Shown here: positions 1 through 25,161 of the stretch, one piece after another | How the letters are laid out: every line of letters starts with the position of its first letter | Position numbering within the stretch: the stretch's first letter is position 1 | Virus record (IMG/VR): IMGVR_UViG_2851938318_000004 | From: a virus | Taxonomy: Duplodnaviria; Heunggongvirae; Uroviricota; Caudoviricetes | DNA: 25,161 bases | Direction: 5' to 3' (one strand) | Notes under the pieces: generated by a model | Database searches by the model: none | What the model was told of the DNA's origin: nothing | What the model saw: the letters and a program-made list of their open reading frames with translations, nothing else | Translations under genes and position numbers: made by a program

Positions 1-714
1 CTAACTGGATCGCTGTACGTAATCGCGGTGACCATTCCTTGATTTGTTTGGTGCCGGTTTTGTTTTGCTCAATGTCCCTTTATCCATAATATCCTGCCAT
101 TTCAACTCAAGCACATCACCGAGTCTTGCCGCACAGAGATAGGAAATCTCCATTGCAATGCGTAACTGTGGAATTGCTTCCGCATATATCGCCGCATACT
201 GTTCATCGGTGATGTAAACAGTGCGGGCTTTAAGAGAGAATTTTCTGACTCCTTTGCATGGGTTATTCTTCACATACCCACGCTCATATCCCCACCCGTA
301 TACTCGACTCAGGCTTGCCAGTTCATGATTTGCCTGGGTCTTGCTCTCAAGCCCTCGTTTATCCATGAAAATTCTTACCTGCTCAGTTTTGACATTATCA
401 GCAAGCACTTTTCCGAATACCATCAGCAACGCCTTCTGATGTTGTCGATAATCTTTTTGGGTTCGGGGGGCCAGTTCTGTAAATGCAGGGGAGTCCATAA
501 ACATGTGCCATAATTTAGCTACGGTCATTATGTTGTGGAGTTTTGCTTTTTCCAGTTCATAATTTTGCCAGACTTTAGCTACGCTGGTTTTCCGCACTCT
601 TCCTAGCCCTATAGTTCTTGTACTTCCTTCTGGTTTCCACACGTAACTGTAACCATTCGATCTAACCCGCGGTGGCAGTACATTATCTTTTTTATTTTTT
701 CTTGGTCTTCCCAT
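1..714 (-). CDS. Lambda-family tyrosine integrase, N-terminal 237 aa (arm-binding and core-binding domains, start of catalytic domain); frame ends at a stop at nt 1-3 before the catalytic His/Tyr region, so probably frameshifted or truncated
   Basis: ORF-track protein begins MGRPRKNKKDNVLPPRVRSNGYSYVW, resembling the lambda Int arm-binding N-terminus, and carries an AARLGDVLELKWQDI segment resembling the lambda Int catalytic Arg region. A different frame over nt 1-75 reads DIEQNKTGTKQIKEW, which looks like the continuation of an integrase core. Confidence 0.75.
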   Translation of the reverse strand: MGRPRKNKKDNVLPPRVRSNGYSYVWKPEGSTRTIGLGRVRKTSVAKVWQNYELEKAKLHNIMTVAKLWHMFMDSPAFTELAPRTQKDYRQHQKALLMVFGKVLADNVKTEQVRIFMDKRGLESKTQANHELASLSRVYGWGYERGYVKNNPCKGVRKFSLKARTVYITDEQYAAIYAEAIPQLRIAMEISYLCAARLGDVLELKWQDIMDKGTLSKTKPAPNKSRNGHRDYVQRSS

Positions 715-934
715 TATTCAGCGCCTCAAAATCGGGTTCAGCAGAAACCAGTTCAGATGTTTTTGGCATCGTTGTCAGTCCGTGTGGAATATCCCTGCGT
801 AGAACTATTGGTTCGTTTTTAGGACCGATTACAAATGGGATGCCGTGCAGTCTTAACTGGTGTTGCTGTTTTGTGTATCGCTCGTATTTCGTGATCTCTT
901 TAATCTCTGCTGGAGATAGAGTTAATTCGTACAT
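692..934 (-). CDS. xis: Excisionase (Xis-like), 80 aa, overlapping the int start
   Basis: Starts MYELTL and ends NGKTKKK, resembling lambda Xis (MYLTLQEW ... NGKKAKS). Position immediately upstream of and overlapping int is the classic xis-int arrangement. Confidence 0.65.
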   Translation of the reverse strand: MYELTLSPAEIKEITKYERYTKQQHQLRLHGIPFVIGPKNEPIVLRRDIPHGLTTMPKTSELVSAEPDFEALNNGKTKKK

Positions 935-1001
935 GTGGTCACGTGCCTTTACAGCATGACCGCCGCCACTGTAGCTGGTGGGCGGCGATATGGGTTGAAC
1001 A

Positions 1002-2054
1002 TTAAAAATCAGCCTGACTCGGGATCAGTTTTTGCCAGATAGCTGAAACGTATTTTGCCTGATAACGGGCGTCATCAAGTGCATTATGGCGCTCACCTTC
1101 GAATGGGATAGCAGTTCTGGCATCGAAGTCTATGGCTTTCCCCAGCTCAACGATTGTGCGTACATCGCGATCGTTGTAGTAACGCCACGGGCAGGGGATC
1201 CCCTGCCGTTCGTATGAACGGCGCAAAATCGTGTTGTCGAAGTTGGCTCCATTTCCCCAGACCTGAACAAAAAATTCACCGGAGTTTTCGTCGATAAATT
1301 CCCGCAATTGTAACAGTGCATCATCTAACGGGATTTCATCGGTCATAATGGCAGATTGCGCTTCGCGTGATTGCTTAAGCCACCATTTAATGGTGTCCCG
1401 ATCAATGACTCCGCCAGCAGTTTCCAGATCAATAGTCTTACTAAATTCCGGTCCCATATCTCCGGTTTGCGGATCGAAAAATATTGCACCTATCGAGATG
1501 ATCGGGGCATCAGGATTTTTTCCCATGGTTTCAAGGTCGATCATCAGATGAATCCCCGCTCTGCTGGTGGATGTGATTTCTTGATGACCGTTCACCTTAA
1601 TTGAGAGATCTGCCGTCTCGCCAGTTTCATTATCGCTATCGTGATGCTGATTGCCGCCAGTGTTCTCCTTGTGTGGATGTTCAGCGCCTTCCATTTCCTC
1701 CGGATCATCTTCCTGAACTTCAACCTGATACTCTTCATCGAATGTTTCCTGGTATGTTGCGTCGCCCATCACCGCGCCACAATCAGGGCAGTTGCCGCCG
1801 CCGGTCTGACCGCAGGCGGTGCAGACTTTTTCCACTTCCTGTTGCGCCACTGGTTCAGGCTGTTTCGTTTCTGGCTCGTTTTGTAACGCATTTGGGCTGT
1901 TTTGTTCCGCTTTTTGGTAGTTCCGTTCCGATTCATGCTGGTTCTGGTTTACAGAATCGCGGGTCTGGATCCCCTTAACCCATTTCGGATCATTCGGGTC
2001 GCTAATCCCTGCAACAAATTCTCCGCGAGAGGCAGCAAGCAACTTATCGGCGTC
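1002..2054 (-). pseudogene. C-terminal fragment of a prophage exonuclease split by IS629 (DEDDh DnaQ-like 3'-5' exonuclease fold)
   Basis: Motifs IDLETMG (Exo I), [10 protein letters not shown] (Exo II) and [10 protein letters not shown] (Exo III, H-x4-D), plus a CxxC...CxxC zinc-ribbon-like segment. The frame continues upstream through the GTC target duplication directly into the IS end. Confidence 0.8.
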
Positions 2055-2096
2055 TGAACCGCCCCGGGTTTCCTGGAGAGTGTTTTATCTGTGAAC

Positions 2097-2987
2097 TCAG
2101 GCTGCCAGATCATCGTTTCCGATGGAAGCATAATAAGCTTTTTCTGCTTCTGCCGGAGGAGTATGGCCCAGCCTTCCCAGCAATCGTCGATTGTTATACC
2201 AGTCCACCCACGTGAGTGTGGCCAGTTCCACTTCTGCACGGTTTTTCCAGCTCTTACGGTGTATTACCTCCGCTTTGTAAAGACCATTGATGCTCTCAGC
2301 CATCGCGTTGTCATACGAGTCGCCTGTACTCCCTGTTGATGCCAGTAATCCGGCTTCTTTTAGTCGCTCCGTATAGGCCAGTGACACATACTGAGAGCCT
2401 TTATCGCTGTGATGGATGGTGCCAGACGGACGACGGGCCCACAACGCCTGCTCCAGCGCATCCAGCACGAATGTCGTTTCCATAGACGATGAGACCCGCC
2501 ACCCCACGATGTATCCGGCAAACACATCAATGATAAACGCCACATAGACGAAGCCCTGCCATGTGCTGACGTAAGTAAAATCAGCCACCCACAGCTGGTC
2601 AGGTCGTTCTGCCACGAACTGACGGTTTACGCGGTCGCCTGCGGCAACGGCTTTCCGGCTGATGGTCGTACGGACCTTTTTACCCCGGAGAACACCGGCA
2701 AGTCCCATAACCGCCATGAGACGTGCCACTGTACATCTGGCCACCCTGATTCCTTCCCGTAACAACTGACGCCAGACTTTACGCACACCGTACACCTGAT
2801 GATTTTCATCGTATACGCGCTGTATCTCTCTCTTCAGCCAGTCGTCGTGCTGCGCACGGGCACTGCGTTTATCCGGATGATGTCGCTGTTGCTGACAATG
2901 GTAATACGTTGACGGGGCAATATGCAGTTCGCTGCATACCGGTCCGACCCCGTACTGCTCACGCAGCTTATCCAGCAGTGGCATCAT
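2097..2987 (-). CDS. IS3-family transposase OrfB (DDE integrase-like catalytic domain), IS629-like
   Basis: 296 aa ORF; 5' end overlaps orfA in the -1 frame. Confidence 0.9.
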
Positions 2988-3310
2988 TTTTTCCAGAGGC
3001 GGTCGAACTCCGCCTTCGCAAAATAAGCGGAAGCCTGGCGAAGGATATCGTTACTGCGGCGCAGTTCACGATTTTCACGTTCCAGCTCTTTCAGACGCTG
3101 ACGTTCAGCGCTGGTGAGCCCACCATCACCGCCCCCGGTATCCCGCTCATGCTGGCGAACCCAGACACGCAGAGTCTCCGGCGTACAGCCAATCTTTGGG
3201 GCAATGGAACAAATTGCCGCCCACTGTGAGTCATATTCATCCTGACTTTCCAGAACCATACGAATCGCCCGCTGACGGACTTCGGGGGAAAAACGAGTAT
3301 TTTTAGTCAT
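2984..3310 (-). CDS. IS3-family transposase OrfA (HTH DNA-binding), IS629-like
   Basis: 108 aa, [26 protein letters not shown]... with C-terminal leucine-zipper-like [21 protein letters not shown]. Confidence 0.9.
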
Positions 3311-3364
3311 CCTGTTTACCTCTTTCTCAGGGAGTTTAGTCTCCAGGATTTCCGGGGCGGTTCA

Positions 3365-4786
3365 GTCAGGCTGGCTGATATTGGCTGCCTGCATAATTTT
3401 GTTTACTTCGTCAGCGGTAACTTTTACCGGCCCTGGTTGTGCGGTCGTGTCAGATGCACCAGTATTTTGTTGTGAACCTGAGTATGTACCGTTTTTGCGG
3501 GCGAAATATTCTTCTTTCGTGATTTCAGTAGCCCCGGCAGCCAGTGCCTTATCCAGACCAGAAAGTTTGTTTGCGCGACCGTATTTTTCGCCATCCTTGT
3601 CGGTGAAGAGGAAGTAGAACGGCCCCTCACGCTCTACAGATGGTTCGACTTCCACTTTGCATTCGGTTTTTTCGTTGTCCGGAATTGCCGTTTCCACTGC
3701 ATCAGTTTCTGGTACTGGCGACGAGAGAGTATCAGTTGCGCTCTGATTTCTTCCTTCATCTTCAAACACGCCCTTTGTAGTCAGGTATTCAGTAATGTAT
3801 TTGTTCAGTGCCACAGGGTCTTTGTGAATGTCGATCGGACGTTCACGGACAAGGCCAAAAATAGTCTGGCGGTCGTAGCGAAGGGCATCAGGCTGTTTGC
3901 GCATTGATGCCGAGATACGCTTCCAGTCTTCGCGGTCGTTGTCGATAACTTCATTTTTTGCCCAGCGATGGATGCTGCCGTCAATGTTTCCGGCATCCAC
4001 ATCACCAGGCCAGAGAGCGTAGGCCAGTTCGTCATCCAGTGTTTTCCATGTCTGCTTGTATTCGCGATGAATGGCAGCAATGACCGGGCTGATTTTTCCT
4101 GTTGAATTTTCAGTGTGCTGTTGATTGGTTCTGGCGCGGGCGAGATCAACAACAGACGTGTATTTTCCGGTTTCCTTGCGTTCACCTTCGCGACGTTTTT
4201 TCCAGATGCGCATCTCTGCCTGAATTTCGGGCCATTTGGCACCAGGCTTACATTTATGCTTAACCCACCCGATGGCATGCAGCTTAAGCTCCGGATACAT
4301 GGCGTTAACATCTGGCATTTTCATCAACGCTTCAACGATATGTCCGTCGAATGTTGCCATGTCTTCCTGCAACAATTCCTGTGCGCTAATAACCATATCA
4401 ACGGTGATGTTTTCACATGTGTCGAACTTAACCATGACAGCGTTCTGTACTTCAGGGGCCAGCTTGTCAAAAGTGACGTTCATCGGATCGGATTCAGTCT
4501 CAACCGGGACAAAGGAAGCAGACTCCTCATCCCAGCGGTTTTCCTGCATATATTCAGCATCCCAGGAATCGAGGGCAGGGCGGGGTATACCGGGTTTATC
4601 CTCGCAAACAAGAAATTTATAAGCGCAGTCCTGAGCAGCCGGATAATGTTCCAGGAATTGCCAGTGAAATTTTGCTCGAGCACGGCGTTCGTCGCCAGCT
4701 TCAATGGCAGTGGCTACAGCGACTGCACCTTCTTCCTTTATTGCCTGTTCGTCCGGAATGGCGGCGCAAATAAAGACTTTACTCAT
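3365..4786 (-). pseudogene. N-terminal fragment (474 aa) of the same IS-split prophage exonuclease
   Basis: ORF terminates exactly at the TGA formed by the IS629 terminus (3362-3364). Its last codon is the GTC target duplication and is in frame with the downstream fragment. SD-like GAGG upstream of the ATG at 4786. Confidence 0.75.
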
Positions 4787-4878
4787 TTTGTTTTACCTCA
4801 TTACAGATTTAAGGGTGAACAAATCCCTGCCATTGCTGGCATATAAGAATGAAATCGGATGTTTATTACGGAACTGTT

Positions 4879-5070
4879 TTAAAGACCTGCCGGGATTTCG
4901 TTATTATCCTGGTGAATAACTTTATCGACCGGGTAACAGTTACCGGGAATTTTCTGTTCGGTTGCTGCAGTCACACACTCCTGCATTGTCCTGTGAACAC
5001 TGACTGCAATATCAACTGGCTCTCCGGAAACAAGAAAAACTGTCAGAACAAGTGCAAATGCTGTATTCAT
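4879..5070 (-). CDS. ydfD: YdfD-like small lysis protein (63 aa) with N-terminal hydrophobic signal/anchor segment
   Basis: MNTAFALVLTVFLVSGEPVD... matches K-12 Qin YdfD in length and, from memory, sequence. Start overlaps the dicB stop (ATGA); AAGGA SD upstream. Confidence 0.8.
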   Translation of the reverse strand: MNTAFALVLTVFLVSGEPVDIAVSVHRTMQECVTAATEQKIPGNCYPVDKVIHQDNNEIPAGL

Positions 5071-5255
5071 TGCCAGCATCCTTTTTGTATCGGACGTAAA
5101 CGGGCCAGCATTGAAAGAATGCATATTTTATTTAATAGCTCCCGTTCGTGTTTTCTCTTGTTAATGGCATCTTCAGTAAATACAGGGTTACTGATAGTGA
5201 CACCAATTTCAAAACAACCTTCAGACGTATTAACGTTTGGTAATAACGTTTCCAT
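5067..5255 (-). CDS. dicB: Cell division inhibitor DicB (62 aa)
   Basis: METLLPNVNTSEGCFEIGVTISNPVFTEDAINKRK... matches remembered DicB of the Qin/Kim prophage; GAGGA SD 7 nt upstream. Confidence 0.85.
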   Translation of the reverse strand: METLLPNVNTSEGCFEIGVTISNPVFTEDAINKRKHERELLNKICILSMLARLRPIQKGCWQ

Positions 5256-5424
5256 TATCGCGTCCTCAACAATGAATTTTGTGATGCGGTGCCTGGTGCC
5301 TCCAGGTGACGTTAACCAGTTAACAATTAACGCCGGATACAGAGAATCCACCCATAACACTGTTTTTGGTTTTAACTGTTCCGCGTGCGCTCAGCCGCAT
5401 TCACCGCATCACAAAATTCACTTT

Positions 5425-5482
5425 AAAAAGGGCGGCAGAGCAGTCACGGAGTAAAACTGATACCGCCAAACGTCACCAGAAA
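5425..5482 (-). ncRNA. dicF: DicF-like small regulatory RNA (ftsZ-targeting sRNA family), about 58 nt including terminator U-tract
   Basis: Minus strand reads TTTCTGGTGACGTTTGGCGGTATCAGTTTTACTCCGTGACTGCTCTGCCGCCCTTTTT, with a GGCGG...CCGCC hairpin plus T-run. Lies about 170 nt upstream of dicB on the same strand, as in K-12. Confidence 0.7.
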
Positions 5483-5786
5483 ATTGATAACAGAGGGCGT
5501 TGCAGCGGGGTTGTCACTTAAGCGTATGGTCAACCTGACAACCCGGTGTCCTCAACGGGGAAGGAATAACCCCGCCATACTTACCGCCGCGCCATTTCGC
5601 GGATTGCCACAACCGGAAGCGCACGATCGAATTAAATTTAACGACGACCTATACAGAGAGACTAACTTCGCCGGGCGCTTTCGTGTTATGCCCTGACTTT
5701 TCAGGGATATATCCTTTTCAGTAAACTGTCAGTGCCGGATTCTTATCCGTGTCCGGCGCACGCACTCTACCTCACCTGTGAATAAA

Positions 5787-6161
5787 TTAATGATTAATTG
5801 ATATTTTGTTGTTTGATTCAACTTTCCCATCGGATGTGTGATGCTTTAAATCACAGGAATTAATACTGCTCGCTGTAAAATGATTTTCAAGGGGAGCTAT
5901 TCGAATCCCTTTCTTTTTCATTAACAAGCCAAATCCTTTATTAATGATGTCCATTAATTCCAGGAAGTATTTTTCATGTAAATCCTGGTTATCAGAGAGC
6001 TGCTTCTCTTCGTACAGACCGATAAAGGCACGACGCACGTTACCGGATATAGTATCGATGGTTTCTTTTTCTACGGTACTCAGGTCAAGAGTCGCCAGTT
6101 GAGAGCGAACCACATTCGATGCCATTTCCTGGAATGGTACTGGTAAATCTTTAAATTCCAT
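5787..6161 (-). CDS. Hypothetical protein, 124 aa, in the leftward early operon
   Basis: GAGG SD before internal start MEFKDLP...; its start region overlaps the stop of the upstream small gene (TGATG). No recognisable motif. Confidence 0.5.
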   Translation of the reverse strand: MEFKDLPVPFQEMASNVVRSQLATLDLSTVEKETIDTISGNVRRAFIGLYEEKQLSDNQDLHEKYFLELMDIINKGFGLLMKKKGIRIAPLENHFTASSINSCDLKHHTSDGKVESNNKISINH

Positions 6162-6172
6162 CGTCAACCTCA

Positions 6173-6325
6173 TCAGTCAGTGTTTCTGGTTAACCAGCGA
6201 CGCGCGCCAGCTTCAGTTTTAAACGTTTTGCTTCTGGTATACGTCATCGCGGTAAACGTGCCGTCCTGGTTGGGAAACACGCCGTACACCAGAGATTCGT
6301 TGTTGCCAAGATCGATAGTATCCAT
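6173..6325 (-). CDS. Small hypothetical protein, 50 aa (YdfA-like position and size)
   Basis: MDTIDLGNNESLVYGVFPNQDG... with GAGG SD; first gene left of the repressor region. Confidence 0.5.
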   Translation of the reverse strand: MDTIDLGNNESLVYGVFPNQDGTFTAMTYTRSKTFKTEAGARRWLTRNTD

Positions 6326-6509
6326 GCTGACCTCATTTCCCCTTAACGCTGGGGTAGCGGAACTAAAAACCTGCTGCGCTGTTATACAAAGTGTTCCCGC
6401 CGTCATGTTCATACGCCTCGGGCTGGCTACTTACCCCCTGACCACTGCTTGGTAACTCGAAGTATTGCCCGGCGTTCTGTGGGGCGGGGTGGGTTGGTAT
6501 GTTGTTAAG

Positions 6510-6523
6510 GTAACAAGAGTTAC
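6510..6523. promoter_or_regulatory. Candidate OL operator: inverted repeat GTAAC-AAGA-GTTAC
   Basis: Same half-sites and 4-nt spacing as the two sites in the cI-cro intergenic region. Confidence 0.4.
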
Positions 6524-6568
6524 CTTTTGGGTTAATACAATGTTGCAAAAGGTACATTTGAGGGCATG

Positions 6569-6590
6569 AAAAACCCGCAATGAATGCGGG
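6569..6590 (-). terminator. Intrinsic terminator downstream of the repressor gene
   Basis: Minus strand CCCGCA-TTCAT-TGCGGG followed by TTTTT, 8 nt after the cI stop. Confidence 0.55.
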
Positions 6591-6597
6591 TTCTGAC

Positions 6598-7272
6598 TCA
6601 GTCTAAGTATTGATGTATTTGTGAAACTTTACCTTTAATGGTGTAACCACCATTCAGTTCGATGGGTTTGTAAAGCGGATTCAGTGACAACAGATAGATG
6701 TTTGGTCCGTCAATCGCAACTTTTTTTAGTGTTACGTTTGGCGTTCCTTCCAATTGGATTAAGATTATTTTTCCCACCAGTTCTCTAATGTTACTTGAGC
6801 ATGGTGTGATCAGCACGGTAGATCCGTCGGGGATGGTTGGGAGGCCGTTAGAGTTTGTCATCGCATCTCCCTCAACATGCAATAAAAAAGAGTTTTCAGC
6901 GGTTTTTGTCATGACATCAACCCAATTCTTAATACCAGGAATCTCGGTTACTGGACAACTCATATCCCAATAACCAGCCTGTTCCCACGTTAAAACGGGC
7001 AACCGGGCGATGTTGTCACTAATGTAAGGGTACTGATTCAGACGCAGATCATCGGCTTTATCGTGACCGTCCTTTCCATAAAGAATCCATTCAGGAGATT
7101 TGGAAAGCAATTTTGACAGTAGATACAAATTCTCACCGTCAGGTTTTGAAGAGCCATTTTCCCATTTTGTTACGGATACACGAGATATGCCGATTGCTTT
7201 CGCAACCTGCTGTTGGGTTAATCCAACGTCTTTTCGACGATTCCGAATACGTTCGCTGATAGTGTTTTTCAT
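6598..7272 (-). CDS. CI-type prophage repressor (N-terminal HTH, C-terminal S24 LexA-like autopeptidase domain), 224 aa from the second in-frame ATG
   Basis: HTH LTQQQVAKAIGISRVSVTKWENG; C-terminal domain with S24-like length and layout. Start at 7272 preferred over 7314 because it leaves a 91-bp operator region before cro. Confidence 0.85.
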   Translation of the reverse strand: MKNTISERIRNRRKDVGLTQQQVAKAIGISRVSVTKWENGSSKPDGENLYLLSKLLSKSPEWILYGKDGHDKADDLRLNQYPYISDNIARLPVLTWEQAGYWDMSCPVTEIPGIKNWVDVMTKTAENSFLLHVEGDAMTNSNGLPTIPDGSTVLITPCSSNIRELVGKIILIQLEGTPNVTLKKVAIDGPNIYLLSLNPLYKPIELNGGYTIKGKVSQIHQYLD

Positions 7273-7334
7273 GTAACCAATGTTACTACCAAGTGATGTT
7301 GCTATGGTTGACATTGTTATGTAACTATTGTTAC
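7273..7334. promoter_or_regulatory. OR-like operator/promoter region: two GTAAC-N4-GTTAC inverted repeats (7273-7286, 7321-7334) flanking a TTGACA hexamer (7308-7313)
   Basis: Inverted repeats read directly from sequence; the first abuts the cI start codon. Confidence 0.5.
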
Positions 7335-7363
7335 CCTTCTACTCGAAATAACAGGAGAGTTTT

Positions 7364-7579
7364 ATGTTCAAAGATGATGTTCTGCGCTATTTCAAAAAAA
7401 AGCGACTAGTAGCTGAGGCTCTTGGAATTTCACATGTGGCTGTTGTGCGGTGGAAAGCAGTTATTCCCAAACTTCGCGCAATGGAACTGGATGAAATTAC
7501 TAACGGTGAATTGAAATACAACCCAGAACTTTACAAGAAGCAGGATAGCACCTCAAACGAAGGAAAGAATGATTCATGA
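7364..7579 (+). CDS. Cro-like HTH regulator, 71 aa
   Basis: HTH segment KKRLVAEALGISHVAVVRWKAV; divergent from the repressor; AGGAG SD. Confidence 0.75.
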   Translation: MFKDDVLRYFKKKRLVAEALGISHVAVVRWKAVIPKLRAMELDEITNGELKYNPELYKKQDSTSNEGKNDS

Positions 7580-8001
7580 AAATCAAGCATGAACACATCC
7601 GCATGGCGATGAATGTCTGGGCGCATCCGGACGGCGAAAAAGTACCGGCTGCGAAAATTACCAAAGCGTATTTCGAGCTGGGAATGACGTTCCCGGAACT
7701 GTATGACGACAGCCATCCGGAAGCCCTAGCCCGTAATACCCAGAAAATTTTCCGCTGGGTAGAGAAAGACACCCCTGATGCAGTTGAAAAAATTCAGGCG
7801 TTGTTACCAGCGATCGAAAAGGCAATGCCACCTTTGCTGGTGGCCAGAATGCGCAGCCACAGTTCAGCTTATTTTCGGGAGCTGGTGGAGACGCGGGAGC
7901 GACTGGTGAGAGACGCTGATGATTTTGTAGCAGTGGCAATCGCCGGTTTCAATCAGATGAACCGTGGTGGCCCGGCAGGAAATGCTGTGGCAGTTCATTG
8001 A
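7576..8001 (+). CDS. ydaT: YdaT-like protein (CII functional-analogue family), 141 aa
   Basis: Begins MKIKHEHI; sits immediately after cro with an ATGA start/stop overlap, the position of cII. Confidence 0.6.
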   Translation: MKIKHEHIRMAMNVWAHPDGEKVPAAKITKAYFELGMTFPELYDDSHPEALARNTQKIFRWVEKDTPDAVEKIQALLPAIEKAMPPLLVARMRSHSSAYFRELVETRERLVRDADDFVAVAIAGFNQMNRGGPAGNAVAVH

Positions 8002-8072
8002 CTGACAATAGCCATATCGAATCGCTTCCGGCAACTCGTGAGTAAAAAGATTCGGTATCAGAAGAGGTGAGT

Positions 8073-9143
8073 ATGGCTAACGCCTGGCTCAGATTATGGC
8101 ATGACATGCCAAATGACCCTAAGTGGCGAACAATTGCCAGGGTGTCAGGGCAGCCAATTGCAACAGTGATGGCAGTGTATATCCACCTCCTGGTGAGCGC
8201 GTCACGAAATGTCACGCGAGGTCACATTGATGTCACGACAGAAGATTTGGCAAGTGCGCTCGACGTGACAGAAGAGGTAATTGATTCAATTTTGCAGACG
8301 ATGCAGGGGCGGGTACTTGATGGTGATTTAATCACTGGATGGGAAAAACGCCAGGTGCTGAAAGAGGACAACGGCAATATTTCGCAAACCGCAAAATCTC
8401 CGGCAGAGCGCAAGAGGGCGCAGCGAGAGAGGGAAAGAAAGCGGGAACAAAATGGCGATTGTCACGGCGAGTCACGAAATGTCACGCACATGTCACGACG
8501 AGTCACGACAGATAAAGATACAGATAAAGATACAGATCAAGAAGATCAAAACACTATGGTCCATGGCGTAAAAAACGCCACGAACCAGGCAGGGGATGTT
8601 CAGACCGTCAATCCTGGTCAGCCAGCAGGCACGACACCGGAAGCCGATTCAGCGTATGCGCTGAAAGCCGATTCGGGCGCTGTGCAGCAGGTGATGACCG
8701 CAAGGCAGGAGCAATCACACCAACTTCAGCAGCCTGAAGCCGATTCCGCCATTCAGCGGGAAGCCGATCGGGTAGTCCCGGAAAACACCGGTCAGTCTGT
8801 GGGACGAGTGGATTATCCGGATGTGTTCGAACAGGTCTGGCGGGAGTACCCGTTGCGTGCTGGGGCAAACCCGAAGAAATCCGCTTTCAGTGCCTGGAAG
8901 GCCAGATTACGCGAGGGGGTGCCACCAGAGGCCATGCTGGATGGCGTGAGGCGTTACGCAAGATACTTGGCGGCTACCGGGAAAACGGGAACGGAATTTG
9001 TTCAGCGAGCGACGACGTTTTTTGGACCGGACCGGAATTTTGAGAACCCCTGGTTGCTCCCGGTAAGCGGCACGAACAACCAGCGTTGTGTGAATCATAT
9101 TTCTGAACCGGATAACGAAATTCCGCCGGGCTTCAGGGGGTAA
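8073..9143 (+). CDS. Replication initiation protein (lambda O-like role) with the origin iterons embedded in its coding sequence
   Basis: Third gene of the rightward operon; GAGG SD; contains two clusters of 10-11 bp-spaced GTCACG repeats and an AT-rich repeat. Confidence 0.65.
   Translation: MANAWLRLWHDMPNDPKWRTIARVSGQPIATVMAVYIHLLVSASRNVTRGHIDVTTEDLASALDVTEEVIDSILQTMQGRVLDGDLITGWEKRQVLKEDNGNISQTAKSPAERKRAQRERERKREQNGDCHGESRNVTHMSRRVTTDKDTDKDTDQEDQNTMVHGVKNATNQAGDVQTVNPGQPAGTTPEADSAYALKADSGAVQQVMTARQEQSHQLQQPEADSAIQREADRVVPENTGQSVGRVDYPDVFEQVWREYPLRAGANPKKSAFSAWKARLREGVPPEAMLDGVRRYARYLAATGKTGTEFVQRATTFFGPDRNFENPWLLPVSGTNNQRCVNHISEPDNEIPPGFRG
8201..8240 (+). repeat. Iteron cluster 1: four GTCACG/GTCACA motifs at helical-turn spacing (8201, 8211, 8221, 8232)
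   Basis: Read directly from sequence. Confidence 0.5.
8461..8552 (+). repeat. Iteron cluster 2 (five GTCACG at 8461, 8471, 8481, 8492, 8502) followed by AT-rich GATAAAGATACA x2 and two GATC sites: putative replication origin core
   Basis: Read directly from sequence; the layout parallels ori-lambda inside O. Confidence 0.6.
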
Positions 9144-9183
9144 GTGTTAATTTCTGGTCATGAGGTAATTTTCAGGAGGGCTT

Positions 9184-9606
9184 GTGGCAAAAGTTTTTAC
9201 ACAAGAAGAGCGGGAAAAAATTAAAGGGCAGGTTCTTGAACTCGTACGCCAGAGTGGGCGCGAGACGTTACGACAACTGGAAGCTAAAACTGGGGCAACA
9301 AGATATCTGATGAGCGTTCTGGCCAGAGAGCTGGTTGCCAGTGGCGATGTATACAACTCTGGTTACGGGTTATTCCCGTCTGAACAGGCGCGTAAGGACT
9401 GGCAAAATACCCGTAAAAAGCTCTCAAGGGCAAAGCTGAAGAAACCTGCAGTGGTTGATCCGGACCTTATCTGGTCGTTACCAGACGGCGAAATACGCCG
9501 CTACGACAGGCACCAGAACATAATTTGTCGTGAGAGCAGGAGGAGCGAAGTTATGCAGCGTGTGCTGGCGTTCTATCGGGGAAACTTTCAGGAGGTGATG
9601 GAGTGA
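9184..9606 (+). CDS. Hypothetical protein, 140 aa, GTG start, possible winged-helix N-terminus
   Basis: AGGAGG SD before GTG; occupies the position where a helicase loader is expected but has no Walker motifs. Confidence 0.5.
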   Translation: MAKVFTQEEREKIKGQVLELVRQSGRETLRQLEAKTGATRYLMSVLARELVASGDVYNSGYGLFPSEQARKDWQNTRKKLSRAKLKKPAVVDPDLIWSLPDGEIRRYDRHQNIICRESRRSEVMQRVLAFYRGNFQEVME

Positions 9607-9899
9607 GGGTGAGAGTTTATATTGCCGGTCCAATGACGGGATATGAAAATTTCAACCGTGAGGCATTTCACAAGGTGGAAGAGGAACTGAAACGGGAAGG
9701 GCATACCGTCTTAAACCCGGCAGTACTTCCGGACGGGCTGACACAGCCGCACTACATGGATATTTGCATGGCAATGATTCGTTGTGTGGATGCGATTTAC
9801 ATGCTGAATGGCTGGCAGCGGTCAGCGGGCGCTAAGGCAGAGCTGGCACTGGCGGAGAGACTGGGGCATGCGGTGATTTATCAGGAGGTGGCTCAATGA
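9603..9899 (+). CDS. DUF4406 / nucleoside 2-deoxyribosyltransferase-like small protein, 98 aa
   Basis: N-terminal YIAGPMTG motif typical of that fold; AGGAGG SD. Confidence 0.55.
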   Translation: MRVRVYIAGPMTGYENFNREAFHKVEEELKREGHTVLNPAVLPDGLTQPHYMDICMAMIRCVDAIYMLNGWQRSAGAKAELALAERLGHAVIYQEVAQ

Positions 9900-10357
9900 G
9901 AGAGGTTAACTATGAGGCGCTTCGTGAGGCAGCACAAAACTATCAGTCGACGCTGGCGTGGTATCAGGCTACCCCGGACAGCCCAAATGCTGAACGGGAT
10001 TGTGATGCGGCTCTTGCTGCGTTTAAGCGTCATATCCGTCATCGGGAAGCGGATATTATCGCTGGTTTGCTGGATGGACTGGAAGAAGCAAAATCACAAC
10101 TCAACGAGCAGCGTGAGTATTACGAAGGCGTTATCTCTGATGGGAGCAAGCGTATTGCTGAACTGGATGCGCGGGAAGTTCAATTACCGACTCGCTACGA
10201 CCTTCGATATGGACACCCGATAAATGCAGATGAGCGACATGTCATGATACCTAAAGAAAATGGCAGTTGGCTTTACCTGATTGACCTAGAACACGCATTA
10301 CGCGTCGCTGGCATTCGCATCAAAGGAGAGGAGCATGGAAATAAAACCAGAAGATGA
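9896..10357 (+). CDS. Hypothetical protein, 153 aa
   Basis: ATGA overlap with the upstream gene; AGGAGG SD. Confidence 0.55.
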   Translation: MREVNYEALREAAQNYQSTLAWYQATPDSPNAERDCDAALAAFKRHIRHREADIIAGLLDGLEEAKSQLNEQREYYEGVISDGSKRIAELDAREVQLPTRYDLRYGHPINADERHVMIPKENGSWLYLIDLEHALRVAGIRIKGEEHGNKTRR

Positions 10358-10691
10358 GTTAAGCAATATCGTTTTATTTCCGGTAAAAGAGGATGACCCT
10401 CGTAATCAGGTTAATTTTCTTTATGAGCCATCGGAAAGACCATATTGTCATCACGCCTCTGTCCGGGTTGACGAAAAAGAGCGTCAGGTCCGCTGTAAAA
10501 TCTGCGGTGCAGTTGTGGAGCCATTTGACTGGATGCTCTCTGTGGCGAAAAGAGAAACTAGGCTGGCAGATGATGTAAAGCTATTGCGCCAGGAGGAACA
10601 GGAAAGGCGGAAAAATATAGAAAAGTTAATTCAGATTGAGCGTAACGCGAAAGCGCGGATACGCAGGGTGACAAAATCCAGAACTGAATAA
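10335..10691 (+). CDS. Hypothetical protein with Cys/His zinc-ribbon-like motif (CHH ... CKIC), 118 aa
   Basis: AGGAGAGGAG SD; basic C-terminus. Confidence 0.55.
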   Translation: MEIKPEDELSNIVLFPVKEDDPRNQVNFLYEPSERPYCHHASVRVDEKERQVRCKICGAVVEPFDWMLSVAKRETRLADDVKLLRQEEQERRKNIEKLIQIERNAKARIRRVTKSRTE

Positions 10692-10741
10692 ATAAATTTA
10701 GCGCTGTAAATAAAATCTAATCCTTAACTGGAGGTGTATTT

Positions 10742-10954
10742 ATGTTAAATACACAGAAAGCCATTAATGCGGAAAAATATAACGAGTGGGCAAGAAAATT
10801 CTCTGAGCAGATTTTTAAAATTACTGGCGATGAGAATGCGGCAAAAAATGAATTAGAACCGTGGACGCCTGAAGGAGCCGACCCAAATTATTGCTGGAGG
10901 GAGGTTGATCCAGTTGATGCTGCAAATGAAGCTATGAGTTATCACAACGATTAA
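10742..10954 (+). CDS. Hypothetical protein, 70 aa
   Basis: GGAGG SD; followed by a GC hairpin (CCGCCC-GAAA-GGGCGG) near 10961-10980. Confidence 0.5.
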   Translation: MLNTQKAINAEKYNEWARKFSEQIFKITGDENAAKNELEPWTPEGADPNYCWREVDPVDAANEAMSYHND

Positions 10955-11205
10955 TGTCAGGAGGCCGCCCGAAAGGGCGGTAATGAATGGTCACATTATT
11001 TAGAAAAAATATCCGCGAAAGAGTAGAACAACAGAATTTCTGTTTCTCATTCTGTTTATCGTGTTGATGATACCGATATCCCCGTTAATCCTAGTCTGGA
11101 TAATCGGAAAAATAATTGAGCCAGTTATTGAATTGTATAACGACGTGGTATGGGCGTCATTCAACACACTGCACAATAAAATTAATCCGTATAAGGAAAA
11201 CTGAT

Positions 11206-11469
11206 ATGGCAACTTTGACAAAAAAAGAACGGGCATGGTTGAACGAATTACAGGAAGTTCTTGATCGCTGTCCATCACCGAAAAAAATTGGCTTTTACAC
11301 CATTGGCGATAAAAGCATTTACCTGTATGACCTACGCCGCATGGATGAAATCATGGAGGCTCTTGATAATCGTTCGTCGATGGATTGGTGTGTTGCTGTT
11401 CATGATATGAATGCAGGGTTTGATGAAAAGATTTTGTTCCCCTCATCAGTTGAAAGCACTGCGGGTTAA
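11206..11469 (+). CDS. Hypothetical protein, 87 aa
   Basis: AAGGA SD before the internal ATG (MATLTKKERAWLNEL...); preceded by about 220 bp of AT-rich non-coding DNA. Confidence 0.45.
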   Translation: MATLTKKERAWLNELQEVLDRCPSPKKIGFYTIGDKSIYLYDLRRMDEIMEALDNRSSMDWCVAVHDMNAGFDEKILFPSSVESTAG

Positions 11470-11479
11470 GGAGTAACAC

Positions 11480-12349
11480 ATGACCACTATTACCAAAGAA
11501 CGTATTGAATTGTTCATTAAAAATCCGCTTGAAAACGGGCTTACCCGTGGTGAACAAATGGAACTGGCACGGATTGCGCTGGCATCGCTGGAAGCAGAGC
11601 CGGTGGCAAAGATTATAGCTCATTACCCATTAGGGGTTGACGTAGGCAAACAAAAATTTGTACAGGCCATTAGAGAGCTTCCTGACTTTGGCGGATATCT
11701 ATTTGCCGCCCCTCCAGCGCCGATAGTGCCGGAAGAAATGTATTGGCAGGATGCGCCAGTTGAAGGCAGCAGCAAAGCGGCTGCATACGCTACAGGCTGG
11801 AACGATTGCCGCGAAGCCATGTTTCAGTCCGGAAACTTTCGGGAAAATAAAGATTCGTCAACCAATAATTTTCGGAAAATCCCGGAAGCGTCAACCAGCT
11901 CTCCGGTAACTCCGGCTCTTCTGCCTGGTGGTTTCACCATTGAGGAGGCGAAGGAATTACATGAAGACCTGGCACGCAGCCACATAAGCAAGGCCTTAAG
12001 TGGCGAAAAGATGAAAAAGAAAGATCGCGATGCTGATTTGCGCTGGATTCATGGCGTTATAGTTCAGGCAGCGTGGTTTGTAAAAGCATCACTGGAGCAG
12101 AATGCACTATCGGGCAACTATCCGGTAACTCCGGATAGTTGGATAAGCTGTAGTGAGCGAATGCCGGATACCAAAACAGCCGTTCTTGTTGCCAGGGATT
12201 TTGGCAGGAAAGGTGACTGGCGAATGAAATGGGCGACTTACATCCCGGGGCATCCTGACGCTAATGATGGGTGGATAATACCTGGTGCGTCGTGGATACC
12301 ATCACACTGGATGCCTCTACCAGAACCGCCGCAGGAGGTGCGCCAATGA
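11480..12349 (+). CDS. DUF551-domain phage protein, 289 aa
   Basis: C-terminal WISCSERMPD...W...IP..W.PLPEPP pattern typical of DUF551; AAGGAG SD. Confidence 0.6.
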   Translation: MTTITKERIELFIKNPLENGLTRGEQMELARIALASLEAEPVAKIIAHYPLGVDVGKQKFVQAIRELPDFGGYLFAAPPAPIVPEEMYWQDAPVEGSSKAAAYATGWNDCREAMFQSGNFRENKDSSTNNFRKIPEASTSSPVTPALLPGGFTIEEAKELHEDLARSHISKALSGEKMKKKDRDADLRWIHGVIVQAAWFVKASLEQNALSGNYPVTPDSWISCSERMPDTKTAVLVARDFGRKGDWRMKWATYIPGHPDANDGWIIPGASWIPSHWMPLPEPPQEVRQ

Positions 12350-12423
12350 ACTGGCCTGAAGCATTTGCAATTACAGGCGTTGCTATGGCTATCGCTTTTT
12401 TAGTATATGTTATTTGTCGGTGA
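12346..12423 (+). CDS. Small hydrophobic peptide, 25 aa (MNWPEAFAITGVAMAIAFLVYVICR)
   Basis: AGGAGG SD; ATGA overlap with the upstream stop. Below the ORF-track size cutoff. Confidence 0.3.
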   Translation: MNWPEAFAITGVAMAIAFLVYVICR

Positions 12424-12464
12424 GGGTAAAAACGTTCGCCGGGATTAACACCAAAGGAGGGAAT

Positions 12465-12569
12465 ATGTCGGATGATATATCACTGGCAATGGAAGGTGCG
12501 CTGGCTGTTGTTGCTGTTGTGGGCGTTTACTGCCTGGTTGTGTTTTTGATGGATCGACTAGGGAACTGA
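12465..12569 (+). CDS. Small hydrophobic peptide, 34 aa (MSDDISLAMEGALAVVAVVGVYCLVVFLMDRLGN)
   Basis: AAAGGAGGG SD 5 nt upstream; single predicted TM helix. Below the ORF-track size cutoff. Confidence 0.35.
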   Translation: MSDDISLAMEGALAVVAVVGVYCLVVFLMDRLGN

Positions 12570-12814
12570 ATTCATTACGATATGGGAATTCCCATATCGG
12601 GTAAAAACGGTTTGCGGTAAAGCGAGAGTTAAGTAGAATTGCTGCGGGTGCTTGAGGCTGTCTGCCTCGGGCATGCCACCGTAAGGCAGACAGAGAAAAG
12701 CCCCAGTTAACATTACGCGTCCTGCAAGACGCTTAACATTAATCTGAGGCCCAATCTATGCTTCACAAACGTAGGTTAGCCTCTTACGTGCCGAAAGGCA
12801 AGGAGAAGCAGGCT

Positions 12815-12970
12815 ATGAAGCAGCAAAAGGCGATGTTAATCGCCCTGATCGTCATCTGTTTAACCGTCATAGTGACGGCACTGGTAACGAGGAAAGACCT
12901 CTGCGAGGTACGAGTCCGAACCGGCCAGACGGAGGTCGCTGTCTTCACAGCTTACGAACCTGAGGAGTAA
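12815..12970 (+). CDS. hokD: Hok/Gef-family type I toxin (51 aa), HokD/RelF-like
   Basis: MKQQKAMLIALIVICLTVIVTALVTRKDLCEVRVRTGQTEVAVFTAYEPEE; in-frame upstream extension resembles a mok-like leader; inverted repeat CTGTCTGCC ... GGCAGACAG in the 5' leader. Confidence 0.85.
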   Translation: MKQQKAMLIALIVICLTVIVTALVTRKDLCEVRVRTGQTEVAVFTAYEPEE

Positions 12971-13039
12971 GAGACCCGGCGGGGGAGAAATCCCTCGCCA
13001 CCTCTGATGAATCAGGCATCCTCAACGCACCCGCACTTA

Positions 13040-13065
13040 ACCCGCTTCGGCGGGTTTTGTTTTTT
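13040..13065 (+). terminator. Intrinsic terminator after hok
   Basis: CCCGC-TTCG-GCGGG followed by TTTTGTTTTTT. Confidence 0.6.
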
Positions 13066-13137
13066 CCTGGCATTCTGGTTTACAATTCGCACGCCAGCCT
13101 GAACAACTGGCACCTGCTGCGCCAGCAGAGACAACCG

Positions 13138-13398
13138 ATGGCGCACGATACCAAATTATACAATTCTGATGATTCTGCCGTCTTTGCCAGCAGGCGCGGA
13201 CGGTGTTTTCACGCATTCAAATCTGACTGGTACCAGCATCCCCCATGCACTGAAGAACAGGCCGAATGGCTCATTCAGTGTTACCGCAGGCGCGGATGCG
13301 AGGTTAAAAAAGCCCTTAGCCTCGACTACCGTCACTGGATAATCTCCGTCAGGCTCCCTTACTCCGAACGGCCACCGCGTCCGTCCCGCACATTCTAG
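13138..13398 (+). CDS. rem: Rem-like small protein, 86 aa
   Basis: Sits between hok and ydfU as rem does in K-12 Qin; internal ATG chosen because the upstream part of the ORF overlaps the terminator. Confidence 0.5.
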   Translation: MAHDTKLYNSDDSAVFASRRGRCFHAFKSDWYQHPPCTEEQAEWLIQCYRRRGCEVKKALSLDYRHWIISVRLPYSERPPRPSRTF

Positions 13399-13417
13399 CA
13401 ACGGATCTGGAGGTAAT

Positions 13418-14467
13418 GTGCGGGTATTACTTCGACCTGTTCTGGTACCGGAACTCGGTCTGGTTATCGTTAAGCCAGGCCGTGAATCCATGCGGGTATT
13501 TCATGGCGGCAGGGTGCTGGTGGAGTCTGAACCGAAAAGCATGCGTAATCTGCCGTCCGGGGTCGTTCCTGCCGTTCGCCAGCCGCTGGCGGAAGATAAA
13601 TCATTACTGCCATTTTTCAGCAATGAGCGTGTGATTCGTGCTGCTGGTGGCGCTGGTGCACTGTCTGACTGGTTATTACGTCACGTTAAATCCTGCCAGT
13701 GGCCTCATGGTGATTATCATCACAGCGAAACTGTCATACATCGTTACGGTACCGGCGCGATGGTGTTGTGCTGGCACTGCGACAACCAGCTGCGCGACCA
13801 GACATCCGAATCACTTGAGCAACTTGCTCAACAAAACCTGTCAGCATGGATGATTGACGTCATCCGCCACGCAATGAATGGCATACAGGAACGGGAATTA
13901 TCGCTGGCTGAATTATCCTGGTGGGCAGTCTGCAATCAGGTGGTGGACGCATTACCTGAGGCAGTATCGCGTCGTTCTCTGGGATTACCGGCGGAAAAAA
14001 TCCGCTCCGTATACCGTGAAAGCGACATCATACCGGGAGAACAGACCGCCACCAGCATACTGAAGCAGCGCACAAAAAATATTGCGCTACCGCCTCACAC
14101 CCACCAGCAACAGAACCCACCACAGGAAAAGACGGTGGTCAGCATTGCCGTTGATCCGGAGTCTCCGGAATCCTTCATGAAACGACCTAAACGTCGCCGC
14201 TGGGTAAATGAGAAATACACACGCTGGGTAAAGACACAGCCGTGTGCGTGTTGTGGTAAGCCAGCGGACGATCCTCATCATCTGATTGGTCATGGTCAGG
14301 GTGGAATGGGAACAAAATCCCACGATATTTTCACGCTACCGCTGTGTCGGGAGCATCACAACGAGCTTCATGCGGATCCGCTGGCGTTCGAAGAAAAGCA
14401 TGGTTCCCAGGTTGATTTAATTTTTCGTTTTCTTGATCACGCTTTTGCAACCGGCGTGCTCGGGTAA
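13418..14467 (+). CDS. ydfU: YdfU-like DUF968 protein with C-terminal HNH-like Cys/His motif, 349 aa
   Basis: GGAGG SD before GTG start; C-terminal CACCGK...HHLIGHGQGG...CREHHNELH. Confidence 0.75.
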   Translation: MRVLLRPVLVPELGLVIVKPGRESMRVFHGGRVLVESEPKSMRNLPSGVVPAVRQPLAEDKSLLPFFSNERVIRAAGGAGALSDWLLRHVKSCQWPHGDYHHSETVIHRYGTGAMVLCWHCDNQLRDQTSESLEQLAQQNLSAWMIDVIRHAMNGIQERELSLAELSWWAVCNQVVDALPEAVSRRSLGLPAEKIRSVYRESDIIPGEQTATSILKQRTKNIALPPHTHQQQNPPQEKTVVSIAVDPESPESFMKRPKRRRWVNEKYTRWVKTQPCACCGKPADDPHHLIGHGQGGMGTKSHDIFTLPLCREHHNELHADPLAFEEKHGSQVDLIFRFLDHAFATGVLG

Positions 14468-14479
14468 AAGAGGTTACTG

Positions 14480-14851
14480 ATGCGTATAGAGTTTGTTTTG
14501 CCTTACCCGCCGACGGTGAACACCTACTGGCGACGTCGTGGCAGCACATATTTTGTATCAAAAGCCGGTGAGCGTTATCGCCGGGCTGTGGCGCTTATTG
14601 TTCGCCAGCAGCGGCTGAAATTAAGCCTGTCCGGACGGCTGGCAATAAAAATTATTGCAGAACCACCGGATAAGCGCCGCCGTGACCTGGACAACATTCT
14701 GAAAGCACCGCTGGATGCGCTGACGCATGCGGAAGTGCTCATTGATGACGAGCAGTTTGATGAAATCAATATTGTGCGCGGTCAGCCTGTGCCAGGTGGA
14801 CGGCTGGGCGTGAAGATTTACGAAATCAGAGGTGGTAACGATGGCGCGTGA
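14480..14851 (+). CDS. rusA: RusA-family Holliday junction resolvase
   Basis: [12 protein letters not shown] ... [17 protein letters not shown] ... LIDDEQ signature; AGAGG SD. Confidence 0.85.
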
Positions 14852-15212
14852 TATCCAGATGGTTCTTGAGCGATGGGGGGCATGGGCAGCAAATAATCAT
14901 GAAGATGTAACATGGCCCTCGATAGCTGCTGGTTTTAAAGGATTAATCCCGACTAAAGTGAAATCACGTCCTCAGTGTTCTGATGATGACGCCATGATAA
15001 TTTGTGGTTGTATGGCACGATTAAACAAGAATAATCAGTATTTGCACGATTTGTTGGTGGATTATTACGTAGGTGGAATGACATTTATGGCTCTTGCACG
15101 TAAGCATAGATGTTCTGATGGGCTTATTGGTAAAAGGCTTTATAAAGCGGAAGGTATTATTGAAGGAATGCTTATGGCTCTGAATGTCCGGTTAGATATG
15201 GATATGCGGTAG
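14841..15212 (+). CDS. Late antiterminator Q (phage 82 / QuuD-type), 123 aa
   Basis: [23 protein letters not shown]..., zinc-binding CGCMARL motif; overlaps the rusA 3' end. Confidence 0.8.
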
Positions 15213-15303
15213 GGATATATAGTGATGAGGGTTATGTTTTCTGTGTTTATAATTAACATGTTTATTTTTTGATGGTCATGTATTGTGGAAGGTAGATAAA
15301 ATG

Positions 15304-15332
15304 TTGCCTGGTGAATTGAAAATATTGATAAT
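15304..15332 (+). promoter_or_regulatory. Candidate sigma70 promoter TTGCCT-N17-GATAAT upstream of the CPBP gene (possible PR'/qut region)
   Basis: Hexamers read from sequence; lies in the Q-proximal AT-rich intergenic region. Confidence 0.3.
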
Positions 15333-15363
15333 CAATCTTCATCATTAAATAAAAGGAGTGCTT

Positions 15364-16182
15364 ATGTGGATTGTGTTAGTACTGTCACTGTCAACTCTCA
15401 GTTGGCATAAGGTAGTGGCTTTTTCATTGTTGACGGTGTCTGTTGTCCTGGCTGTGCTTAATGATATTATTGATTGGTCGGTGTTATTTTTTGTTGCTAC
15501 AATCGTTTTTTTTATTATTTTGAAGTTCAACTGGAAATATAACGCCTGGGCTAAATCTATATATGAAGTTGGCATAGTTTTATCAGCCATAGCATTATCT
15601 TTCCATCTATGGCCAGGGTTTCACAATCCTGTAGTGCTAAATTCTGTTACTGTTGGCCCTCAAAGTACTCCCTATACAATGTATTTTAATTTTGATAAAG
15701 CGCTGGTGCCATTTTTGTTAGTCCTGTGTACATCTTCTTTGTTTAAAAAAGAAGTAAAATCAGAAGTGTCTTTGTGGAAGTGGGGGGCTCTGTCGCTCTC
15801 TGTTCCTCTTATCCTGTTTTTGGCTGTTTTTTTTGGTGGATTAAAGCCAGAGATTCATTTTCCTGAGTGGTTGCCAGAGTTTATATTGGCTAATTTGTTT
15901 TTTGTGTCTCTGGCAGAGGAATCATTATTTAGAGGGTATATTCAATCACGGCTATCAGAAGTAACGTCTCCATTGGTTGCATTAATTGTGGCGGCTTTGT
16001 TGTTTGGTTTTTATCACTATTCAGGTGGTGCTTTACTTGTATTATTTGCCACGTTATCTGGTGTTGTGTATGGATTGTCATGGATGTGGAGTGGGCGTTT
16101 GTGGGTTGCCACCCTTTTCCATTTTGGTTTGAATCTGTGTCACTTGTTATTCTTTACCTATCCATTTTTAAAACATAATTGA
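15364..16182 (+). CDS. CPBP (CAAX protease / bacteriocin-processing, Abi-domain) intramembrane metalloprotease, about 272 aa, multi-pass membrane protein
   Basis: All three CPBP motifs present: EESLFR (EExxxR), FGFYH (FxxxH), HFGLN (HxxxN). Strong AAAAGGAG SD; visibly AT-rich coding sequence. Confidence 0.8.
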   Translation: MWIVLVLSLSTLSWHKVVAFSLLTVSVVLAVLNDIIDWSVLFFVATIVFFIILKFNWKYNAWAKSIYEVGIVLSAIALSFHLWPGFHNPVVLNSVTVGPQSTPYTMYFNFDKALVPFLLVLCTSSLFKKEVKSEVSLWKWGALSLSVPLILFLAVFFGGLKPEIHFPEWLPEFILANLFFVSLAEESLFRGYIQSRLSEVTSPLVALIVAALLFGFYHYSGGALLVLFATLSGVVYGLSWMWSGRLWVATLFHFGLNLCHLLFFTYPFLKHN

Positions 16183-16322
16183 TTTTTTCTATGGTTTTAA
16201 ATTTATAAGACTGAAAAATAGCAGGACGTGACATTTGCATGAAAAATATGCACGGCAAAGCATTTACGTACGTAAAAAATCAGGTATGCTGTTAAGAGTG
16301 GTTATTTCGCCGCATAGCTTGA

Positions 16323-16345
16323 CCCCGCCTCTGAGCGGGTTTTTT
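16323..16345 (+). terminator. Intrinsic terminator in the CPBP / winged-helix intergenic region
   Basis: CCCGC-CTCTGA-GCGGG followed by TTTTTT. Confidence 0.5.
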
Positions 16346-16468
16346 GTGCCCGCAAAGTAGCGCAGTGCGTTAAATGTGCTGGTAGTTATTAATACAGGTC
16401 TTTCAGCTTGCTGGCTTTTTCGGCAAGAGTTATTGGTGTGTCACGTTAACCGGAAAGGGTAAAAAGAC

Positions 16469-16666
16469 ATGCTGAAACAGCAGGATATGACAGAAACCGC
16501 CAGAGTTGTGTTTGATGAATTAAGCGTCACCGAACCGGCGACAGTCGGGGAGATTGCGCAGAATACTTACCTTTCACGCGAACGCTGCCAGTTAATACTG
16601 ACCCAGCTTGTTATGGCGGGTCTGGCAGACTATCAGTGCGGTTGTTACAGACGCCTTCAGTCCTGA
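16469..16666 (+). CDS. Small winged-helix-like putative DNA-binding protein, 65 aa
   Basis: VTEPATVGEIAQNTYLSRERCQLILTQLVMAGL resembles an HTH recognition unit; SD-like AAGGG; terminator hairpin spans its stop codon. Confidence 0.45.
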   Translation: MLKQQDMTETARVVFDELSVTEPATVGEIAQNTYLSRERCQLILTQLVMAGLADYQCGCYRRLQS

Positions 16667-24838: not shown

Positions 24839-25161
24839 TTTTTCCAGAGGCGGTCGAACTCCGCCTTCGCAAAATAAGCGGAAGCCTGGCGAAGGATATC
24901 GTTACTGCGGCGCAGTTCACGATTTTCACGTTCCAGCTCTTTCAGACGCTGACGTTCAGCGCTGGTGAGCCCACCATCACCGCCCCCGGTATCCCGCTCA
25001 TGCTGGCGAACCCAGACACGCAGAGTCTCCGGCGTACAGCCAATCTTTGGGGCAATGGAACAAATTGCCGCCCACTGTGAGTCATATTCATCCTGACTTT
25101 CCAGAACCATACGAATCGCCCGCTGACGGACTTCGGGGGAAAAACGAGTATTTTTAGTCAT
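24835..25161 (-). CDS. IS3-family transposase OrfA (IS629-like), copy 2; start codon is the last three bases of the window
   Basis: Protein identical to the copy 1 OrfA. Confidence 0.9.

Follow-up and report, generated by a model that had tools for sequence, protein, structure and literature searches.

Insertions of IS629/IS1203 into prophage genes have been described in EHEC of serotypes O157:H7, O26 and O111, where they are polymorphic between strains of one serotype; the target duplications of IS629, of which IS1203 is an isoform, measure 3-4 bp (PMC3271280). The interruption analyzed here resembles these cases in the 1310-bp element itself, in its prophage gene target and in its 3-bp duplication, and shows no difference in kind from them. 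The interrupted gene also has described relatives. The Qin prophage of E. coli K-12 holds ydfE, a 256-codon remnant of the same gene family (96.9% nucleotide identity over the first 767 nt), in the same dicB-ydfD-gene-(xis)-int neighbourhood and abutted by the IS3-family element IS2. RecE (exonuclease VIII) of the Rac prophage has its gene at the corresponding position of the early-left operon, upstream of xis/int, and shares with the protein studied here its central segment, Cys4 motif included, and to a weaker degree aa 262-380, but it carries a PD-(D/E)XK domain of 5'-3' polarity and its gene is directly followed by recT, a partner that is missing here. Stand-alone phage DEDDh exonucleases (Rv2179c-like proteins, 8KEL, epsilon34 gp34 and the T4-like dexA) belong to the same catalytic domain family, yet they are single-domain proteins of ~180-230 aa, whereas the protein discussed below has a 640-aa N-terminal extension.

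The DNA under analysis, referred to here as the window, is the whole 25,161-nt stretch of the virus record IMGVR_UViG_2851938318_000004. It derives from a prophage located between yccA and tRNA-Ser/hyaA in the chromosome of STEC O111:H8/H-, and this prophage is defective: its integrase is frameshifted and it lacks virion genes. The coordinates of all features are compiled in Table 1.

Table 1. Features of the interrupted exonuclease gene and of the insertion sequences in the window (positions are those of the whole stretch)
Feature	Position	Strand	Remarks
C-terminal exonuclease fragment, codons 474-823 and stop	1002..2054	minus	phrog_2082 positions 474-823
DEDDh 3'-5' exonuclease domain, aa 642-813	1035..1550	minus	PF16473 (Rv2179c-like), E = 2e-67
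Central RecE-like segment, aa 475-625	1599..2051	minus	similar to K-12 RecE aa 455-591; starts right at the insertion point
CxxC-x7-CxxC motif, Cys551/554/562/565	1779..1823	minus	'zinc-ribbon-like'; common to K-12 RecE
Target-site duplication, left copy GTC	2052..2054		
IS629/IS1203 (IS3 family), copy 1	2055..3364	minus	1310 bp, apparently intact; from terminal inverted repeats, NF033516 and PGAP name
IS orfB, DDE transposase part	2097..2987	minus	296 aa; NF033516 E = 3e-94
ALIL pseudoknot, programmed -1 frameshift signal between orfA and orfB	2913..3029	minus	Rfam RF01497
IS orfA	2984..3310	minus	108 aa; NF033516 (IS3 family transposase) E = 3e-11
Target-site duplication, right copy GTC	3365..3367		
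N-terminal exonuclease fragment, codons 1-474	3365..4786	minus	stop TGA 3362-3364 supplied by the IS end; phrog_2082 positions 1-474
Second IS629/IS1203 copy	23906..25161	minus	same orientation as copy 1; cut off by the window end

The first copy of the element displays the hallmarks of the IS3 family, combining a length of ~1310 bp with imperfect TG...CA ends, a frameshifted orfA/orfB pair and a 3-bp duplication. Its terminal inverted repeats (TGAACCGCCCCGG...) match at 13/13 of the first positions and at 22/25 over the first 25, and the IS3-type ALIL pseudoknot reaches 121.5 bits, where the gathering score is 50. PGAP labels the transposase, which is co-directional with the interrupted gene, as 'IS3-like element IS1203 family transposase, programmed frameshift' (WP_171877072.1). 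This copy differs by 1 nt from IS629 copies of O157:H7 EC4115 and AUSMDU00014361, and the EC4115 element encodes the identical transposase protein. The second copy in the window, 21.8 kb apart, has 1 mismatch to the first over 1256 nt; in strain 11128 it adjoins tccP2.

The GTC/GTC match around the first copy stops at 3 bp, without further extension. Read on the coding strand, the duplication is the codon GAC for Asp474, and intact genes have a single GAC at this site, reading ...CAGCCTGACGCCGATAAG... The ORF at 3362-4786 ends in ...ISQPD*, with the TGA of the IS end directly after Asp474 and no foreign tail, and deletion of 2055-3367 in silico, followed by translation, generates a single 2472-nt ORF of 823 aa with zero internal stops. 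The first-pass annotation, which had proposed these coordinates, the 3-bp duplication, the IS-derived stop and an in-frame fusion, is thus borne out on re-inspection. The restoration of the frame is partly trivial, since removal of an IS together with one 3-bp copy always restores it; chance decides only whether the duplication falls exactly on a codon, as it does 1 time in 3. Given that a 3-bp repeat alone has a 1/64 probability of arising by chance, the decisive evidence is provided by the empty site.

At the same chromosomal site, the O111:H8 strain 2009C-3675 has an uninterrupted coding sequence, in a prophage whose neighbours match and whose integrase bears the same frameshift; a comparison of 7473 nt with the window after excision of the element gives 0 differences. 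Strains 95NR1 and 8B also carry an intact gene at this locus, with 1 nt difference within the gene, 95JB1 is a further strain with the empty site, and a 558-nt query spanning the restored junction is recovered in one piece at 100% identity in many genomes. The orthologue in ETEC H10407 (WP_000048605.1) is likewise 823 aa long and aligns without gaps (17 aa and 40 nt differences). The intact gene, over at least 80% of its length, is present in 3532 of 5426 complete E. coli genomes, and the fused 823-aa protein is 98% identical to cluster P0001 (23,183 members). These comparisons, together with the colinearity of both halves on the 823-position profile phrog_2082, confirm the proposal that IS629 splits one gene of roughly 820 aa. 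It could be argued that the two ORFs are independent neighbouring genes with the element between them, as stand-alone DEDDh genes of ~180-260 aa are common in phages (phrog_14078, phrog_255). We give this reading practically no credence: a continuous coding sequence of ~823 aa exists in thousands of E. coli genomes and in 17 phage records, the same-locus orthologue is a single one, a check for intact relatives with the halves as separate genes found none, and no ATG opens the downstream piece, for which the ORF finder took a TTG four codons past the junction.

Among the same 5426 genomes, the occupied junction (1995-2081 and 3338-3424) was found in 38 (left) and 36 (right), using queries that join 27 nt of the IS to 60 nt of the gene and cannot be seeded by matches to the IS alone; all carriers labelled with a serotype are O111. 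An earlier count of 95 genomes was inflated by the joining of nearby pieces and was dropped. O157:H7 genomes such as EC4115 and TW14359, in which the match span is also 3785 nt, were considered as sharing the insertion and rejected, as their element lies at a different position with a GTT duplication. O111 genomes hold more than 40 IS629-matching pieces, and the same-orientation second copy in the window might suggest an assembly artefact or a chimera produced by recombination between two IS copies. Both junctions, however, recur in 36-38 independently assembled complete genomes, the element is bordered by a matching 3-bp duplication, and a search of the empty-site genomes for flank discontinuity, the sign of IS-IS recombination, found the flanks contiguous; an artefact is accordingly extremely improbable. 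Almost certainly, IS629/IS1203 transposed once, by simple insertion, into codon 474 (GAC) of the 2472-nt gene, an event already known in the sense that RefSeq annotates both pseudogene halves and the IS.

Strains of STEC O111:H8 differ in whether they carry the insertion, which is specific to part of the O111:H8/H- lineage, and because of this polymorphism the junction works as a lineage marker. An unlikely, though appreciable, alternative is that the insertion is older and reversible, the empty site of 2009C-3675 (and perhaps those of 95NR1 and 8B) having arisen by precise excision instead of being ancestral. STEC of serotype O111:H8 carry the IS-excision enhancer IEE, which promotes simple excision of IS3-family elements and restored lacZ in O121:H19 (PMC9397093). 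The split gene is free of a second lesion, and at each of the 10 sites distinguishing 95NR1 and 8B, 2009C-3675 agrees with the excised window. The absence of differences over 7.5 kb is, however, equally expected of close clonal relatives whose site was never occupied, and nine of the 10 sites are clustered in what looks like a recombination patch, carrying no tree signal. The first-pass annotation had described the event as a clean, datable inactivation. It is clean, with no other lesion in the gene, but it can be dated only phylogenetically. The gene has no more than 99.0% identity in some of the strains that bear the IS, indicating that recombination with copies in other prophages has blurred any molecular clock.

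In the intact protein (WP_086893271.1), the N-terminal and central scaffold is related to RecE, and a DEDDh domain replaces the PD-(D/E)XK domain of RecE. BLASTP similarity to RecE (E = 3e-63 over the whole 370-column alignment) stops at RecE residue 591, and PF06630, the RecE nuclease domain, has no match in the exonuclease protein. The central segment aligns with NF007259 positions 465-601 (E = 1e-69), far under the family cut-off score, which is 1269 bits where the scores obtained are 49.7 and 235.4. In relatives, the N-terminal scaffold family is joined to RecE-type domains (PF06630 in 13/43, PF12684 in 11/43). The C-terminal domain is, as had been proposed, a DEDDh 3'-5' exonuclease; D646, E648, D746, H796 and D801 follow its DxE, D and Hx4D pattern and are its putative catalytic residues. 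By sequence, the nearest solved relative of this domain is a 227-aa 'Exodeoxyribonuclease' (8KEL, E = 1.5e-6). The suggestion of a zinc-ribbon-like middle agrees with a CxxC-x7-CxxC motif at aa 551-565 that is also present in RecE, but the motif is missing from all 42 divergent relatives examined; the motif was therefore ruled out as a family-wide feature and is a local one, a putative zinc ribbon. The designation of the gene as a recombination-module nuclease is not supported, as its domain is a 3'-5' DEDDh exonuclease and not the 5'-3' PD-(D/E)XK nuclease of RecE, and the adjacent annealing-protein gene of a two-component recombination module is lacking: the annotations of this prophage, of H10407, of 95NR1 and of phage Tritos, which carries the gene, place no RecT, Bet or Erf gene in the interval from int to the repressor. 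The literature searched on PF16473, ydfE/Qin, RecE/DEDDh and 11128/tccP2 yielded no function or experimental study of the gene, nor any of the insertion.

Insertion sequences have struck this gene family repeatedly. IS629 lies at two other positions, in O157:H7 EC4115 (duplication GTT) and in AUSMDU00014361 (GAT), and these insertions are independent events; IS2 struck the family in K-12 Qin and in one other strain. The gene is truncated after 166 codons in BL21, 256 in K-12, ~360 in EC4115 and 658 in AUSMDU00014361. The parallel drawn with K-12 Qin stands insofar as a 256-codon remnant lies beside ydfD/dicB at IS2, yet the two cases are not equally clean. In Qin, both IS2 and intQ are truncated, the latter at its N-terminus, and the remainder of the exonuclease gene is deleted, so that an insertion was followed by deletion and in-silico repair is impossible, whereas at the locus studied here nothing has been lost.

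In the sequence of events that we favour, IS629/IS1203 inserted in codon 474 of an early-left-operon gene of a defective lambdoid prophage, duplicated 3 bp (GTC) and left the gene in two pieces without other lesion. The N-terminal 474 codons now stop at the TGA of the IS end, and the C-terminal 349 codons retain the whole DEDDh domain but have lost start codon and ribosome-binding site, such that full-length enzyme would no longer be made from this copy. The outcome is a real, and ordinary, gene knock-out. The N-terminal half may yield a stable product of 474 aa, since the domains predicted in it are undamaged: the AlphaFold2 model of the fragment (mean pLDDT 84) contains four confident domains, all within aa 1-435. 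Inactivation might then be incomplete, with this product, or an internally started C-terminal fragment, keeping function. The native last residue of the N-terminal product and the wholeness of the catalytic domain in the downstream piece are compatible with such retention, and read-through transcription from the co-directional transposase is conceivable. We nevertheless regard retained function as decidedly unlikely. Truncation points elsewhere vary widely, which looks like decay and not like selection for one product, and PGAP calls both halves pseudogenes ('exonuclease, missing C-terminus' and '3'-5' exoribonuclease domain-containing protein, missing N-terminus'). On the minus strand, moreover, no promoter-like site was found from the IS to the C-terminal piece; across 900-5600, a promoter and terminator scan returned sites that did not exceed the shuffled-sequence expectation.

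Loss of the gene is probably neutral, given that the prophage is already crippled and that strain 11128 has four further matching places for the gene family (5 places in NC_013364.1). A more speculative reading, which we hold to be quite improbable, is that the repeated, independent IS strikes, by IS629 at three positions and by IS2 in at least two genomes, reflect not just a large neutral target but selection for silencing a costly nuclease in lysogens, reversible by precise excision in iee-positive STEC, with 2009C-3675 as a revertant; if true, the IS would be an on/off switch for a DEDDh nuclease on a RecE scaffold. Beyond strain typing, the insertion has little importance. As a clean presence/absence marker, its junction divides STEC O111:H8/H- into carriers and non-carriers, and it could be used for a PCR in the style of IS-printing or for testing IEE-driven excision. 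The intact gene is the more interesting by-product of the analysis, joining a narrow and structurally unmatched RecE-type scaffold to what is predicted to be a 3'-5' DEDDh nuclease.

The prophage exonuclease gene is interrupted by a real, simple and fully explained insertion of an IS629/IS1203 element, already represented in public annotation. Within 541-5100, listing of open-reading frames (ORF) recovers two minus-strand exonuclease ORFs. Between them lies an element whose own two ORFs (108 and 296 aa) overlap and are likewise on the minus strand. The terminal inverted repeats of this element (TGAACCGCCCCGG...) agree throughout their first 13 positions and at 22 of the first 25, and the direct repeat claimed by the first-pass annotation is indeed present on either side, matching the 3-4 bp duplications made by IS629 (PMC3271280). 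The NCBIfam model for IS3 transposases, NF033516, is hit by the orfB product (E = 3e-94) and, in its N-terminal part, by the orfA product, and Rfam detects an ALIL frameshift pseudoknot. RefSeq names the element 'IS3-like element IS1203 family transposase, programmed frameshift' (WP_171877072.1), IS1203 being an IS629 isoform first identified in O111:H- (PMC3271280).

Features of the prophage stretch, in window coordinates (locus coordinates follow the numbering of each locus)
Feature	Coordinates	Strand	Details
Integrase gene	1-714	-	11765-12780 in locus L002
Exonuclease ORF, C-terminal	1002-2042	-	346 aa, TTG start
Target duplication GTC	2052-2054; 3365-3367		match not longer than 3 bp
IS element (copy 1)	2055-3364		1310 bp, ends fixed by script
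ALIL pseudoknot	2913-3029		121.5 bits
Exonuclease ORF, N-terminal	3362-4786	-	474 aa
ydfD-like DUF1482 gene	4879-5070	-	
dicB	5067-5255	-	
DicF sRNA	5430-5481	-	76.7 bits (Rfam)
sok antitoxin RNA	12646-12820	+	117.5 bits
hokD	about 12815-12970		
tRNA cluster	17546-17795	+	CAT anticodon, Arg-TCG, Arg-TCT
STnc100 sRNA	17872-18062	+	138 bits
Second IS629/IS1203 copy	23906-25161		runs past window end; same orientation as copy 1, 1 mismatch in 1256 nt; 9233-10446 in locus L009

On the coding strand the duplication constitutes the codon GAC (Asp474). It is followed directly by a TGA belonging to the IS end, so the upstream ORF closes as ...ISQPD* with zero foreign residues. In-silico excision of 2055-3367, proposed as a check in the first-pass annotation, yields one continuous ORF of 2472 nt (823 aa) without internal stop, and all the observations stated there proved correct. 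Frame restoration is automatic for any 3-bp duplication; that the duplication falls exactly on a codon is the sole chance event (1 in 3).

The two ORFs were read from the outset as halves of one gene of roughly 820 aa, and intact homologues bear this out. A query of 558 nt placed across the healed junction aligns in one piece, at 100% identity, to many E. coli genomes, where it falls inside a single 'exonuclease' CDS. The orthologue in ETEC H10407 (WP_000048605.1) is a 2472-nt CDS located between ydfD/dicB and xis/int that aligns without gaps to the in-silico fusion, from which it differs by 17 aa and 40 nt. The phrog_2082 profile is exactly 823 positions long; one half matches its positions 1-474 and the other its positions 474-823. 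In the protein search the 120 top-ranking homologues listed all span 793-831 aa, covering 96-100% of the query. Continuous orthologues, the colinear profile match and full-length homologues rule out two separate genes.

The sole Pfam match of the fused protein is PF16473 (Rv2179c-like 3'-5' exoribonuclease, DEDDh) at aa 642-813 (E = 2e-67), and its nearest solved relative by sequence is 8KEL, a 227-aa 'Exodeoxyribonuclease' that is probably T4 DexA. Upstream of this domain, aa 475-625 are very similar to residues 455-591 of K-12 RecE, a segment in which RecE carries CNACGQTGGDNCPDCG and the fused protein a 16-residue counterpart, and aa 262-380 are weakly similar to RecE 278-391; both the alignment and NF007259 place the end of the similarity ahead of the RecE nuclease domain. 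The N-terminal half defines a narrow family (190 representatives with E <= 1e-3 among 1.84 billion proteins), and among 43 long divergent members 13 carry PF06630 (Exonuc_VIII), 11 PF12684 (PDDEXK-like) and 6 PF16473. The scaffold is joined either to PD-(D/E)XK domains of the RecE type or to a DEDDh domain, and the protein is thus a scaffold of RecE type whose catalytic domain has been exchanged. Four domains are confidently predicted in aa 1-640 (model m203066a02ff9; alignments A1/A2), and comparison with solved structures gave no informative match. The insertion (window 2051, fused aa 475) lies within a few codons of where strong RecE similarity starts, probably by coincidence, and the same point is a boundary of mosaic sequence blocks.

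The label 'recombination-module nuclease' is the one part of the otherwise correct earlier reading that is not supported, since no gene for an annealing protein is annotated beside the exonuclease in the window prophage, H10407, 95NR1 or the 46-kb phage Tritos. Tritos presents the same order as here, cI ... DicF-dicB-ydfD-gene-xis-int, and the DicF-dicB-ydfD block, in which the sRNA lies upstream of both genes, is also that of K-12 Qin. The gene family, at a coverage of at least 80% of the query, is present in 3532 of 5426 complete E. coli genomes (~65%), and the literature searched contained no functional study of it.

The window differs from E. coli O111:H- 11128 (NC_013364.1, from about 1121285) by 1 mismatch in 16174 nt; across 1002-4786 several other O111 strains outscore 11128 (6990 versus 6985 bits), consistent with zero mismatches. 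RefSeq annotates both halves as pseudogenes ('missing N-terminus', 'missing C-terminus') flanking the IS. Queries joining 27 nt of the IS to 60 nt of the gene, searched against the 5426 complete genomes, detect 38 genomes with the left junction and 36 with the right. All carriers whose serotype is given belong to O111 (written H8, H- or NM, and H2 in one record). Searching with the healed gene retrieved uninterrupted copies in O111 strains 2009C-3675, 8B, 95NR1 and 95JB1. The surroundings, checked for the first three, correspond to the prophage and chromosomal site of the window: yccA, the DUF4224 gene, dicB and the integrase with its frameshift are all shared. This is the empty site sought in the first-pass annotation, and it lies within the same serotype. 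Relative to the excised window, 2009C-3675 differs at 0 of 7473 positions, and 95NR1 and 8B at 10 (1 in the gene, 9 clustered near cro/ydaT).

The insertion is thus polymorphic within O111:H8, and it either arose inside this lineage or was lost again by precise excision. Such excision is not far-fetched, because O111:H8 carries an IS-excision enhancer that promotes simple excision of IS3-family elements, with lacZ restored in O121:H19 (PMC9397093). Four O111 carriers (2015C-3108, UTAK-22, 08-4377 and 7-27 20A) share the IS junctions in a gene just 99.0% identical to the window, which suggests patchy post-insertion recombination with gene copies in other prophages that would disturb any clock drawn from the region.

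The same gene family has been hit repeatedly. As the first-pass annotation had noted, K-12 Qin holds an exonuclease remnant (256 codons, 96.9% identical), which abuts IS2 and an integrase, both truncated; BL21 retains 166 codons, and strain GmM062 (locus L005) carries IS2 inside the gene. IS629 occupies another position in O157:H7 EC4115 (6394-7703 of locus L006) and several other O157:H7 strains including TW14359, with duplication GTT, and a further one in AUSMDU00014361 (5502-6811 of locus L007), with duplication GAT. The EC4115 and AUSMDU00014361 insertions lie in gene copies of other prophages and are independent of the O111 one, and all three IS629 copies are oriented with the gene. At 2.5 kb, dispensable and present several times per genome, the gene simply offers a large target.

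The split copy would not be able to produce the full-length enzyme. Strain 11128 contains five places with sequence matching the gene, the split copy being one of them; loss of the gene is most likely neutral. The prophage is already a defective one. Its integrase, a frameshifted pseudogene in RefSeq, bears the same frameshift in the intact-gene strains 95NR1, 8B and 2009C-3675, so mobility had already been lost without any contribution from the IS. In strain 11128 the lysis cassette and a ylcI/ynfO-family gene precede the second IS copy, which borders on tccP2 and an espV fragment, with tRNA-Ser beyond them. No virion genes occur past the lysis genes, and since all of them are missing, the late region was likely lost through an IS-associated deletion. 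Elsewhere in the prophage, sok and the adjoining hokD make up a type I toxin-antitoxin pair. STnc100 follows a three-gene tRNA cluster, and a SASA-family esterase gene and the lysis genes lie downstream; the CAT-anticodon tRNA is assigned to Met by ARAGORN and to Ile by PGAP.

Follow-up and report, generated by a model that had tools for sequence, protein, structure and literature searches.

The closest described system to the locus analysed here is the dicF-dicB-ydfD region of the Qin prophage in E. coli K-12. In that strain, RNase III makes the 5' cut in the DicF precursor about 137 nt before the start of DicF, and the mature 5' end is made by RNase E (PMC10448788); a 72-nt DicF species has also been described (PMC5069750). 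The 5' part of DicF is the seed that pairs with xylR and its 3' part pairs with the ribosome-binding regions of ftsZ and pykA, as demonstrated by compensatory mutations (PMC5069750); the same paper, citing Faubladier 1990, reports that transcripts end at the DicF terminator site. IspG binding and division-dependent lysis are known for K-12 YdfD only (PMC8835842), and no transcript reaching ydfE was detected in K-12 (PMC10448788). For repressors of the DicA/Rem and GfoR/GfhR types, the published model is inactivation by an antirepressor (PMC10448788). The wide distribution of the module has likewise been published (PMC5069750).

We analysed a 25,161-nucleotide stretch of phage DNA (IMG/VR record IMGVR_UViG_2851938318_000004), hereafter the window, which differs from the genome of the STEC strain E. 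coli O111:H- 11128 (NC_013364.1) by one mismatch only. The prophage around the module is a lambdoid remnant that adjoins yccA/tRNA-Ser and is clearly defective: an IS1203 element sits in the exonuclease gene, the integrase is frameshifted, and the head and tail genes are lost. A first-pass annotation, made from the letters of the DNA, had proposed that the leftward operon next to the repressor carries dicF-dicB-ydfD in full. This was confirmed, with all four elements found on the minus strand where it had placed them and with its end coordinate, 5482, falling exactly on the DicF 5' end (Table 1). The RefSeq annotation of NC_013364.1 also has dicB and a DUF1482 gene at the module positions. The gene order is repressor, operator, ydfA-like gene, 124-aa ORF, dicF, structured leader, dicB, ydfD, and exonuclease gene, and the Rfam, Pfam, and NCBIfam scores of the module parts are far beyond chance. 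We read this locus, with a probability of about 0.9, as a canonical "dicBF" segment, of the Qin type, from the early-left operon of a lambdoid prophage; the module would normally be off and is probably not directly SOS-inducible. Judged by its sequence, the module is an intact, near-identical copy of a well-studied E. coli prophage cassette, and since it occurs widely and its functions have been published, it is already known.

Table 1. Features of the module and its control region, with positions in the window
Feature	Position	Strand	Evidence
Exonuclease gene (ydfE equivalent)	1002..4786	minus	RefSeq; parts 3365..4786 and 1002..2054
Terminator-like hairpin between ydfD and exonuclease gene	4828..4841	minus	Consensus scan, weak evidence
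ydfD, 63-aa lysis peptide (DUF1482)	4879..5070	minus	Pfam PF07358; WP_001090200.1
dicB, 62-aa cell-division inhibitor	5067..5255	minus	Pfam PF05358; NCBIfam NF049927; WP_000449192.1
Structured RNA leader, 152 nt	5271..5422	minus	Folding; covariation; STnc100-like
DicF intrinsic terminator	5425..5467	minus	Hairpin 5431..5467, then C and U5 at 5425..5429
DicF sRNA, 53-nt species	5430..5482	minus	Rfam RF00039; identity with K-12 b1574
Upstream part of 190-nt DicF precursor	5483..5619	minus	K-12 identity; published processing
124-aa ORF, phrog_6937	5787..6161	minus	PHROG 255.6 bits
ydfA-like gene (DUF1391), first of operon	6173..6325	minus	Pfam PF07151, 95.4 bits
O_L-type operator, between repressor terminator and ydfA	6510..6523	strandless	Palindrome GTAAC-N4-GTTAC
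Likely repressor-gene terminator	6572..6592	minus	Hairpin AACCCGCA-TTCAT-TGCGGGTT, then T-rich, just past repressor stop
Prophage repressor, DicA-like HTH and S24 (CI/LexA)	6598..7314	minus	Pfam; alignments
O_R region, between repressor and cro	7273..7334	strandless	Two exact operators, 7273..7286 and 7321..7334
Cro/DicC-like regulator, divergent from repressor	7364..7579	plus	Pfam P22_Cro, 59.4 bits

The covariance-model search recovered DicF over model positions 1-52 of 52 (5430..5481; 76.7 bits, E 1e-15), above the RF00039 gathering score of 48 bits. Together with the hairpin and U5 tract, which fold at -15.9 kcal/mol in agreement with the Rfam consensus structure line, this bears out the proposed DicF-type sRNA with its own terminator. 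All 53 nt are 100% identical to K-12 dicF, as are the 78 nt upstream; the window matches K-12 throughout 5407..5602, and a lone difference at 5603 is the one base by which the precursor region (5430..5619) departs from K-12. Since DicF is identical to its K-12 counterpart, both the ftsZ-pairing segment and the xylR seed are present. When DicF is paired in silico with the initiation region of K-12 ftsZ, the predicted duplex includes the Shine-Dalgarno sequence, with a weak energy statistic (30/500 shuffles). [quoted passage not shown] As a side observation, DicF and the window's own pch (PerC-family) mRNA gave a duplex of -46.9 versus -37.2 ± 3.7 (6/500 shuffles), which is suggestive only, the calculation having no accessibility term.

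Both predicted peptides, described at first pass as DicB and a YdfD-like protein of 62 and 63 aa with an overlapping stop and start, align full-length to their K-12 counterparts. DicB matches residues 1-62 of 62 in its families (Pfam, 127.4 bits, cut-off 27; NCBIfam, 132.7 bits, cut-off 100) and shares 55 of 62 residues with K-12 DicB (89%); five of the seven substitutions lie within the last 16 residues, and the C-terminal sequence is RPIQKGCWQ. MinC-dependent division inhibition by this allele is assumed. YdfD, encoded immediately 3' of dicB, scores 88 bits against the DUF1482 family (cut-off 25) and is identical to K-12 YdfD at 59 of 63 residues (94%); its IspG binding and division-dependent lysis are putative activities, transferred from the K-12 protein. 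A GAGGA Shine-Dalgarno sequence precedes dicB (5263..5267) and that of ydfD, AAGGA, lies inside dicB. The ydfD start overlaps the dicB stop as ATGA (5067..5070), in the same arrangement as in K-12, which implies translational coupling. We dismissed a 201-aa antisense ORF (4849..5454, plus strand) as spurious: the corresponding K-12 frame has three stops and a longest open stretch of 129 aa, and plus-strand promoter-like matches are at chance level in a consensus scan.

Upstream in the operon, positions 6194..6364 are 94.7% identical to K-12 ydfA. The 124-aa ORF, which has no Pfam match and no DNA homology to K-12 at 5787..6161, stands in place of K-12 ydfB/ydfC; all three genes occur together in strain 6817. 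At the other end, the terminator-like hairpin past ydfD is free of differences from K-12 and may be where the ydfA...ydfD transcript ends. Beyond it, the exonuclease gene is indeed IS-inactivated, as had been suggested: RefSeq annotates it so, IS1203 (2055..3364) splits it with a 3-bp GTC target duplication, and in-silico removal of the element restores an 823-aa exonuclease ORF. The exonuclease part matches positions 1-474 of 823 in phrog_2082. Because IS1203 lies 3' of the module, it should not affect module control.

The interval between dicF and dicB is occupied by a folded RNA, supported by covariation and akin to Rfam STnc100. A 21-bp closing stem (5402..5422 with 5271..5291) surrounds four inner helices, giving a five-helix RNA with a single-sequence fold of -69.5 kcal/mol (z -7.2). 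We gathered leader sequences by distant blastn against phages and by a motif scan of species-dereplicated genomes, and we derived the consensus structure with RNAalifold from sets of 13 and 25 sequences. Viral contigs had also been tried as a source of diverse spacers through their DicB loci; all 80 loci returned were 100% identical in DicB and therefore useless for covariation. Against STnc100 (RF02076), the leader scored 40.1 bits (E 9e-7), under the gathering score of 47, and related copies scored 29.5-47.8 bits, the Pseudescherichia copy alone reaching 47. It aligns to the whole 206-position model, including the outer helix, several hairpins, and the conserved loop and junction motifs, and the STnc100 terminator positions fall, with low confidence, on the dicB Shine-Dalgarno sequence and start codon. 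The element is an internal mRNA leader and, unlike a stand-alone sRNA, does not end in a 3' terminator; the window does contain a bona fide STnc100 elsewhere, at 17872..18062 (138 bits). The 3' end of the 72-nt DicF maps to 5411, in the middle of the 21-bp stem, which is probably an RNase III substrate that yields this species and the 5' end of the dicB-ydfD mRNA.

In other phages, the leader also precedes kil/kilR and tciA. An in-frame DicB extension (GTG at 5360, 97 aa) was considered as the cause of spacer conservation and rejected on this ground and on two others: indels are not multiples of three, and the changes are compensatory in RNA helices. More tentatively, and at somewhat less than even odds, the leader may represent an unnamed branch of STnc100/PasD that serves as a shared, RNase III-gated 5' leader of unrelated division-inhibitor genes (dicB in Qin-type, kil/kilR in Rac-type and Stx, and tciA/tciB in P1-like phages). 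Cutting of the stem would then yield the 72-nt DicF and at the same time define where the inhibitor mRNA begins, how stable it is, and how it is translated; the conserved inner helices would do more than offer an RNase III site, for example by binding a factor. A covarying RNA fold common to the leaders of three unrelated division-inhibitor genes is a testable by-product of this analysis.

The repressor, described at first pass as being of an unusual type, is so in one respect. Its architecture is ordinary, with HTH_3 (62.5 bits) and Peptidase_S24 (61 bits) domains in 238 aa and an HTH 57% identical to DicA, but an Ala replaces the catalytic Ser. Its true start is probably Met15, at 7272. The hairpin just past its stop was not listed by a simple terminator scan and was seen by direct reading of the sequence. 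Three exact GTAAC-N4-GTTAC operators occur in the window versus 0.5 expected; with one mismatch allowed there are four matches, a number reached in 0/100 shuffles. A consensus scan of the minus strand near the operator gave no leftward promoter hexamers, and candidates picked manually were weak and are not claimed, so the operator alone marks the leftward promoter, which must lie between the repressor terminator and ydfA. The divergent Cro/DicC-like regulator scored 56.1 bits against the NCBIfam DicC subfamily, under the cut-off. The window yielded no antirepressor: the ORF that occupies the rem position (13138..13398), considered as a Rem-type candidate, is without similarity to K-12 Rem, and a search relevant to SOS-controlled antirepressors gave seven LexA-box pattern matches versus 8.3 expected, none exact.

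Several features would fit a simpler account of the dicF-dicB interval, in which it is mere spacer and its likeness across phages reflects recent ancestry or a recombination linker: many copies are >97% identical, the STnc100 score is under the gathering score, and shuffle controls are open to inflation by related sequences. We nevertheless rate this account as quite improbable. In a sequence-only MAFFT alignment, 94.5% of cells in the leader pairs were paired versus 33-42% when partners were slid by 1-3 columns, and double-sided changes occurred in 17 of 44 pairs versus 3-6 when slid (0/500 shuffles, a control that related sequences may inflate). Divergent copies from Enterobacter, Klebsiella, and Pseudescherichia have both helix strands rewritten, and the only two differences from K-12 in the leader are both G-C to G-U changes in the same stem. 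The low fold z-score and the published RNase III cut within the stem also argue for a structured element. A more general doubt is that the whole module, sitting as it does in a remnant prophage, is an inert relic whose genes look intact merely because of recent insertion. This is very improbable given that the module is kept in 4738 of 5426 complete E. coli genomes (87%), often in several copies, and in functional phages, that the leader substitutions keep the RNA structure, and that DicF has no differences from K-12 versus 32 in the 299 nt upstream (5482..5780).

If the module is functional, its control could still differ from that in K-12. A CI/LexA-type repressor that cleaves itself upon DNA damage would make the module SOS-inducible and turn DicF, DicB, and YdfD into a damage-triggered division block and lysis switch. 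The HTH_3 and S24 domains, the conserved Ala-Gly cleavage site (EQAGYW), and the conserved Lys (LKKV, aligned to lambda CI Lys192) are what such a repressor would have. The nucleophile, however, is replaced: the counterpart of lambda CI Ser149 in the alignment is Ala151 (codon GCG, 6862..6864), within GDAM where the catalytic motif is G-D/N/E-S-M. At this position 15 of 19 homologues have Ser (family norm G[DE]SM), and LexA and CI no longer cleave themselves once the corresponding Ser is changed to Ala. SOS self-cleavage is therefore unlikely, and with it the SOS-inducible reading as a whole. The Ala allele is fixed, being exact in 679 of the 685 genomes that carry this repressor, and none of them has the Ser version; the lineage is found in 12.6% of complete E. 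coli genomes. Among sequenced phages, we found no repressor more than 44% identical, which fits a type unrecovered by SOS induction, and our literature search found no relevant work on CI repressors without the catalytic serine. With Ala-Gly and Lys retained, the repressor may be cleaved in trans or inactivated by another route. The converse possibility, raised by the first-pass annotation for this clearly defective prophage, is that decay has deregulated the module, leading to constitutive or leaky expression. We give this scant weight: no damage is seen in the repressor ORF, its terminator, cro, or any of the three operators, hundreds of genomes carry this repressor protein unchanged or with a single residue different, and IS1203, on the downstream side, is read in the same direction as the module and away from it. 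Constitutive expression of DicF, DicB, and YdfD would also be toxic and selected against (PMC5069750, PMC8835842). The module is thus most likely kept repressed as in K-12; stable repression is favoured because the repressor is intact and has no self-cleavage nucleophile, the three operators are exact, and the IS is 3' of the module.

On the K-12 model (PMC10448788, PMC5069750, PMC6832061, PMC8835842), the leftward promoter, under control of the repressor, would give a single RNA for the whole operon, from which RNase III and RNase E would excise DicF. The 3' end of DicF would be formed either at its own terminator (53 nt) or where RNase III cuts the 21-bp stem that follows (72 nt). Together with Hfq, DicF would block ftsZ translation and repress xylR, pykA, and manX. 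DicB, translated from read-through RNA, would direct MinC to the septum and also stop ManYZ-dependent phage entry, and YdfD from the same RNA would inhibit IspG and lyse dividing cells, an effect that DicB co-expression would counteract. With its intact repressor, three exact operators, and no self-cleavage serine, the module would normally be silent and, as in Qin under DicA, probably would not respond directly to SOS. Expression could then come about through stochastic repressor/Cro switching, an antirepressor encoded elsewhere, or stress effects.

As for what the locus adds, the module itself is nothing new, being one more copy of a well-characterised and nearly ubiquitous prophage cassette. 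The genome of O111:H- 11128 has about six dicF/dicB-like places, and phenotypes are therefore not assignable to this copy alone. Fifty-nine phage records match part of the module and eight match over at least 80% of it; in phage Tritos, it is annotated as dicF/dicB/ydfD. Its relevance to STEC biology is slight: this copy is under a repressor that is probably unresponsive to SOS, so that what it contributes may be independent of induction by DNA damage. A CI-type repressor lineage that has lost nothing but its catalytic serine is a second testable by-product.

Among known systems, lambda pL also drives a repressor-controlled leftward early operon with the kil division inhibitor and an RNase III-processed N-leader. 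The likeness to the module is by position and logic only, with no sequence or family relationship, and no N or nut elements were identified in the window. To the non-cleavable, antirepressor-controlled repressors of the DicA/Rem (Qin) and GfoR/GfhR (Gifsy) systems, the window repressor is similar in its DicA-like HTH and the predicted lack of SOS self-cleavage. Those repressors are short, however, without an S24 domain or Ala-Gly bond, whereas the window repressor keeps the S24 fold, Ala-Gly, and Lys and has lost Ser alone. The leader shares with STnc100/PasD prophage sRNAs the outer helix, the inner hairpins, and the GGUGAAU and CACC-N-GGAGGCACC-N-GGCACC motifs. Unlike them, it has no 3' terminator hairpin but runs into the dicB ribosome-binding site, and it lies in the early-left operon whereas they are encoded close to esterase genes in the late region (bioRxiv 10.64898/2026.05.13.724894).

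The kil/kilR regions of Rac-type and some Stx phages (Rac-SA53, Shigella phage 75/02 Stx, POCJ13) share the early-left architecture: a hairpin-terminated DicF-like RNA (Rfam DicF, 34-41 bits) and an STnc100-like leader that is 81-88% identical, with a short gene for a division inhibitor next and then recE or an exonuclease gene. They differ in that the inhibitor is Kil/KilR, unrelated to DicB by BLASTP and Pfam, the DicF-like RNA is without the ftsZ-pairing sequence of DicF, and ydfD is missing. Closest is K-12 Qin, with the same order from ydfA through dicF-dicB-ydfD to the exonuclease, an equal dicF-dicB distance of 175 nt, an equal ATGA overlap, and 95.3% identity over a 1.76-kb block (4020..5780). 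The exonuclease gene is IS-disrupted in both, by IS2 in K-12 and by IS1203 here. The window departs from Qin in its prophage site, in the 124-aa ORF that replaces ydfB/ydfC, in having no rem antirepressor gene at the equivalent site, and in a swapped immunity region, where a 238-aa HTH and S24 repressor with different operators takes the place of the 135-aa DicA.

We performed a gathering-threshold Rfam scan of the window and found DicF above its gathering score, in an alignment that spans the full model and includes the terminator hairpin in the structure line. By direct alignment, the 53-nt annotated dicF of K-12 MG1655 is identical to 5430..5482, as are the 78 nt upstream of it, while the 51 nt downstream contain a single difference. 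The first-pass annotation had proposed a complete dicF-dicB-ydfD module at 4879-5482, and the two sequence checks that it named, a covariance-model search for DicF and peptide alignments to K-12, support this together with the Pfam and NCBIfam matches: 55/62 residues of DicB and 59/63 of YdfD are identical to their K-12 counterparts. The proposed limits are exact, 4879 being the end of the ydfD stop codon and 5482 the DicF 5' end, and the overlapping stop and start between the two proteins is an ATGA at 5067..5070, which is the same in K-12. The module is already known and annotated, and its interest as given is low; the by-products for specialists are a covarying STnc100-like leader common to dicB, kil and tciA, and a serine-less CI-type repressor. 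The RefSeq record NC_013364.1 carries dicB and the DUF1482 gene here but leaves out dicF as an ncRNA, despite its identity to K-12 b1574.

Features of the module, the surrounding prophage and related phage loci
Feature	Position	Strand	Evidence or remark
DicF	5430..5481	-	Rfam RF00039, 76.7 bits (gathering score 48)
DicF terminator hairpin	5431..5467	-	followed by C and U5
Leader closing stem, 21 bp	5402..5422 paired with 5271..5291		
DicB ORF, 62 aa	5067..5255	-	Pfam DicB, 127.4 bits; NCBIfam NF049927, 132.7 bits (cut-off 100 bits)
YdfD ORF, 63 aa	4879..5070	-	DUF1482, 88 bits
Terminator-like hairpin	4828..4841		between ydfD and exonuclease gene
IS1203, proximal	2055..3364		terminal inverted repeats, 3-bp GTC target duplication
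IS1203, distal	23906..25161		
Repressor	6598..7314	-	HTH_3 and Peptidase_S24 domains
hok/sok locus	12646..12970	+	sok 117.5 bits; hokD annotated
86-aa ORF	13138..13398		phrog_1212
STnc100	17872..18062	+	138 bits
PerC/Pch-family regulator gene	23278..23592	+	
DicF-like RNA, Rac-SA53	L089 1790..1844		
DicF-like RNA, phiSTEC1589-Stx1c	L090 589..639		
DicF-like RNA, vB_EcoS-683R6	L092 552..606		
Leader core, phage P7	L087 1801..1916		STnc100 model positions 31-147
Leader core, phage D6	L094 601..721		STnc100 model positions 31-147

The window is E. coli O111:H- str. 11128, NC_013364.1 1121285..1146445, with a sole mismatch inside an IS, and the site is a remnant lambdoid prophage flanked by yccA and tRNA-Ser/hyaA. 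This prophage has a frameshifted integrase, a split exonuclease gene and a lysis cassette, and no head or tail genes; further along it are a PerC-family gene, a second IS1203, TccP2 and a truncated EspV. A type I toxin-antitoxin locus, hok/sok, lies in its rightward operon, as it does in Qin. The 1-kb module region matched 4738 of 5426 complete E. coli genomes, at a median of 2 and a maximum of 10 places per genome (6 in O111:H- 11128), as well as 59 phage records, including mEp460_ev081 and Tritos, the latter with dicF, dicB and ydfD all annotated. Earlier work has already described dicBF as widespread and multi-copy among E. coli prophages (PMC5069750).

Homology to Qin is confined to two blocks, 6194..6364 (ydfA; 94.7%) and 4020..5780 (95.3%), the second beginning about 300 nt upstream of dicF and extending, via dicB and ydfD, into the exonuclease gene. 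In contrast, the immunity region is unrelated to that of Qin at the DNA level, and a 124-aa ORF (phrog_6937) replaces K-12 ydfB/ydfC; another strain carries ydfB, ydfC and the phrog_6937 ORF all together. Differences from K-12 are unevenly spread within the conserved block: DicF has none, the 174-nt dicF–dicB interval 2, dicB 12, ydfD 5 and the 299 nt upstream of DicF 32, with no difference at all across 5407..5602.

The exonuclease gene had been described as IS-inactivated, and the IS1203 boundaries and target duplication bear this out. Removing IS1203 and one GTC copy in silico restored an exonuclease ORF of 823 aa, which agrees in length with the 823-position PHROG profile; the upstream exonuclease fragment corresponds to positions 1-474. 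Because the element sits 3' of the module with a co-directional transposase gene that points away from it, because a terminator-like hairpin intervenes, and because no transcript reaching into ydfE was detected in K-12 (PMC10448788), dicF, dicB and ydfD should be unaffected by it. The two IS1203 copies are 99.9% identical and in the same orientation, the proximal one inside the exonuclease gene and the distal one at the prophage edge, adjoining tccP2. The pair brackets ~20 kb, including the entire immunity and dicBF region, and could mediate its deletion or form a composite element.

We also performed a permissive Rfam scan of 4700..6600, which yielded a full-length STnc100 (RF02076) match at 5223..5432 (40.1 bits, below the gathering score of 47; E 9e-7). 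RNAalifold, run on MAFFT alignments of 13 and 25 distinct copies of this dicF–dicB leader, predicted the same five helices from both. When pairs were counted on a sequence-only alignment, with the outer extension of the closing stem added, 94.5% of cells held a standard pair (33–42% with partners slid by 1–3 columns), 17 of 44 pairs had double-sided changes (slid, 3–6; shuffles, 8.2 ± 1.7) and the covariation score was 0.203 (slid, 0.03–0.06); each of these values was reached in 0/500 shuffles. The window leader alone folds to exactly the consensus structure (-69.5 kcal/mol, z = -7.2), and the only two K-12 differences in the interval, at 5406 and 5288, both convert a G-C pair to G-U, at neighbouring positions of the closing stem. 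[quoted passage not shown] In the MFE fold of 5262..5431 (-), the GAGG of the dicB Shine-Dalgarno is engaged by CCUU from the foot of the DicF terminator tail, a pairing of only 4 bp outside the 21-bp stem; should this pairing exist, access to the dicB ribosome-binding site would be partly blocked in the unprocessed transcript and restored by RNase III cleavage. A bona fide STnc100 is present in the late region, after three tRNA genes and before a SASA/NanS-type esterase gene, which is the stx position in Stx phages; counting the dicF–dicB leader, the fold family occurs twice in the window.

A distant blastn search against phages, with dicF and the spacer as query, found the spacer without DicF proper at 81-88% identity in phages lacking dicF, always as unannotated DNA directly 5' of a small gene. 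This gene is kil/kilR in Rac-SA53, Shigella phages 75/02 Stx and POCJ13, PhiR5_2, phiSTEC1589-Stx1c, vB_EcoS-683R6 and -666R9, and tciA(terB)/tciB in the P1-like phages P7 and D6. In a species-dereplicated genome collection, a motif scan picked out 21 leader loci, all Enterobacteriaceae-type (Escherichia, Shigella, Klebsiella, Enterobacter, Pseudescherichia and a few MAG bins, which are probably contaminated), and the non-Escherichia copies precede ORFs of unknown function. The STnc100 model detects all leader copies tested (29.5-47.8 bits). Just upstream of the leader, kil-type phages carry a weak DicF-like hairpin RNA (34-41 bits); like DicF it is hairpin-terminated, yet it scores below the Rfam gathering score and differs in loop and seed, and for this reason would not be expected to pair with ftsZ as DicF does. 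The common architecture is a terminated small RNA, a leader and a division inhibitor. The P7 and D6 loci carry the leader core within the ban operon, which C1 controls in P1-like phages; the core is flanked there by tRNA genes on one side and tciA(terB)/tciB on the other, and the annotation of tciA(terB)/tciB is tellurite/colicin resistance or inhibition of cell division. The STnc100/PasD literature examined makes no mention of dicF or dicB; part of the leader description may predate this analysis in the 1990 and 1994 Bouché papers.

While the gene anatomy is read from the sequence, we infer transcription, processing and activities from K-12 experiments. [quoted passage not shown] With Hfq, DicF would use its 3' part to repress ftsZ and its 5' part to repress xylR, and would repress other targets as well (PMC5069750); DicB would recruit MinC, blocking division, and also inhibit ManYZ-dependent phage entry (PMC6832061; PMC10448788); and YdfD would bind IspG and bring about division-dependent lysis, which DicB co-expression would prevent (PMC8835842). 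Translation of dicB and ydfD is probably coupled via the ATGA. The same prophage carries a PerC/Pch-family regulator gene, and pch mRNA is reportedly the EHEC target of DicF. RNAduplex, run without an accessibility term, gave -46.9 kcal/mol when DicF was paired with codons 5-35 of the regulator gene, against -37.2±3.7 kcal/mol for shuffled DicF (6/500 shuffles).

The first-pass annotation had called the repressor an unusual type, which holds for the Ala in place of its catalytic Ser and not for its domains or its HTH, which shares 57% identity with DicA; the divergent cro is similar to DicC. Compared with lambda CI (PDB 3bdn), the repressor retains the Ala-Gly cleavage site (EQAGYW) and the catalytic Lys (LKKV), and the position of Ser149 is Ala151 (VEGDAMTN; codon GCG at 6862..6864). 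G[DE]SM was found in 15 of 19 homologues. Ala occupies the site in the window repressor, its 98% and 89% relatives and one 68%-identical Salmonella protein, while an 87% and a 65% relative have Ser; a neighbour-joining tree without support values therefore requires two or more changes here. Of the 685 complete E. coli genomes with the repressor gene, 679 contain an exact match to a 76-nt probe around the GCG codon, and none contains one to the same probe with TCG (Ser). No repressor more than 44% identical was found in a phage collection of 50,697 records; the serine-less CI-type repressor, fixed in 12.6% of complete E. coli genomes, does not occur in the sequenced phages. The same immunity region also sits in prophages at other sites that look complete (one at ompW, for example, has intact exonuclease, xis, int and terminase genes), and the ydfA...dicB-ydfD operon follows it in every case.

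Three exact copies of the operator GTAAC-N4-GTTAC are present in the window (0.5 expected by chance), and with one mismatch allowed 4 were never reached in 100 shuffles. Two lie between the repressor and cro, and the third between the repressor terminator hairpin and ydfA, where the leftward promoter has to be located. The annotated repressor start (7314) is inside the O_R region and without a Shine-Dalgarno; Met15 (7272), the start point of several homologues, abuts an operator, and the 'NIGYM' peptide conserved in N-terminally extended homologues is the translated operator GTAACATTGGTTAC-ATG. These features suggest that the repressor starts are mis-called and that the mRNA may be leaderless, like lambda cI from pRM. 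LexA-box matches did not exceed chance, and the rem position holds no homologue of Rem; the 86-aa ORF after hok/sok is in the K-12 rem neighbourhood and unrelated to Rem. The module is probably stably repressed and not directly SOS-inducible; if it is expressed at all, the cause would be bistability of repressor and Cro, stress or an antirepressor from another locus, as has been described for Qin. It is governed by an intact repressor and operator system that is probably not self-cleavable, and its control is nearer to that of the DicA-controlled Qin than to that of an SOS-inducible lambdoid phage.

Follow-up and report, generated by a model that had tools for sequence, protein, structure and literature searches.

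GTAAC-N4-GTTAC dyads as probable operators of a P22-type immunity switch in a cryptic prophage

The DNA analysed here (the window, 25,161 bp) carries a CI repressor gene and a cro gene that diverge from a 91-bp intergenic region, with a dicBF-type operon on the repressor side. Besides DicF, dicB and a DUF1391 gene are annotated, the latter being ydfA-like, and a DUF1482 gene resembles ydfD. The E. coli prophage is cryptic, with an IS insertion (IS1203 in the exonuclease gene), a frameshifted integrase, and several pseudogenes, so the switch may no longer flip. Features of the locus, several of them predicted, are:

5430-5481: DicF
6326-6503, minus strand: PL leader, which forms the 5' UTR of the ydfA-dicF-dicB operon and belongs to the shared backbone at the left edge of the module
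6507-6535, minus strand: predicted PL, with -35 TTAACC (6535-6530), a 17-bp spacer with OL1, and TGT plus -10 TACCTT (6512-6507)
6510-6523: probable OL1 operator, GTAACAAGAGTTAC, exact dyad
6543-6556: probable decayed OL2, GTTGCAAAAGGTAC, 3 mismatches, 33 bp from OL1, by positional homology only
6569-6593, minus strand: intrinsic repressor-gene terminator, in which a U run follows the hairpin AACCCGCA/UGCGGGUU
6598-7272, minus strand: CI repressor, 224 aa, HTH_3 and Peptidase_S24
7273-7286: probable OR3-equivalent operator, GTAACCAATGTTAC, exact dyad abutting the CI ATG (7270-7272)
7285-7280, minus strand: candidate PRM -10, TAACAT, inside the OR3-equivalent operator
7298-7311: putative degenerate OR2, GTTGCTATGGTTGA, by positional homology, overlapping the PR -35
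7308-7337, plus strand: predicted PR, with -35 TTGACA (7308-7313), an 18-bp spacer, and extended -10 TGT-TACCCT (7329-7337)
7321-7334: probable OR1-equivalent operator, GTAACTATTGTTAC, exact dyad over the PR spacer and -10
7364-7579, plus strand: Cro, 71 aa, P22_Cro family (Pfam PF14549, E = 2.9e-16), with AGGAG upstream
7569-7586: YdaT-type operator, ATGATTCATGAAAATCAA, one mismatch to TTGATT-N6-AATCAA, right edge of the module

The CI protein has HTH_3 (E = 3.5e-17) and Peptidase_S24 (E = 9.5e-17) Pfam domains. Among PDB matches, P22 C2 aligns through its DNA-binding domain to the N-terminal domain of this CI (E = 1.4e-12), and lambda CI aligns to the entire protein, with the S24 domain aligned over residues 90-217. 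Translation probably starts at 7272 and not at the annotated 7314, since the gap between dyad and ATG is zero in 26 of 27 homologous loci and 12 of them lack an in-frame start further upstream. The Ala-Gly cleavage site (EQAGYW) and the catalytic lysine (TLKKV) are present; however, alanine occupies the position of the S24 nucleophile (codon 6852-6854, GDAM opposite lambda GNSM), and of the Ser-Lys dyad and Ala-Gly site required for SOS cleavage the serine is missing. A repressor of this composition is probably not SOS-cleavable, and repression would probably not be relieved by RecA-stimulated self-cleavage. The nucleophile is serine in all 23 distant relatives and in one closer relative (L032), and alanine in the window and in two others (L033 and L030). 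The CI gene is under purifying selection, with a dN/dS of 0.096 against L033 (both Ala-type) at a dS of 0.59; dN/dS against L030 and L032 is unusable because dS is saturated in both, with a frame offset in L032 as well. The alanine concerns inducibility, not operator binding.

The dyad GTAACNNNNGTTAC (GTAAC-N4-GTTAC) has three exact matches in the window, beginning at 6510, 7273, and 7321, which are the three copies and positions given in the first-pass annotation. None occurs in any of 100 dinucleotide-preserving shuffles of the window. Allowing one mismatch yields four sites against 0.5 expected; the sole addition, at 14464, consists of a TAA stop and the AAGAGG ribosome-binding site of the next gene and was rejected. 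With up to two mismatches, the whole window has 12 further sites against 7.9 expected, which is no excess beyond the three exact copies, so the motif alone reveals no more of them. The motif search for degenerate copies proposed in the annotation thus produced no extra operator.

Homologous regions were used to place the sites. The comparison set comprised 27 distinct immunity regions, drawn from at least 16 genera and three phages, with repressors only 43-89% identical. These repressors keep the recognition helix RVSVTKWE, which is RVTITKWE in phage ZF40; in 16 homologues, with identities as low as 44%, it does not vary. All 20 genome loci encoding repressors of 43-52% identity have the dyad, exact or with one mismatch, at the OR positions, and 19 of the 20 also have it at or beyond the repressor terminator; the Arsenophonus locus (L002) has only two-mismatch sites there. 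In 18 of the 20, the CI stop is followed at a distance of 48-131 bp by an OL1 equivalent, the exceptions being L002 and L007, which has an OL-type pair, spaced by 33 bp, about 1.1 kb downstream of the repressor gene. In the 20 loci from other genera there are 67 dyads with at most one mismatch, all but one at OR- or OL-type positions, a count (66/67) that takes in the distant pair of L007. The dyad is also found at OR and OL in phages ZF40, vB_EcoS-733R5, and AH07, and in three closer relatives, with an OL1 equivalent in L032 and L033; in the latter the OL1 arms are kept and the N4 differs. Homologous immunity regions without the motif had been named in advance as evidence against the proposal; the motif is present in the homologues, those at 43-52% identity included. 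Among four E. coli variants, 13 intergenic positions vary and none falls within the 42 dyad positions, although some of them (7287, 7335) directly adjoin dyads. Of 5,426 complete E. coli genomes, 701 (about 13%) carry the full region at an identity of at least 97%.

The OR of the 27 loci aligns without gaps, with sites at 0, 23, and 48 bp. The arms of the strong dyads hold 1.89-1.96 bits (1.96 of 2 bits at the CI-proximal dyad, 1.89 at the cro-side dyad, always 48 bp away), against 0.40 bits between the central and CI-proximal sites. The cro-side dyad of the window lies 30 bp upstream of the cro gene. All 27 loci have a central site between the strong dyads, spaced 23 bp from the one next to cro and 25 bp from the one next to CI, and it reads CAAAC-N4-GTTAC in most, with arms at 1.57 bits; the candidate in the window matches it at a weak level (6/10 arm bases of the dyad, four mismatches) and is undetectable from the motif alone.

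OL1 lies 75 bp past the repressor stop, beyond the terminator hairpin, and extends to an 18-bp palindrome (AGGTAAC-AAGA-GTTACCT, 6508-6525). The terminator was missed by a strict terminator scan and was therefore assigned by folding (-16.5 kcal/mol, z = -4.35); the relatives have equivalent repressor terminators. They also have a second OL dyad on the CI side, 33-35 bp from OL1, which is exact in L032 and degenerate in L033. The corresponding candidate in the window, with its three mismatches, is not detected by a motif search. The first-pass annotation took three sites to define OL and OR; the three strong sites hold, but positional homology suggests that there are probably five, with OR2 and OL2.

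A strict scan for the sigma-70 consensus across 6300-7500 found no promoter, and the promoters were for this reason assigned by positional homology. Relatives have TTGCTA-17-TGT-TACCTT at the position of PR, and TTGAC(A/C), 17 bp, and TAC(A/C)TT overlapping the right dyad arm at that of PL; the L033 version is TTGACA-17-TACCTT, and the -35 of the window's PL is weaker than that of L033. A PL transcript would start near 6500. At the place of the PRM -10, a TAnnnT hexamer is also found in the GTAGG and P22-type operator classes described below. The proposed -10 hexamers match the consensus at only 3/6 positions and depend on the TGn extension and positional homology. If the cI transcript starts at the ATG, the OR2 candidate is at about -32 of PRM. 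OR2 of lambda is at about -42, and because of this difference activation of PRM cannot be assumed.

Related phages with other operators have the same layout. In mEp390, YeP1, and Lys8385Vzw (helix RVTVTGWE) the sites are GTAGG-N4-CCTAC, in 689R6 (helix DVAVGYWE) they are CTAAG-N4-CTTAG, and in mEp235, which has the P22 C2 helix NVAISQWE, they are TTAAG-N4-CTTAA with the same 0/23/48 spacing. There are thus four helix/operator classes in one shared layout, in which the arms change with the CI helix and the Cro helices change in step; the Cro helix SH(P/V)AV(C/V)RW is kept in relatives that share the dyad and altered in the other classes. What is observed directly is that the sites are there, where they lie, how well they are conserved, and that they co-vary with the recognition helices. 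Operator sequence appears to track repressor and Cro specificity, and this comparison, in which dyads differ with the recognition helix, favors the earlier suggestion that the dyad predicts the operator specificity of this CI/Cro pair and its immunity group. Phage 733R5 and Pantoea phage AH07 have the same recognition helix as the window, and that of Pectobacterium phage ZF40 is near-identical. All three share GTAAC-N4-G(T/G)TAC sites and the OR/OL layout with the window, despite repressors only 42-43% identical to its CI; unlike the window, they have an intact catalytic serine and at most of their sites the right arm is of the GGTAC type. At the operator level, homoimmunity with the window is predicted for all three.

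The immunity-specific module is only 6503-7568, as delimited by homology, and consists of CI, Cro, and the operators. On the left, homology to Rac and CP-933P extends as far as about 6502 and breaks off at the PL -10 and operator; on the right it resumes at 7569, at the YdaT-type operator and the start of ydaT. CP-933P has TTGATT-N6-AATCAA where ydaS meets ydaT, as the OM site of its YdaT (PMC9986795). The module had been described as including the YdaT-like gene, but since homology to Rac and CP-933P resumes at 7569, YdaT belongs to the shared backbone. A mosaic junction had also been proposed; the break at about 6502 is real, but the joining of the repressor to the dicBF operon is not odd, since prophages of this group are usually built this way (CP-933P and ATCC 25922 loci). 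The Qin prophage shares this arrangement of repressor and ydfA-dicF-dicB operon.

The three perfect dyads are best explained as high-affinity operators of a P22-immC-type lysogeny switch, to which we assign a probability of about 0.85 from comparative sequence evidence. The locus has the traits of P22- and lambda-type switches: divergent CI and cro genes, an HTH plus S24 repressor, and repeated dyads over the probable PR, PRM, and PL. Under this reading, a CI dimer and the P22-type Cro would both recognize an 18-bp site with the core GTAAC-N4-GTTAC and an A/T-rich, uncontacted center. CI at the OR1-like dyad, over the PR spacer and extended -10, would turn off cro, ydaT, and the replication genes. 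The OR3-like dyad would cover the probable PRM -10 and the start of a leaderless cI transcript and would mediate both negative autoregulation by CI and shut-off by Cro. The degenerate OR2-like site over the PR -35 may be filled cooperatively. CI at OL1, over the PL spacer and -10, would silence the ydfA-dicF-dicB operon, and the second OL site would have decayed. Binding, the promoter assignments, the order in which sites are filled, and the leaderless start are what we infer from this arrangement.

Other explanations of the repeats were weighed. Chance recurrence of a short palindrome has only the shortness of the motif in its favor, and we count it as already refuted by the empty shuffles and by the fixed positions of the motif in 27 loci. 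Conservation of the repeats as promoter elements, or as sites for another factor (YdaT or a host protein), instead of as CI/Cro operators is quite improbable. Every strong dyad does overlap a proposed -10 hexamer, so promoter constraint could explain part of the conservation; however, conservation holds for both arms, even the one that lies outside the -10, one dyad serves three different promoters, and in related phages the arms change with the CI and Cro recognition helices at a constant promoter layout. YdaT was rejected as the binder of the dyads because its published motif is different and is found at 7569.

A somewhat greater, though still small, likelihood is given to the dyads being operators by descent only, in a decaying switch whose repressor no longer works on them. 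The degraded state of the prophage, the loss of the S24 nucleophile, the decay of OL2 and OR2, and the weaker PL -35 would all fit. Against such decay, the CI reading frame is intact in the window, in the four E. coli variants, and in L033, the region is nearly unchanged in about 13% of complete E. coli genomes, the low dN/dS was obtained between two Ala-type copies, and the three strong dyads are invariant although adjacent bases vary. Selection should also act against a loss of repression, because the division inhibitors DicB and DicF are products of the repressed operon.

The type of switch is already known, and P22 immC is the closest system. The window's CI and P22 C2 have homologous DNA-binding domains, and their Cro proteins belong to the same Pfam family. 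P22 sites share with those of the window a 5-N4-5 core, the TAA/TTA arm centers, and an A/T-rich uncontacted middle; P22 repressor contacts positions 2-7 and 12-17 of the 18-bp site but not the central four, where A/T is preferred (PMC4267663). As represented by mEp235, the P22 type also shares with the window group the 0/23/48 OR with a half-degenerate central site, OL sites 33-35 bp apart, and a repressor-proximal site beside the ATG. The arms differ at positions 1 and 5 (TTAAG/CTTAA versus GTAAC/GTTAC), as do the helices (SNVAISQWE versus SRVSVTKWE), which places the window outside the P22 immunity group, and the catalytic serine is replaced by alanine. In P22, c1 and gene 24 functions flank immC, whereas YdaT and ydfA-dicF-dicB flank the module here. 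Lambda has the same logic, with divergent cI and cro, three OR sites spaced by about 23-25 bp, PL/OL on the far side of the cI terminator, and a leaderless cI mRNA, probable in the window too. However, lambda operators are 17 bp and unlike those of the window in sequence, lambda Cro is of an unrelated fold family, and the window's sites would be shifted by about 10 bp relative to PRM if the transcript starts at the ATG.

CP-933P (PaaR2/YdaS/YdaT) and Rac (RacR/YdaS/YdaT) are near-identical to the window in the PL leader to the transcription start and in the YdaT gene and OM operator. Their repressors and Cro analogues are unrelated to those of the window and have no S24 domain, the CP-933P repeats (consensus GTTTAGTAA) are unlike the dyad, and 6503-7568 has no similarity to either prophage; only the flanks are shared, not the immunity type. 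PaaR2 and YdaS have been shown to bind the repeats of OR and OL, with paaR2 being leaderless (PMC8630535). As in the window, the repressor of the Qin DicA/DicC system is followed by a promoter for ydfA-(ydfB, ydfC)-dicF-dicB-ydfD. Unlike the window's CI, DicA has no S24 domain and is a short HTH protein. Literature on the motif, YdaT-associated operators, ZF40 operators, and Stx-phage CI classes contained no description of these sites or of a GTAAC-N4-GTTAC specificity.

Rac, CP-933P, and further prophages whose immunity differs have the PL leader at 93-98% identity. In the phage group, the leader RNA that immediately follows PL is structured, with compensatory base changes, and in ZF40 and SfV the element measures roughly 65 nt; it has no match to an Rfam family, and folding of the window's leader is no better than that of shuffled sequences (z = 0.73). 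Its identification as HK022 put RNA is unsupported, as nhmmer shows no similarity to the HK022 nun-cI region and there is one copy per locus, with none within 3 kb on the PR side.

A probable operator specificity can thus be assigned to an uncharacterised immunity type present in 701 complete E. coli genomes. One immunity specificity should be common to repressors with only about 43% identity, found in at least 16 genera and in several isolated phages; the recognition helix and the dyad arms can therefore be used to assign members of this family to immunity groups. In carrier strains, the repressor on which control of DicB and DicF depends is predicted to be beyond cleavage by the SOS response. 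More tentatively, and with doubt, a domesticated, SOS-blind P22-like switch may permanently silence dicF and dicB and give constitutive immunity to phages with GTAAC operators (e.g., vB_EcoS-733R5), and the PL leader RNA could be an undescribed cis-acting element at the place taken by nutL or putL in other lambdoid phages; the SOS-blind reading draws on a repressor that has no catalytic serine yet is under purifying selection, in a region so common in E. coli. The module is delimited as an exchangeable immunity cassette within the Rac/CP-933P backbone, and the four natural helix/operator pairs in one scaffold form a compact test set for HTH recognition rules.

The pattern GTAACNNNNGTTAC, an inverted repeat of the form GTAAC-N4-GTTAC, has exactly three matches in the window, at 6510-6523, 7273-7286, and 7321-7334, as the first-pass annotation had it, and none of 100 dinucleotide-preserving shuffles contains any match. 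Allowing one mismatch adds a fourth dyad-like site (0.5 expected) at 14464-14477 (GTAAAAGAGGTTAC), which was judged a chance match and not an operator because it is made of one gene's TAA stop codon and the AAGAGG ribosome-binding site of the next, rusA-like gene. With up to two mismatches there are 12 additional sites in the window, close to the 7.9 expected, so no more copies can be recognised from the motif alone. The three exact dyads lie around the genes for the repressor (CI) and Cro, among the following features.

5430-5481, minus strand: DicF RNA
6326-6503, minus strand: leader of the predicted PL transcript, core 6405-6432, unannotated (3803-3886 in L006, with equivalents in other homologous loci)
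6535-6507, minus strand: putative PL, TTAACC (6535-6530), 17 bp with the dyad inside, TACCTT (6512-6507)
6569-6593, just past the repressor stop: strong hairpin followed by a U run (z = -4.35)
ORF ending at 6598, minus strand: CI repressor, HTH_3 and Peptidase_S24
7308-7337, plus strand: putative PR, TTGACA (7308-7313), 18 bp, TGT-TACCCT (7329-7337)
7364-7579, plus strand: Cro, P22_Cro family
7569-7586: predicted YdaT-type operator, ATGATTCATGAAAATCAA, one mismatch from TTGATT-N6-AATCAA
7576-8001, plus strand: YdaT-family protein

Homologous immunity regions carry the motif at positions corresponding to OR (between CI and cro) and OL (past the CI terminator), in keeping with the claim that the dyads are operators. 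Among repressor homologues from 98% down to 44% identity, the helix-3 segment RVSVTKWE is unchanged in all. A scan taking one genome per species gave 20 loci under 16 genus names (Yersinia, Buttiauxella, Erwinia, Edwardsiella, Klebsiella, Arsenophonus, and others) with repressors 43-52% identical, and together these have 67 dyads with at most one mismatch, all but one at OR- or OL-type positions; by our own estimate from motif length, about 3-4 would be expected in 121 kb. One dyad abuts the repressor ATG and another is exactly 48 bp upstream, and one to three lie 48-131 bp past the repressor stop in 18 of the 20 loci. The Arsenophonus locus (L002) has only two-mismatch sites past the stop, and in L007 the OL-type pair is about 1.1 kb downstream of the repressor, still with 33-bp spacing. 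The same layout is found in phages Pectobacterium ZF40, Escherichia vB_EcoS-733R5, and Pantoea AH07, and in closer relatives with repressors 89%, 68%, and 65% identical; the 68% Salmonella copy (L030) lacks an OL site in the 200 bp past the repressor stop because a 204-aa gene lies downstream. One locus labelled Chryseobacterium sp. (L016, CACSKA010000005.1) has a typical enterobacterial immunity region and leader, and is probably from a mislabelled or contaminated assembly.

A gapless alignment of the 27 distinct OR regions gives 1.89 bits of information per arm position for the cro-proximal dyad and 1.96 bits for the CI-proximal one, compared with 0.40 bits in the interval from the central to the CI-proximal site and 0.39 bits over the 28 bp on the upstream side of the cro-proximal dyad. 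Among four diverged E. coli copies the intergenic DNA varies at 13 positions, some touching the dyads (7287, 7335) and none inside them (P about 0.03, our own rough hypergeometric estimate). Where related repressors (36-43% identical) have a different recognition helix, the sites retain the 5-N4-5 geometry and differ in their arms.

Recognition helices and operator arms of four specificity classes (CI helix; arms; Cro helix)
Window and relatives: SRVSVTKWE (ZF40, SRVTITKWE); GTAAC-N4-G(T/G)TAC; SH(P/V)AV(C/V)RW
mEp390, YeP1, Lys8385Vzw: (N/S)RVTVTGWE; GTAGG-N4-CCTAC; SHASVSGW (mEp390, YeP1), KHPSVSEW (Lys8385Vzw)
689R6: SDVAVGYWE; CTAAG-N4-CTTAG; TTEAVYQW
mEp235: SNVAISQWE, identical to P22 C2; TTAAG-N4-CTTAA; SDAAVSQW

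Cro helices vary in parallel with CI helices and operator arms across the four classes, which agrees with the proposal that the operator specificity of the CI/Cro pair can be read from the dyad. The 0/23/48-bp OR spacing is kept in mEp390 and in mEp235, which is annotated as similar to P22 C2 and has OL sites 35 bp apart; 689R6 has its two OR dyads at a spacing of 49 bp, with the CI-proximal dyad not directly against the ATG. The P22 repressor binds an 18-bp site with contacts at positions 2-7 and 12-17, and the central four base pairs are uncontacted with A/T preferred (PMC4267663). The 14-bp dyad corresponds to positions 3-16 of such a site, and its N4 is likewise A/T-rich in the window (AAGA, CAAT, TATT) and most relatives. 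The co-variation and the P22-like site geometry argue for a switch of the P22 immC type in the window, differing from that of P22 in its specificity. P22 immC is the closest characterised system, and the logic is shared with lambda; CP-933P and Rac have the backbone in common with the window but a different cassette. A literature search found no description of GTAAC-N4-GTTAC sites. What is added to a textbook mechanism is a new specificity of a well-known kind, a family-wide helix/operator table, and the prediction that isolated phages are homoimmune although their repressors are only about 42% identical.

Promoters, binding, and repression are predicted here from the conserved layout. In putative PR (TTGCTA-17-TGT-TACCTT in relatives), both the TG of the extended -10 and the hexamer's TAC come from the right arm of the 7321-7334 dyad, and repressor at this dyad should exclude RNA polymerase from PR, which would make it the OR1 equivalent. 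Putative PL reads TTGAC(A/C)-17-TAC(A/C)TT in relatives (TTGACA-17-TACCTT in L033, the 89% relative). The CI-proximal dyad meets the ATG with zero gap in 26 of 27 loci, without a Shine-Dalgarno sequence, and a TAAC(A/C/G)T hexamer, made of its left arm and the two adjoining spacer bases, is present in every locus; the GTAGG class has TAGGAT here and the P22-type class TAAGAT. This hexamer would be the PRM -10; lying 7 nt ahead of the ATG, it would give a leaderless cI mRNA, with the dyad as the OR3 equivalent. The lambda cI mRNA is leaderless. The paaR2 mRNA has also been shown to be leaderless (PMC8630535). The central OR site is CAAAC-N4-GTTAC in most relatives (arms 1.57 bits) and GTTGCTATGGTTGA in the window, where 6 of 10 arm bases match and the site overlaps the PR -35; OL2 is exact in L032 and has three mismatches in the window (6543-6556). 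A transcript start at the ATG would centre the central site near -32 of PRM.

The RefSeq repressor starts at an ATG at 7314 (238 aa), which is the complement of the PR -35, and its 14 extra codons are translated operator/promoter DNA; the apparently conserved extension peptide NIGYM is the operator translated (AAC ATT GGT TAC ATG). Twelve relatives have no in-frame start between the dyad-abutting ATG and the upstream stop codon, and translation most likely begins at 7272, for a protein of 224 aa. The Ser of lambda GNSM is the S24 nucleophile; the aligned residue in the window is Ala (GDAM, codon GCG at 6852-6854, minus strand), while the Ala-Gly cleavage site and Lys are retained. Ser is present in all 23 distant relatives, L032, and P0003, and Ala in the main E. 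coli clade, L033, and the 68% Salmonella copy. By analogy with LexA S119A, a Ser-to-Ala change that abolishes self-cleavage, the window repressor should not self-cleave, and the SOS response is predicted to be unable to cleave it. CI nevertheless evolves under purifying selection, with a dN/dS of 0.096 for two Ala-type copies whose dS is 0.59, and this counts against its being a dead relic. A Ser-to-Ala repressor guarding dicB/dicF would be a further point of interest.

To the left of CI are a DUF1391 (ydfA-like) gene, DicF RNA, dicB, and a DUF1482 (ydfD-like) gene. About 100 bp at 6400-6502 recurs in many prophages of E. coli whose immunity is of another type, including Rac (RacR), CP-933P (PaaR2-PaaA2-ParE2), and an ATCC 25922 prophage. 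This similarity ends at the PL -10/operator and picks up again at 7569 (Rac, CP-933P), which delimits an exchangeable module of approximately 6503-7568. The module would comprise CI, Cro, and their operators, with YdaT and the ydfA-dicF-dicB operon belonging to the common backbone; the mosaic junction of the first-pass annotation is thus real, but its placement of YdaT within the immunity module fails, since similarity resumes at 7569. TTGATT-N6-AATCAA is the OM site footprinted in CP-933P, the YdaT operator (PMC9986795), and the ATGATTCATGAAAATCAA site, which overlaps the cro stop and ydaT start, is probably a PRE-type control site of the prophage.

In other genera, as in phages SfV, SfII, SfIV, ST64B, ZF40, YeP1, and phiNP, the PL transcript begins with a conserved element of ~70 nt whose layout is GCGAACAGGCAGGACGCCCACGAAGTAGCCGCC-stem-GGCGTATGAAG-stem'-GATGATTCGC. 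In those genera and phages the element is a structured RNA, about 65 nt long, and 6 of 15 predicted base pairs show compensatory changes; the window keeps only the 28-nt core (6405-6432, minus strand), and no unusually good fold is seen for the window's leader. The leader matched no Rfam family and is not similar to the HK022 putL region, and each locus has one copy, with no second on the PR side. In mEp235 its position is occupied by nutL, as by nutL/putL in other lambdoid phages. A second, different conserved PL leader (…GGTGTGGTAGT(A/G)AGCA(G/T)TACGG(T/C)ATATGGCACATGTGCCGCAGCGG…) lies ~100-200 bp past the CI stop in L026 (mEp390) and L027 (vB_EcoS-733R5), which share it despite different immunity; the leader is therefore another exchangeable module.

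The 1.2-kb immunity region occurs in 701 of 5,426 complete E. coli genomes (at least 80% of length covered, at least 97% identity), and has no DNA-level match in the phage collection. The E. coli E2855 cryptic prophage adjoining yccA, in which an IS1203 has inserted and the integrase is frameshifted, is identical to the window. Two IS3-family (IS1203-like) copies are marked by ALIL pseudoknot hits that are identical to each other (2913-3029 and 24764-24880, minus strand); one copy interrupts the prophage exonuclease gene, fitting a cryptic, decaying prophage. The late-regulatory region has Rfam gathering-level hits to sok antitoxin RNA next to hokD, three tRNA genes, and the sRNA STnc100 (12646-12820, 17546-17792, 17872-18062).

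Follow-up and report, generated by a model that had tools for sequence, protein, structure and literature searches.

A gene of a lambdoid E. coli prophage carries two clusters of short direct repeats and an adjoining AT-rich tract within its own coding sequence. The window, i.e., the whole stretch of DNA that was analysed, comprises 25,161 nucleotides. Judged from the sequence, the repeats very probably form the vegetative replication origin of this prophage, located inside the gene of its own initiator. The best reading appears to be an iteron origin with an unwinding element within the gene of a DnaD-like replisome organiser. This reading seems strongly supported by DNA-level purifying selection on the hexamers, the joint variation of the two arrays from one iteron class to another, the conservation of the AT-rich tract and the modular exchange of these elements with the N-terminal domain of the initiator.

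The gene and its surroundings were assigned from the open reading frame and its translation, an AF2 model of the product, Pfam matches and the RefSeq annotation around an identical gene:

6598 to 8001: immunity and early-right context
6598 to 7314, minus strand: cI-like repressor (Pfam HTH_3 and Peptidase_S24)
7364 to 7579, plus strand: cro (Pfam P22_Cro)
7576 to 8001, plus strand: YdaT/cII-like gene (Pfam YdaT_toxin)
8073 to 9143, plus strand: replication initiator gene (ATG at 8073; 356 aa), with a product predicted in the AF2 model to consist, from N to C terminus, of a helical winged-helix-like domain, a basic helix, a disordered linker, a helical domain and a DnaT-like tail

The initiator corresponds to phrog_3729 ('replication initiation protein', E 2e-257) and was found in 1646 of 5426 complete E. 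coli genomes (about 30%, at a coverage of at least 80%); its name in RefSeq is mostly 'hypothetical protein'. As stated in a preliminary description of this DNA, the repeats are inside the third rightward gene, which follows cro and the YdaT/cII-like gene, and rightward transcription passes through the putative origin. An Rfam scan identified no RNA family in the region, and a promoter and terminator scan of positions 7250-9700 revealed nothing above shuffled sequences except a palindrome at 8557-8587. The prophage as a whole contains IS elements and may be defective, so that this copy of the origin may never fire.

The repeats are arranged as follows:

8201 to 8237, plus strand: iteron array 1, with GTCACG at 8201, 8211 and 8232 and the degenerate GTCACA at 8221, spaced 10, 10 and 11 bp
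8264 to 8269, minus strand: inverted hexamer copy (CGTGAC on the plus strand)
8461 to 8507, plus strand: iteron array 2, with five GTCACG at 8461, 8471, 8481, 8492 and 8502, spaced 10, 10, 11 and 10 bp

Nine of the 18 GTCACG copies present on both strands of the window fall within 307 bp, where 0.12 are expected (Poisson P about 1.6e-14), and the two arrays, 260 bp apart, each contain at least three direct repeats in helical phase, far above chance (four and five hexamers). The preliminary description had counted four plus five GTCACG motifs; the five of array 2 are confirmed, whereas array 1 was found to contain three exact copies and GTCACA at 8221 rather than four exact ones, and the inverted copy has to be added to the list. 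The reported spacing of 10-11 bp, which places the motifs on one face of the helix, holds for both arrays, and over 23 loci the spacing was 10 bp in 96 cases and 11 bp in 29. Array 1 codes for aa 43-55, corresponding to the end of helix 29-45 and the loop that follows it. It is present at identical gene offsets (129/139/149/160) in about 25 species, in most of which the third copy, degenerate here, is an exact GTCACG. The inverted copy is seen in many homologues at about offset 192, and codon 65 (GTG), whose third base falls within this copy, has G at that base in 19 of 19 sequences. Array 2 is translated as the disordered linker (aa 130-145), and three to five copies occur at the same place in all homologues of the GTCACG class. 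The repeats are thus also translated, as had been described, with SRNVT at aa 44-48 and aa 134-138.

Two further elements adjoin array 2:

8508 to 8552, plus strand: AT-rich (GATAMA)n tract, consisting of ACAGATAAAGAT in 2.9 copies and then CAAGAAGATCAAAAC, with GATC at 8535 and 8544; putative DNA unwinding element and mosaic junction
8557 to 8587, strandless: imperfect palindrome TGGTCCATGGCGT-AAAAA-ACGCCACGAACCA with a 13-pair stem, directly to the right of the AT-rich tract

The tandem AT-rich repeat with two GATC sites that had been noted after the arrays was recovered by Tandem Repeats Finder at 8508-8542 with 95% matches. The AT content is 65-68% in 8500-8559 as compared to 52% window-wide, and the 40-mer starting at 8512 is the least stable of the gene and of the interval 7300-9700 (dG of -43.4 vs a mean of -54.6; z of 2.5, 99.2th percentile of the window). 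Whatever the iteron class, array 2 is followed immediately by the (GATAMA)n tract. Its AT content across loci is 47-84%, two of the values between 47 and 56% being artefacts of the delimitation of array 2, and at least 60% in nearly all loci, even where the AT content of the genome is 31-40%. The pairing of the palindrome is kept in locus L004, in which GGCGT/ACGCC is replaced by GGCGA/TCGCC, and an inverted repeat is found at this position in several, not all, of the other loci; the palindrome may perhaps be part of the origin.

The protein features that bear on a role as initiator are the following:

8403 to 8447, plus strand: basic helix, candidate DNA-reading element (aa 111-125, AERKRAQRERERKRE; AF2 helix 110-127, pLDDT about 87)
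8805 to 9062, plus strand: C-terminal helical domain (aa 245-330), which presumably recruits the helicase or a loader
9078 to 9140, plus strand: C-terminal tail ending in CVNHISEPDNEIPPGFRG, matching the last ~22 residues of the host primosomal protein DnaT

Searches of Pfam and NCBIfam with the initiator returned nothing above threshold. There is a weak Phage_rep_org_N signal: PF09681 scored 16.6 bits against a cut-off of 23.3 (E 0.008 for the domain alone), and TIGR01714, despite an alignment that spans the full model, 15.5 bits against a cut-off of 49.8. Of 62 relatives, no more than 3 gave the Phage_rep_org_N match at E < 0.01, and the initiator may at best be a distant relative of this family. 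At the fold level, the initiator best matches the two domains of DnaD, and a Foldseek search of the PDB with the full AF2 model yielded no significant match. Membership in the lambda O family was rejected, as no lambda O model matched in Pfam up to E 10 or in NCBIfam up to E 1, and homology to SPP1 G38P was not detectable, hhalign giving probabilities of 0.15% (N-terminal domain) and 0.26% (C-terminal domain); PF09524 (Phg_2220_C), which G38P itself matches at E 2e-20, did not match the initiator. Full membership in the DnaT family (NF002770; PF17948) was equally discarded, the match being confined to the last 24 residues at 19.2 bits against a cut-off of 201, with PF17948 absent.

In DnaD, the N-terminal domain is an oligomerisation scaffold and not a DNA reader. 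The predicted 'recognition' helix of the N-terminal domain of the initiator (aa 66-81) is acidic. In the basic helix that follows this domain, R113 is nearly invariant (at least 90%) and R118 is invariant, and residue 117 differs with the iteron class, being Q for GTCACG, W for GAACGC and Y or F for GTAACG. It is the only substituted class-discriminating residue that is not encoded by iterons, the others (aa 101 and 107-109) being insertions or deletions. This helix may be the element that reads the hexamers. The C-terminal tail matches the PDB chains 6aep (E 0.003), 2ru8 and 9zbt_D as well as positions 156-179 of the 179 positions of the NCBIfam DnaT model (E 7e-4), and the same tail is present at the end of three other initiator types. 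A 2026 paper on the preprimosome structure states no role for the extreme C-terminal tail of DnaT. The tip of the DnaT-like tail, EPDxEIPPGF, also resembles the C-terminal tip of SSB. Locus L005, from the same E. coli gene pool, has an initiator annotated as lambda O without a Pfam match, iterons spaced by 23 bp and the same DnaT-like tail.

The gene next to the initiator was of interest with respect to helicase loading:

9184 to 9606, plus strand: DUF977 gene at the 'ren' position (PF06163, E 3e-29; phrog_142 'Ren-like exclusion protein')

The preliminary description had noted the lack of a loader next to the initiator, in agreement with the domain search of 9184-9606, which retrieved DUF977 and no loader domain. 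The DUF977 gene is followed by a DUF4406 gene, and no lambda P or DnaC/IstB-like gene was found after the initiator. A viral-contig search, which returned only near-identical E. coli copies, was used for counts of downstream arrangements and not for divergence. A loader gene is also absent in 66 of 80 close relatives, whereas a DnaC-like ATPase follows the same initiator in 10 of the 80; initiators with other C-terminal modules are followed by a lambda-P-like protein or a primase-helicase. The presence of a loader in some relatives and its absence from others suggest that it is an optional or exchangeable part of the module. DUF977 was considered as a hidden loader and rejected, since it co-occurs with DnaC-like and P-like loaders in relatives and is therefore not their substitute.

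In about 25 species of gamma- and betaproteobacteria, at 56-70% protein identity, the two arrays were detected in corresponding positions of the gene, and also in the deposited genomes of the Pseudomonas phage P7869 and the Aeromonas phage pAEv1818. In most loci, the flanks of the arrays contain 0-2 hexamer copies (up to 5). More distant homologues possess CGAACGC, GTAACG, GTGACG or AACGCA in both array positions instead. Within one locus, both arrays carry the same k-mer, and the arrays switch class together. Homologues without repeats had been named in the preliminary description as evidence against an origin; the opposite was observed, in that the repeats are either kept or replaced in both arrays at once. 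E. coli O157 SS52 contains a non-homologous N-terminal domain with AAGGGGCTTC repeats of its own, in two arrays that are 245 bp apart. Since different iteron classes occur in phages of one host genus, the reader of these sites must be phage-encoded. A single unit of exchange comprises the N-terminal domain, the two arrays and the AT-rich tract in part or in full, with recombination breakpoints at about 8530, inside the tract, and at about 8548, and the repeat sequence co-varies with this N-terminal specificity module. The link between iteron class and the peptide encoded by array 1 was set aside as evidence for recognition, because the hexamers encode that peptide and their co-variation is automatic and not independent. 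The N-terminal domain family comprises about 2,250 cluster representatives from Proteobacteria and beyond.

As the repeats are translated, SRNVT and DKDT recur in the protein and the linker is predicted to be disordered, the arrays could have arisen simply because the peptide is repetitive (SRNVT.., DKDT..) or because a low-complexity linker underwent slippage, and would then have no function at the DNA level. However, the hexamers occupy all three codon phases, and their period of 10-11 bp is no multiple of three. Among 23 species, four-fold degenerate sites were conserved to 96% within hexamers (n = 11) vs 36% outside (n = 30; Mann-Whitney p 6e-7), those in the array 1 hexamers to 91-100%, whereas synonymous sites next to the hexamers vary freely. 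Of 42 variable columns among 28 close variants, one was located inside a hexamer as compared to 5.25 expected, and in array 2 of close E. coli variants the spacers vary while the hexamers are constant. In strain NCTC86, a pair of +1/-1 indels turns SRNVTH into SRICHD with every hexamer kept, and a 21-bp insertion adds two more 10-11-bp units, an exact GTCACG and a degenerate GTCACT. The hexamer repeats are hence conserved as DNA, independently of coding constraint, and the codon phases, the synonymous-site conservation and the NCTC86 frameshift rule out the explanation by peptide repeats, to which we assign practically no likelihood.

Selection at the DNA level could also reflect sites of the initiator that serve mainly in control, such as autoregulation of the pR operon, copy-number control by handcuffing between the arrays or exclusion of related phages, with the true start site located elsewhere. 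Iteron plasmids and SPP1 (oriL, oriR) use additional initiator sites for control or fork arrest (PMC5737612, PMC3485210). Array 1 is without an AT-rich neighbour at its distance of 260 bp from array 2, and chimeras of the N-terminal domain with HNH retain array 1 alone. However, the AT-rich tract that is least stable and conserved family-wide always directly adjoins array 2, a hallmark of firing origins, and no second iteron cluster or AT tract of comparable conservation was seen in the replication region. This renders control as the main function very unlikely, and a control role of array 1 would be compatible with an origin at array 2 instead of competing with it. No more probable is a role in another DNA transaction, either as a recombination 'linker' for module exchange or as sites for a different phage protein, for instance DUF977 or the YdaT-like one. 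The location of the mosaic junctions, within the (GATAMA)n tract or at its end, the sharing of this tract by otherwise divergent genes and the constant presence in the module of DUF977, a predicted DNA-binding protein, would agree with such a role. On the other hand, the iteron class tracks the N-terminal module of the initiator and not the downstream genes: the same N-terminal domain with its GTCACG arrays is accompanied by DUF977 proteins that are 61-100% identical, and is also present in Pseudomonas and Aeromonas phages devoid of DUF977. Recombination linkers furthermore need no helical-phase arrays of 3-5 sites next to an AT-rich tract, and recombination at a shared tract is an expected by-product.

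For an origin within the initiator gene, we infer as follows which protein binds the hexamers, that the tract is unwound and how the helicase is recruited. The initiator would be a two-domain, DnaD-like replisome organiser, and its N-terminal third (winged-helix-like domain and basic helix) would bind the GTCACG hexamers, which are presented one helical turn apart on a single face of the DNA in the five-site array at 8461-8507 and in the upstream four sites plus one inverted site at 8201-8269. The DNA would be distorted as initiator molecules load cooperatively, head to tail, on array 2, and array 1, 260 bp away, may assist by looping. Together with negative supercoiling and rightward transcription, this loading would open the (GATAMA)n tract at 8508-8552, where the C-terminal domain with the DnaT-like tail would then recruit the host DnaB helicase. 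As a loader gene is missing from the phage, delivery of the helicase via host DnaC or the host primosome is proposed. A more far-reaching possibility, which we hold with considerable doubt, is that this family combines a modular origin 'grammar' undescribed in phages, namely a hexamer address in two arrays and a universal (GATAMA)n tract, with firing that is independent of a phage-encoded loader and proceeds via the DnaT-like tail into the host restart primosome or DnaC. In such a grammar, a short exchangeable hexamer (GTCACG, GTAACG, GTGACG or CGAACGC) may be placed once per helical turn in two arrays, one of which may lie within the codons for the folded domain of the initiator itself, and all specificities may have the (GATAMA)n tract in common.

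An origin inside the initiator gene is of a textbook kind, represented by lambda, P22 and SPP1, whereas this origin and initiator family is widespread and was not found described. The literature searched on organisers, iterons, lambdoid phages and 'initiator solo' modules contained no description of it, that on the 'Eru' replication types of Stx phages no mention of iterons, DnaT or a replisome organiser, and the searchable literature no experimental report of replication, binding or unwinding for this family. The definition of the origin may provide a marker of replicon specificity for the typing of lambdoid prophages, including relatives of Stx phages, a compact origin for vectors that depends on the host loader, and, for the study of changes in origin specificity, a set of naturally occurring iteron classes, each with its matched initiator. 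The DnaT-like modules also bear on the acquisition of dnaT-dnaC by enterobacteria: should the far-reaching possibility be true, these modules would be the likely source of the enterobacterial dnaT-dnaC operon, and if the origin is merely an ordinary one, an annotation gap is still filled.

Phage lambda has one array only, of four iterons that are inverted repeats of about 19 bp and are each bound by a dimer of O. Here, in contrast, 6-bp direct hexamers recur every 10-11 bp in two arrays that are 260 bp apart, one of them within the coding sequence of a folded domain, and there is no P gene, the C terminus of the initiator being a DnaT-like tail. Both systems share the location of the origin between the parts of the initiator gene that encode the DNA-binding N terminus (presumed to bind DNA in the present protein) and the C-terminal recruitment part, the order of iterons and AT-rich tract, and the position of the gene after cII in the pR operon. 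Central within O, ori-lambda likewise comprises iterons and an AT-rich tract, and the N-terminal module and the origin form one specificity unit that is exchanged apart from the C terminus (PMC7466680). Additional iterons lengthen the protein, in NCTC86 as in the Stx-phage O with six iterons (PMC7466680). The ori-lambda-within-O layout put forward in the preliminary description is strongly supported by the comparative evidence, and the initiator is no relative of lambda O.

SPP1 provides a second parallel: its G38P is a non-AAA+ replisome organiser with the origin, made up of iterons named AB boxes and an AT-rich unwinding element, in its own gene; oriL, inside gene 38, comprises iterons and an unwinding element, with 356 bp being sufficient, and there is a second set of binding sites, oriR (PMC5737612). 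This second site is far off in SPP1 and 260 bp upstream in the same gene here, and SPP1 supplies G38P with a loader, G39P, and a helicase, G40P, of its own, for which no genes are present here. Both proteins bear the PHROG label 'DnaD-like'. DnaD, a replication initiation protein of Firmicutes, is not known to recognise iterons unaided and works at a step after DnaA. Iteron plasmid origins of the RepA, pi and TrfA type resemble the present one in having direct repeats in helical phase beside an AT-rich unwinding element and a cognate initiator in cis. Plasmid iterons measure 17-22 bp and are located outside the rep gene, usually together with DnaA boxes, whereas a search of 8000-8600 allowing up to one mismatch retrieved no DnaA box.

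The likeness to DnaT concerns the last ~22 residues of the initiator (SEPDxxIPPGFRG), whereas the DNA-binding and N-terminal domains of DnaT are missing. A fusion of the C-terminal motif of DnaT to an O-like N terminus has already been noted for DopC (PMC5509034). A sister C-terminal module in NCTC86 contains a true DnaT DNA-binding domain (PF17948, E 1e-17), and in the Aeromonas phage pAEv1818 a DnaT-like C terminus is followed by a DnaC-like gene, an arrangement that resembles the dnaT-dnaC operon of the host.

The region is part of the early rightward operon in a lambdoid prophage, with the following genes:

6598-7314, minus strand: cI-like repressor (HTH_3 and Peptidase_S24), divergent to cro
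7364-7579, plus strand: cro (P22_Cro)
7576-8001, plus strand: YdaT/cII-like gene
8073-9143, plus strand: initiator gene, third rightward gene, ATG at 8073, 356 aa

An IS3-family element, classed as IS1203-like in the RefSeq annotation of a related strain, is present twice in the window (2097-3310 and 23948-25161), each copy with an ALIL frameshift pseudoknot (2913-3029 and 24764-24880). The second copy is cut by the window end, and the first splits an exonuclease gene (1002-2042/3362-4786), so the prophage as a whole may be defective. tRNA-Met(CAT; Ile in the RefSeq annotation), tRNA-Arg(TCG) and tRNA-Arg(TCT) at 17546-17795 are followed by the sRNA STnc100 (17872-18062) and a SASA-family esterase of 616 aa (18285-20135); this segment is arranged as the late region of Stx phages, but stx genes are absent between the tRNAs and the esterase. 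The DicF antisense sRNA (5430-5481, minus strand) beside dicB and a hok/sok-type toxin-antitoxin locus (sok RNA, 12646-12820, plus strand) are common cargo of Qin/Rac-like prophages. E. coli E2855 (NZ_AP018796, locus L150) carries, in a prophage adjoining yccA, an initiator gene 100% identical to that of the window; collinearity is lost downstream of the holin gene, the IS positions differ, and three places in this genome match the initiator gene.

Within the initiator gene, GTCACG occurs on the plus strand at 8201, 8211 and 8232 (array 1) and at 8461, 8471, 8481, 8492 and 8502 (array 2). A degenerate GTCACA at 8221 fills the 10, 10, 11-bp phasing of array 1, and an inverted copy lies at 8264. 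Nine of the 18 GTCACG copies of the 25-kb window are thus packed into 307 bp (Poisson P ~1.6e-14). Array 2 is followed by ACAGATAAAGAT x2.9 at 8508-8542 (Tandem Repeats Finder) and by GATC sites at 8535 and 8544; the 40-mer starting at 8512 is the least stable of the gene and of 7300-9700 (z 2.5). The preliminary description of four plus five hexamers followed by an AT-rich repeat is hence confirmed as to the arrays and the repeat, except that array 1 consists of three exact, one degenerate and one inverted copy. Directly to the right of the AT tract is an imperfect palindrome of 13 pairs (8557-8587). Its inner stem is altered on both sides in the homologous locus L004 (GGCGT/ACGCC to GGCGA/TCGCC, one compensatory change), and an inverted repeat is found at this position in several other family members, not all; the palindrome may be part of the origin. 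At 8000-8600, no DnaA box was found at up to one mismatch.

The hexamers are found in codon phases 0, 1 and 2, and a peptide repeat cannot give the arrays, because their period is 10-11 bp. When 22 homologues, each of another species and with a protein identity of 56-91%, were aligned with the window gene, the base of the window was kept at four-fold degenerate third positions in 96% of sequences within hexamers (n=11 sites) vs 36% outside (n=30; Mann-Whitney p 6e-7), and synonymous sites adjoining the hexamers (codons 45, 49 and 142) are free to vary. In E. coli NCTC86, where the 5' part of the gene is 88% identical to that of the window, a +1/-1 indel pair in array 2 changes ESRNVTHM to ESRICHDM and all five hexamers are retained; a 21-bp insertion in array 1 corresponds to two extra 10-11-bp units, one exact GTCACG and one degenerate GTCACT. 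Among 28 distinct close variants, the first 480 nt contain 42 variable columns, of which one falls in a hexamer (5.25 expected), and the array 2 spacers are variable. These alignments indicate that the repeat signal resides in the DNA and not in the protein.

Pfam and NCBIfam gave no match to the initiator above threshold; the Phage_rep_org_N signals are weak (E 0.008 and 0.015), covering the models from end to end but staying below the cut-offs, and the PHROGs label is replication initiation protein. An AF2 model built from a patchwork alignment (pLDDT 70 overall) has confident helical domains at aa 1-81 and 245-330, a basic helix at 110-127 and disorder from 129 to ~240. Array 2 and the AT tract therefore encode a disordered linker, and array 1 encodes a helix end and the loop 46-55. 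The final 22 residues correspond to the DnaT C-terminal tail, and the same tail closes three other initiator types. This DnaT-tail-like segment (window 9078-9140, ...SEPDNEIPPGFRG) has acidic residues followed by I-P-P-G-F and, by eye, may also resemble the acidic-hydrophobic SSB tip (DDDIPF), at which proteins of replication and repair generally dock.

A species scan, with one genome each, identified 61 loci encoding a homologue of the first 129 aa. GTCACG occurs in the gene at offsets of ~129/139/149/160 and again at ~370-450 in about 25 loci, whose 4.6-kb flanks mostly contain 0-2 copies (maximum 5). This layout was found in Shigella, E. albertii, Rahnella, Serratia, Pseudomonas, Stenotrophomonas, Gilvimarinus, Aquitalea, Bordetella, Acidovorax, Castellaniella and Chromobacterium, and in the deposited genomes of Pseudomonas phage P7869 and Aeromonas phage pAEv1818. 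In more distant homologues GTCACG is absent and another short motif occupies both array positions, namely, CGAACGC (~15 loci), GTAACG (5), GTGACG (1) or AACGCA (3); with few exceptions, the two arrays of a locus share one motif. Whatever the class, array 2 passes directly into (C)AGATAAAGATAAAGA... or CAGATACAGATACAGA..., a (GATAMA)n tract with 47-84% AT, at least 60% in nearly all loci, including genomes of 31-40% AT. At residue 117 in the basic helix (codon at 8421-8423), every GTCACG-class sequence has Q, 93% of the GAACGC-class sequences have W, and the GTAACG class has Y/F. Of the class-discriminating positions that iterons do not encode, this one alone is a substitution, aa 101 and 107-109 being an insertion/deletion; its possible tie to iteron class is a lead, confounded by phylogeny.

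The N-domain family comprises 2,255 cluster representatives at E <= 1e-3. Of 120 IMG/VR contigs with triple GTCACG arrays, 90 have the array inside a recognised N-domain gene, and about a dozen of the remainder have it in the linker of other organiser-like ORFs. Phased GTCACG arrays were also seen in non-coding DNA of unrelated viral contigs (L156, L166, L175, L181, L220, L232, L262 and L269), and the hexamer may serve as iteron for other replicon types too. E. coli O157:H7 SS52 has a non-homologous N-terminal domain with its own repeat, AAGGGGCTTC, at 11-bp spacing; its two arrays are separated by 245 bp and precede a purine-rich repeat. A lambda-O-annotated variant has five iterons spaced 23 bp and then ACAGAGAATACA x3.

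In megablast comparisons with E. coli genomes, matches end at query 458 (window 8530), within the AT tract, or begin at query 476 (window 8548), where this tract ends, which places the breakpoints in the tract or at its end. What is exchanged is the N-domain together with the two arrays and some or all of the AT tract, and the C-terminal modules and downstream genes vary. Of 80 viral contigs that share this N-domain, 66 are arranged like the window, in which the C-terminal module is followed directly by DUF977, and 10 have a DnaC/IstB-like ATPase between the two. In NCTC86 and E. albertii the C-terminal module contains a true DnaT DNA-binding domain (PF17948, E 1e-17), and a lambda-P-like protein is encoded next. 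The sister modules with PF17948 (L003, 2501-3995; L149, 2929-4601) precede a lambda-P-like gene in NCTC86 and a gene for a DnaC-like loader in pAEv1818; P7869 has a primase-helicase. The DnaT-like module and DnaC-like gene of pAEv1818 form the same pairing as dnaT-dnaC in the host, and this suggests that dnaT, like dnaC, came from a phage. In chimeric genes (locus L147, 3001-3546; proteins P0042, P0060 and P0073), the N-terminal domain is joined to an HNH endonuclease after ~residue 95; four array-1 GTCACG are retained, array 2 and the AT tract are absent, and a different replication-type ORF is next.

Taken together, the two phased arrays are under DNA-level selection, abut a conserved, easily melted tract, co-vary and are linked to the N-terminal module, which supports, on a comparative basis, the origin interpretation of the preliminary description. 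In the mechanism that we propose, the N-terminal third of the initiator would bind one hexamer per helical turn in head-to-tail order, and the array 2 complex, possibly looped to array 1, would open the (GATAMA)n tract. DnaB would then be recruited by the C-domain and tail via host DnaC or the primosome, a route proposed because the window encodes no loader.

A description of this origin family was not found in the searchable literature, where older phage work is thinly covered, and an earlier account is possible. The element is of interest in being very common in E. coli, and its naturally occurring series of iteron classes, with recruitment modules that can be exchanged, lends itself to experiment. 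Origins of this kind, with iterons and an AT-rich tract inside the gene of the initiator, are textbook. P22 gene 18 is a further example of an origin in an initiator gene, and in lambda O specificity resides in the N-terminus together with the origin, and interaction with the loader in the C-terminus; the initiator described here is like lambda O in that its N-domain/origin unit recombines with varied C-terminal modules. Iterons and an AT-rich tract lie inside the initiator gene of lambda (PMC7466680), SPP1 has oriL within gene 38 (PMC5737612), and an O-like N-terminus fused to a DnaT C-terminal motif was noted earlier in DopC (PMC5509034). In contrast to lambda, SPP1 and P22, the iterons here are 6-bp direct repeats, one per helical turn, and form two arrays, of which one lies within the coding sequence of the folded domain; all specificity classes have a single (GATAMA)n tract in common, the initiator family is outside curated models, and most copies are without a loader gene and with a DnaT-like tail.

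Follow-up and report, generated by a model that had tools for sequence, protein, structure and literature searches.

The window analysed here, the whole stretch of 25,161 nucleotides of the IMG/VR record IMGVR_UViG_2851938318_000004, carries on its plus strand five small, closely packed genes, designated g1 to g5 (Table 1), and differs at a single position from NC_013364.1, Escherichia coli O111:H- 11128, across 24,954 compared positions. The gene order runs from a cI-like repressor through cro, a YdaT/cII-like gene and the replication gene to g1–g5, and then through DUF968 and RusA to Q. The five genes thus sit downstream of the replication initiator and upstream of the Q antiterminator—the position held by lambda ren and the nin genes—so that the placement proposed in an earlier note on this DNA, after the initiator and where lambda has its nin genes, is borne out. 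The initiator gene itself contains GTCACG iterons in 10-nt phase (8201-8239 and 8461-8509), and the annotation places no rexAB-like genes beside the prophage repressor.

Table 1. Positions in the window of the five genes, their SD sites and the flanking features.
Feature	Position	Strand	Description
Replication initiator	8067..9143	+	Upstream anchor of the block; phrog_3729, 2.4e-257
g1 SD	9174-9179	+	AGGAGG, 4 nt ahead of GTG
g1	9184-9606	+	GTG start, 140 aa; Ren-family, DUF977 (LygF/YdaW elsewhere)
g2 SD	9590-9595	+	AGGAGG, 7 nt ahead of start
g2	9603-9899	+	GTG start, 98 aa; DUF4406
g3 SD	9883-9888	+	AGGAGG, 7 nt ahead of start
g3	9896-10357	+	ATG start, 153 aa; Ead/Ea22-family
g4 SD	10323-10328	+	AAGGAG, 6 nt ahead of start
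g4	10335-10691	+	ATG start, 118 aa; Zn-ribbon and long helix
g5 SD	10730-10735	+	GGAGGT, 6 nt ahead of start
g5	10742-10954	+	ATG start, 70 aa; acidic, pI 4.5
Hairpin	10964..10981	+	GC-rich, GCCGCCC-GAAA-GGGCGGT; directly 3′ of g5; read from sequence

The same five coding sequences, with the same starts, were called by RefSeq (PGAP) in NC_013364.1, in agreement with the open reading frames, SD sites and start/stop overlaps that the earlier note had described and that we read again from the sequence. The start of g1 lies 40 nt downstream of the initiator stop codon; g1 and g2 have GTGA in common (a 4-nt overlap) and g2 and g3 have ATGA in common. An overlap of 23 nt joins g3 to g4, the last 16 codons of g3 covering the ribosome-binding site and start of g4, and a 50-nt gap precedes g5. 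Given strong matches to profile families and the purifying selection indicated by dN/dS in allele comparisons (g2, g3, g4 and g5), these are genuine genes and not chance open reading frames. A scan of NCBIfam returned no match for any of g1–g5, PADLOC defence-system models gave none at E ≤ 0.01, searches of PDB chain sequences with g1–g5 and with a g2 alignment gave chance-level matches only, and a literature search found no mention of the five RefSeq protein accessions. The earlier note had called all five genes of unknown function, a description that stands in so far as no housekeeping phage function could be assigned to any of them from Pfam, PHROG, NCBIfam, PADLOC or PDB searches, so that the outcome it had named as telling against its reading was not found. 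The description falls for g1 and g3, which profile and BLASTP comparisons relate to lambda Ren and Ea22.

The Pfam DUF977 model is covered by g1 from end to end (model positions 1-134 of 134; 3.1e-29; 102.2 bits, cut-off 22.1). Both g1 (1.3e-45) and lambda Ren (1.6e-41) match phrog_142, and hhalign of the g1 allele alignment (A4) against Ren aligned Ren residues 5-93 with 95.6% probability (E=1e-8). On these profile comparisons, g1 is a homologue of lambda Ren. Allele comparison divides it into a variable N-terminal part, a basic linker of ~30 aa and an invariant C-terminal motif, LPDGEIRRY..NIIC.E..S..MQRVLAFY; at position 118, the allele in the window has Ser and at least 90% of alleles have Cys. 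Lambda Ren reportedly has a role in escape from Rex exclusion, a result ascribed to Toothman and Herskowitz in 1980. Ren has also been reported to interact with the Rex proteins (bioRxiv 10.1101/2021.04.19.439022), and an overexpression screen identified ydaW as a blocker of the retron-Sen2 toxin RcaT (bioRxiv 10.1101/2020.06.22.160242).

It is conceivable, though rather unlikely, that g1, possibly together with g4, is no accessory gene but an auxiliary replication factor replacing the missing lambda P- or DnaC-type helicase loader. Between the initiator and g1 there is no gene resembling P or DnaC, and g1-type genes follow replication modules unlike the one in the window. Moreover, Ren has been described as ‘likely involved in DNA replication’ and interacts with O in a two-hybrid assay (bioRxiv 10.1101/2021.04.19.439022), while the variable N-terminal part of g1, in a family described as a winged helix (PMC2686095), is what would be expected of recognition of a replicon-specific partner. 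However, Ren-like genes also follow complete O-P modules, in lambda and in Enterobacter prophages, and so do not replace P. The initiator itself has a C-terminal DnaD/DnaT-like domain, as judged from DnaD-like/primosomal matches to its C-terminus in the PHROG search and from the similarity of its last 24 aa to the DnaT C-terminus, and g4 is found next to Q, far from replication genes.

For g2, the earlier assignment to DUF4406 was correct, with a match to Pfam model positions 2-91 of 91 (5e-37; 126.5 bits, cut-off 22). Its structural model (pLDDT 91) has the flavodoxin-like fold of the nucleoside-deoxyribosyltransferase (NDT) superfamily, the best matches being a DUF1937 protein, MilB and deoxyribosyltransferases; as modelled, g2 is a minimal version of that fold and is predicted to be a nucleotide N-glycosidase or a nucleotide-binding protein. 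Residues S74 and E80, invariant in 44 homologues, have the spacing of the Ser/Glu motif of DNPH1, a match by topology and spacing only, and, as an hhalign comparison of the DUF4406 alignment with human DNPH1 returned nothing meaningful, we can only infer that the two pairs correspond. In the deposited DNPH1 structure 8qhq, Gln replaces the Glu of the SLGVGYELG motif, which fits a catalytic role for that Glu. The pattern S-x-G-x-x-x-E occurs also in MilB.

The name that PHROG gives, ‘nucleoside 2-deoxyribosyltransferase’, is not to be taken at face value. As a bona fide NDT (PF05014), g2 scores 14.8 bits against a cut-off of 28.8 and ends at residue 98, after the fourth strand. A C-terminal segment in NDT and in Rcl completes the active site of the neighbouring subunit; as g2 is without that segment, its role could be binding and not catalysis. 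Some viral proteins of the same fold are annotated with a dATP/dGTP diphosphohydrolase domain, and g2 cross-matched a PHROG annotated as MazG-like pyrophosphatase. Allele comparison gave a dN/dS of 0.08-0.21. Three papers were found to mention DUF4406, each only as an annotation, and a search for deoxyribosyltransferases with an anti-defence or lambdoid link returned nothing pertinent; the one related item deals with the PF05014 NDTs of diaminopurine phages, which are a different family.

The third gene matches the Pfam family Ead_Ea22 (PF13935; 6.2e-11; 43.5 bits, cut-off 27), and BLASTP aligned its residues 1-108 with lambda Ea22 at 40% identity (E=6e-17). A short N-terminal domain is followed by a coiled coil and a C-terminal domain (~109-153), and a sequence search of all PDB chains with g3 found no match. 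As far as these alignments reach, g3 belongs to the Ea22 family and ends in a different C-terminal domain; the architecture of the family is modular and its C-terminal domain varies (PMC10834534); Ea22 itself is pro-lysogenic and tetrameric (PMC7093339, PMC10834534). Mosaic breakpoints fall within g3, and its dN/dS was 0.19-0.7 on few substitutions. The MucB/RseB name given to g3 in RefSeq rests on 23.3 bits (cut-off 22.3) over 51 of 178 model positions, at residues 65-116, and this RseB-domain name is very probably spurious, a borderline match on the Ea22 coiled coil.

In g4, which matches phrog_1621 (1.4e-55), the Cys/His zinc ribbon recognised in the earlier note was confirmed: the ligands C38, H40, C54 and C57 vary little or not at all, and the ribbon is followed by a single long, extremely conserved basic helix (LR.EE..RR.NIEKLIQIERNAKARIR). 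An AlphaFold2 model (pLDDT 76) places the ribbon strands at ~43-61 and the helix at 63-117. Foldseek comparison of the model with the PDB found nothing at E ≤ 0.001, the best match being a TFIIB ribbon at E=0.35, and the Pfam TFIIB zinc ribbon (PF08271) scored 21.5 bits with a cut-off of 29. The family is large, with 1,664 clusters at E ≤ 1e-3, and a Pfam scan of 47 divergent relatives assigned no family. A genome-wide scan for relatives with a single peptide pattern yielded 12 loci. Allele comparison gave a dN/dS of 0.00-0.07. The last gene, g5, belongs to a narrow family (phrog_4659; 3.4e-50), has a dN/dS of 0.13-0.20 in allele comparison and has no PDB relative by sequence search. The hairpin listed in Table 1 separates an AGGAGG from the start of DUF4014, the next gene, and accompanies g5 in 10 of 11 distinct downstream contexts in which the following genes differ.

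The prophage is defective, with a frameshifted integrase and an exonuclease gene split by IS1203, and the genes may never be used in their O111 host; the DUF4014 gene that follows g5 is frameshifted as well. We nevertheless think it improbable that the block here is now functionless, an inert leftover of a prophage in decay. These three lesions, and the Ser of g1 at a nearly invariant Cys position, would suit such a remnant. Against it, all five frames are intact and their families are under purifying selection, evidence that bears on the families and not necessarily on this copy.

How the five genes travel was assessed in a sample made up of the closest 80 loci per anchor, the counts from which are for that reason biased towards Escherichia prophages. 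All five genes were present in 8 of 63 non-redundant loci anchored on g4 and in 4 of 47 anchored on g2. Among the g4-anchored loci, g2 occurred in 22/63 and g5 in 24/63, and g1 abutted g4 without g2 or g3 in 31/63; a functional tie between g4 and g1, considered on account of this last figure, was rejected, as in other genera g4 lies beside Q, after NinG, RusA or DUF968 genes. In 38 of the g2-anchored loci, a g1 allele <70% identical to that of the window stood beside a g2 that was 94-97% identical. BLAST found no phage record that covered at least 80% of the block, and the pieces that it did find broke at the g2/g3 border and within g3. Elsewhere, the Stx2a phage ArgO145 carries an Ea22-like gene, g4 and g5 together beside recombination genes; in Edwardsiella, DUF4406 is found among ea-type genes (RdgC, Ead_Ea22, Eai) adjoining an integrase gene; in Enterobacter, DUF4406 lies downstream of O, P and a Ren-like gene; and in Kluyvera, Erwinia, Photorhabdus and Pantoea, homologues of g4 directly precede Q genes, which belong to two unrelated Pfam families. 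Comparison of these sequences demonstrates at least three cassettes exchanged independently by recombination: g1; g2 with the 5′ half of g3; and the 3′ end of g3 with g4, with or without g5.

These loci also bear on the strong form of the idea in the earlier note, a single co-functional operon for host takeover or anti-defence in which all five products act jointly; we regard this as very improbable. Translation of g1–g4 is tightly coupled, in-frame fusions of an Ea22 N-terminus to g4 occur naturally, if rarely, and the complete block is 100% identical in O111 and related genomes; among complete E. coli genomes, at least 80% of the block is present in 215 and some part of it in 4,360 of 5,426. 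Yet all five occur together in just the few related loci counted above, each gene is seen with other neighbours and in other genome regions, and most of the identical copies are from O111 strains, whose common descent may explain them. The tight coupling seen in the window is no sign of a single functional block, for the genes assort independently in related loci. Equally improbable is lysogenic conversion, with the genes as ‘morons’ expressed from the repressed prophage to the benefit of the host: PHROG files the Ren family under ‘moron, auxiliary metabolic gene and host takeover’ and the genes are kept in a defective prophage, but they form part of the early lytic operon, with which their translation is coupled, and have no promoter-like site of their own or flanking terminator by consensus scan.

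The block is an ordinary mosaic accessory region in the early operon of a lambda-like E. coli prophage, drawn from catalogued families, and its five small genes are genuine, separately exchangeable and already catalogued; it is not a new five-part system. The explanation that we favour, and consider probable as a whole, is that a defective lambda/Rac-like prophage is integrated beside yccA in E. coli O111 and that the five genes stand at the proximal end of the accessory (‘ren-nin’) stretch of its early rightward operon. After loss of the repressor, they would be transcribed jointly with the replication gene from the cro-side early promoter, and their translation would be coupled through overlapping or close start sites. 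The consensus scan found no promoter-like or terminator-like site on the plus strand from the start of cro (7364) to 12500, and a good terminator-like hairpin at 13039-13056.

Within this accessory region, g1 would be a Ren-type protein that acts, by analogy, at or with the replication module and that, like lambda Ren, may shield the replicating phage from Rex-type abortive-infection systems. As a minimal NDT-fold enzyme with the S-x-G-x-x-x-E pattern of 5′-phosphate-specific N-glycosidases such as DNPH1/Rcl, g2 would most likely cleave or bind a (deoxy)nucleoside 5′-monophosphate-like nucleotide and so alter the nucleotide pool. The product of g3 would be an Ea22-like coiled-coil scaffold bearing an alternative C-terminal domain, Ea22 itself favouring lysogeny. 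That of g4 is probably an oligomeric adaptor of zinc ribbon and helix that binds a conserved host or phage target, possibly the transcription apparatus, and that of g5 may be a small acidic binding protein.

The block may serve host takeover or anti-defence, as the earlier note suggested. Pointers towards anti-defence are limited to lambda Ren with its link to Rex exclusion and to the blocking of a retron toxin by ydaW, which are only hints. We put forward tentatively, as less probable than its opposite, that at least one cassette encodes an uncharacterised counter-defence or host-takeover factor, the candidates being g4, g2 and g1. The first comes from a family of some 1,600 clusters that Pfam lacks; it lies directly upstream of Q in distant genera, and purifying selection on it is very strong. 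It might have the transcription machinery as its binding target. The second could act on a molecule derived from nucleotides, breaking it down or tying it up; a dNMP, an NAD-derived immune signal and the substrate of an NDT-type retron toxin are examples. The third is, by analogy, a candidate for neutralising abortive-infection toxins in general, Rex and the retron toxin RcaT among them.

As it stands, the finding is a minor one: this is a typical mosaic lambdoid accessory region in which every gene falls in a catalogued family, and dozens of genomes already have identical copies of the block in their annotation. It is useful in that it points to four families: Ren/DUF977, DUF4406, the g4 zinc ribbon and g5. 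Parts of the block are carried by ~80% of complete E. coli genomes. Proteins of the Ren type and of the NDT fold are reasonable candidates for interference with abortive infection or nucleotide-based immunity, and the g4 family stands out as large, highly constrained and absent from Pfam.

Among known systems, the closest to g1 are lambda ren (Ren, 96 aa) and ydaW/lygF of Rac, which occupy the same place, first after the replication genes and overlapping or abutting them; lambda has the order O-P-ren, and in Enterobacter prophages a wHTH protein follows O and P, in a position like that of g1. The DNA of Rac lygF is ~87% identical to g1, and lambda Ren shares with g1 the C-terminal motif ..ECR.S..M.RVLA.Y. 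In contrast to Ren, g1 is 140 aa long, a basic insertion of ~30 residues separating its N-terminal domain from the C-terminal motif, and Ren, unlike g1, falls below the Pfam DUF977 model.

The structure nearest to the g2 model is 1t1j, an uncharacterised DUF1937 protein. Compared with DNPH1/Rcl (a 2′-deoxynucleoside 5′-phosphate N-hydrolase), MilB (a CMP/hydroxymethyl-CMP hydrolase) and the NDTs, g2 is only 98 aa long and has no C-terminal extension. Lambda Ea22 and g3 share the N-terminal domain and a nearly identical coiled-coil core (AKS.LNEQREYYEGVISDGSKRIA); the alignment stops at residue 108, and the C-terminal domain of g3 (~109-153) is unrelated to the Ea22 C-terminal domain solved by NMR. 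Their genes also differ in location, that of g3 lying in the rightward nin-type region and lambda ea22 between exo and xis.

When all five proteins were compared by BLASTP with the lambda nin, exo-xis and replication proteins, only g1 with Ren and g3 with Ea22 gave matches; g2, g4 and g5 have no relative among the lambda nin or exo-xis proteins. Like the lambda nin region, the block lies between replication and Q, and, like the nin and exo-xis regions, it consists of small, packed, coupled, non-essential-looking genes that are swapped as cassettes among lambdoid phages.

The five small plus-strand ORFs that follow the replication initiator (g1 to g5) are, on the sequence evidence, genuine genes, and nothing about them is new at the family level: all five fall in catalogued families and their exact sequences are in RefSeq. 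The lengths and start codons given in the earlier note were confirmed from the sequence and are the same in the RefSeq calls. Each gene has a strong profile-family match and allele comparisons gave values of purifying selection for g2, g4 and g5 (dN/dS 0.08-0.21, 0.00-0.07 and 0.13-0.20, respectively), those for g4 indicating strong constraint; g3 gave 0.19-0.7 from few substitutions. The tight coupling and SD sites described in that note are present too: g1 and g2 overlap by GTGA, g2 and g3 by ATGA and g3 and g4 by 23 nt, a 50-nt gap precedes g5, and an AGGAGG-like site lies 4-7 nt 5′ of every start.

Features of the five-gene region and its surroundings (positions on the whole stretch)
Feature	Position	Strand or order	Source
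IS3-family element, first copy	2097-3310		
LexA-type repressor	6598-7314	-	NC_013364.1 annotation
cro-like	7364-7579	early rightward order	NC_013364.1 annotation
YdaT/cII-like	7576-8001	early rightward order	NC_013364.1 annotation
Replication initiator, 358 aa	8067-9143	early rightward order	NC_013364.1 annotation
GTCACG repeats, 4 copies	8201-8239		
GTCACG repeats, 5 copies	8461-8509		
Initiator residues 339-358 (last 20)	9081-9143		
g1 RBS context	9164-9179		
g1, 140 aa	9184-9606	+	
g1 codon 118	9535-9537		
g2 RBS context	9580-9595		
g2, 98 aa	9603-9899	+	
g3 RBS context	9880-9888		
g3, 153 aa	9896-10357	+	
g4, 118 aa	10335-10691	+	
g5, 70 aa	10742-10954	+	
GC-rich hairpin	10964-10981		
DUF551 ORF, 289 aa	11480-12349		
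Terminator-like hairpin	13039-13056		
IS3-family element, second copy	23948-25161		

Immediately 3′ of the replication genes, in the position of lambda ren, g1 has hits to Pfam DUF977 (3e-29) and to the ‘Ren-like exclusion protein’ family, PHROG 142 (1e-45); its counterpart is named LygF in phage records and the Rac lygF DNA is ~87% identical. Lambda Ren (from NC_001416) matches PHROG 142 as well (2e-41), and a profile built from 12 diverse g1 alleles aligned with Ren residues 5-93, nearly all of that protein (95.6% probability, E=1e-8). From the shared family match and this alignment, g1 is Ren plus a basic insertion of ~30 residues. The variable part among g1 alleles is N-terminal and DUF977 has been described as a winged helix (PMC2686095), while the C-terminal motif LPDGEIRRY..NIIC.E..S..MQRVLAFY is invariant among alleles and is the part common with Ren. 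At codon 118 the window encodes Ser, the residue being Cys in at least 90% of compared alleles (NIICRECR to NIICRESR), a substitution within the best-conserved stretch of g1. Toothman and Herskowitz reportedly found in 1980 that Ren allows lambda to escape Rex exclusion. A likely role in replication and two-hybrid interaction with Rex proteins have also been described for Ren (bioRxiv 10.1101/2021.04.19.439022), and an overexpression screen identified the Rac copy, ydaW, as blocking RcaT, the toxin of retron-Sen2 (bioRxiv 10.1101/2020.06.22.160242). That g1 is a replication auxiliary is plausible and compatible with the Ren reading; as a substitute for P, however, it is opposed by complete O-P modules, which also have Ren-like genes after them, so g1 does not replace P.

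Within the initiator gene itself, GTCACG is repeated in two groups phased at 10-11 nt; these resemble origin iterons lying inside the gene for the initiator, an arrangement shared with lambda O. Of the initiator protein, only the last 20 residues are conserved (90-95% identity) immediately 5′ of g1 in many loci with otherwise different replication genes (e.g. L136-L140, L160). This tail also resembles the C-terminal end of DnaT, a primosomal protein (NCBIfam, E=7e-4), and may be either a functional peptide at the C-terminus or a junction left by recombination.

For g2, the DUF4406 assignment made earlier holds (5e-37), the family appearing in the literature only as annotation mentions. All 44 homologues compared, which come from many Enterobacterales and from Vibrio, keep Y6, G9, N18, R19, D53, S74, G76 and E80 unchanged. 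In a confident AlphaFold2 model (pLDDT 91.2), S74-x-G-x-x-x-E80 falls in the loop past the third strand and in the beginning of the helix there; DNPH1 has the motif S-L-G-V-G-Y-E with equal spacing, and exactly this Glu is replaced by Gln in a mutant among the deposited DNPH1 structures, although the two proteins gave no sequence-level alignment. Nucleoside 2-deoxyribosyltransferases proper have Asp at the Ser position, binding the 5′-OH. The g2 score is under the Pfam threshold for that family, its subunit of only 98 aa is without the C-terminal active-site segment, and the PHROG 355 label ‘nucleoside 2-deoxyribosyltransferase’ should not be taken literally. Two viral structure models with the g2 fold carry an annotation for a dATP/dGTP diphosphohydrolase domain and g2 cross-matches a PHROG annotated as MazG-like pyrophosphatase, which would fit a pathway from dNTP via dNMP to the base. 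From the S74/E80 motif, the likeness to DNPH1 and these annotations, we predict that g2 is a nucleotide 5′-monophosphate N-glycosidase or binder.

Matches to Pfam Ead_Ea22 (6e-11) and to lambda Ea22 (40% identity over residues 1-108, E=6e-17, with a near-identical coiled-coil core) place g3, as judged from its sequence, in the Ea22 family. Ea22 is a tetrameric coiled-coil, pro-lysogeny protein with a variable C-terminal domain (PMC7093339, PMC10834534); past residue 108, g3 diverges from it and bears a different domain of ~45 residues, for which a sequence search found no solved relative. The RefSeq name of g3 (WP_001209481.1), ‘sigma-E factor regulatory protein RseB domain-containing protein’, is very probably spurious, because the positions matched in a borderline Pfam hit (23.3 vs 22.3 bits; 51/178 model positions) fall on the Ea22-type coiled coil.

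The g4 protein matches PHROG 1621 (1e-55, function unknown) and reaches no Pfam family, nor did any of 47 divergent relatives scanned (0/47). Close homologues occur only in Enterobacterales prophages; a profile search against 50%-identity representatives returned 1,664 clusters at E<=1e-3, 277 of them at E<=1e-10. C38, H40, C54 and C57 are invariant and a basic helix, LR.EE..RR.NIEKLIQIERNAKARIR, nearly so. The model (pLDDT 76, with low confidence of ~56-60 over residues 1-40) comprises a small ribbon and a single helix (residues 63-117), with no significant match among structures. Directly 5′ of Q in Kluyvera, Erwinia, Photorhabdus and Pantoea there is a g4 homologue, itself preceded by NinG, RusA or DUF968, the Q genes falling into PF06323 and PF06530, Pfam families that are unrelated to each other. 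Counted over the six distant loci from these genera (L166-L172), the g4 homologue was the last gene before Q in five, a conserved adjacency that the window lacks. Rare database proteins (P0124, P0128; also P0135, P0161) include in-frame fusions of the Ea22 N-terminus and coiled coil to whole g4, and others of g4 with DUF1133 or DUF977 sequence. Such fusions may be products of recombination at cassette borders; those with Ea22 hint that g4 might act as an Ea22-type C-terminal module.

Acidic g5 (pI 4.5) matches PHROG 4659 (3e-50) and showed no similarity beyond it. Directly 3′ lies a GC-rich hairpin, GCCGCCC-GAAA-GGGCGGT, with a GAAA loop, placed between AGGAGG and the following start codon. 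Of 11 distinct contexts 3′ of g5, 10 retain the hairpin despite a different following gene; it may serve in RNA stability or processing, bridge the SD site and the start codon, or mark a cassette boundary.

The region spanning g1 to g5 matches E. coli O111:H- 11128 (NC_013364.1) and many O111 or related genomes at 100% identity, and the window differs from NC_013364.1 at one of 24,954 overlapping positions. There it is annotated as a lambdoid prophage integrated beside yccA, the order 3′ of the initiator being g1-g5, further small genes, hokD, DUF968, RusA and Q. The prophage is defective, since its integrase is annotated as frameshifted and its exonuclease gene is split by the first copy of IS1203. 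The two copies of this IS3-family element (IS1203 in RefSeq) differ by one mismatch in 1,214 compared bases. Further 3′, an intact ORF whose C-terminal domain is DUF551 (Pfam 7e-19; phrog_60 6.5e-60) has identical copies in several IMG/VR loci; RefSeq has for its NC_013364.1 equivalent only two partial pseudogene fragments and a 62-aa DUF551 CDS. It is possible that the window's copies of g1-g5 are inert remnants in a defective prophage, but the gene families are under selection.

A consensus scan found no plus-strand promoter-like or terminator-like site from the start of the cro gene to 12500, and a good terminator-like hairpin beyond. This is compatible with, without proving, co-transcription of g1-g5 with the replication gene, and, as the scan showed no separate promoter for them, it speaks against their being morons expressed in the lysogen. 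On repressor inactivation, the five genes would share a transcript with the replication gene and have coupled translation, and each product would then act independently. The RBS contexts of g1 and g2 share 88% identity over a 16-nt repeat ending TTTCAGGAGG and that of g3 carries TATCAGGAGG; these repeated linkers could offer short homologies for cassette exchange.

The earlier note had treated g1-g5 as one block. We took the 80 closest IMG/VR loci each for g2 and g4, mapped all five proteins and counted non-redundant loci with enough flanking DNA: all five were present in only 8 of 63 g4-anchored and 4 of 47 g2-anchored loci, and the block is not a unit. Around g4 we found g1 in 54 loci (abutting g4 in 31), g2 in 22, full g3 in 12 and g5 in 24; around g2, g1 in 46, full g3 in 41, g4 in 43 and g5 in 8. 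The g1 allele was <70% identical in 38 of those 46, adjoining g2 alleles 94-97% identical to the window's. No phage record covered >=80% of the block, BLAST pieces stopping at the g2/g3 border and inside g3; among 5,426 complete E. coli genomes, 215 held >=80% of it and 4,360 some part. Stx2a phage ArgO145 has an Ea22-like gene, g4 and g5 beside RecT, exonuclease and SSB genes, with the 23-nt overlap kept; in Edwardsiella, DUF4406 sits amid RdgC, Ead, Eai and exonuclease, adjoining integrase; and in Enterobacter, O, P and a Ren-like gene are followed by DUF4406, then an Ea22-like gene and NinB/E/G-Q. From the broken matches, co-occurrence and other-genome contexts taken together, there are roughly three units of inheritance: g1; g2 with 5′ sequence of g3; and g4 with the 3′ end of g3, with or without g5. 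A single five-protein system is contradicted by the co-occurrence data.

Two of the five genes that the earlier note listed as of unknown function, g1 and g3, are related to lambda genes with some functional data. Ren/DUF977, DUF4406, the g4 family and g5 abound in E. coli; that one cassette encodes a new counter-defence or takeover factor, as had been proposed, we consider rather unlikely. Tight coupling such as this is how lambdoid early accessory regions are usually packed, and the arrangement is that of a standard mosaic ren/nin/ea-type region.

Follow-up and report, generated by a model that had tools for sequence, protein, structure and literature searches.

Two very short hydrophobic reading frames lie immediately upstream of a hok toxin gene in a 25,161-nucleotide stretch of Caudoviricetes DNA (IMG/VR record IMGVR_UViG_2851938318_000004; hereafter, the window). 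A sequence-only reading had taken them for a pair of membrane-active peptides that standard annotation would miss, and had suggested toxins, modulators or lysis regulators. We asked whether these frames are genes, whether they belong together, and whether they share the function of their toxic neighbor.

Results

Two short frames with strong translation signals precede hok

The locus is laid out as follows; ORF1, ORF2, mok, hok and the sok/hok leader all lie on the same strand.

11480–12349, plus strand: Ea22/EaA-like gene, 289 aa, with a C-terminal DUF551 (ORF list; Pfam DUF551, 6.7e-19; PGAP)
12333–12338, plus strand: Shine-Dalgarno (SD) AGGAGG of ORF1, inside the 3′-terminal codons (..QEV..) of the Ea22/EaA-like gene (sequence)
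12346–12423, plus strand: ORF1, 25-aa single-helix peptide (sequence; ORF list)
12424–12434, plus strand: direct repeat copy 1, GGGTAAAAACG, left edge of the ORF2 segment (repeat search; alignment)
12454–12460, plus strand: SD AAGGAGG of ORF2 (sequence)
12465–12569, plus strand: ORF2 type A, 34-aa single-helix peptide (identical to RefSeq WP_001278454.1)
12578–12599, no strand: perfect 22-nt palindrome CGATATGGGAATTCCCATATCG, part of the type-A ORF2 segment
12599–12609, plus strand: direct repeat copy 2, GGGTAAAAACG, right edge of the ORF2 segment (repeat search; alignment)
12611–12639, plus strand: putative hok promoter TTTGCG-17-TAGAAT (read from the sequence)
12646–12820, plus strand: hok mRNA leader/sok region (Rfam RF01794; 117.5 bits, E = 1.7e-26)
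12758–12970, plus strand: mok reading frame (ORF list; in-frame overlap with hok)
12815–12970, plus strand: hok, 51 aa (Pfam HOK_GEF, 5.8e-23; PGAP name HokD)
13039–13066, plus strand: intrinsic terminator 3′ of hok (terminator scan)

ORF1 runs from the ATG at 12346 to a TGA ending at 12423 and encodes 25 aa (MNWPEAFAITGVAMAIAFLVYVICR), and ORF2 runs from the ATG at 12465 to a TGA ending at 12569 and encodes 34 aa (MSDDISLAMEGALAVVAVVGVYCLVVFLMDRLGN). The arrangement first described, two consecutive short hydrophobic frames upstream of hok, each with a strong SD and one transmembrane-like helix, is borne out. Both SDs are conserved in homologues, and the best 17-residue Kyte-Doolittle window reaches 2.48 in ORF1, 2.94 in ORF2 and 3.22 in Hok. 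The six frames of the window hold 281 ATG-initiated ORFs of 20–60 aa, of which 9 have an SD core and 8 a transmembrane-like stretch. Four carry both signals (ORF1, ORF2, Hok and an ORF at 22231–22344), against about 0.26 expected if the signals were independent; the pairing is above chance. Every hok locus used as anchor conserves the putative hok promoter, for which the automatic promoter scan made no call.

ORF1 is a widespread, conserved frame at the end of Ea22/DUF551-type genes

The ORF1 start codon overlaps the TGA stop (12347–12349) of the upstream 289-aa DUF551 gene as ATGA, with the AGGAGG 7 nt 5′ of the ATG. The family to which ORF1 belongs has 27 aa (consensus MTWPEAFTTVGIAMAVALVVYSICRWG); the window allele, a minority one, has TGA in place of TGG at codon 26. 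Throughout this family the ATG overlaps the stop of Ea22/DUF551-type genes, an ATGA arrangement that our search pattern forces. The upstream genes have three unrelated 3′ ends (..PEPPQEV[RN]Q, ..GLISVEDVLR and ..KNIEQEVNR), each of which keeps GGAGG or GAGGA 6–9 nt upstream of ORF1. Translational coupling to the upstream gene is the most likely route of ORF1 initiation: ribosomes ending the Ea22/DUF551-type gene at the TGA within ATGA would re-initiate on ORF1, assisted by the GGAGG embedded in the last codons of that gene. So coupled to an early gene, ORF1 would therefore be expressed whenever that gene is.

Of 5426 complete E. coli genomes, 1630 (~30%) carry ORF1, frequently more than once (about 3100 copies in all), and it is also found in 99 phage records; the Stx phages 933W and BP-4795 are among these, and the Stx phage Sp5 carries it too. 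Among species representatives, genuine pattern matches were confined to Escherichia and Shigella; the rest came from two very small contigs, probably contaminants, and from a single chance match out of frame. Other candidates were also discarded. ORF1 clustered with 121-aa "DUF551" proteins, which reflected partial translation in an overlapping frame and no fusion, and matches to Pfam PTR2 (18.2 bits against a cut-off of 27) and to phrog_38566 in PHROGs (E = 0.005, a family of unknown function) were dismissed as hydrophobic noise.

ORF1 could be no functional peptide at all, a frame open by chance or as a recombination linker 3′ of Ea22-type genes, with any translation a by-product of re-initiation. 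We consider this unlikely. In IMG/VR, 192 copies reduce to 57 unique DNAs, and 190 of the 192 stop at exactly 27 aa, the stop codon lying outside the search pattern (spacer N{45,51}). Over codons 8–23, which the pattern leaves unconstrained, changes by codon position number 18/16/31 (p = 0.047). The in-frame pN/pS is 0.49, compared with 0.78 and 1.32 in the other frames, and only the ORF1 frame shows the third-position excess; these statistics, like those for ORF2 below, draw on few sites (16–29 codons) and related sequences. Amino-acid changes are mostly conservative hydrophobic swaps, indels are in frame (2- and 4-codon deletions), and the SD is retained across the three unrelated upstream coding contexts. 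On the other side, the in-frame constraint is moderate, and roughly 10% of unique contexts are broken, by nonsense at W3 in three backgrounds and by one frameshift. The window allele itself has nonsense at W26, a common allele (A17D) places an Asp within the helix, and many different cargos follow ORF1 at what is a mosaic junction.

ORF2 is a translated frame with two diverged types

ORF2 is already annotated. RefSeq hypothetical protein WP_001278454.1 is the same protein, and Sakai ECs_5710, also named XECs145 (YP_009502606.1, prophage Sp6), has one V16I substitution relative to the window ORF2. The Sakai locus is equivalent to ours, with a DUF551 gene, an ORF1 copy, ORF2 and then mok/hok. 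The expectation that standard annotation would miss such frames thus holds for ORF1, unannotated in the three RefSeq records inspected, and fails for ORF2, which the NCBI pipeline calls.

Published ribosome profiling documents ORF2 translation. In growing O157 Sakai, XECs145 had an RNA RPKM of 79.1, a ribosome RPKM of 346.1, an RCV of 4.35 and a coverage of 0.99 in LB, the RCV being among the highest of the novel ORFs, and an RCV of 1.14 in BHI (Huecker et al. 2017, PMC5597208). Its authors reported a translated intergenic ORF with one transmembrane helix and a predicted inner-membrane location, modelled as 54 aa from a non-canonical upstream start (PMC5597208). Counted from the ATG behind its SD, ORF2 is 34 aa, matching the current PGAP annotation. 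The size cut-off of that study, 30 aa (PMC5597208), lies above ORF1 (25/27 aa), and both peptides are absent from the supplements of two further EHEC ribosome-profiling studies. The Sakai ribosome reads on ORF2 may be influenced by paralogous prophages.

We propose that ORF2 initiates independently at its own strong SD; in growing lysogens it is transcribed and carries dense ribosome coverage. Its peptide has an acidic N-terminus, a predicted helix of about 18 residues and a short DRLGN tail. The promoter scan identified no ORF2-specific sigma-70 promoter for type A. By eye, type B has a plausible promoter, TTGAAT-17-CATATT, with a −35 that is not conserved in all contexts.

Type B is a diverged sister type of 29 aa, read from a GTG placed 5 nt after an AGGAGG. 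In their last 90 nt, types A and B are 62% identical at the nucleotide level. Both conserve the hydrophobic helix, and their stops occupy equivalent positions with respect to the hok promoter, immediately upstream of its −35. The minimum number of changes at the three codon positions, counted across both types, is 16/8/26 (p = 0.008). Type B taken alone gives an in-frame pN/pS of 0.34, compared with 0.63 and 0.74 for the two other frames. A check of synonymous against nonsynonymous change, which the sequence-only reading had called for, comes out in favor of both frames: reading frame and length are kept and third positions are favored, with effect sizes that, as judged from these alignments, indicate moderate constraint on ORF1 and ORF2 alike. 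A scan of one genome per species with an ORF2 profile gave no match. An all-against-all HMMER search of 1.84 billion representatives returned close E. coli relatives only and no remote homologue pointing to function. Direct protein searches used the 51-aa upstream-extended frame in place of the 25- and 34-aa peptides.

The position of ORF2 also raises a reading in cis, in which translating or transcribing ORF2 would affect the hok promoter next to it, or give 5′-extended hok transcripts, and the peptide sequence would matter little. The ORF2 stop sits just 5′ of the hok −35 in both types (8 nt from it in type B, as read from the sequence), 129 of 144 ORF2 copies with enough flank adjoin hok, and type A has a stable hairpin between the ORF2 stop and the hok promoter. 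However, coding-type substitutions and a helix conserved across 62%-identical types argue for selection on the peptide, hok loci work without ORF2 in 933W/Sp5-like phages (hokW-sokW, PMC8621323), and type B also occurs without hok. A purely cis-acting ORF2 is, in our judgment, improbable.

ORF1 and ORF2 are independent modules

Although first described as a pair, the two frames are independent modules. ORF1 occurs without ORF2, and type-B ORF2 occurs without ORF1. In PA4 and L103, alignment places ORF1 directly before the hok promoter, with no ORF2 between. ORF2 and the 22-nt palindrome together make up a ~175-bp segment that is flanked by GGGTAAAAACG repeats (two exact copies; 0.55 matches expected at up to one mismatch) and is missing from 933W-like phages. 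The palindrome forms a 9-bp hairpin with a T-run on neither strand, and is also found 3′ of other genes, upstream of hok promoters.

ORF2 and hok/sok move together as a single cassette because the ORF2 stop is immediately 5′ of the hok −35, and in the window this cassette would have been joined behind ORF1 at the GGGTAAAAACG junction. Of 78 hok loci, 60 have one or other of the small helices directly next to the hok promoter. The slot 3′ of ORF1 is a mosaic junction for many cargos, including hok/sok, ParDE and RelE-HTH; in K-12 Qin it carries relBE-hokD. ORF1 is broken in ~10% of unique contexts and ORF2 is cut by recombination in 13 of the 78 hok loci; therefore, neither gene is indispensable.

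Could the two frames instead be halves of a single 74-aa two-helix protein that a frameshift has split, or whose parts programmed −1 frameshifting joins? Relative to ORF1, ORF2 is in the −1 frame, which has no stop between a correctly phased U_UUU_UUA heptamer in ORF1 (12394–12400) and the ORF2 ATG, and rare database proteins of 70–74 aa fuse both frames (P0001, P0007, P0008, P0009). Yet the heptamer is confined to window-type alleles, the consensus being GCG CTG GTG, and the fused forms stem from different 1-nt indels, in 1–2 contigs each against ~997 for the split form. The sole predicted hairpin starts ~20 nt 3′ of the heptamer rather than 5–9 nt, ORF2 starts from an ATG behind its own SD, and no ORF1 precedes type B. 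We rejected the heptamer as a programmed −1 frameshift site on its lack of conservation and the distance of the hairpin, and hold a 74-aa protein to be highly improbable.

ORF2 translation and gene context argue against a toxin role

Small size, hydrophobicity and a place beside hok/sok are what suggested that one or both peptides are type I-like membrane toxins, or lysis/holin regulators, acting alongside Hok. In size and hydrophobicity they resemble Ibs, ShoB, TisB, DinQ and ZorO. By hydropathy and the helix prediction for XECs145, both are small hydrophobic membrane peptides, a trait shared with type I toxins. Weak promoter-like matches on the minus strand (12489–12462 and 12430–12402) could yield antisense RNAs; 0.9 such matches are expected by chance and, on visual comparison, type-B ORF2 and consensus-type ORF1 lack them.

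Sequence searches point away from such a role. HOK_GEF (PF01848) matched neither ORF1 nor ORF2 at E ≤ 1, against 5.8e-23 for the neighboring 51-aa ORF, the NCBIfam Hok models likewise matched only that ORF, no match to any other family was retained, and Rfam has no family within 12346–12645. Type I toxins are translationally off in growing cells; both frames have strong SDs, and ORF2, at an RCV of 4.35 in LB, ranks among the novel ORFs with the highest ribosome coverage in such cells; in BHI its RCV is 1.14. Such heavy coverage in healthy growing Sakai is the reverse of what would be expected from a repressed type I toxin. The lysis genes lie ~8 kb downstream. The searches found neither a family match nor a conserved antisense RNA or a leader occluding the SDs of the two frames, and the lysis cassette is 8 kb off; the suggested toxin or lysis-regulator role is not supported, and we rate it as improbable. 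We are about as skeptical that ORF1 and ORF2 are functional companions of toxin-antitoxin cargo, whether by modulating Hok insertion or activity or through ORF1 marking, and gating expression of, a dedicated toxin-antitoxin or defense slot.

Discussion

ORF1 and ORF2 are probably genuine small genes, distinct from one another, that belong to E. coli/Shigella lambdoid prophages; each would encode a single-pass inner-membrane peptide. This reading is built on their ORF signals, on conserved frame, length and SD, on coding-type substitution bias, on synteny and, for ORF2, on translation documented in the literature. Membrane insertion of both peptides, and their topology, are predicted features. 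We infer that they act as tolerated accessory membrane modulators with moron-type functions, rather than as toxins.

ORF2 was known already, and ORF1, widespread but unannotated in the RefSeq records inspected, is a modest novelty. This is an ordinary small-gene finding that changes no concept. Annotating ORF1 and correcting the ORF2 start would improve prophage annotation and give two defined small-protein targets in STEC. The modular anatomy also makes clearer how lambdoid prophages shuffle hok/sok and other toxin-antitoxin cassettes: ORF1 is probably coupled with genes of the Ea22 type, ORF2 is joined to the hok cassette, and the toxin-antitoxin slot following ORF1 is variable.

Among known systems, XECs145/ECs_5710 occupies the same position as ORF2 and differs by V16I and by its published 54-aa model, against 34 aa from the SD-preceded ATG. 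Short type I toxins are of similar length (Ibs 18–19 aa, ShoB 26, DinQ 27, TisB 29, ZorO 29) and hydrophobicity. They come with a dedicated antisense sRNA and translation-blocking mRNA structures, whereas neither was found conserved at ORF1 or ORF2. AcrZ, MgtS and YohP are E. coli single-pass inner-membrane proteins of at most 50 aa found in small-ORF and ribosome-profiling studies; proteins of this kind are routinely missed by gene callers and often modulate larger membrane proteins. ORF1 and ORF2 are like them in size, in their one transmembrane helix and in their strong SDs, and unlike them are prophage-borne, restricted to Escherichia/Shigella and non-homologous.

Hok/Gef proteins (PF01848; hokW-sokW of Sp5, PMC8621323) are likewise small, hydrophobic and single-helix, and are encoded in the same prophage locus on the same strand. 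Unlike them, ORF1 and ORF2 show no sequence match, have 25–34 aa rather than 51 and lack a periplasmic C-terminal domain; no mok-like coupling frame, Sok-type antisense RNA or fold-back leader was found for them, and ORF2 is strongly translated in growing cells. With lambdoid early operons (the nin and ea regions), ORF1 shares the ATGA overlap typical of nin-region genes; compared with coupled ORFs there, it is unusually short and keeps its Ea22/EaA/DUF551 partner family across three 3′ modules. ORF2 together with hok resembles a lambdoid moron, a cassette inserted at a short repeat, with ORF2 expressed in the lysogen.

Two small hydrophobic ORFs precede hok in a lambdoid prophage

The window represents an E. 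coli lambdoid prophage. A 401-base query around two short hydrophobic frames, ORF1 and ORF2, is 100% identical to chromosomes of O111, O121 and other STEC and matches 995 of the 5426 complete E. coli genomes, with at least 80% of its length covered in 634. The hok/mok/sok locus, a type I toxin-antitoxin locus directly downstream of ORF2, is intact.

Features of the window around ORF1 and ORF2, followed by accessory RNAs
Before the 289-aa gene, +: replication-region genes and small nin-type genes
11480-12349, +: Ea22/EaA-like gene, 289 aa, DUF551 domain at its end (Pfam 6.7e-19)
12346-12423, +: ORF1, 25 aa, ATG (12346) to TGA (12423), AGGAGG 7 nt upstream
12465-12569, +: ORF2, 34 aa, ATG (12465) to TGA (12569), preceded by AAGGAGG
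12578-12599: perfect 22-nt palindrome CGATATGGGAATTCCCATATCG, EcoRI site at its centre
12646-12820, +: hok/sok RNA (Rfam RF01794, E 1.7e-26)
12815-12970, +: hok ORF (Pfam HOK_GEF 5.8e-23; HokD by PGAP)
After hok, +: hypothetical protein, DUF968, RusA, Q antiterminator (PGAP)
About 8 kb further on, +: lysis genes
5430-5481, -: DicF antisense RNA (Rfam)
17546-17792, 17872-18062, +: three tRNA genes and STnc100 sRNA (Rfam)

DicF, the tRNA genes and STnc100 are accessory RNAs typical of Stx-type lambdoid prophages. Two identical matches to the ALIL frameshift pseudoknot (2913-3029 and 24764-24880, both minus strand, 121.5 bits each), with agreeing ORF sets around them (2097-3310 and 23948-25161), are two copies of one insertion sequence; the first interrupts the left part of the prophage and the second lies at the window's right end.

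A single hydrophobic stretch dominates each of the two peptides. Among the 281 ATG ORFs of 20-60 aa in all six frames of the whole window, nine carry a Shine-Dalgarno (SD) core and eight a TM-like stretch. About 0.26 ORFs would be expected to combine the two, and four do: ORF1, ORF2, Hok and one lysis-region ORF. The ORF1/ORF2 pattern is not due to chance, confirming the sequence-only reading that two tiny hydrophobic ORFs with strong SDs stand before hok.

The lysis-region ORF encodes a third small hydrophobic peptide (37 aa, MKGIEVETPASLDLIRAAAFAIRIVAIAVLVWAIRWW; 22231-22344, +) and lies in the ~330-bp stretch from the end of the endolysin gene (22010) to Rz. GAGG stands 9 nt upstream, a terminator-like hairpin near 22100-22140 precedes it, and its stop falls 2 nt short of the Rz ATG (22347); a Pfam search returned no match for it.

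ORF2 is an annotated and translated gene

ORF2 is already annotated and translated, and hence not new. RefSeq carries exactly the 34-aa protein as WP_001278454.1 (hypothetical protein), contrary to the expectation that standard annotation would miss it. In O157:H7 Sakai it is ECs_5710 of prophage Sp6, where the order is that of the window: DUF551 gene, ORF1 copy, ORF2, mok/hok. Ribosome profiling, proposed earlier as a check, is already published: Huecker et al. 2017 (PMC5597208) include ORF2 as XECs145, in a model 20 residues longer at the N terminus, in their set of 465 intergenic ORFs whose RIBOseq signal was convincing. RNA RPKM, ribosome RPKM and RCV were 79.1, 346.1 and 4.35 in LB (coverage 0.99) and 121.3, 150.1 and 1.14 in BHI, and translation was gone under cold and osmotic stress (PMC5597208). 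The authors' BHI RCV distributions (S1 Fig, PMC5597208) place values >4 at the far upper extreme, and they predicted a single TM helix and a position in the inner membrane (PMC5597208).

The 34-aa form is found on ~997 contigs in the protein database, exclusively in E. coli. No relatives turned up in a set of 185,579 species represented by one genome each, nor, beyond close E. coli relatives, among 1.84 billion representative proteins, and ORF2 matched no Pfam, NCBIfam or PHROG family.

A diverged sister, type B ((M)LVLKCALAIAAVMAIYCLAVVLMDRLSD, 29 aa, GTG start 5 nt past AGGAGG), was reached via ORF1 or via the non-coding hok promoter. It shares 62% nucleotide identity with the window form, type A, over the last 90 nt, and both stop at the identical place relative to the hok promoter. 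Changes across both types fall 16/8/26 by codon position (chi-square p = 0.008), type B pN/pS is 0.34 in frame versus 0.63 and 0.74 in the other frames, helix substitutions are V/I/A/M/G swaps, and three type-A copies replace ATG by GTG, retaining a start codon. Such a pattern is what moderate purifying selection on a protein leaves behind.

ORF1 belongs to a conserved 27-aa family

Of 81 loci with type-A ORF2, 70 have TGG in place of the ORF1 TGA and the frame ends two codons later (..ICRWG), so the 25-aa form in the window is a minority nonsense allele at W26. Full-length matches occur in 99 phage records, including 933W, VT2-Sakai, Min27 and BP-4795 (tblastn), and diverged homologues without ORF2 include MTWPDAFAIVGVAMSIALIVFAICRWG (Stx2a_WGPS2) and MTWPEAFANVGTVMAVVLVVYSICRWR (PA4, 933W-like). 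An IMG/VR pattern scan, with the stop absent from the pattern, found 192 copies (57 unique DNAs), 190 of them exactly 27 aa long. Over the 16 codons free of pattern constraint, changes per codon position are 18/16/31 (p = 0.047) and pN/pS is 0.49 in frame versus 0.78 and 1.32 in the other frames. Frame conservation, another of the proposed checks, holds for ORF1 as for ORF2.

Among 39 unique contexts from loci not chosen via ORF1, 33 keep ORF1 intact, counted by script as 25 or 27 aa long; the others comprise one in-frame 23-aa deletion variant, three with nonsense at W3, one frameshifted and one read-through. ORF1 is present in 1630 of 5426 complete E. coli genomes, in 3102 places, and among species representatives in Escherichia and Shigella only. 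PGAP leaves it unannotated in the three RefSeq records inspected, where the predicted annotation gap is real; a few GenBank submitters annotate it (e.g. AOM45384.1, 'bacteriophage protein'). ORF1 is a conserved, widespread candidate small gene without RefSeq annotation in those records.

The ORF1 ATG overlaps the stop of the upstream gene as ATGA; across loci, these upstream genes are mosaic Ea22/EaA-type genes with at least three unrelated 3' modules (..PEPPQEV[RN]Q, ..GLISVEDVLR, ..KNIEQEVNR). In each module GGAGG or GAGGA stands 6-9 nt before ORF1, inside the last codons of the upstream gene. Our search pattern imposed the ATGA, but neither the SD nor the in-frame stop upstream; because both are kept, termination/re-initiation coupling is most likely the route of ORF1 translation, and ORF1 would be made together with the Ea22-type early gene. 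Moderate constraint and recurring nonsense alleles would fit ORF1 as a non-functional by-product, a possible but unlikely reading given its fixed length, in-frame indels and conserved SD.

ORF1 and ORF2 are separate modules

In many loci, PA4 and L103 among them, ORF1 runs directly into ..GATAAAAACGGTTTGCGG.. and the hok promoter. At that point the window and Sakai hold ~175 extra bases, flanked by two exact GGGTAAAAACG copies (at 12424 and 12599) and containing the ORF2 SD, ORF2 and the 22-nt palindrome. With flanks, the palindrome's RNA hairpin is predicted to be stable (-19.7 kcal/mol, z = -5), with a T-run on neither strand. The palindrome, identical or as a variant, also sits behind other genes before hok promoters (L108, L329, L340) and is therefore an element of its own.

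We sampled 78 loci anchored on the hok promoter only and used a script, together with inspection of the sequences, to class what lies upstream. Intact ORF2 precedes the promoter in 33 (13 type A, 20 type B), ORF2 remnants after recombination cuts in 13, ORF1 directly in 27 (2 with nonsense) and other sequence in 5. Type B also occurs without hok. ORF1 and ORF2 are thus separate modules, and ORF2 usually accompanies hok, neither depending on the other. Breakpoints inside ORF2 were seen at L327, L331, L353, L355, L340 and L342; before the hok promoter, a cut ORF2 leaves its last 6-8 codons (type B) or stop plus palindrome (type A).

The geometry is suggestive of ORF2 as a cis-acting leader for hok, but its peptide sequence is constrained and hok functions without it, as in Sp5 (PMC8621323), making this highly improbable. 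One split 74-aa gene, or a joining of the two frames by -1 frameshifting at U_UUU_UUA, is extremely unlikely in our view: only certain alleles have the heptamer, fusions are uncommon and stem from independent indels, and a stimulator at the proper spacing is lacking. In window-type alleles only, the ORF1 U-run (12394-12400) is predicted to pair with the ORF2 SD region (12452-12460; MFE -22 kcal/mol, z = -3.3); if so, ORF2 initiation would need ribosomes unwinding ORF1.

The site 3' of ORF1 (window 12424 onward; loci L096, L092, L154, L159, L089, L101, L323) varies in content between prophages: hok/sok alone or behind ORF2, ParE/ParD, RelE (PF06296) with an HTH antitoxin, a KilA-N or ORF6N protein, or genes of unknown kind. 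This resembles a hotspot for toxin-antitoxin and accessory genes.

Predicted small membrane proteins

Both ORFs are predicted prophage small membrane proteins. The sole basic residue of ORF1, R25, is C-terminal and E5 is N-terminal, so the positive-inside rule suggests an N-out, C-in topology; ORF2 has three acidic residues ahead of its helix and a DRLGN tail. Of the sequence-only interpretation, small membrane-peptide genes stand as very probable, on conserved frames and SDs and the translation of ORF2. The proposed toxin or lysis-regulator role for one or both falls away as quite improbable: neither peptide matched a known family, no antisense element was seen to be kept among homologues, and ORF2 is highly translated in healthy cells. 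Since lysogens express ORF2 with dense ribosome coverage and come to no harm, we consider tolerated accessory membrane peptides, morons or small modulators in kind, more likely than toxins.

What the first reader, a model, noticed from the sequence alone, without database searches (positions are those of the whole stretch)
12570..13065. hok-type type I toxin locus with structured leader but no obvious antisense partner annotated
The Hok peptide is intact, has an in-frame mok-like upstream extension and a leader containing the inverted repeat CTGTCTGCC...GGCAGACAG, and is followed by a strong terminator. An antisense Sok-like RNA promoter would be expected on the minus strand around 12700-12830 but cannot be confirmed by eye. 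If the antitoxin RNA is missing or divergent the locus may be regulated differently from plasmid hok/sok.
Basis: partly seen in the sequence, partly recalled or inferred. Interest (0 to 1): 0.45.

Follow-up and report, generated by a model that had tools for sequence, protein, structure and literature searches.

The report
Ordinary prophage hok/sok toxin-antitoxin locus

Summary
The suspicion that the antisense partner is missing or divergent does not hold.

On the minus strand, a -35 TTGCCT (12801-12796), a 17-nt spacer and a -10 TAACCT (12778-12773) precede a 71-nt Sok RNA (12766 to 12696). Sok has a 14-nt 5' tail covering the mok start codon, and a long hairpin followed by UUUU whose 5' arm covers the mok SD.

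A 30-nt stretch spanning this promoter (all of the -35 and spacer, five of six -10 bases) is identical to the sokW promoter of Sakai prophage Sp5. That -10 was mutated experimentally and the RNA was seen on northern blots (Takada 2021, PMC8621323).

The Sok position matches the annotated sokC, sokB and sokW genes. The tac/fbi end-pairing and the predicted tac/ucb switch of the R1 model are also present.

The segment carrying this subfamily's extended Sok hairpin occurs in 4216 of 5426 complete E. coli genomes. RefSeq labels the toxin HokD by protein identity. The Rfam "sok" model matches the hok sense strand, which explains the missing annotation.

Verdict: already known, low interest.

The parts
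12634..12639 (+). hok promoter -10 (TAGAAT). The -35 is weak: TTGCGG 12612-12617 with a 16-nt spacer.
   Evidence: TAnnAT sits 6-7 nt upstream of the conserved GGGTGC / GGCGC mRNA start in the window, Sp5 hokW, K-12 hokC and hokB, R1-type hok and other loci. Promoter activity is inferred.
12646..13066 (+). Full-length hok mRNA (about 421 nt), from the inferred +1 to the terminator T-run.
   Evidence: Position 1 of the Rfam RF01794 model aligns at 12646, and this aligns with the GGCGCTTGAGG start of the R1-type locus. Predicted fold -180.3 kcal/mol, z = -9.1.
12646..12657 (+). tac element (GGGTGCTTGAGG), the 5' end of the hok mRNA.
   Evidence: It pairs with the 3' fbi in the predicted fold of the full-length RNA, and with ucb in the fold of the 3'-truncated RNA. 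A perfect 9-nt inverted repeat joins 12643-12651 and 13027-13035.
12658..12693 (+). 5' leader hairpin.
   Evidence: It is the first helix of the Rfam model.
12698..12704 (+). ucb / anti-SD (AAGCCCC).
   Evidence: In the full-length fold it pairs with the mok SD region. In the truncated fold it pairs with tac, mRNA nt 1-8 with 53-59. Element names follow PMC9841398.
12696..12766 (-). Sok antisense RNA, 71 nt. The 5' tail is 12766-12753, the long hairpin 12752-12698 and the UUUU 12699-12696. It is complementary to the mok SD and start codon.
   Evidence: Coordinates were transferred from the sokW misc_RNA of AP000422, which starts at mokW ATG +8 and is 71 nt long. The alignment has no indel in this stretch. 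sokC has the same offset, and sokB likewise starts shortly inside mokB. Fold -33.6 kcal/mol, z = -5.1. The hairpin gives -28.9 kcal/mol on this strand and -17.8 on the sense strand.
12773..12801 (-). Sok promoter: -35 TTGCCT (12801-12796), 17-nt spacer, -10 TAACCT (12778-12773). The transcription start is at about G 12766.
   Evidence: Oligo YO-597 of PMC8621323 matches 12774-12803 (-) 30/30. Their promoter-less mutant primer YO-421 alters this stretch; by my reconstruction of the wild type it changes the -10. The layout CTCC-TTGNNN-N17-hexamer is found in 61 of 71 sequences examined (70 hok-family loci plus the window). The hexamer has A at position 2 in 53/61 and T at position 6 in 57/61.
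12715..12732 (.). 18-nt palindromic insertion (ACGCGTCCTGCAAGACGC) at the tip of the Sok / sokT hairpin. It is typical of the prophage hokW/hokD-type subfamily.
   Evidence: Absent from K-12 hokC, K-12 hokB and R1-type hok, present in Sp5 hokW. The 61-nt segment containing it is found in 4216 of 5426 E. coli genomes.
12746..12749 (+). mok Shine-Dalgarno (GAGG).
   Evidence: It lies 8 nt upstream of the mok ATG at 12758 and is covered by Sok.
12758..12970 (+). mok ORF (70 aa), in frame with hok and containing it.
   Evidence: This is the same arrangement as the annotated mokC/hokC and mokW/hokW pairs.
12815..12970 (+). hok ORF (51 aa, MKQQKAMLIALIVICLTVIVTALVTRKDLCEVRVRTGQTEVAVFTAYEPEE). SD AAGGAG at 12800-12805.
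   Evidence: Pfam PF01848 E = 1.5e-22. 90% identical to HokW and 80% to HokC. RefSeq WP_000813263.1 'HokD'.
13020..13035 (+). fbi element (CCTCAACGCACCCGCA), complementary to tac.
   Evidence: It is conserved in the related loci.
13039..13066 (+). Rho-independent terminator of the hok mRNA.
   Evidence: 7-bp stem with 5 GC pairs, GCTTCGGC tetraloop, then a T-run.

Best explanation
The locus is a complete, canonical hok/mok/sok type I toxin-antitoxin cassette of the prophage hokW/hokD-type subfamily. It sits in the nin region of a defective lambdoid prophage of STEC O111.

How it most likely works, following the R1 model (inferred by homology unless marked as shown):
- A weak promoter (-10 TAGAAT 12634-12639) makes a roughly 420-nt hok mRNA. 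Its 5' tac element pairs with the 3' fbi element, and its mok SD is sequestered by the upstream ucb box, so the full-length RNA is translationally inert.
- Slow 3' trimming removes fbi. tac then pairs with ucb, and the mok ribosome-binding site opens.
- On the opposite strand, the promoter TTGCCT-17-TAACCT (12801-12773) makes a 71-nt unstable Sok RNA (12766 to 12696). Its 5' tail and hairpin are complementary to the mok SD and start codon.
- Sok blocks mok translation and, through translational coupling, hok translation. It also targets the duplex for RNase III.
- When Sok synthesis stops, Hok is made and depolarises the inner membrane.

Shown here: every sequence element, its position, the predicted folds, and promoter identity with sokW.
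Inferred: transcription, 3' processing, toxicity, and the biological role (prophage retention, or help with lysis on induction).
For: Family membership
- Rfam RF01794 117.5 bits; Pfam HOK_GEF 1.5e-22.

The Sok gene
- The 30-nt sokW promoter oligo matches the window minus strand 30/30.
- Across the promoter region the window differs from Sp5 hokW-sokW only at 12768 and 12770, between the -10 and +1. Within the 71-nt Sok there are 5 differences.
- The deposited sokW, sokC and sokB annotations all put Sok on the opposite strand, starting shortly inside mok (ATG +8 for sokW and sokC) and nested inside the Rfam hit.
- The Sok candidate folds as a 5' tail plus a long hairpin plus UUUU, z = -5.1. It has six G:U pairs, which make the hairpin 11 kcal/mol more stable on the Sok strand than on the sense strand.

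The hok mRNA
- The full-length fold pairs nt 1-12 with the fbi.
- The truncated fold switches to tac/ucb pairing, as in the R1 model summarised in PMC9841398.

Experimental support from the closest relative (PMC8621323)
- HokW is toxic.
- sokW expressed from this promoter neutralises it.
- Mutating the -10 abolishes the protection.
- sokW RNA is seen on northern blots.

Distribution
- The 496-bp locus is 100% identical in many STEC genomes. Related copies occur in 4724 of 5426 E. coli genomes.
Against: - There is no expression or toxicity data for this exact copy.
- The generic sigma-70 scan did not flag either promoter. The Sok hexamers match consensus at only 7 of 12 positions, although the R1 Sok promoter (TTGCGC/TATCCT, 8 of 12) would also fail that scan.
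- The conserved promoter bases also serve the sense strand as the hok SD and the dcb, so conservation alone does not prove promoter function.
- The three chromosomal hok loci tested (hokA, hokB, hokC) were reported unable to mediate post-segregational killing (cited in bioRxiv 10.1101/2025.08.07.668861).
- MFE folds are predictions.
Confidence: 0.93

Rival explanations
1. Orphan or differently regulated Hok. The antisense Sok gene is missing or too divergent, so Hok is controlled only by mRNA folding or by some other factor.
For: No Sok is annotated in RefSeq. The generic promoter scan finds no minus-strand promoter at 12770-12800. Truly Sok-less hokD loci do exist: in K-12 relBE-hokD the leader, mok and the Sok promoter are replaced by relE.
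Against: The window keeps the whole leader, which the K-12 hokD locus lacks. Its Sok promoter is identical to the validated sokW promoter. The Sok position, fold and terminator are canonical.
Confidence: 0.02
2. Structurally intact but physiologically silent copy. All elements are present, but the locus neither kills nor stabilises anything, as was reported for the chromosomal hokA, hokB and hokC loci. It would persist only by hitch-hiking in a decaying prophage.
For: The prophage is defective: the integrase is frameshifted, there are two IS1203 insertions and the structural genes are missing. Decayed sister copies exist; for example L010 has a mutated tac and an insertion in the -35. Chromosomal hok loci were reported inactive for post-segregational killing.
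Against: No inactivating change is visible in any element of this copy. The coding region and hairpins are more than 96% conserved among 11 unique subfamily members. The closest tested homologue, hokW-sokW, is active (PMC8621323).
Confidence: 0.12
3. Same machinery, but the role is assistance with lysis on prophage induction (as shown for hokW-sokW) rather than classical post-segregational retention of the prophage or phage defence.
For: For hokW-sokW, mitomycin C with RecA eliminates sokW RNA, HokW appears about 1 h before the endolysin, and phage yield halves without the locus. In the window, hok is co-directional with the pR early operon, lying between the replication genes and Q. Read-through on induction could therefore collide with Sok transcription; this last step is inference.
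Against: This prophage lacks structural genes, so it cannot release progeny. hokW sits at a different place in Sp5, near the right end and on the opposite strand. The mechanism need not transfer.
Confidence: 0.3

Closest known systems
hokW-sokW (with mokW) of Sakai prophage Sp5 / phage VT2-Sakai and 933W (Takada et al. 2021, PMC8621323; AP000422 annotation)
   Same: - Same subfamily.
- Hok is 90% identical.
- The sampled phage records of this type, AP000422 among them, are about 92% identical to the query at the DNA level.
- The Sok -35, spacer and -10 are identical.
- Both carry the 18-nt extension of the Sok hairpin, an in-frame mok, tac/fbi, and the same Sok start at mok ATG +8.
   Different: - There are 5 substitutions within Sok, 3 of them in the 5' recognition tail.
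- Five residues of Hok differ.
- The window has a canonical terminator after the fbi, whereas homology with Sp5 ends there.
- The position in the phage differs: the nin region here, near the right prophage end in Sp5.
- The window carries an extra small-ORF and palindrome insert upstream.
hok/sok (parB) of plasmid R1
   Same: Same architecture and the same named elements: Hok/Gef toxin, mok, antisense Sok with a -35 / 17 nt / -10 layout overlapping the hok SD, tac/fbi, ucb, and a terminator.
   Different: - Hok is only 41% identical.
- The R1 -10 is TATCCT, against TAACCT here.
- The R1 Sok hairpin is short (GTTAAT-GAAAA-ATTAAC) and lacks the 18-nt insertion.
- The R1 locus is plasmid-borne and has a proven post-segregational killing role.
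K-12 hokD (relF) of the relBE-hokD operon in the Qin prophage
   Same: Nearly identical from AGGAGAAGCAGGCTATG (window about 12801) through the terminator. There is one substitution within the hok CDS, which changes one residue (V34 in the window, I in K-12). This is why RefSeq names the window protein HokD.
   Different: K-12 hokD lacks the leader, mok, sokT and the Sok promoter. The breakpoint lies inside the Sok -35, and relE sequence replaces everything upstream. The window is the complete form, of which K-12 hokD appears to be a 5'-truncated derivative.
K-12 hokC (gef)/mokC/sokC and hokB/mokB/sokB
   Same: Same cassette layout. The Rfam hit strengths are similar, at 118 and 110 bits. The Sok genes are annotated at the equivalent position.
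   Different: Neither has the 18-nt hairpin insertion. The hokC-type -10 is degenerate (CACTCT). Hok identity is 80% and 35%.

Membership tests
[quoted passage not shown] | Small hydrophobic Hok/Gef-family toxin ORF | tested here: met
   51-aa ORF 12815-12970. Pfam PF01848 E = 1.5e-22, 79.4 bits against a cut-off of 22.
[quoted passage not shown] | Overlapping mok reading frame with its own SD upstream of hok | tested here: met
   70-aa ORF 12758-12970 in frame with hok, with GAGG 8 nt upstream. Same layout as the annotated mokC and mokW. Translational coupling itself was not testable.
[quoted passage not shown] | cis-encoded antisense Sok gene: a promoter on the opposite strand, and a short RNA complementary to the mok translation-initiation region that ends in a hairpin plus U-run | tested here: met
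   TTGCCT-17-TAACCT at 12801-12773 (-). A 30/30 match to the sokW promoter oligo. The position equals the annotated sokW and sokC offset, with sokB at the equivalent place. Fold z = -5.1. The layout is present in 61 of 71 sequences examined.
[quoted passage not shown] | Long-range 5'-3' (tac/fbi) pairing in the full-length mRNA, and a tac/ucb switch after 3' truncation | tested here: met
   Predicted fold of 12646-13066 pairs nt 1-12 with 13020-13032. A perfect 9-nt inverted repeat is present. The fold of 12646-13019 pairs nt 1-8 with AAGCCCC, nt 53-59. These are predictions only.
[quoted passage not shown] | Conserved structured leader (covariance model) | tested here: met
   RF01794 117.5 bits against a gathering score of 59, full length 1-157.
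[quoted passage not shown] | Hok toxicity, neutralisation by Sok, instability of Sok, 3' processing of the hok mRNA | not testable with these tools
   Shown experimentally only for relatives: hokW-sokW (PMC8621323) and R1 (PMC9841398).
K-12-type hokD (relF) locus | hok fused downstream of relBE, without mok, leader or Sok | tested here: not met
   The window has the full leader, mok and Sok. K-12 homology begins only at about window 12801. The RefSeq name 'HokD' reflects protein identity only.

The most novel reading that the evidence does not exclude
Two features stand out in this prophage subfamily. The Sok 5' tail and mok start (12751-12770) is among the most variable stretches of a cassette whose coding region, hairpin stems and promoters are more than 96% conserved. 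The Sok hairpin carries an 18-nt, G:U-rich extension that is markedly more stable on the Sok strand than on the sense strand. Together these could form an insulation code that lets up to 7-10 co-resident hok/sok paralogs per STEC genome be controlled independently, one per prophage. Because the cassette is co-directional with the pR operon, each could be tied to induction of its own prophage.
Probability: 0.25. Interest if true: 0.3.

Novelty: already known. Interest (0 to 1): 0.08.

Why it matters
It matters little as a discovery. It is one more copy of the most common hok/sok type in E. coli, and a close paralog has already been tested experimentally.

The practical value is for annotation:
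- RefSeq annotates only the toxin, and names it HokD after a truncated K-12 locus that really does lack Sok.
- Rfam's 'sok' model matches the hok sense strand.
- Complete hok/sok cassettes therefore look like orphan toxins in automated annotation.

Tried and rejected
- **Generic promoter scan.** It flagged neither the hok nor the Sok promoter, because it requires 9 of 12 consensus matches. The one plus-strand hit inside the leader (TTAACA-18-TATGCT, 12733-12762) has its -10 over the variable mok start. It is not conserved in Sp5 (CCATGCT), so I treated it as chance.
- **Looking for hokW in Sp5.** I searched the nin region of Sp5 (L004) with two primers and found nothing. The locus is at the other end of the prophage.
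- **First protein alignment.** It failed on an off-by-one coordinate and was redone.
- **Low-threshold Rfam scan.** It gave only sub-threshold hits: isrK 27 bits, ceN48, rsmX, a CRISPR repeat, and a minus-strand 'sok' hit of 18 bits. None was accepted.
- **Pas sRNA preprint.** It only cites the hokW paper.
- **ucb and dcb.** I first assigned them from memory and corrected the assignment against PMC9841398.
- **Covariation.** I did not attempt covariation statistics with a new covariance model. The family is already curated, and the same helix exists on both strands.

Full report
**Observation**

- An ATG ORF at 12758-12970 (+) encodes 70 aa. Its last 51 aa, starting at ATG 12815, are a Hok peptide, so mok is an in-frame N-terminal extension. 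This is the same layout as the annotated mokC/hokC and mokW/hokW pairs.
- Pfam HOK_GEF matches at E = 1.5e-22.
- The inverted repeat CTGTCTGCC / GGCAGACAG lies at 12659-12667 and 12686-12694, within a longer 21-nt arm pair.
- A 7-bp GC-rich hairpin with a T-run lies at 13039-13066.
- The whole leader, 12646-12820, matches Rfam RF01794 over the full model at 117.5 bits, E = 1.7e-26.

**Source and context**

The window is 100% identical to a chromosomal region of STEC O111 strains such as 11128 and 110512. RefSeq annotation of that region shows a defective lambdoid prophage:
- the integrase is frameshifted;
- there are two IS1203 copies;
- it carries dicB, a cI-like LexA-family repressor, cro and nin-region genes;
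- hok lies between a DUF551 gene and DUF968/rusA/Q, on the same strand as the pR operon;
- downstream come three tRNAs and lysis genes, then IS1203 and tccP2. No structural genes are present.

Only the Hok CDS is annotated, as 'HokD'. No mok and no Sok are annotated.

**The Sok gene is present**

I compared the window with K-12 hokC and hokB, an R1-type plasmid hok/sok locus, and hokW of Sakai prophage Sp5.
- The block TAGCCTCTTAC...GCAAGGAGAA is invariant in all of them.
- Read on the minus strand, the window gives CTCC-TTGCCT-(17 nt)-TAACCT-ACGTTT-G. That is a -35 at 12801-12796, a -10 at 12778-12773, and a start at about G 12766.
- The R1-type locus has TTGCGC-17-TATCCT at the same place.
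- The annotated sokC begins at mokC ATG +8, and sokB likewise begins shortly inside mokB, both on the strand opposite hok. The sokW misc_RNA deposited in AP000422 is 71 nt and also begins at mokW ATG +8.
- The window-Sp5 alignment has no indel in this stretch, so the transfer gives Sok = 12766 to 12696 (-).

**Experimental anchor**

Takada et al. 2021 (PMC8621323) studied hokW-sokW directly.
- HokW is toxic.
- sokW expressed from its own promoter protects against it.
- A promoter-less mutant loses the protection and is rescued in trans.
- sokW RNA is detected on northern blots.

Three of their oligonucleotides bear on the window.
- YO-597 (CCTTGCCTTTCGGCACGTAAGAGGCTAACC) spans the -35, the spacer and five of the six -10 bases. 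It matches window 12774-12803 (-) 30/30, against 0.00 expected by chance.
- The mutagenic primer YO-421 alters this same stretch. If the Sp5 wild type is as in the window, which the alignment supports, it changes the -10 from TAACCT to GAGCCG.
- The sokW-complementing fragment, primers YO-406 and YO-541, corresponds to window 12665-12818.

Between the window and Sp5, the only promoter-region differences are 12768 and 12770, which lie between the -10 and +1. Within the 71-nt Sok there are five differences: 12723 in the loop, 12751 in the stem, and 12757, 12763 and 12764 in the 5' tail.

**Structure of Sok**

The candidate folds as a 14-nt single-stranded 5' tail, a long interrupted hairpin (12752-12698) and UUUU. 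The energy is -33.6 kcal/mol with z = -5.1. Six G:U pairs make the hairpin 11 kcal/mol more stable on the Sok strand (-28.9) than on the sense strand (-17.8). That fits selection acting on the antisense RNA as well as on the mRNA.

Compared with hokC, hokB and R1, the hairpin tip carries an 18-nt palindromic insertion (12715-12732) flanked by TTAACATTA repeats. Sp5 hokW has it too. The 61-nt segment containing it occurs in 4216 of 5426 complete E. coli genomes, so it is the common form and not a peculiarity of this copy.

**The hok mRNA**

A -10 of the form TAnnAT (TAGAAT, 12634-12639) lies 6-7 nt upstream of the conserved GGGTGC start in all family members compared.

*Full-length RNA (12646-13066).* The predicted fold pairs the 5' tac element GGGUGCUUGAGG with the fbi element CCUCAACGCACCC at 13020-13032. 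It also pairs GCC of the upstream AAGCCCC (ucb) with the mok SD region (the inverted repeat is).

*Truncated RNA.* With the last 47 nt removed, the predicted fold pairs tac nt 1-8 with ucb nt 53-59 and releases the SD from ucb.

This reproduces the closed-to-open switch of the R1 model as summarised in PMC9841398. These are predictions, not measurements.

**Family-wide check**

A scan of one genome per species returned 73 hok loci; the 70 long enough to use were analysed with the window, 71 sequences in all.
- 61 of the 71 have CTCC-TTGNNN-N17-hexamer upstream of hok on the minus strand.
- In those hexamers, A is at position 2 in 53 of 61 and T at position 6 in 57 of 61. TAACCT, TATCCT and TAATCT are among the commonest forms.
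- The sequences without the motif include K-12-type relBE-hokD copies and a visibly decayed copy.

One caveat applies. The same bases serve the sense strand as the hok SD and the dcb, so conservation alone does not prove promoter function.

**Why it looked orphaned**

1. RefSeq names the protein HokD because it differs from K-12 HokD at one residue. The K-12 locus is homologous only from AGGAGAAGCAGGCTATG onward. Upstream, relE replaces the leader, mok and the Sok promoter, and the breakpoint falls inside the Sok -35. The window is the complete form.
2. Rfam's 'sok' model is 157 nt long, starts at the hok mRNA 5' end and ends at the hok AUG. It hits the hok sense strand in the window and in the K-12, R1-type and VT2-Sakai loci. 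The real annotated Sok genes lie nested on the other strand.

**Verdict**

- The locus is an ordinary, apparently intact hok/mok/sok cassette, closest to the tested hokW-sokW.
- It is already known and of low interest.
- What remains inferred is expression, toxicity and biological role for this copy in a defective prophage.

Noticed in passing
window 12646-12820 (+); L002 602-754, L003 1067-1218, L007 1545-1719: Rfam RF01794 'sok antitoxin' always hits the hok sense strand. It spans the hok mRNA leader from +1 to the hok AUG (157 nt). The annotated sokC, sokB and sokW genes (57-71 nt) lie nested on the opposite strand. Annotation taken from this model gives the wrong strand and length.
   Followed up: yes
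window about 12801; L082 (K-12 relBE-hokD): K-12 hokD is homologous to the window only from AGGAGAAGCAGGCTATG to the terminator. The breakpoint lies inside the Sok -35 hexamer, and relE sequence replaces the leader. K-12 hokD therefore looks like a 5'-truncated copy of this locus type.
   Followed up: yes
window 12751-12770: The Sok 5' tail, mok start and discriminator region is among the most variable stretches across 11 unique hokW/hokD-type loci. The non-consensus fraction reaches 0.24, against 0.04 or less in the hairpin stems, promoters and most of the coding region; only the 5' hairpin loop and a loop after the hok stop codon vary as much. This may reflect insulation between co-resident paralogs, which number up to 10 places per genome.
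   Followed up: partly
window 12953-12955 (Hok Tyr47 codon TAC, within GCTTACGAA): The sequence resembles a TadA-type A-to-I editing context, like a tRNA-Arg anticodon loop. Editing would recode Tyr47 to Cys. The Hok diversity preprint (10.1101/2025.08.07.668861) says hokC, hokD and hokE mRNAs are edited at the equivalent position.
   Followed up: no
window 12578-12599: A perfect 22-nt palindrome, CGATATGGGAATTCCCATATCG, centred on an EcoRI site. It lies just after a small ORF and about 35 nt upstream of the hok promoter. No T-run follows on either strand. Among the 81 loci fetched by then, it was found only in the two that are identical to the window. Its function is unknown.
   Followed up: partly
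window 12346-12423 and 12465-12569 (+): Two small hydrophobic ORFs lie directly upstream of hok: 25 aa MNWPEAFAITGVAMAIAFLVYVICR, and 34 aa MSDDISLAMEGALAVVAVVGVYCLVVFLMDRLGN. Sp5 has only a homologue of the first (MTWPEAF...). The second ORF and the palindrome look like an insert of about 175 bp, flanked by GGTAAAAACG repeats at 12426 and 12600.
   Followed up: partly
window 12979-13060 (+): A sub-threshold match of the hok 3' UTR (fbi plus terminator) to Rfam isrK, at 27 bits against a gathering score of 50. This is probably chance or a shared terminator.
   Followed up: no
window 5430-5481 (-), 17546-17792 (+), 17872-18062 (+), 2913-3029 and 24764-24880 (-): Other RNA elements in the window:
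- DicF sRNA next to dicB;
- a tRNA Ile-Arg-Arg cluster;
- STnc100, a 138-bit hit that overlaps a minus-strand pseudogene call in RefSeq;
- two IS1203 frameshift pseudoknots (ALIL).
DicF and STnc100 are not annotated in the RefSeq record.
   Followed up: no
L010 (E. coli ECMA0423, CP178302.1 1947610-1949162): A sister copy in another E. coli has a mutated tac (GACTGCATGTGG) and a 1-nt insertion in the Sok -35 region, although its Hok ORF is intact. It is an example of a decayed regulatory region, in contrast to the window copy.
   Followed up: partly
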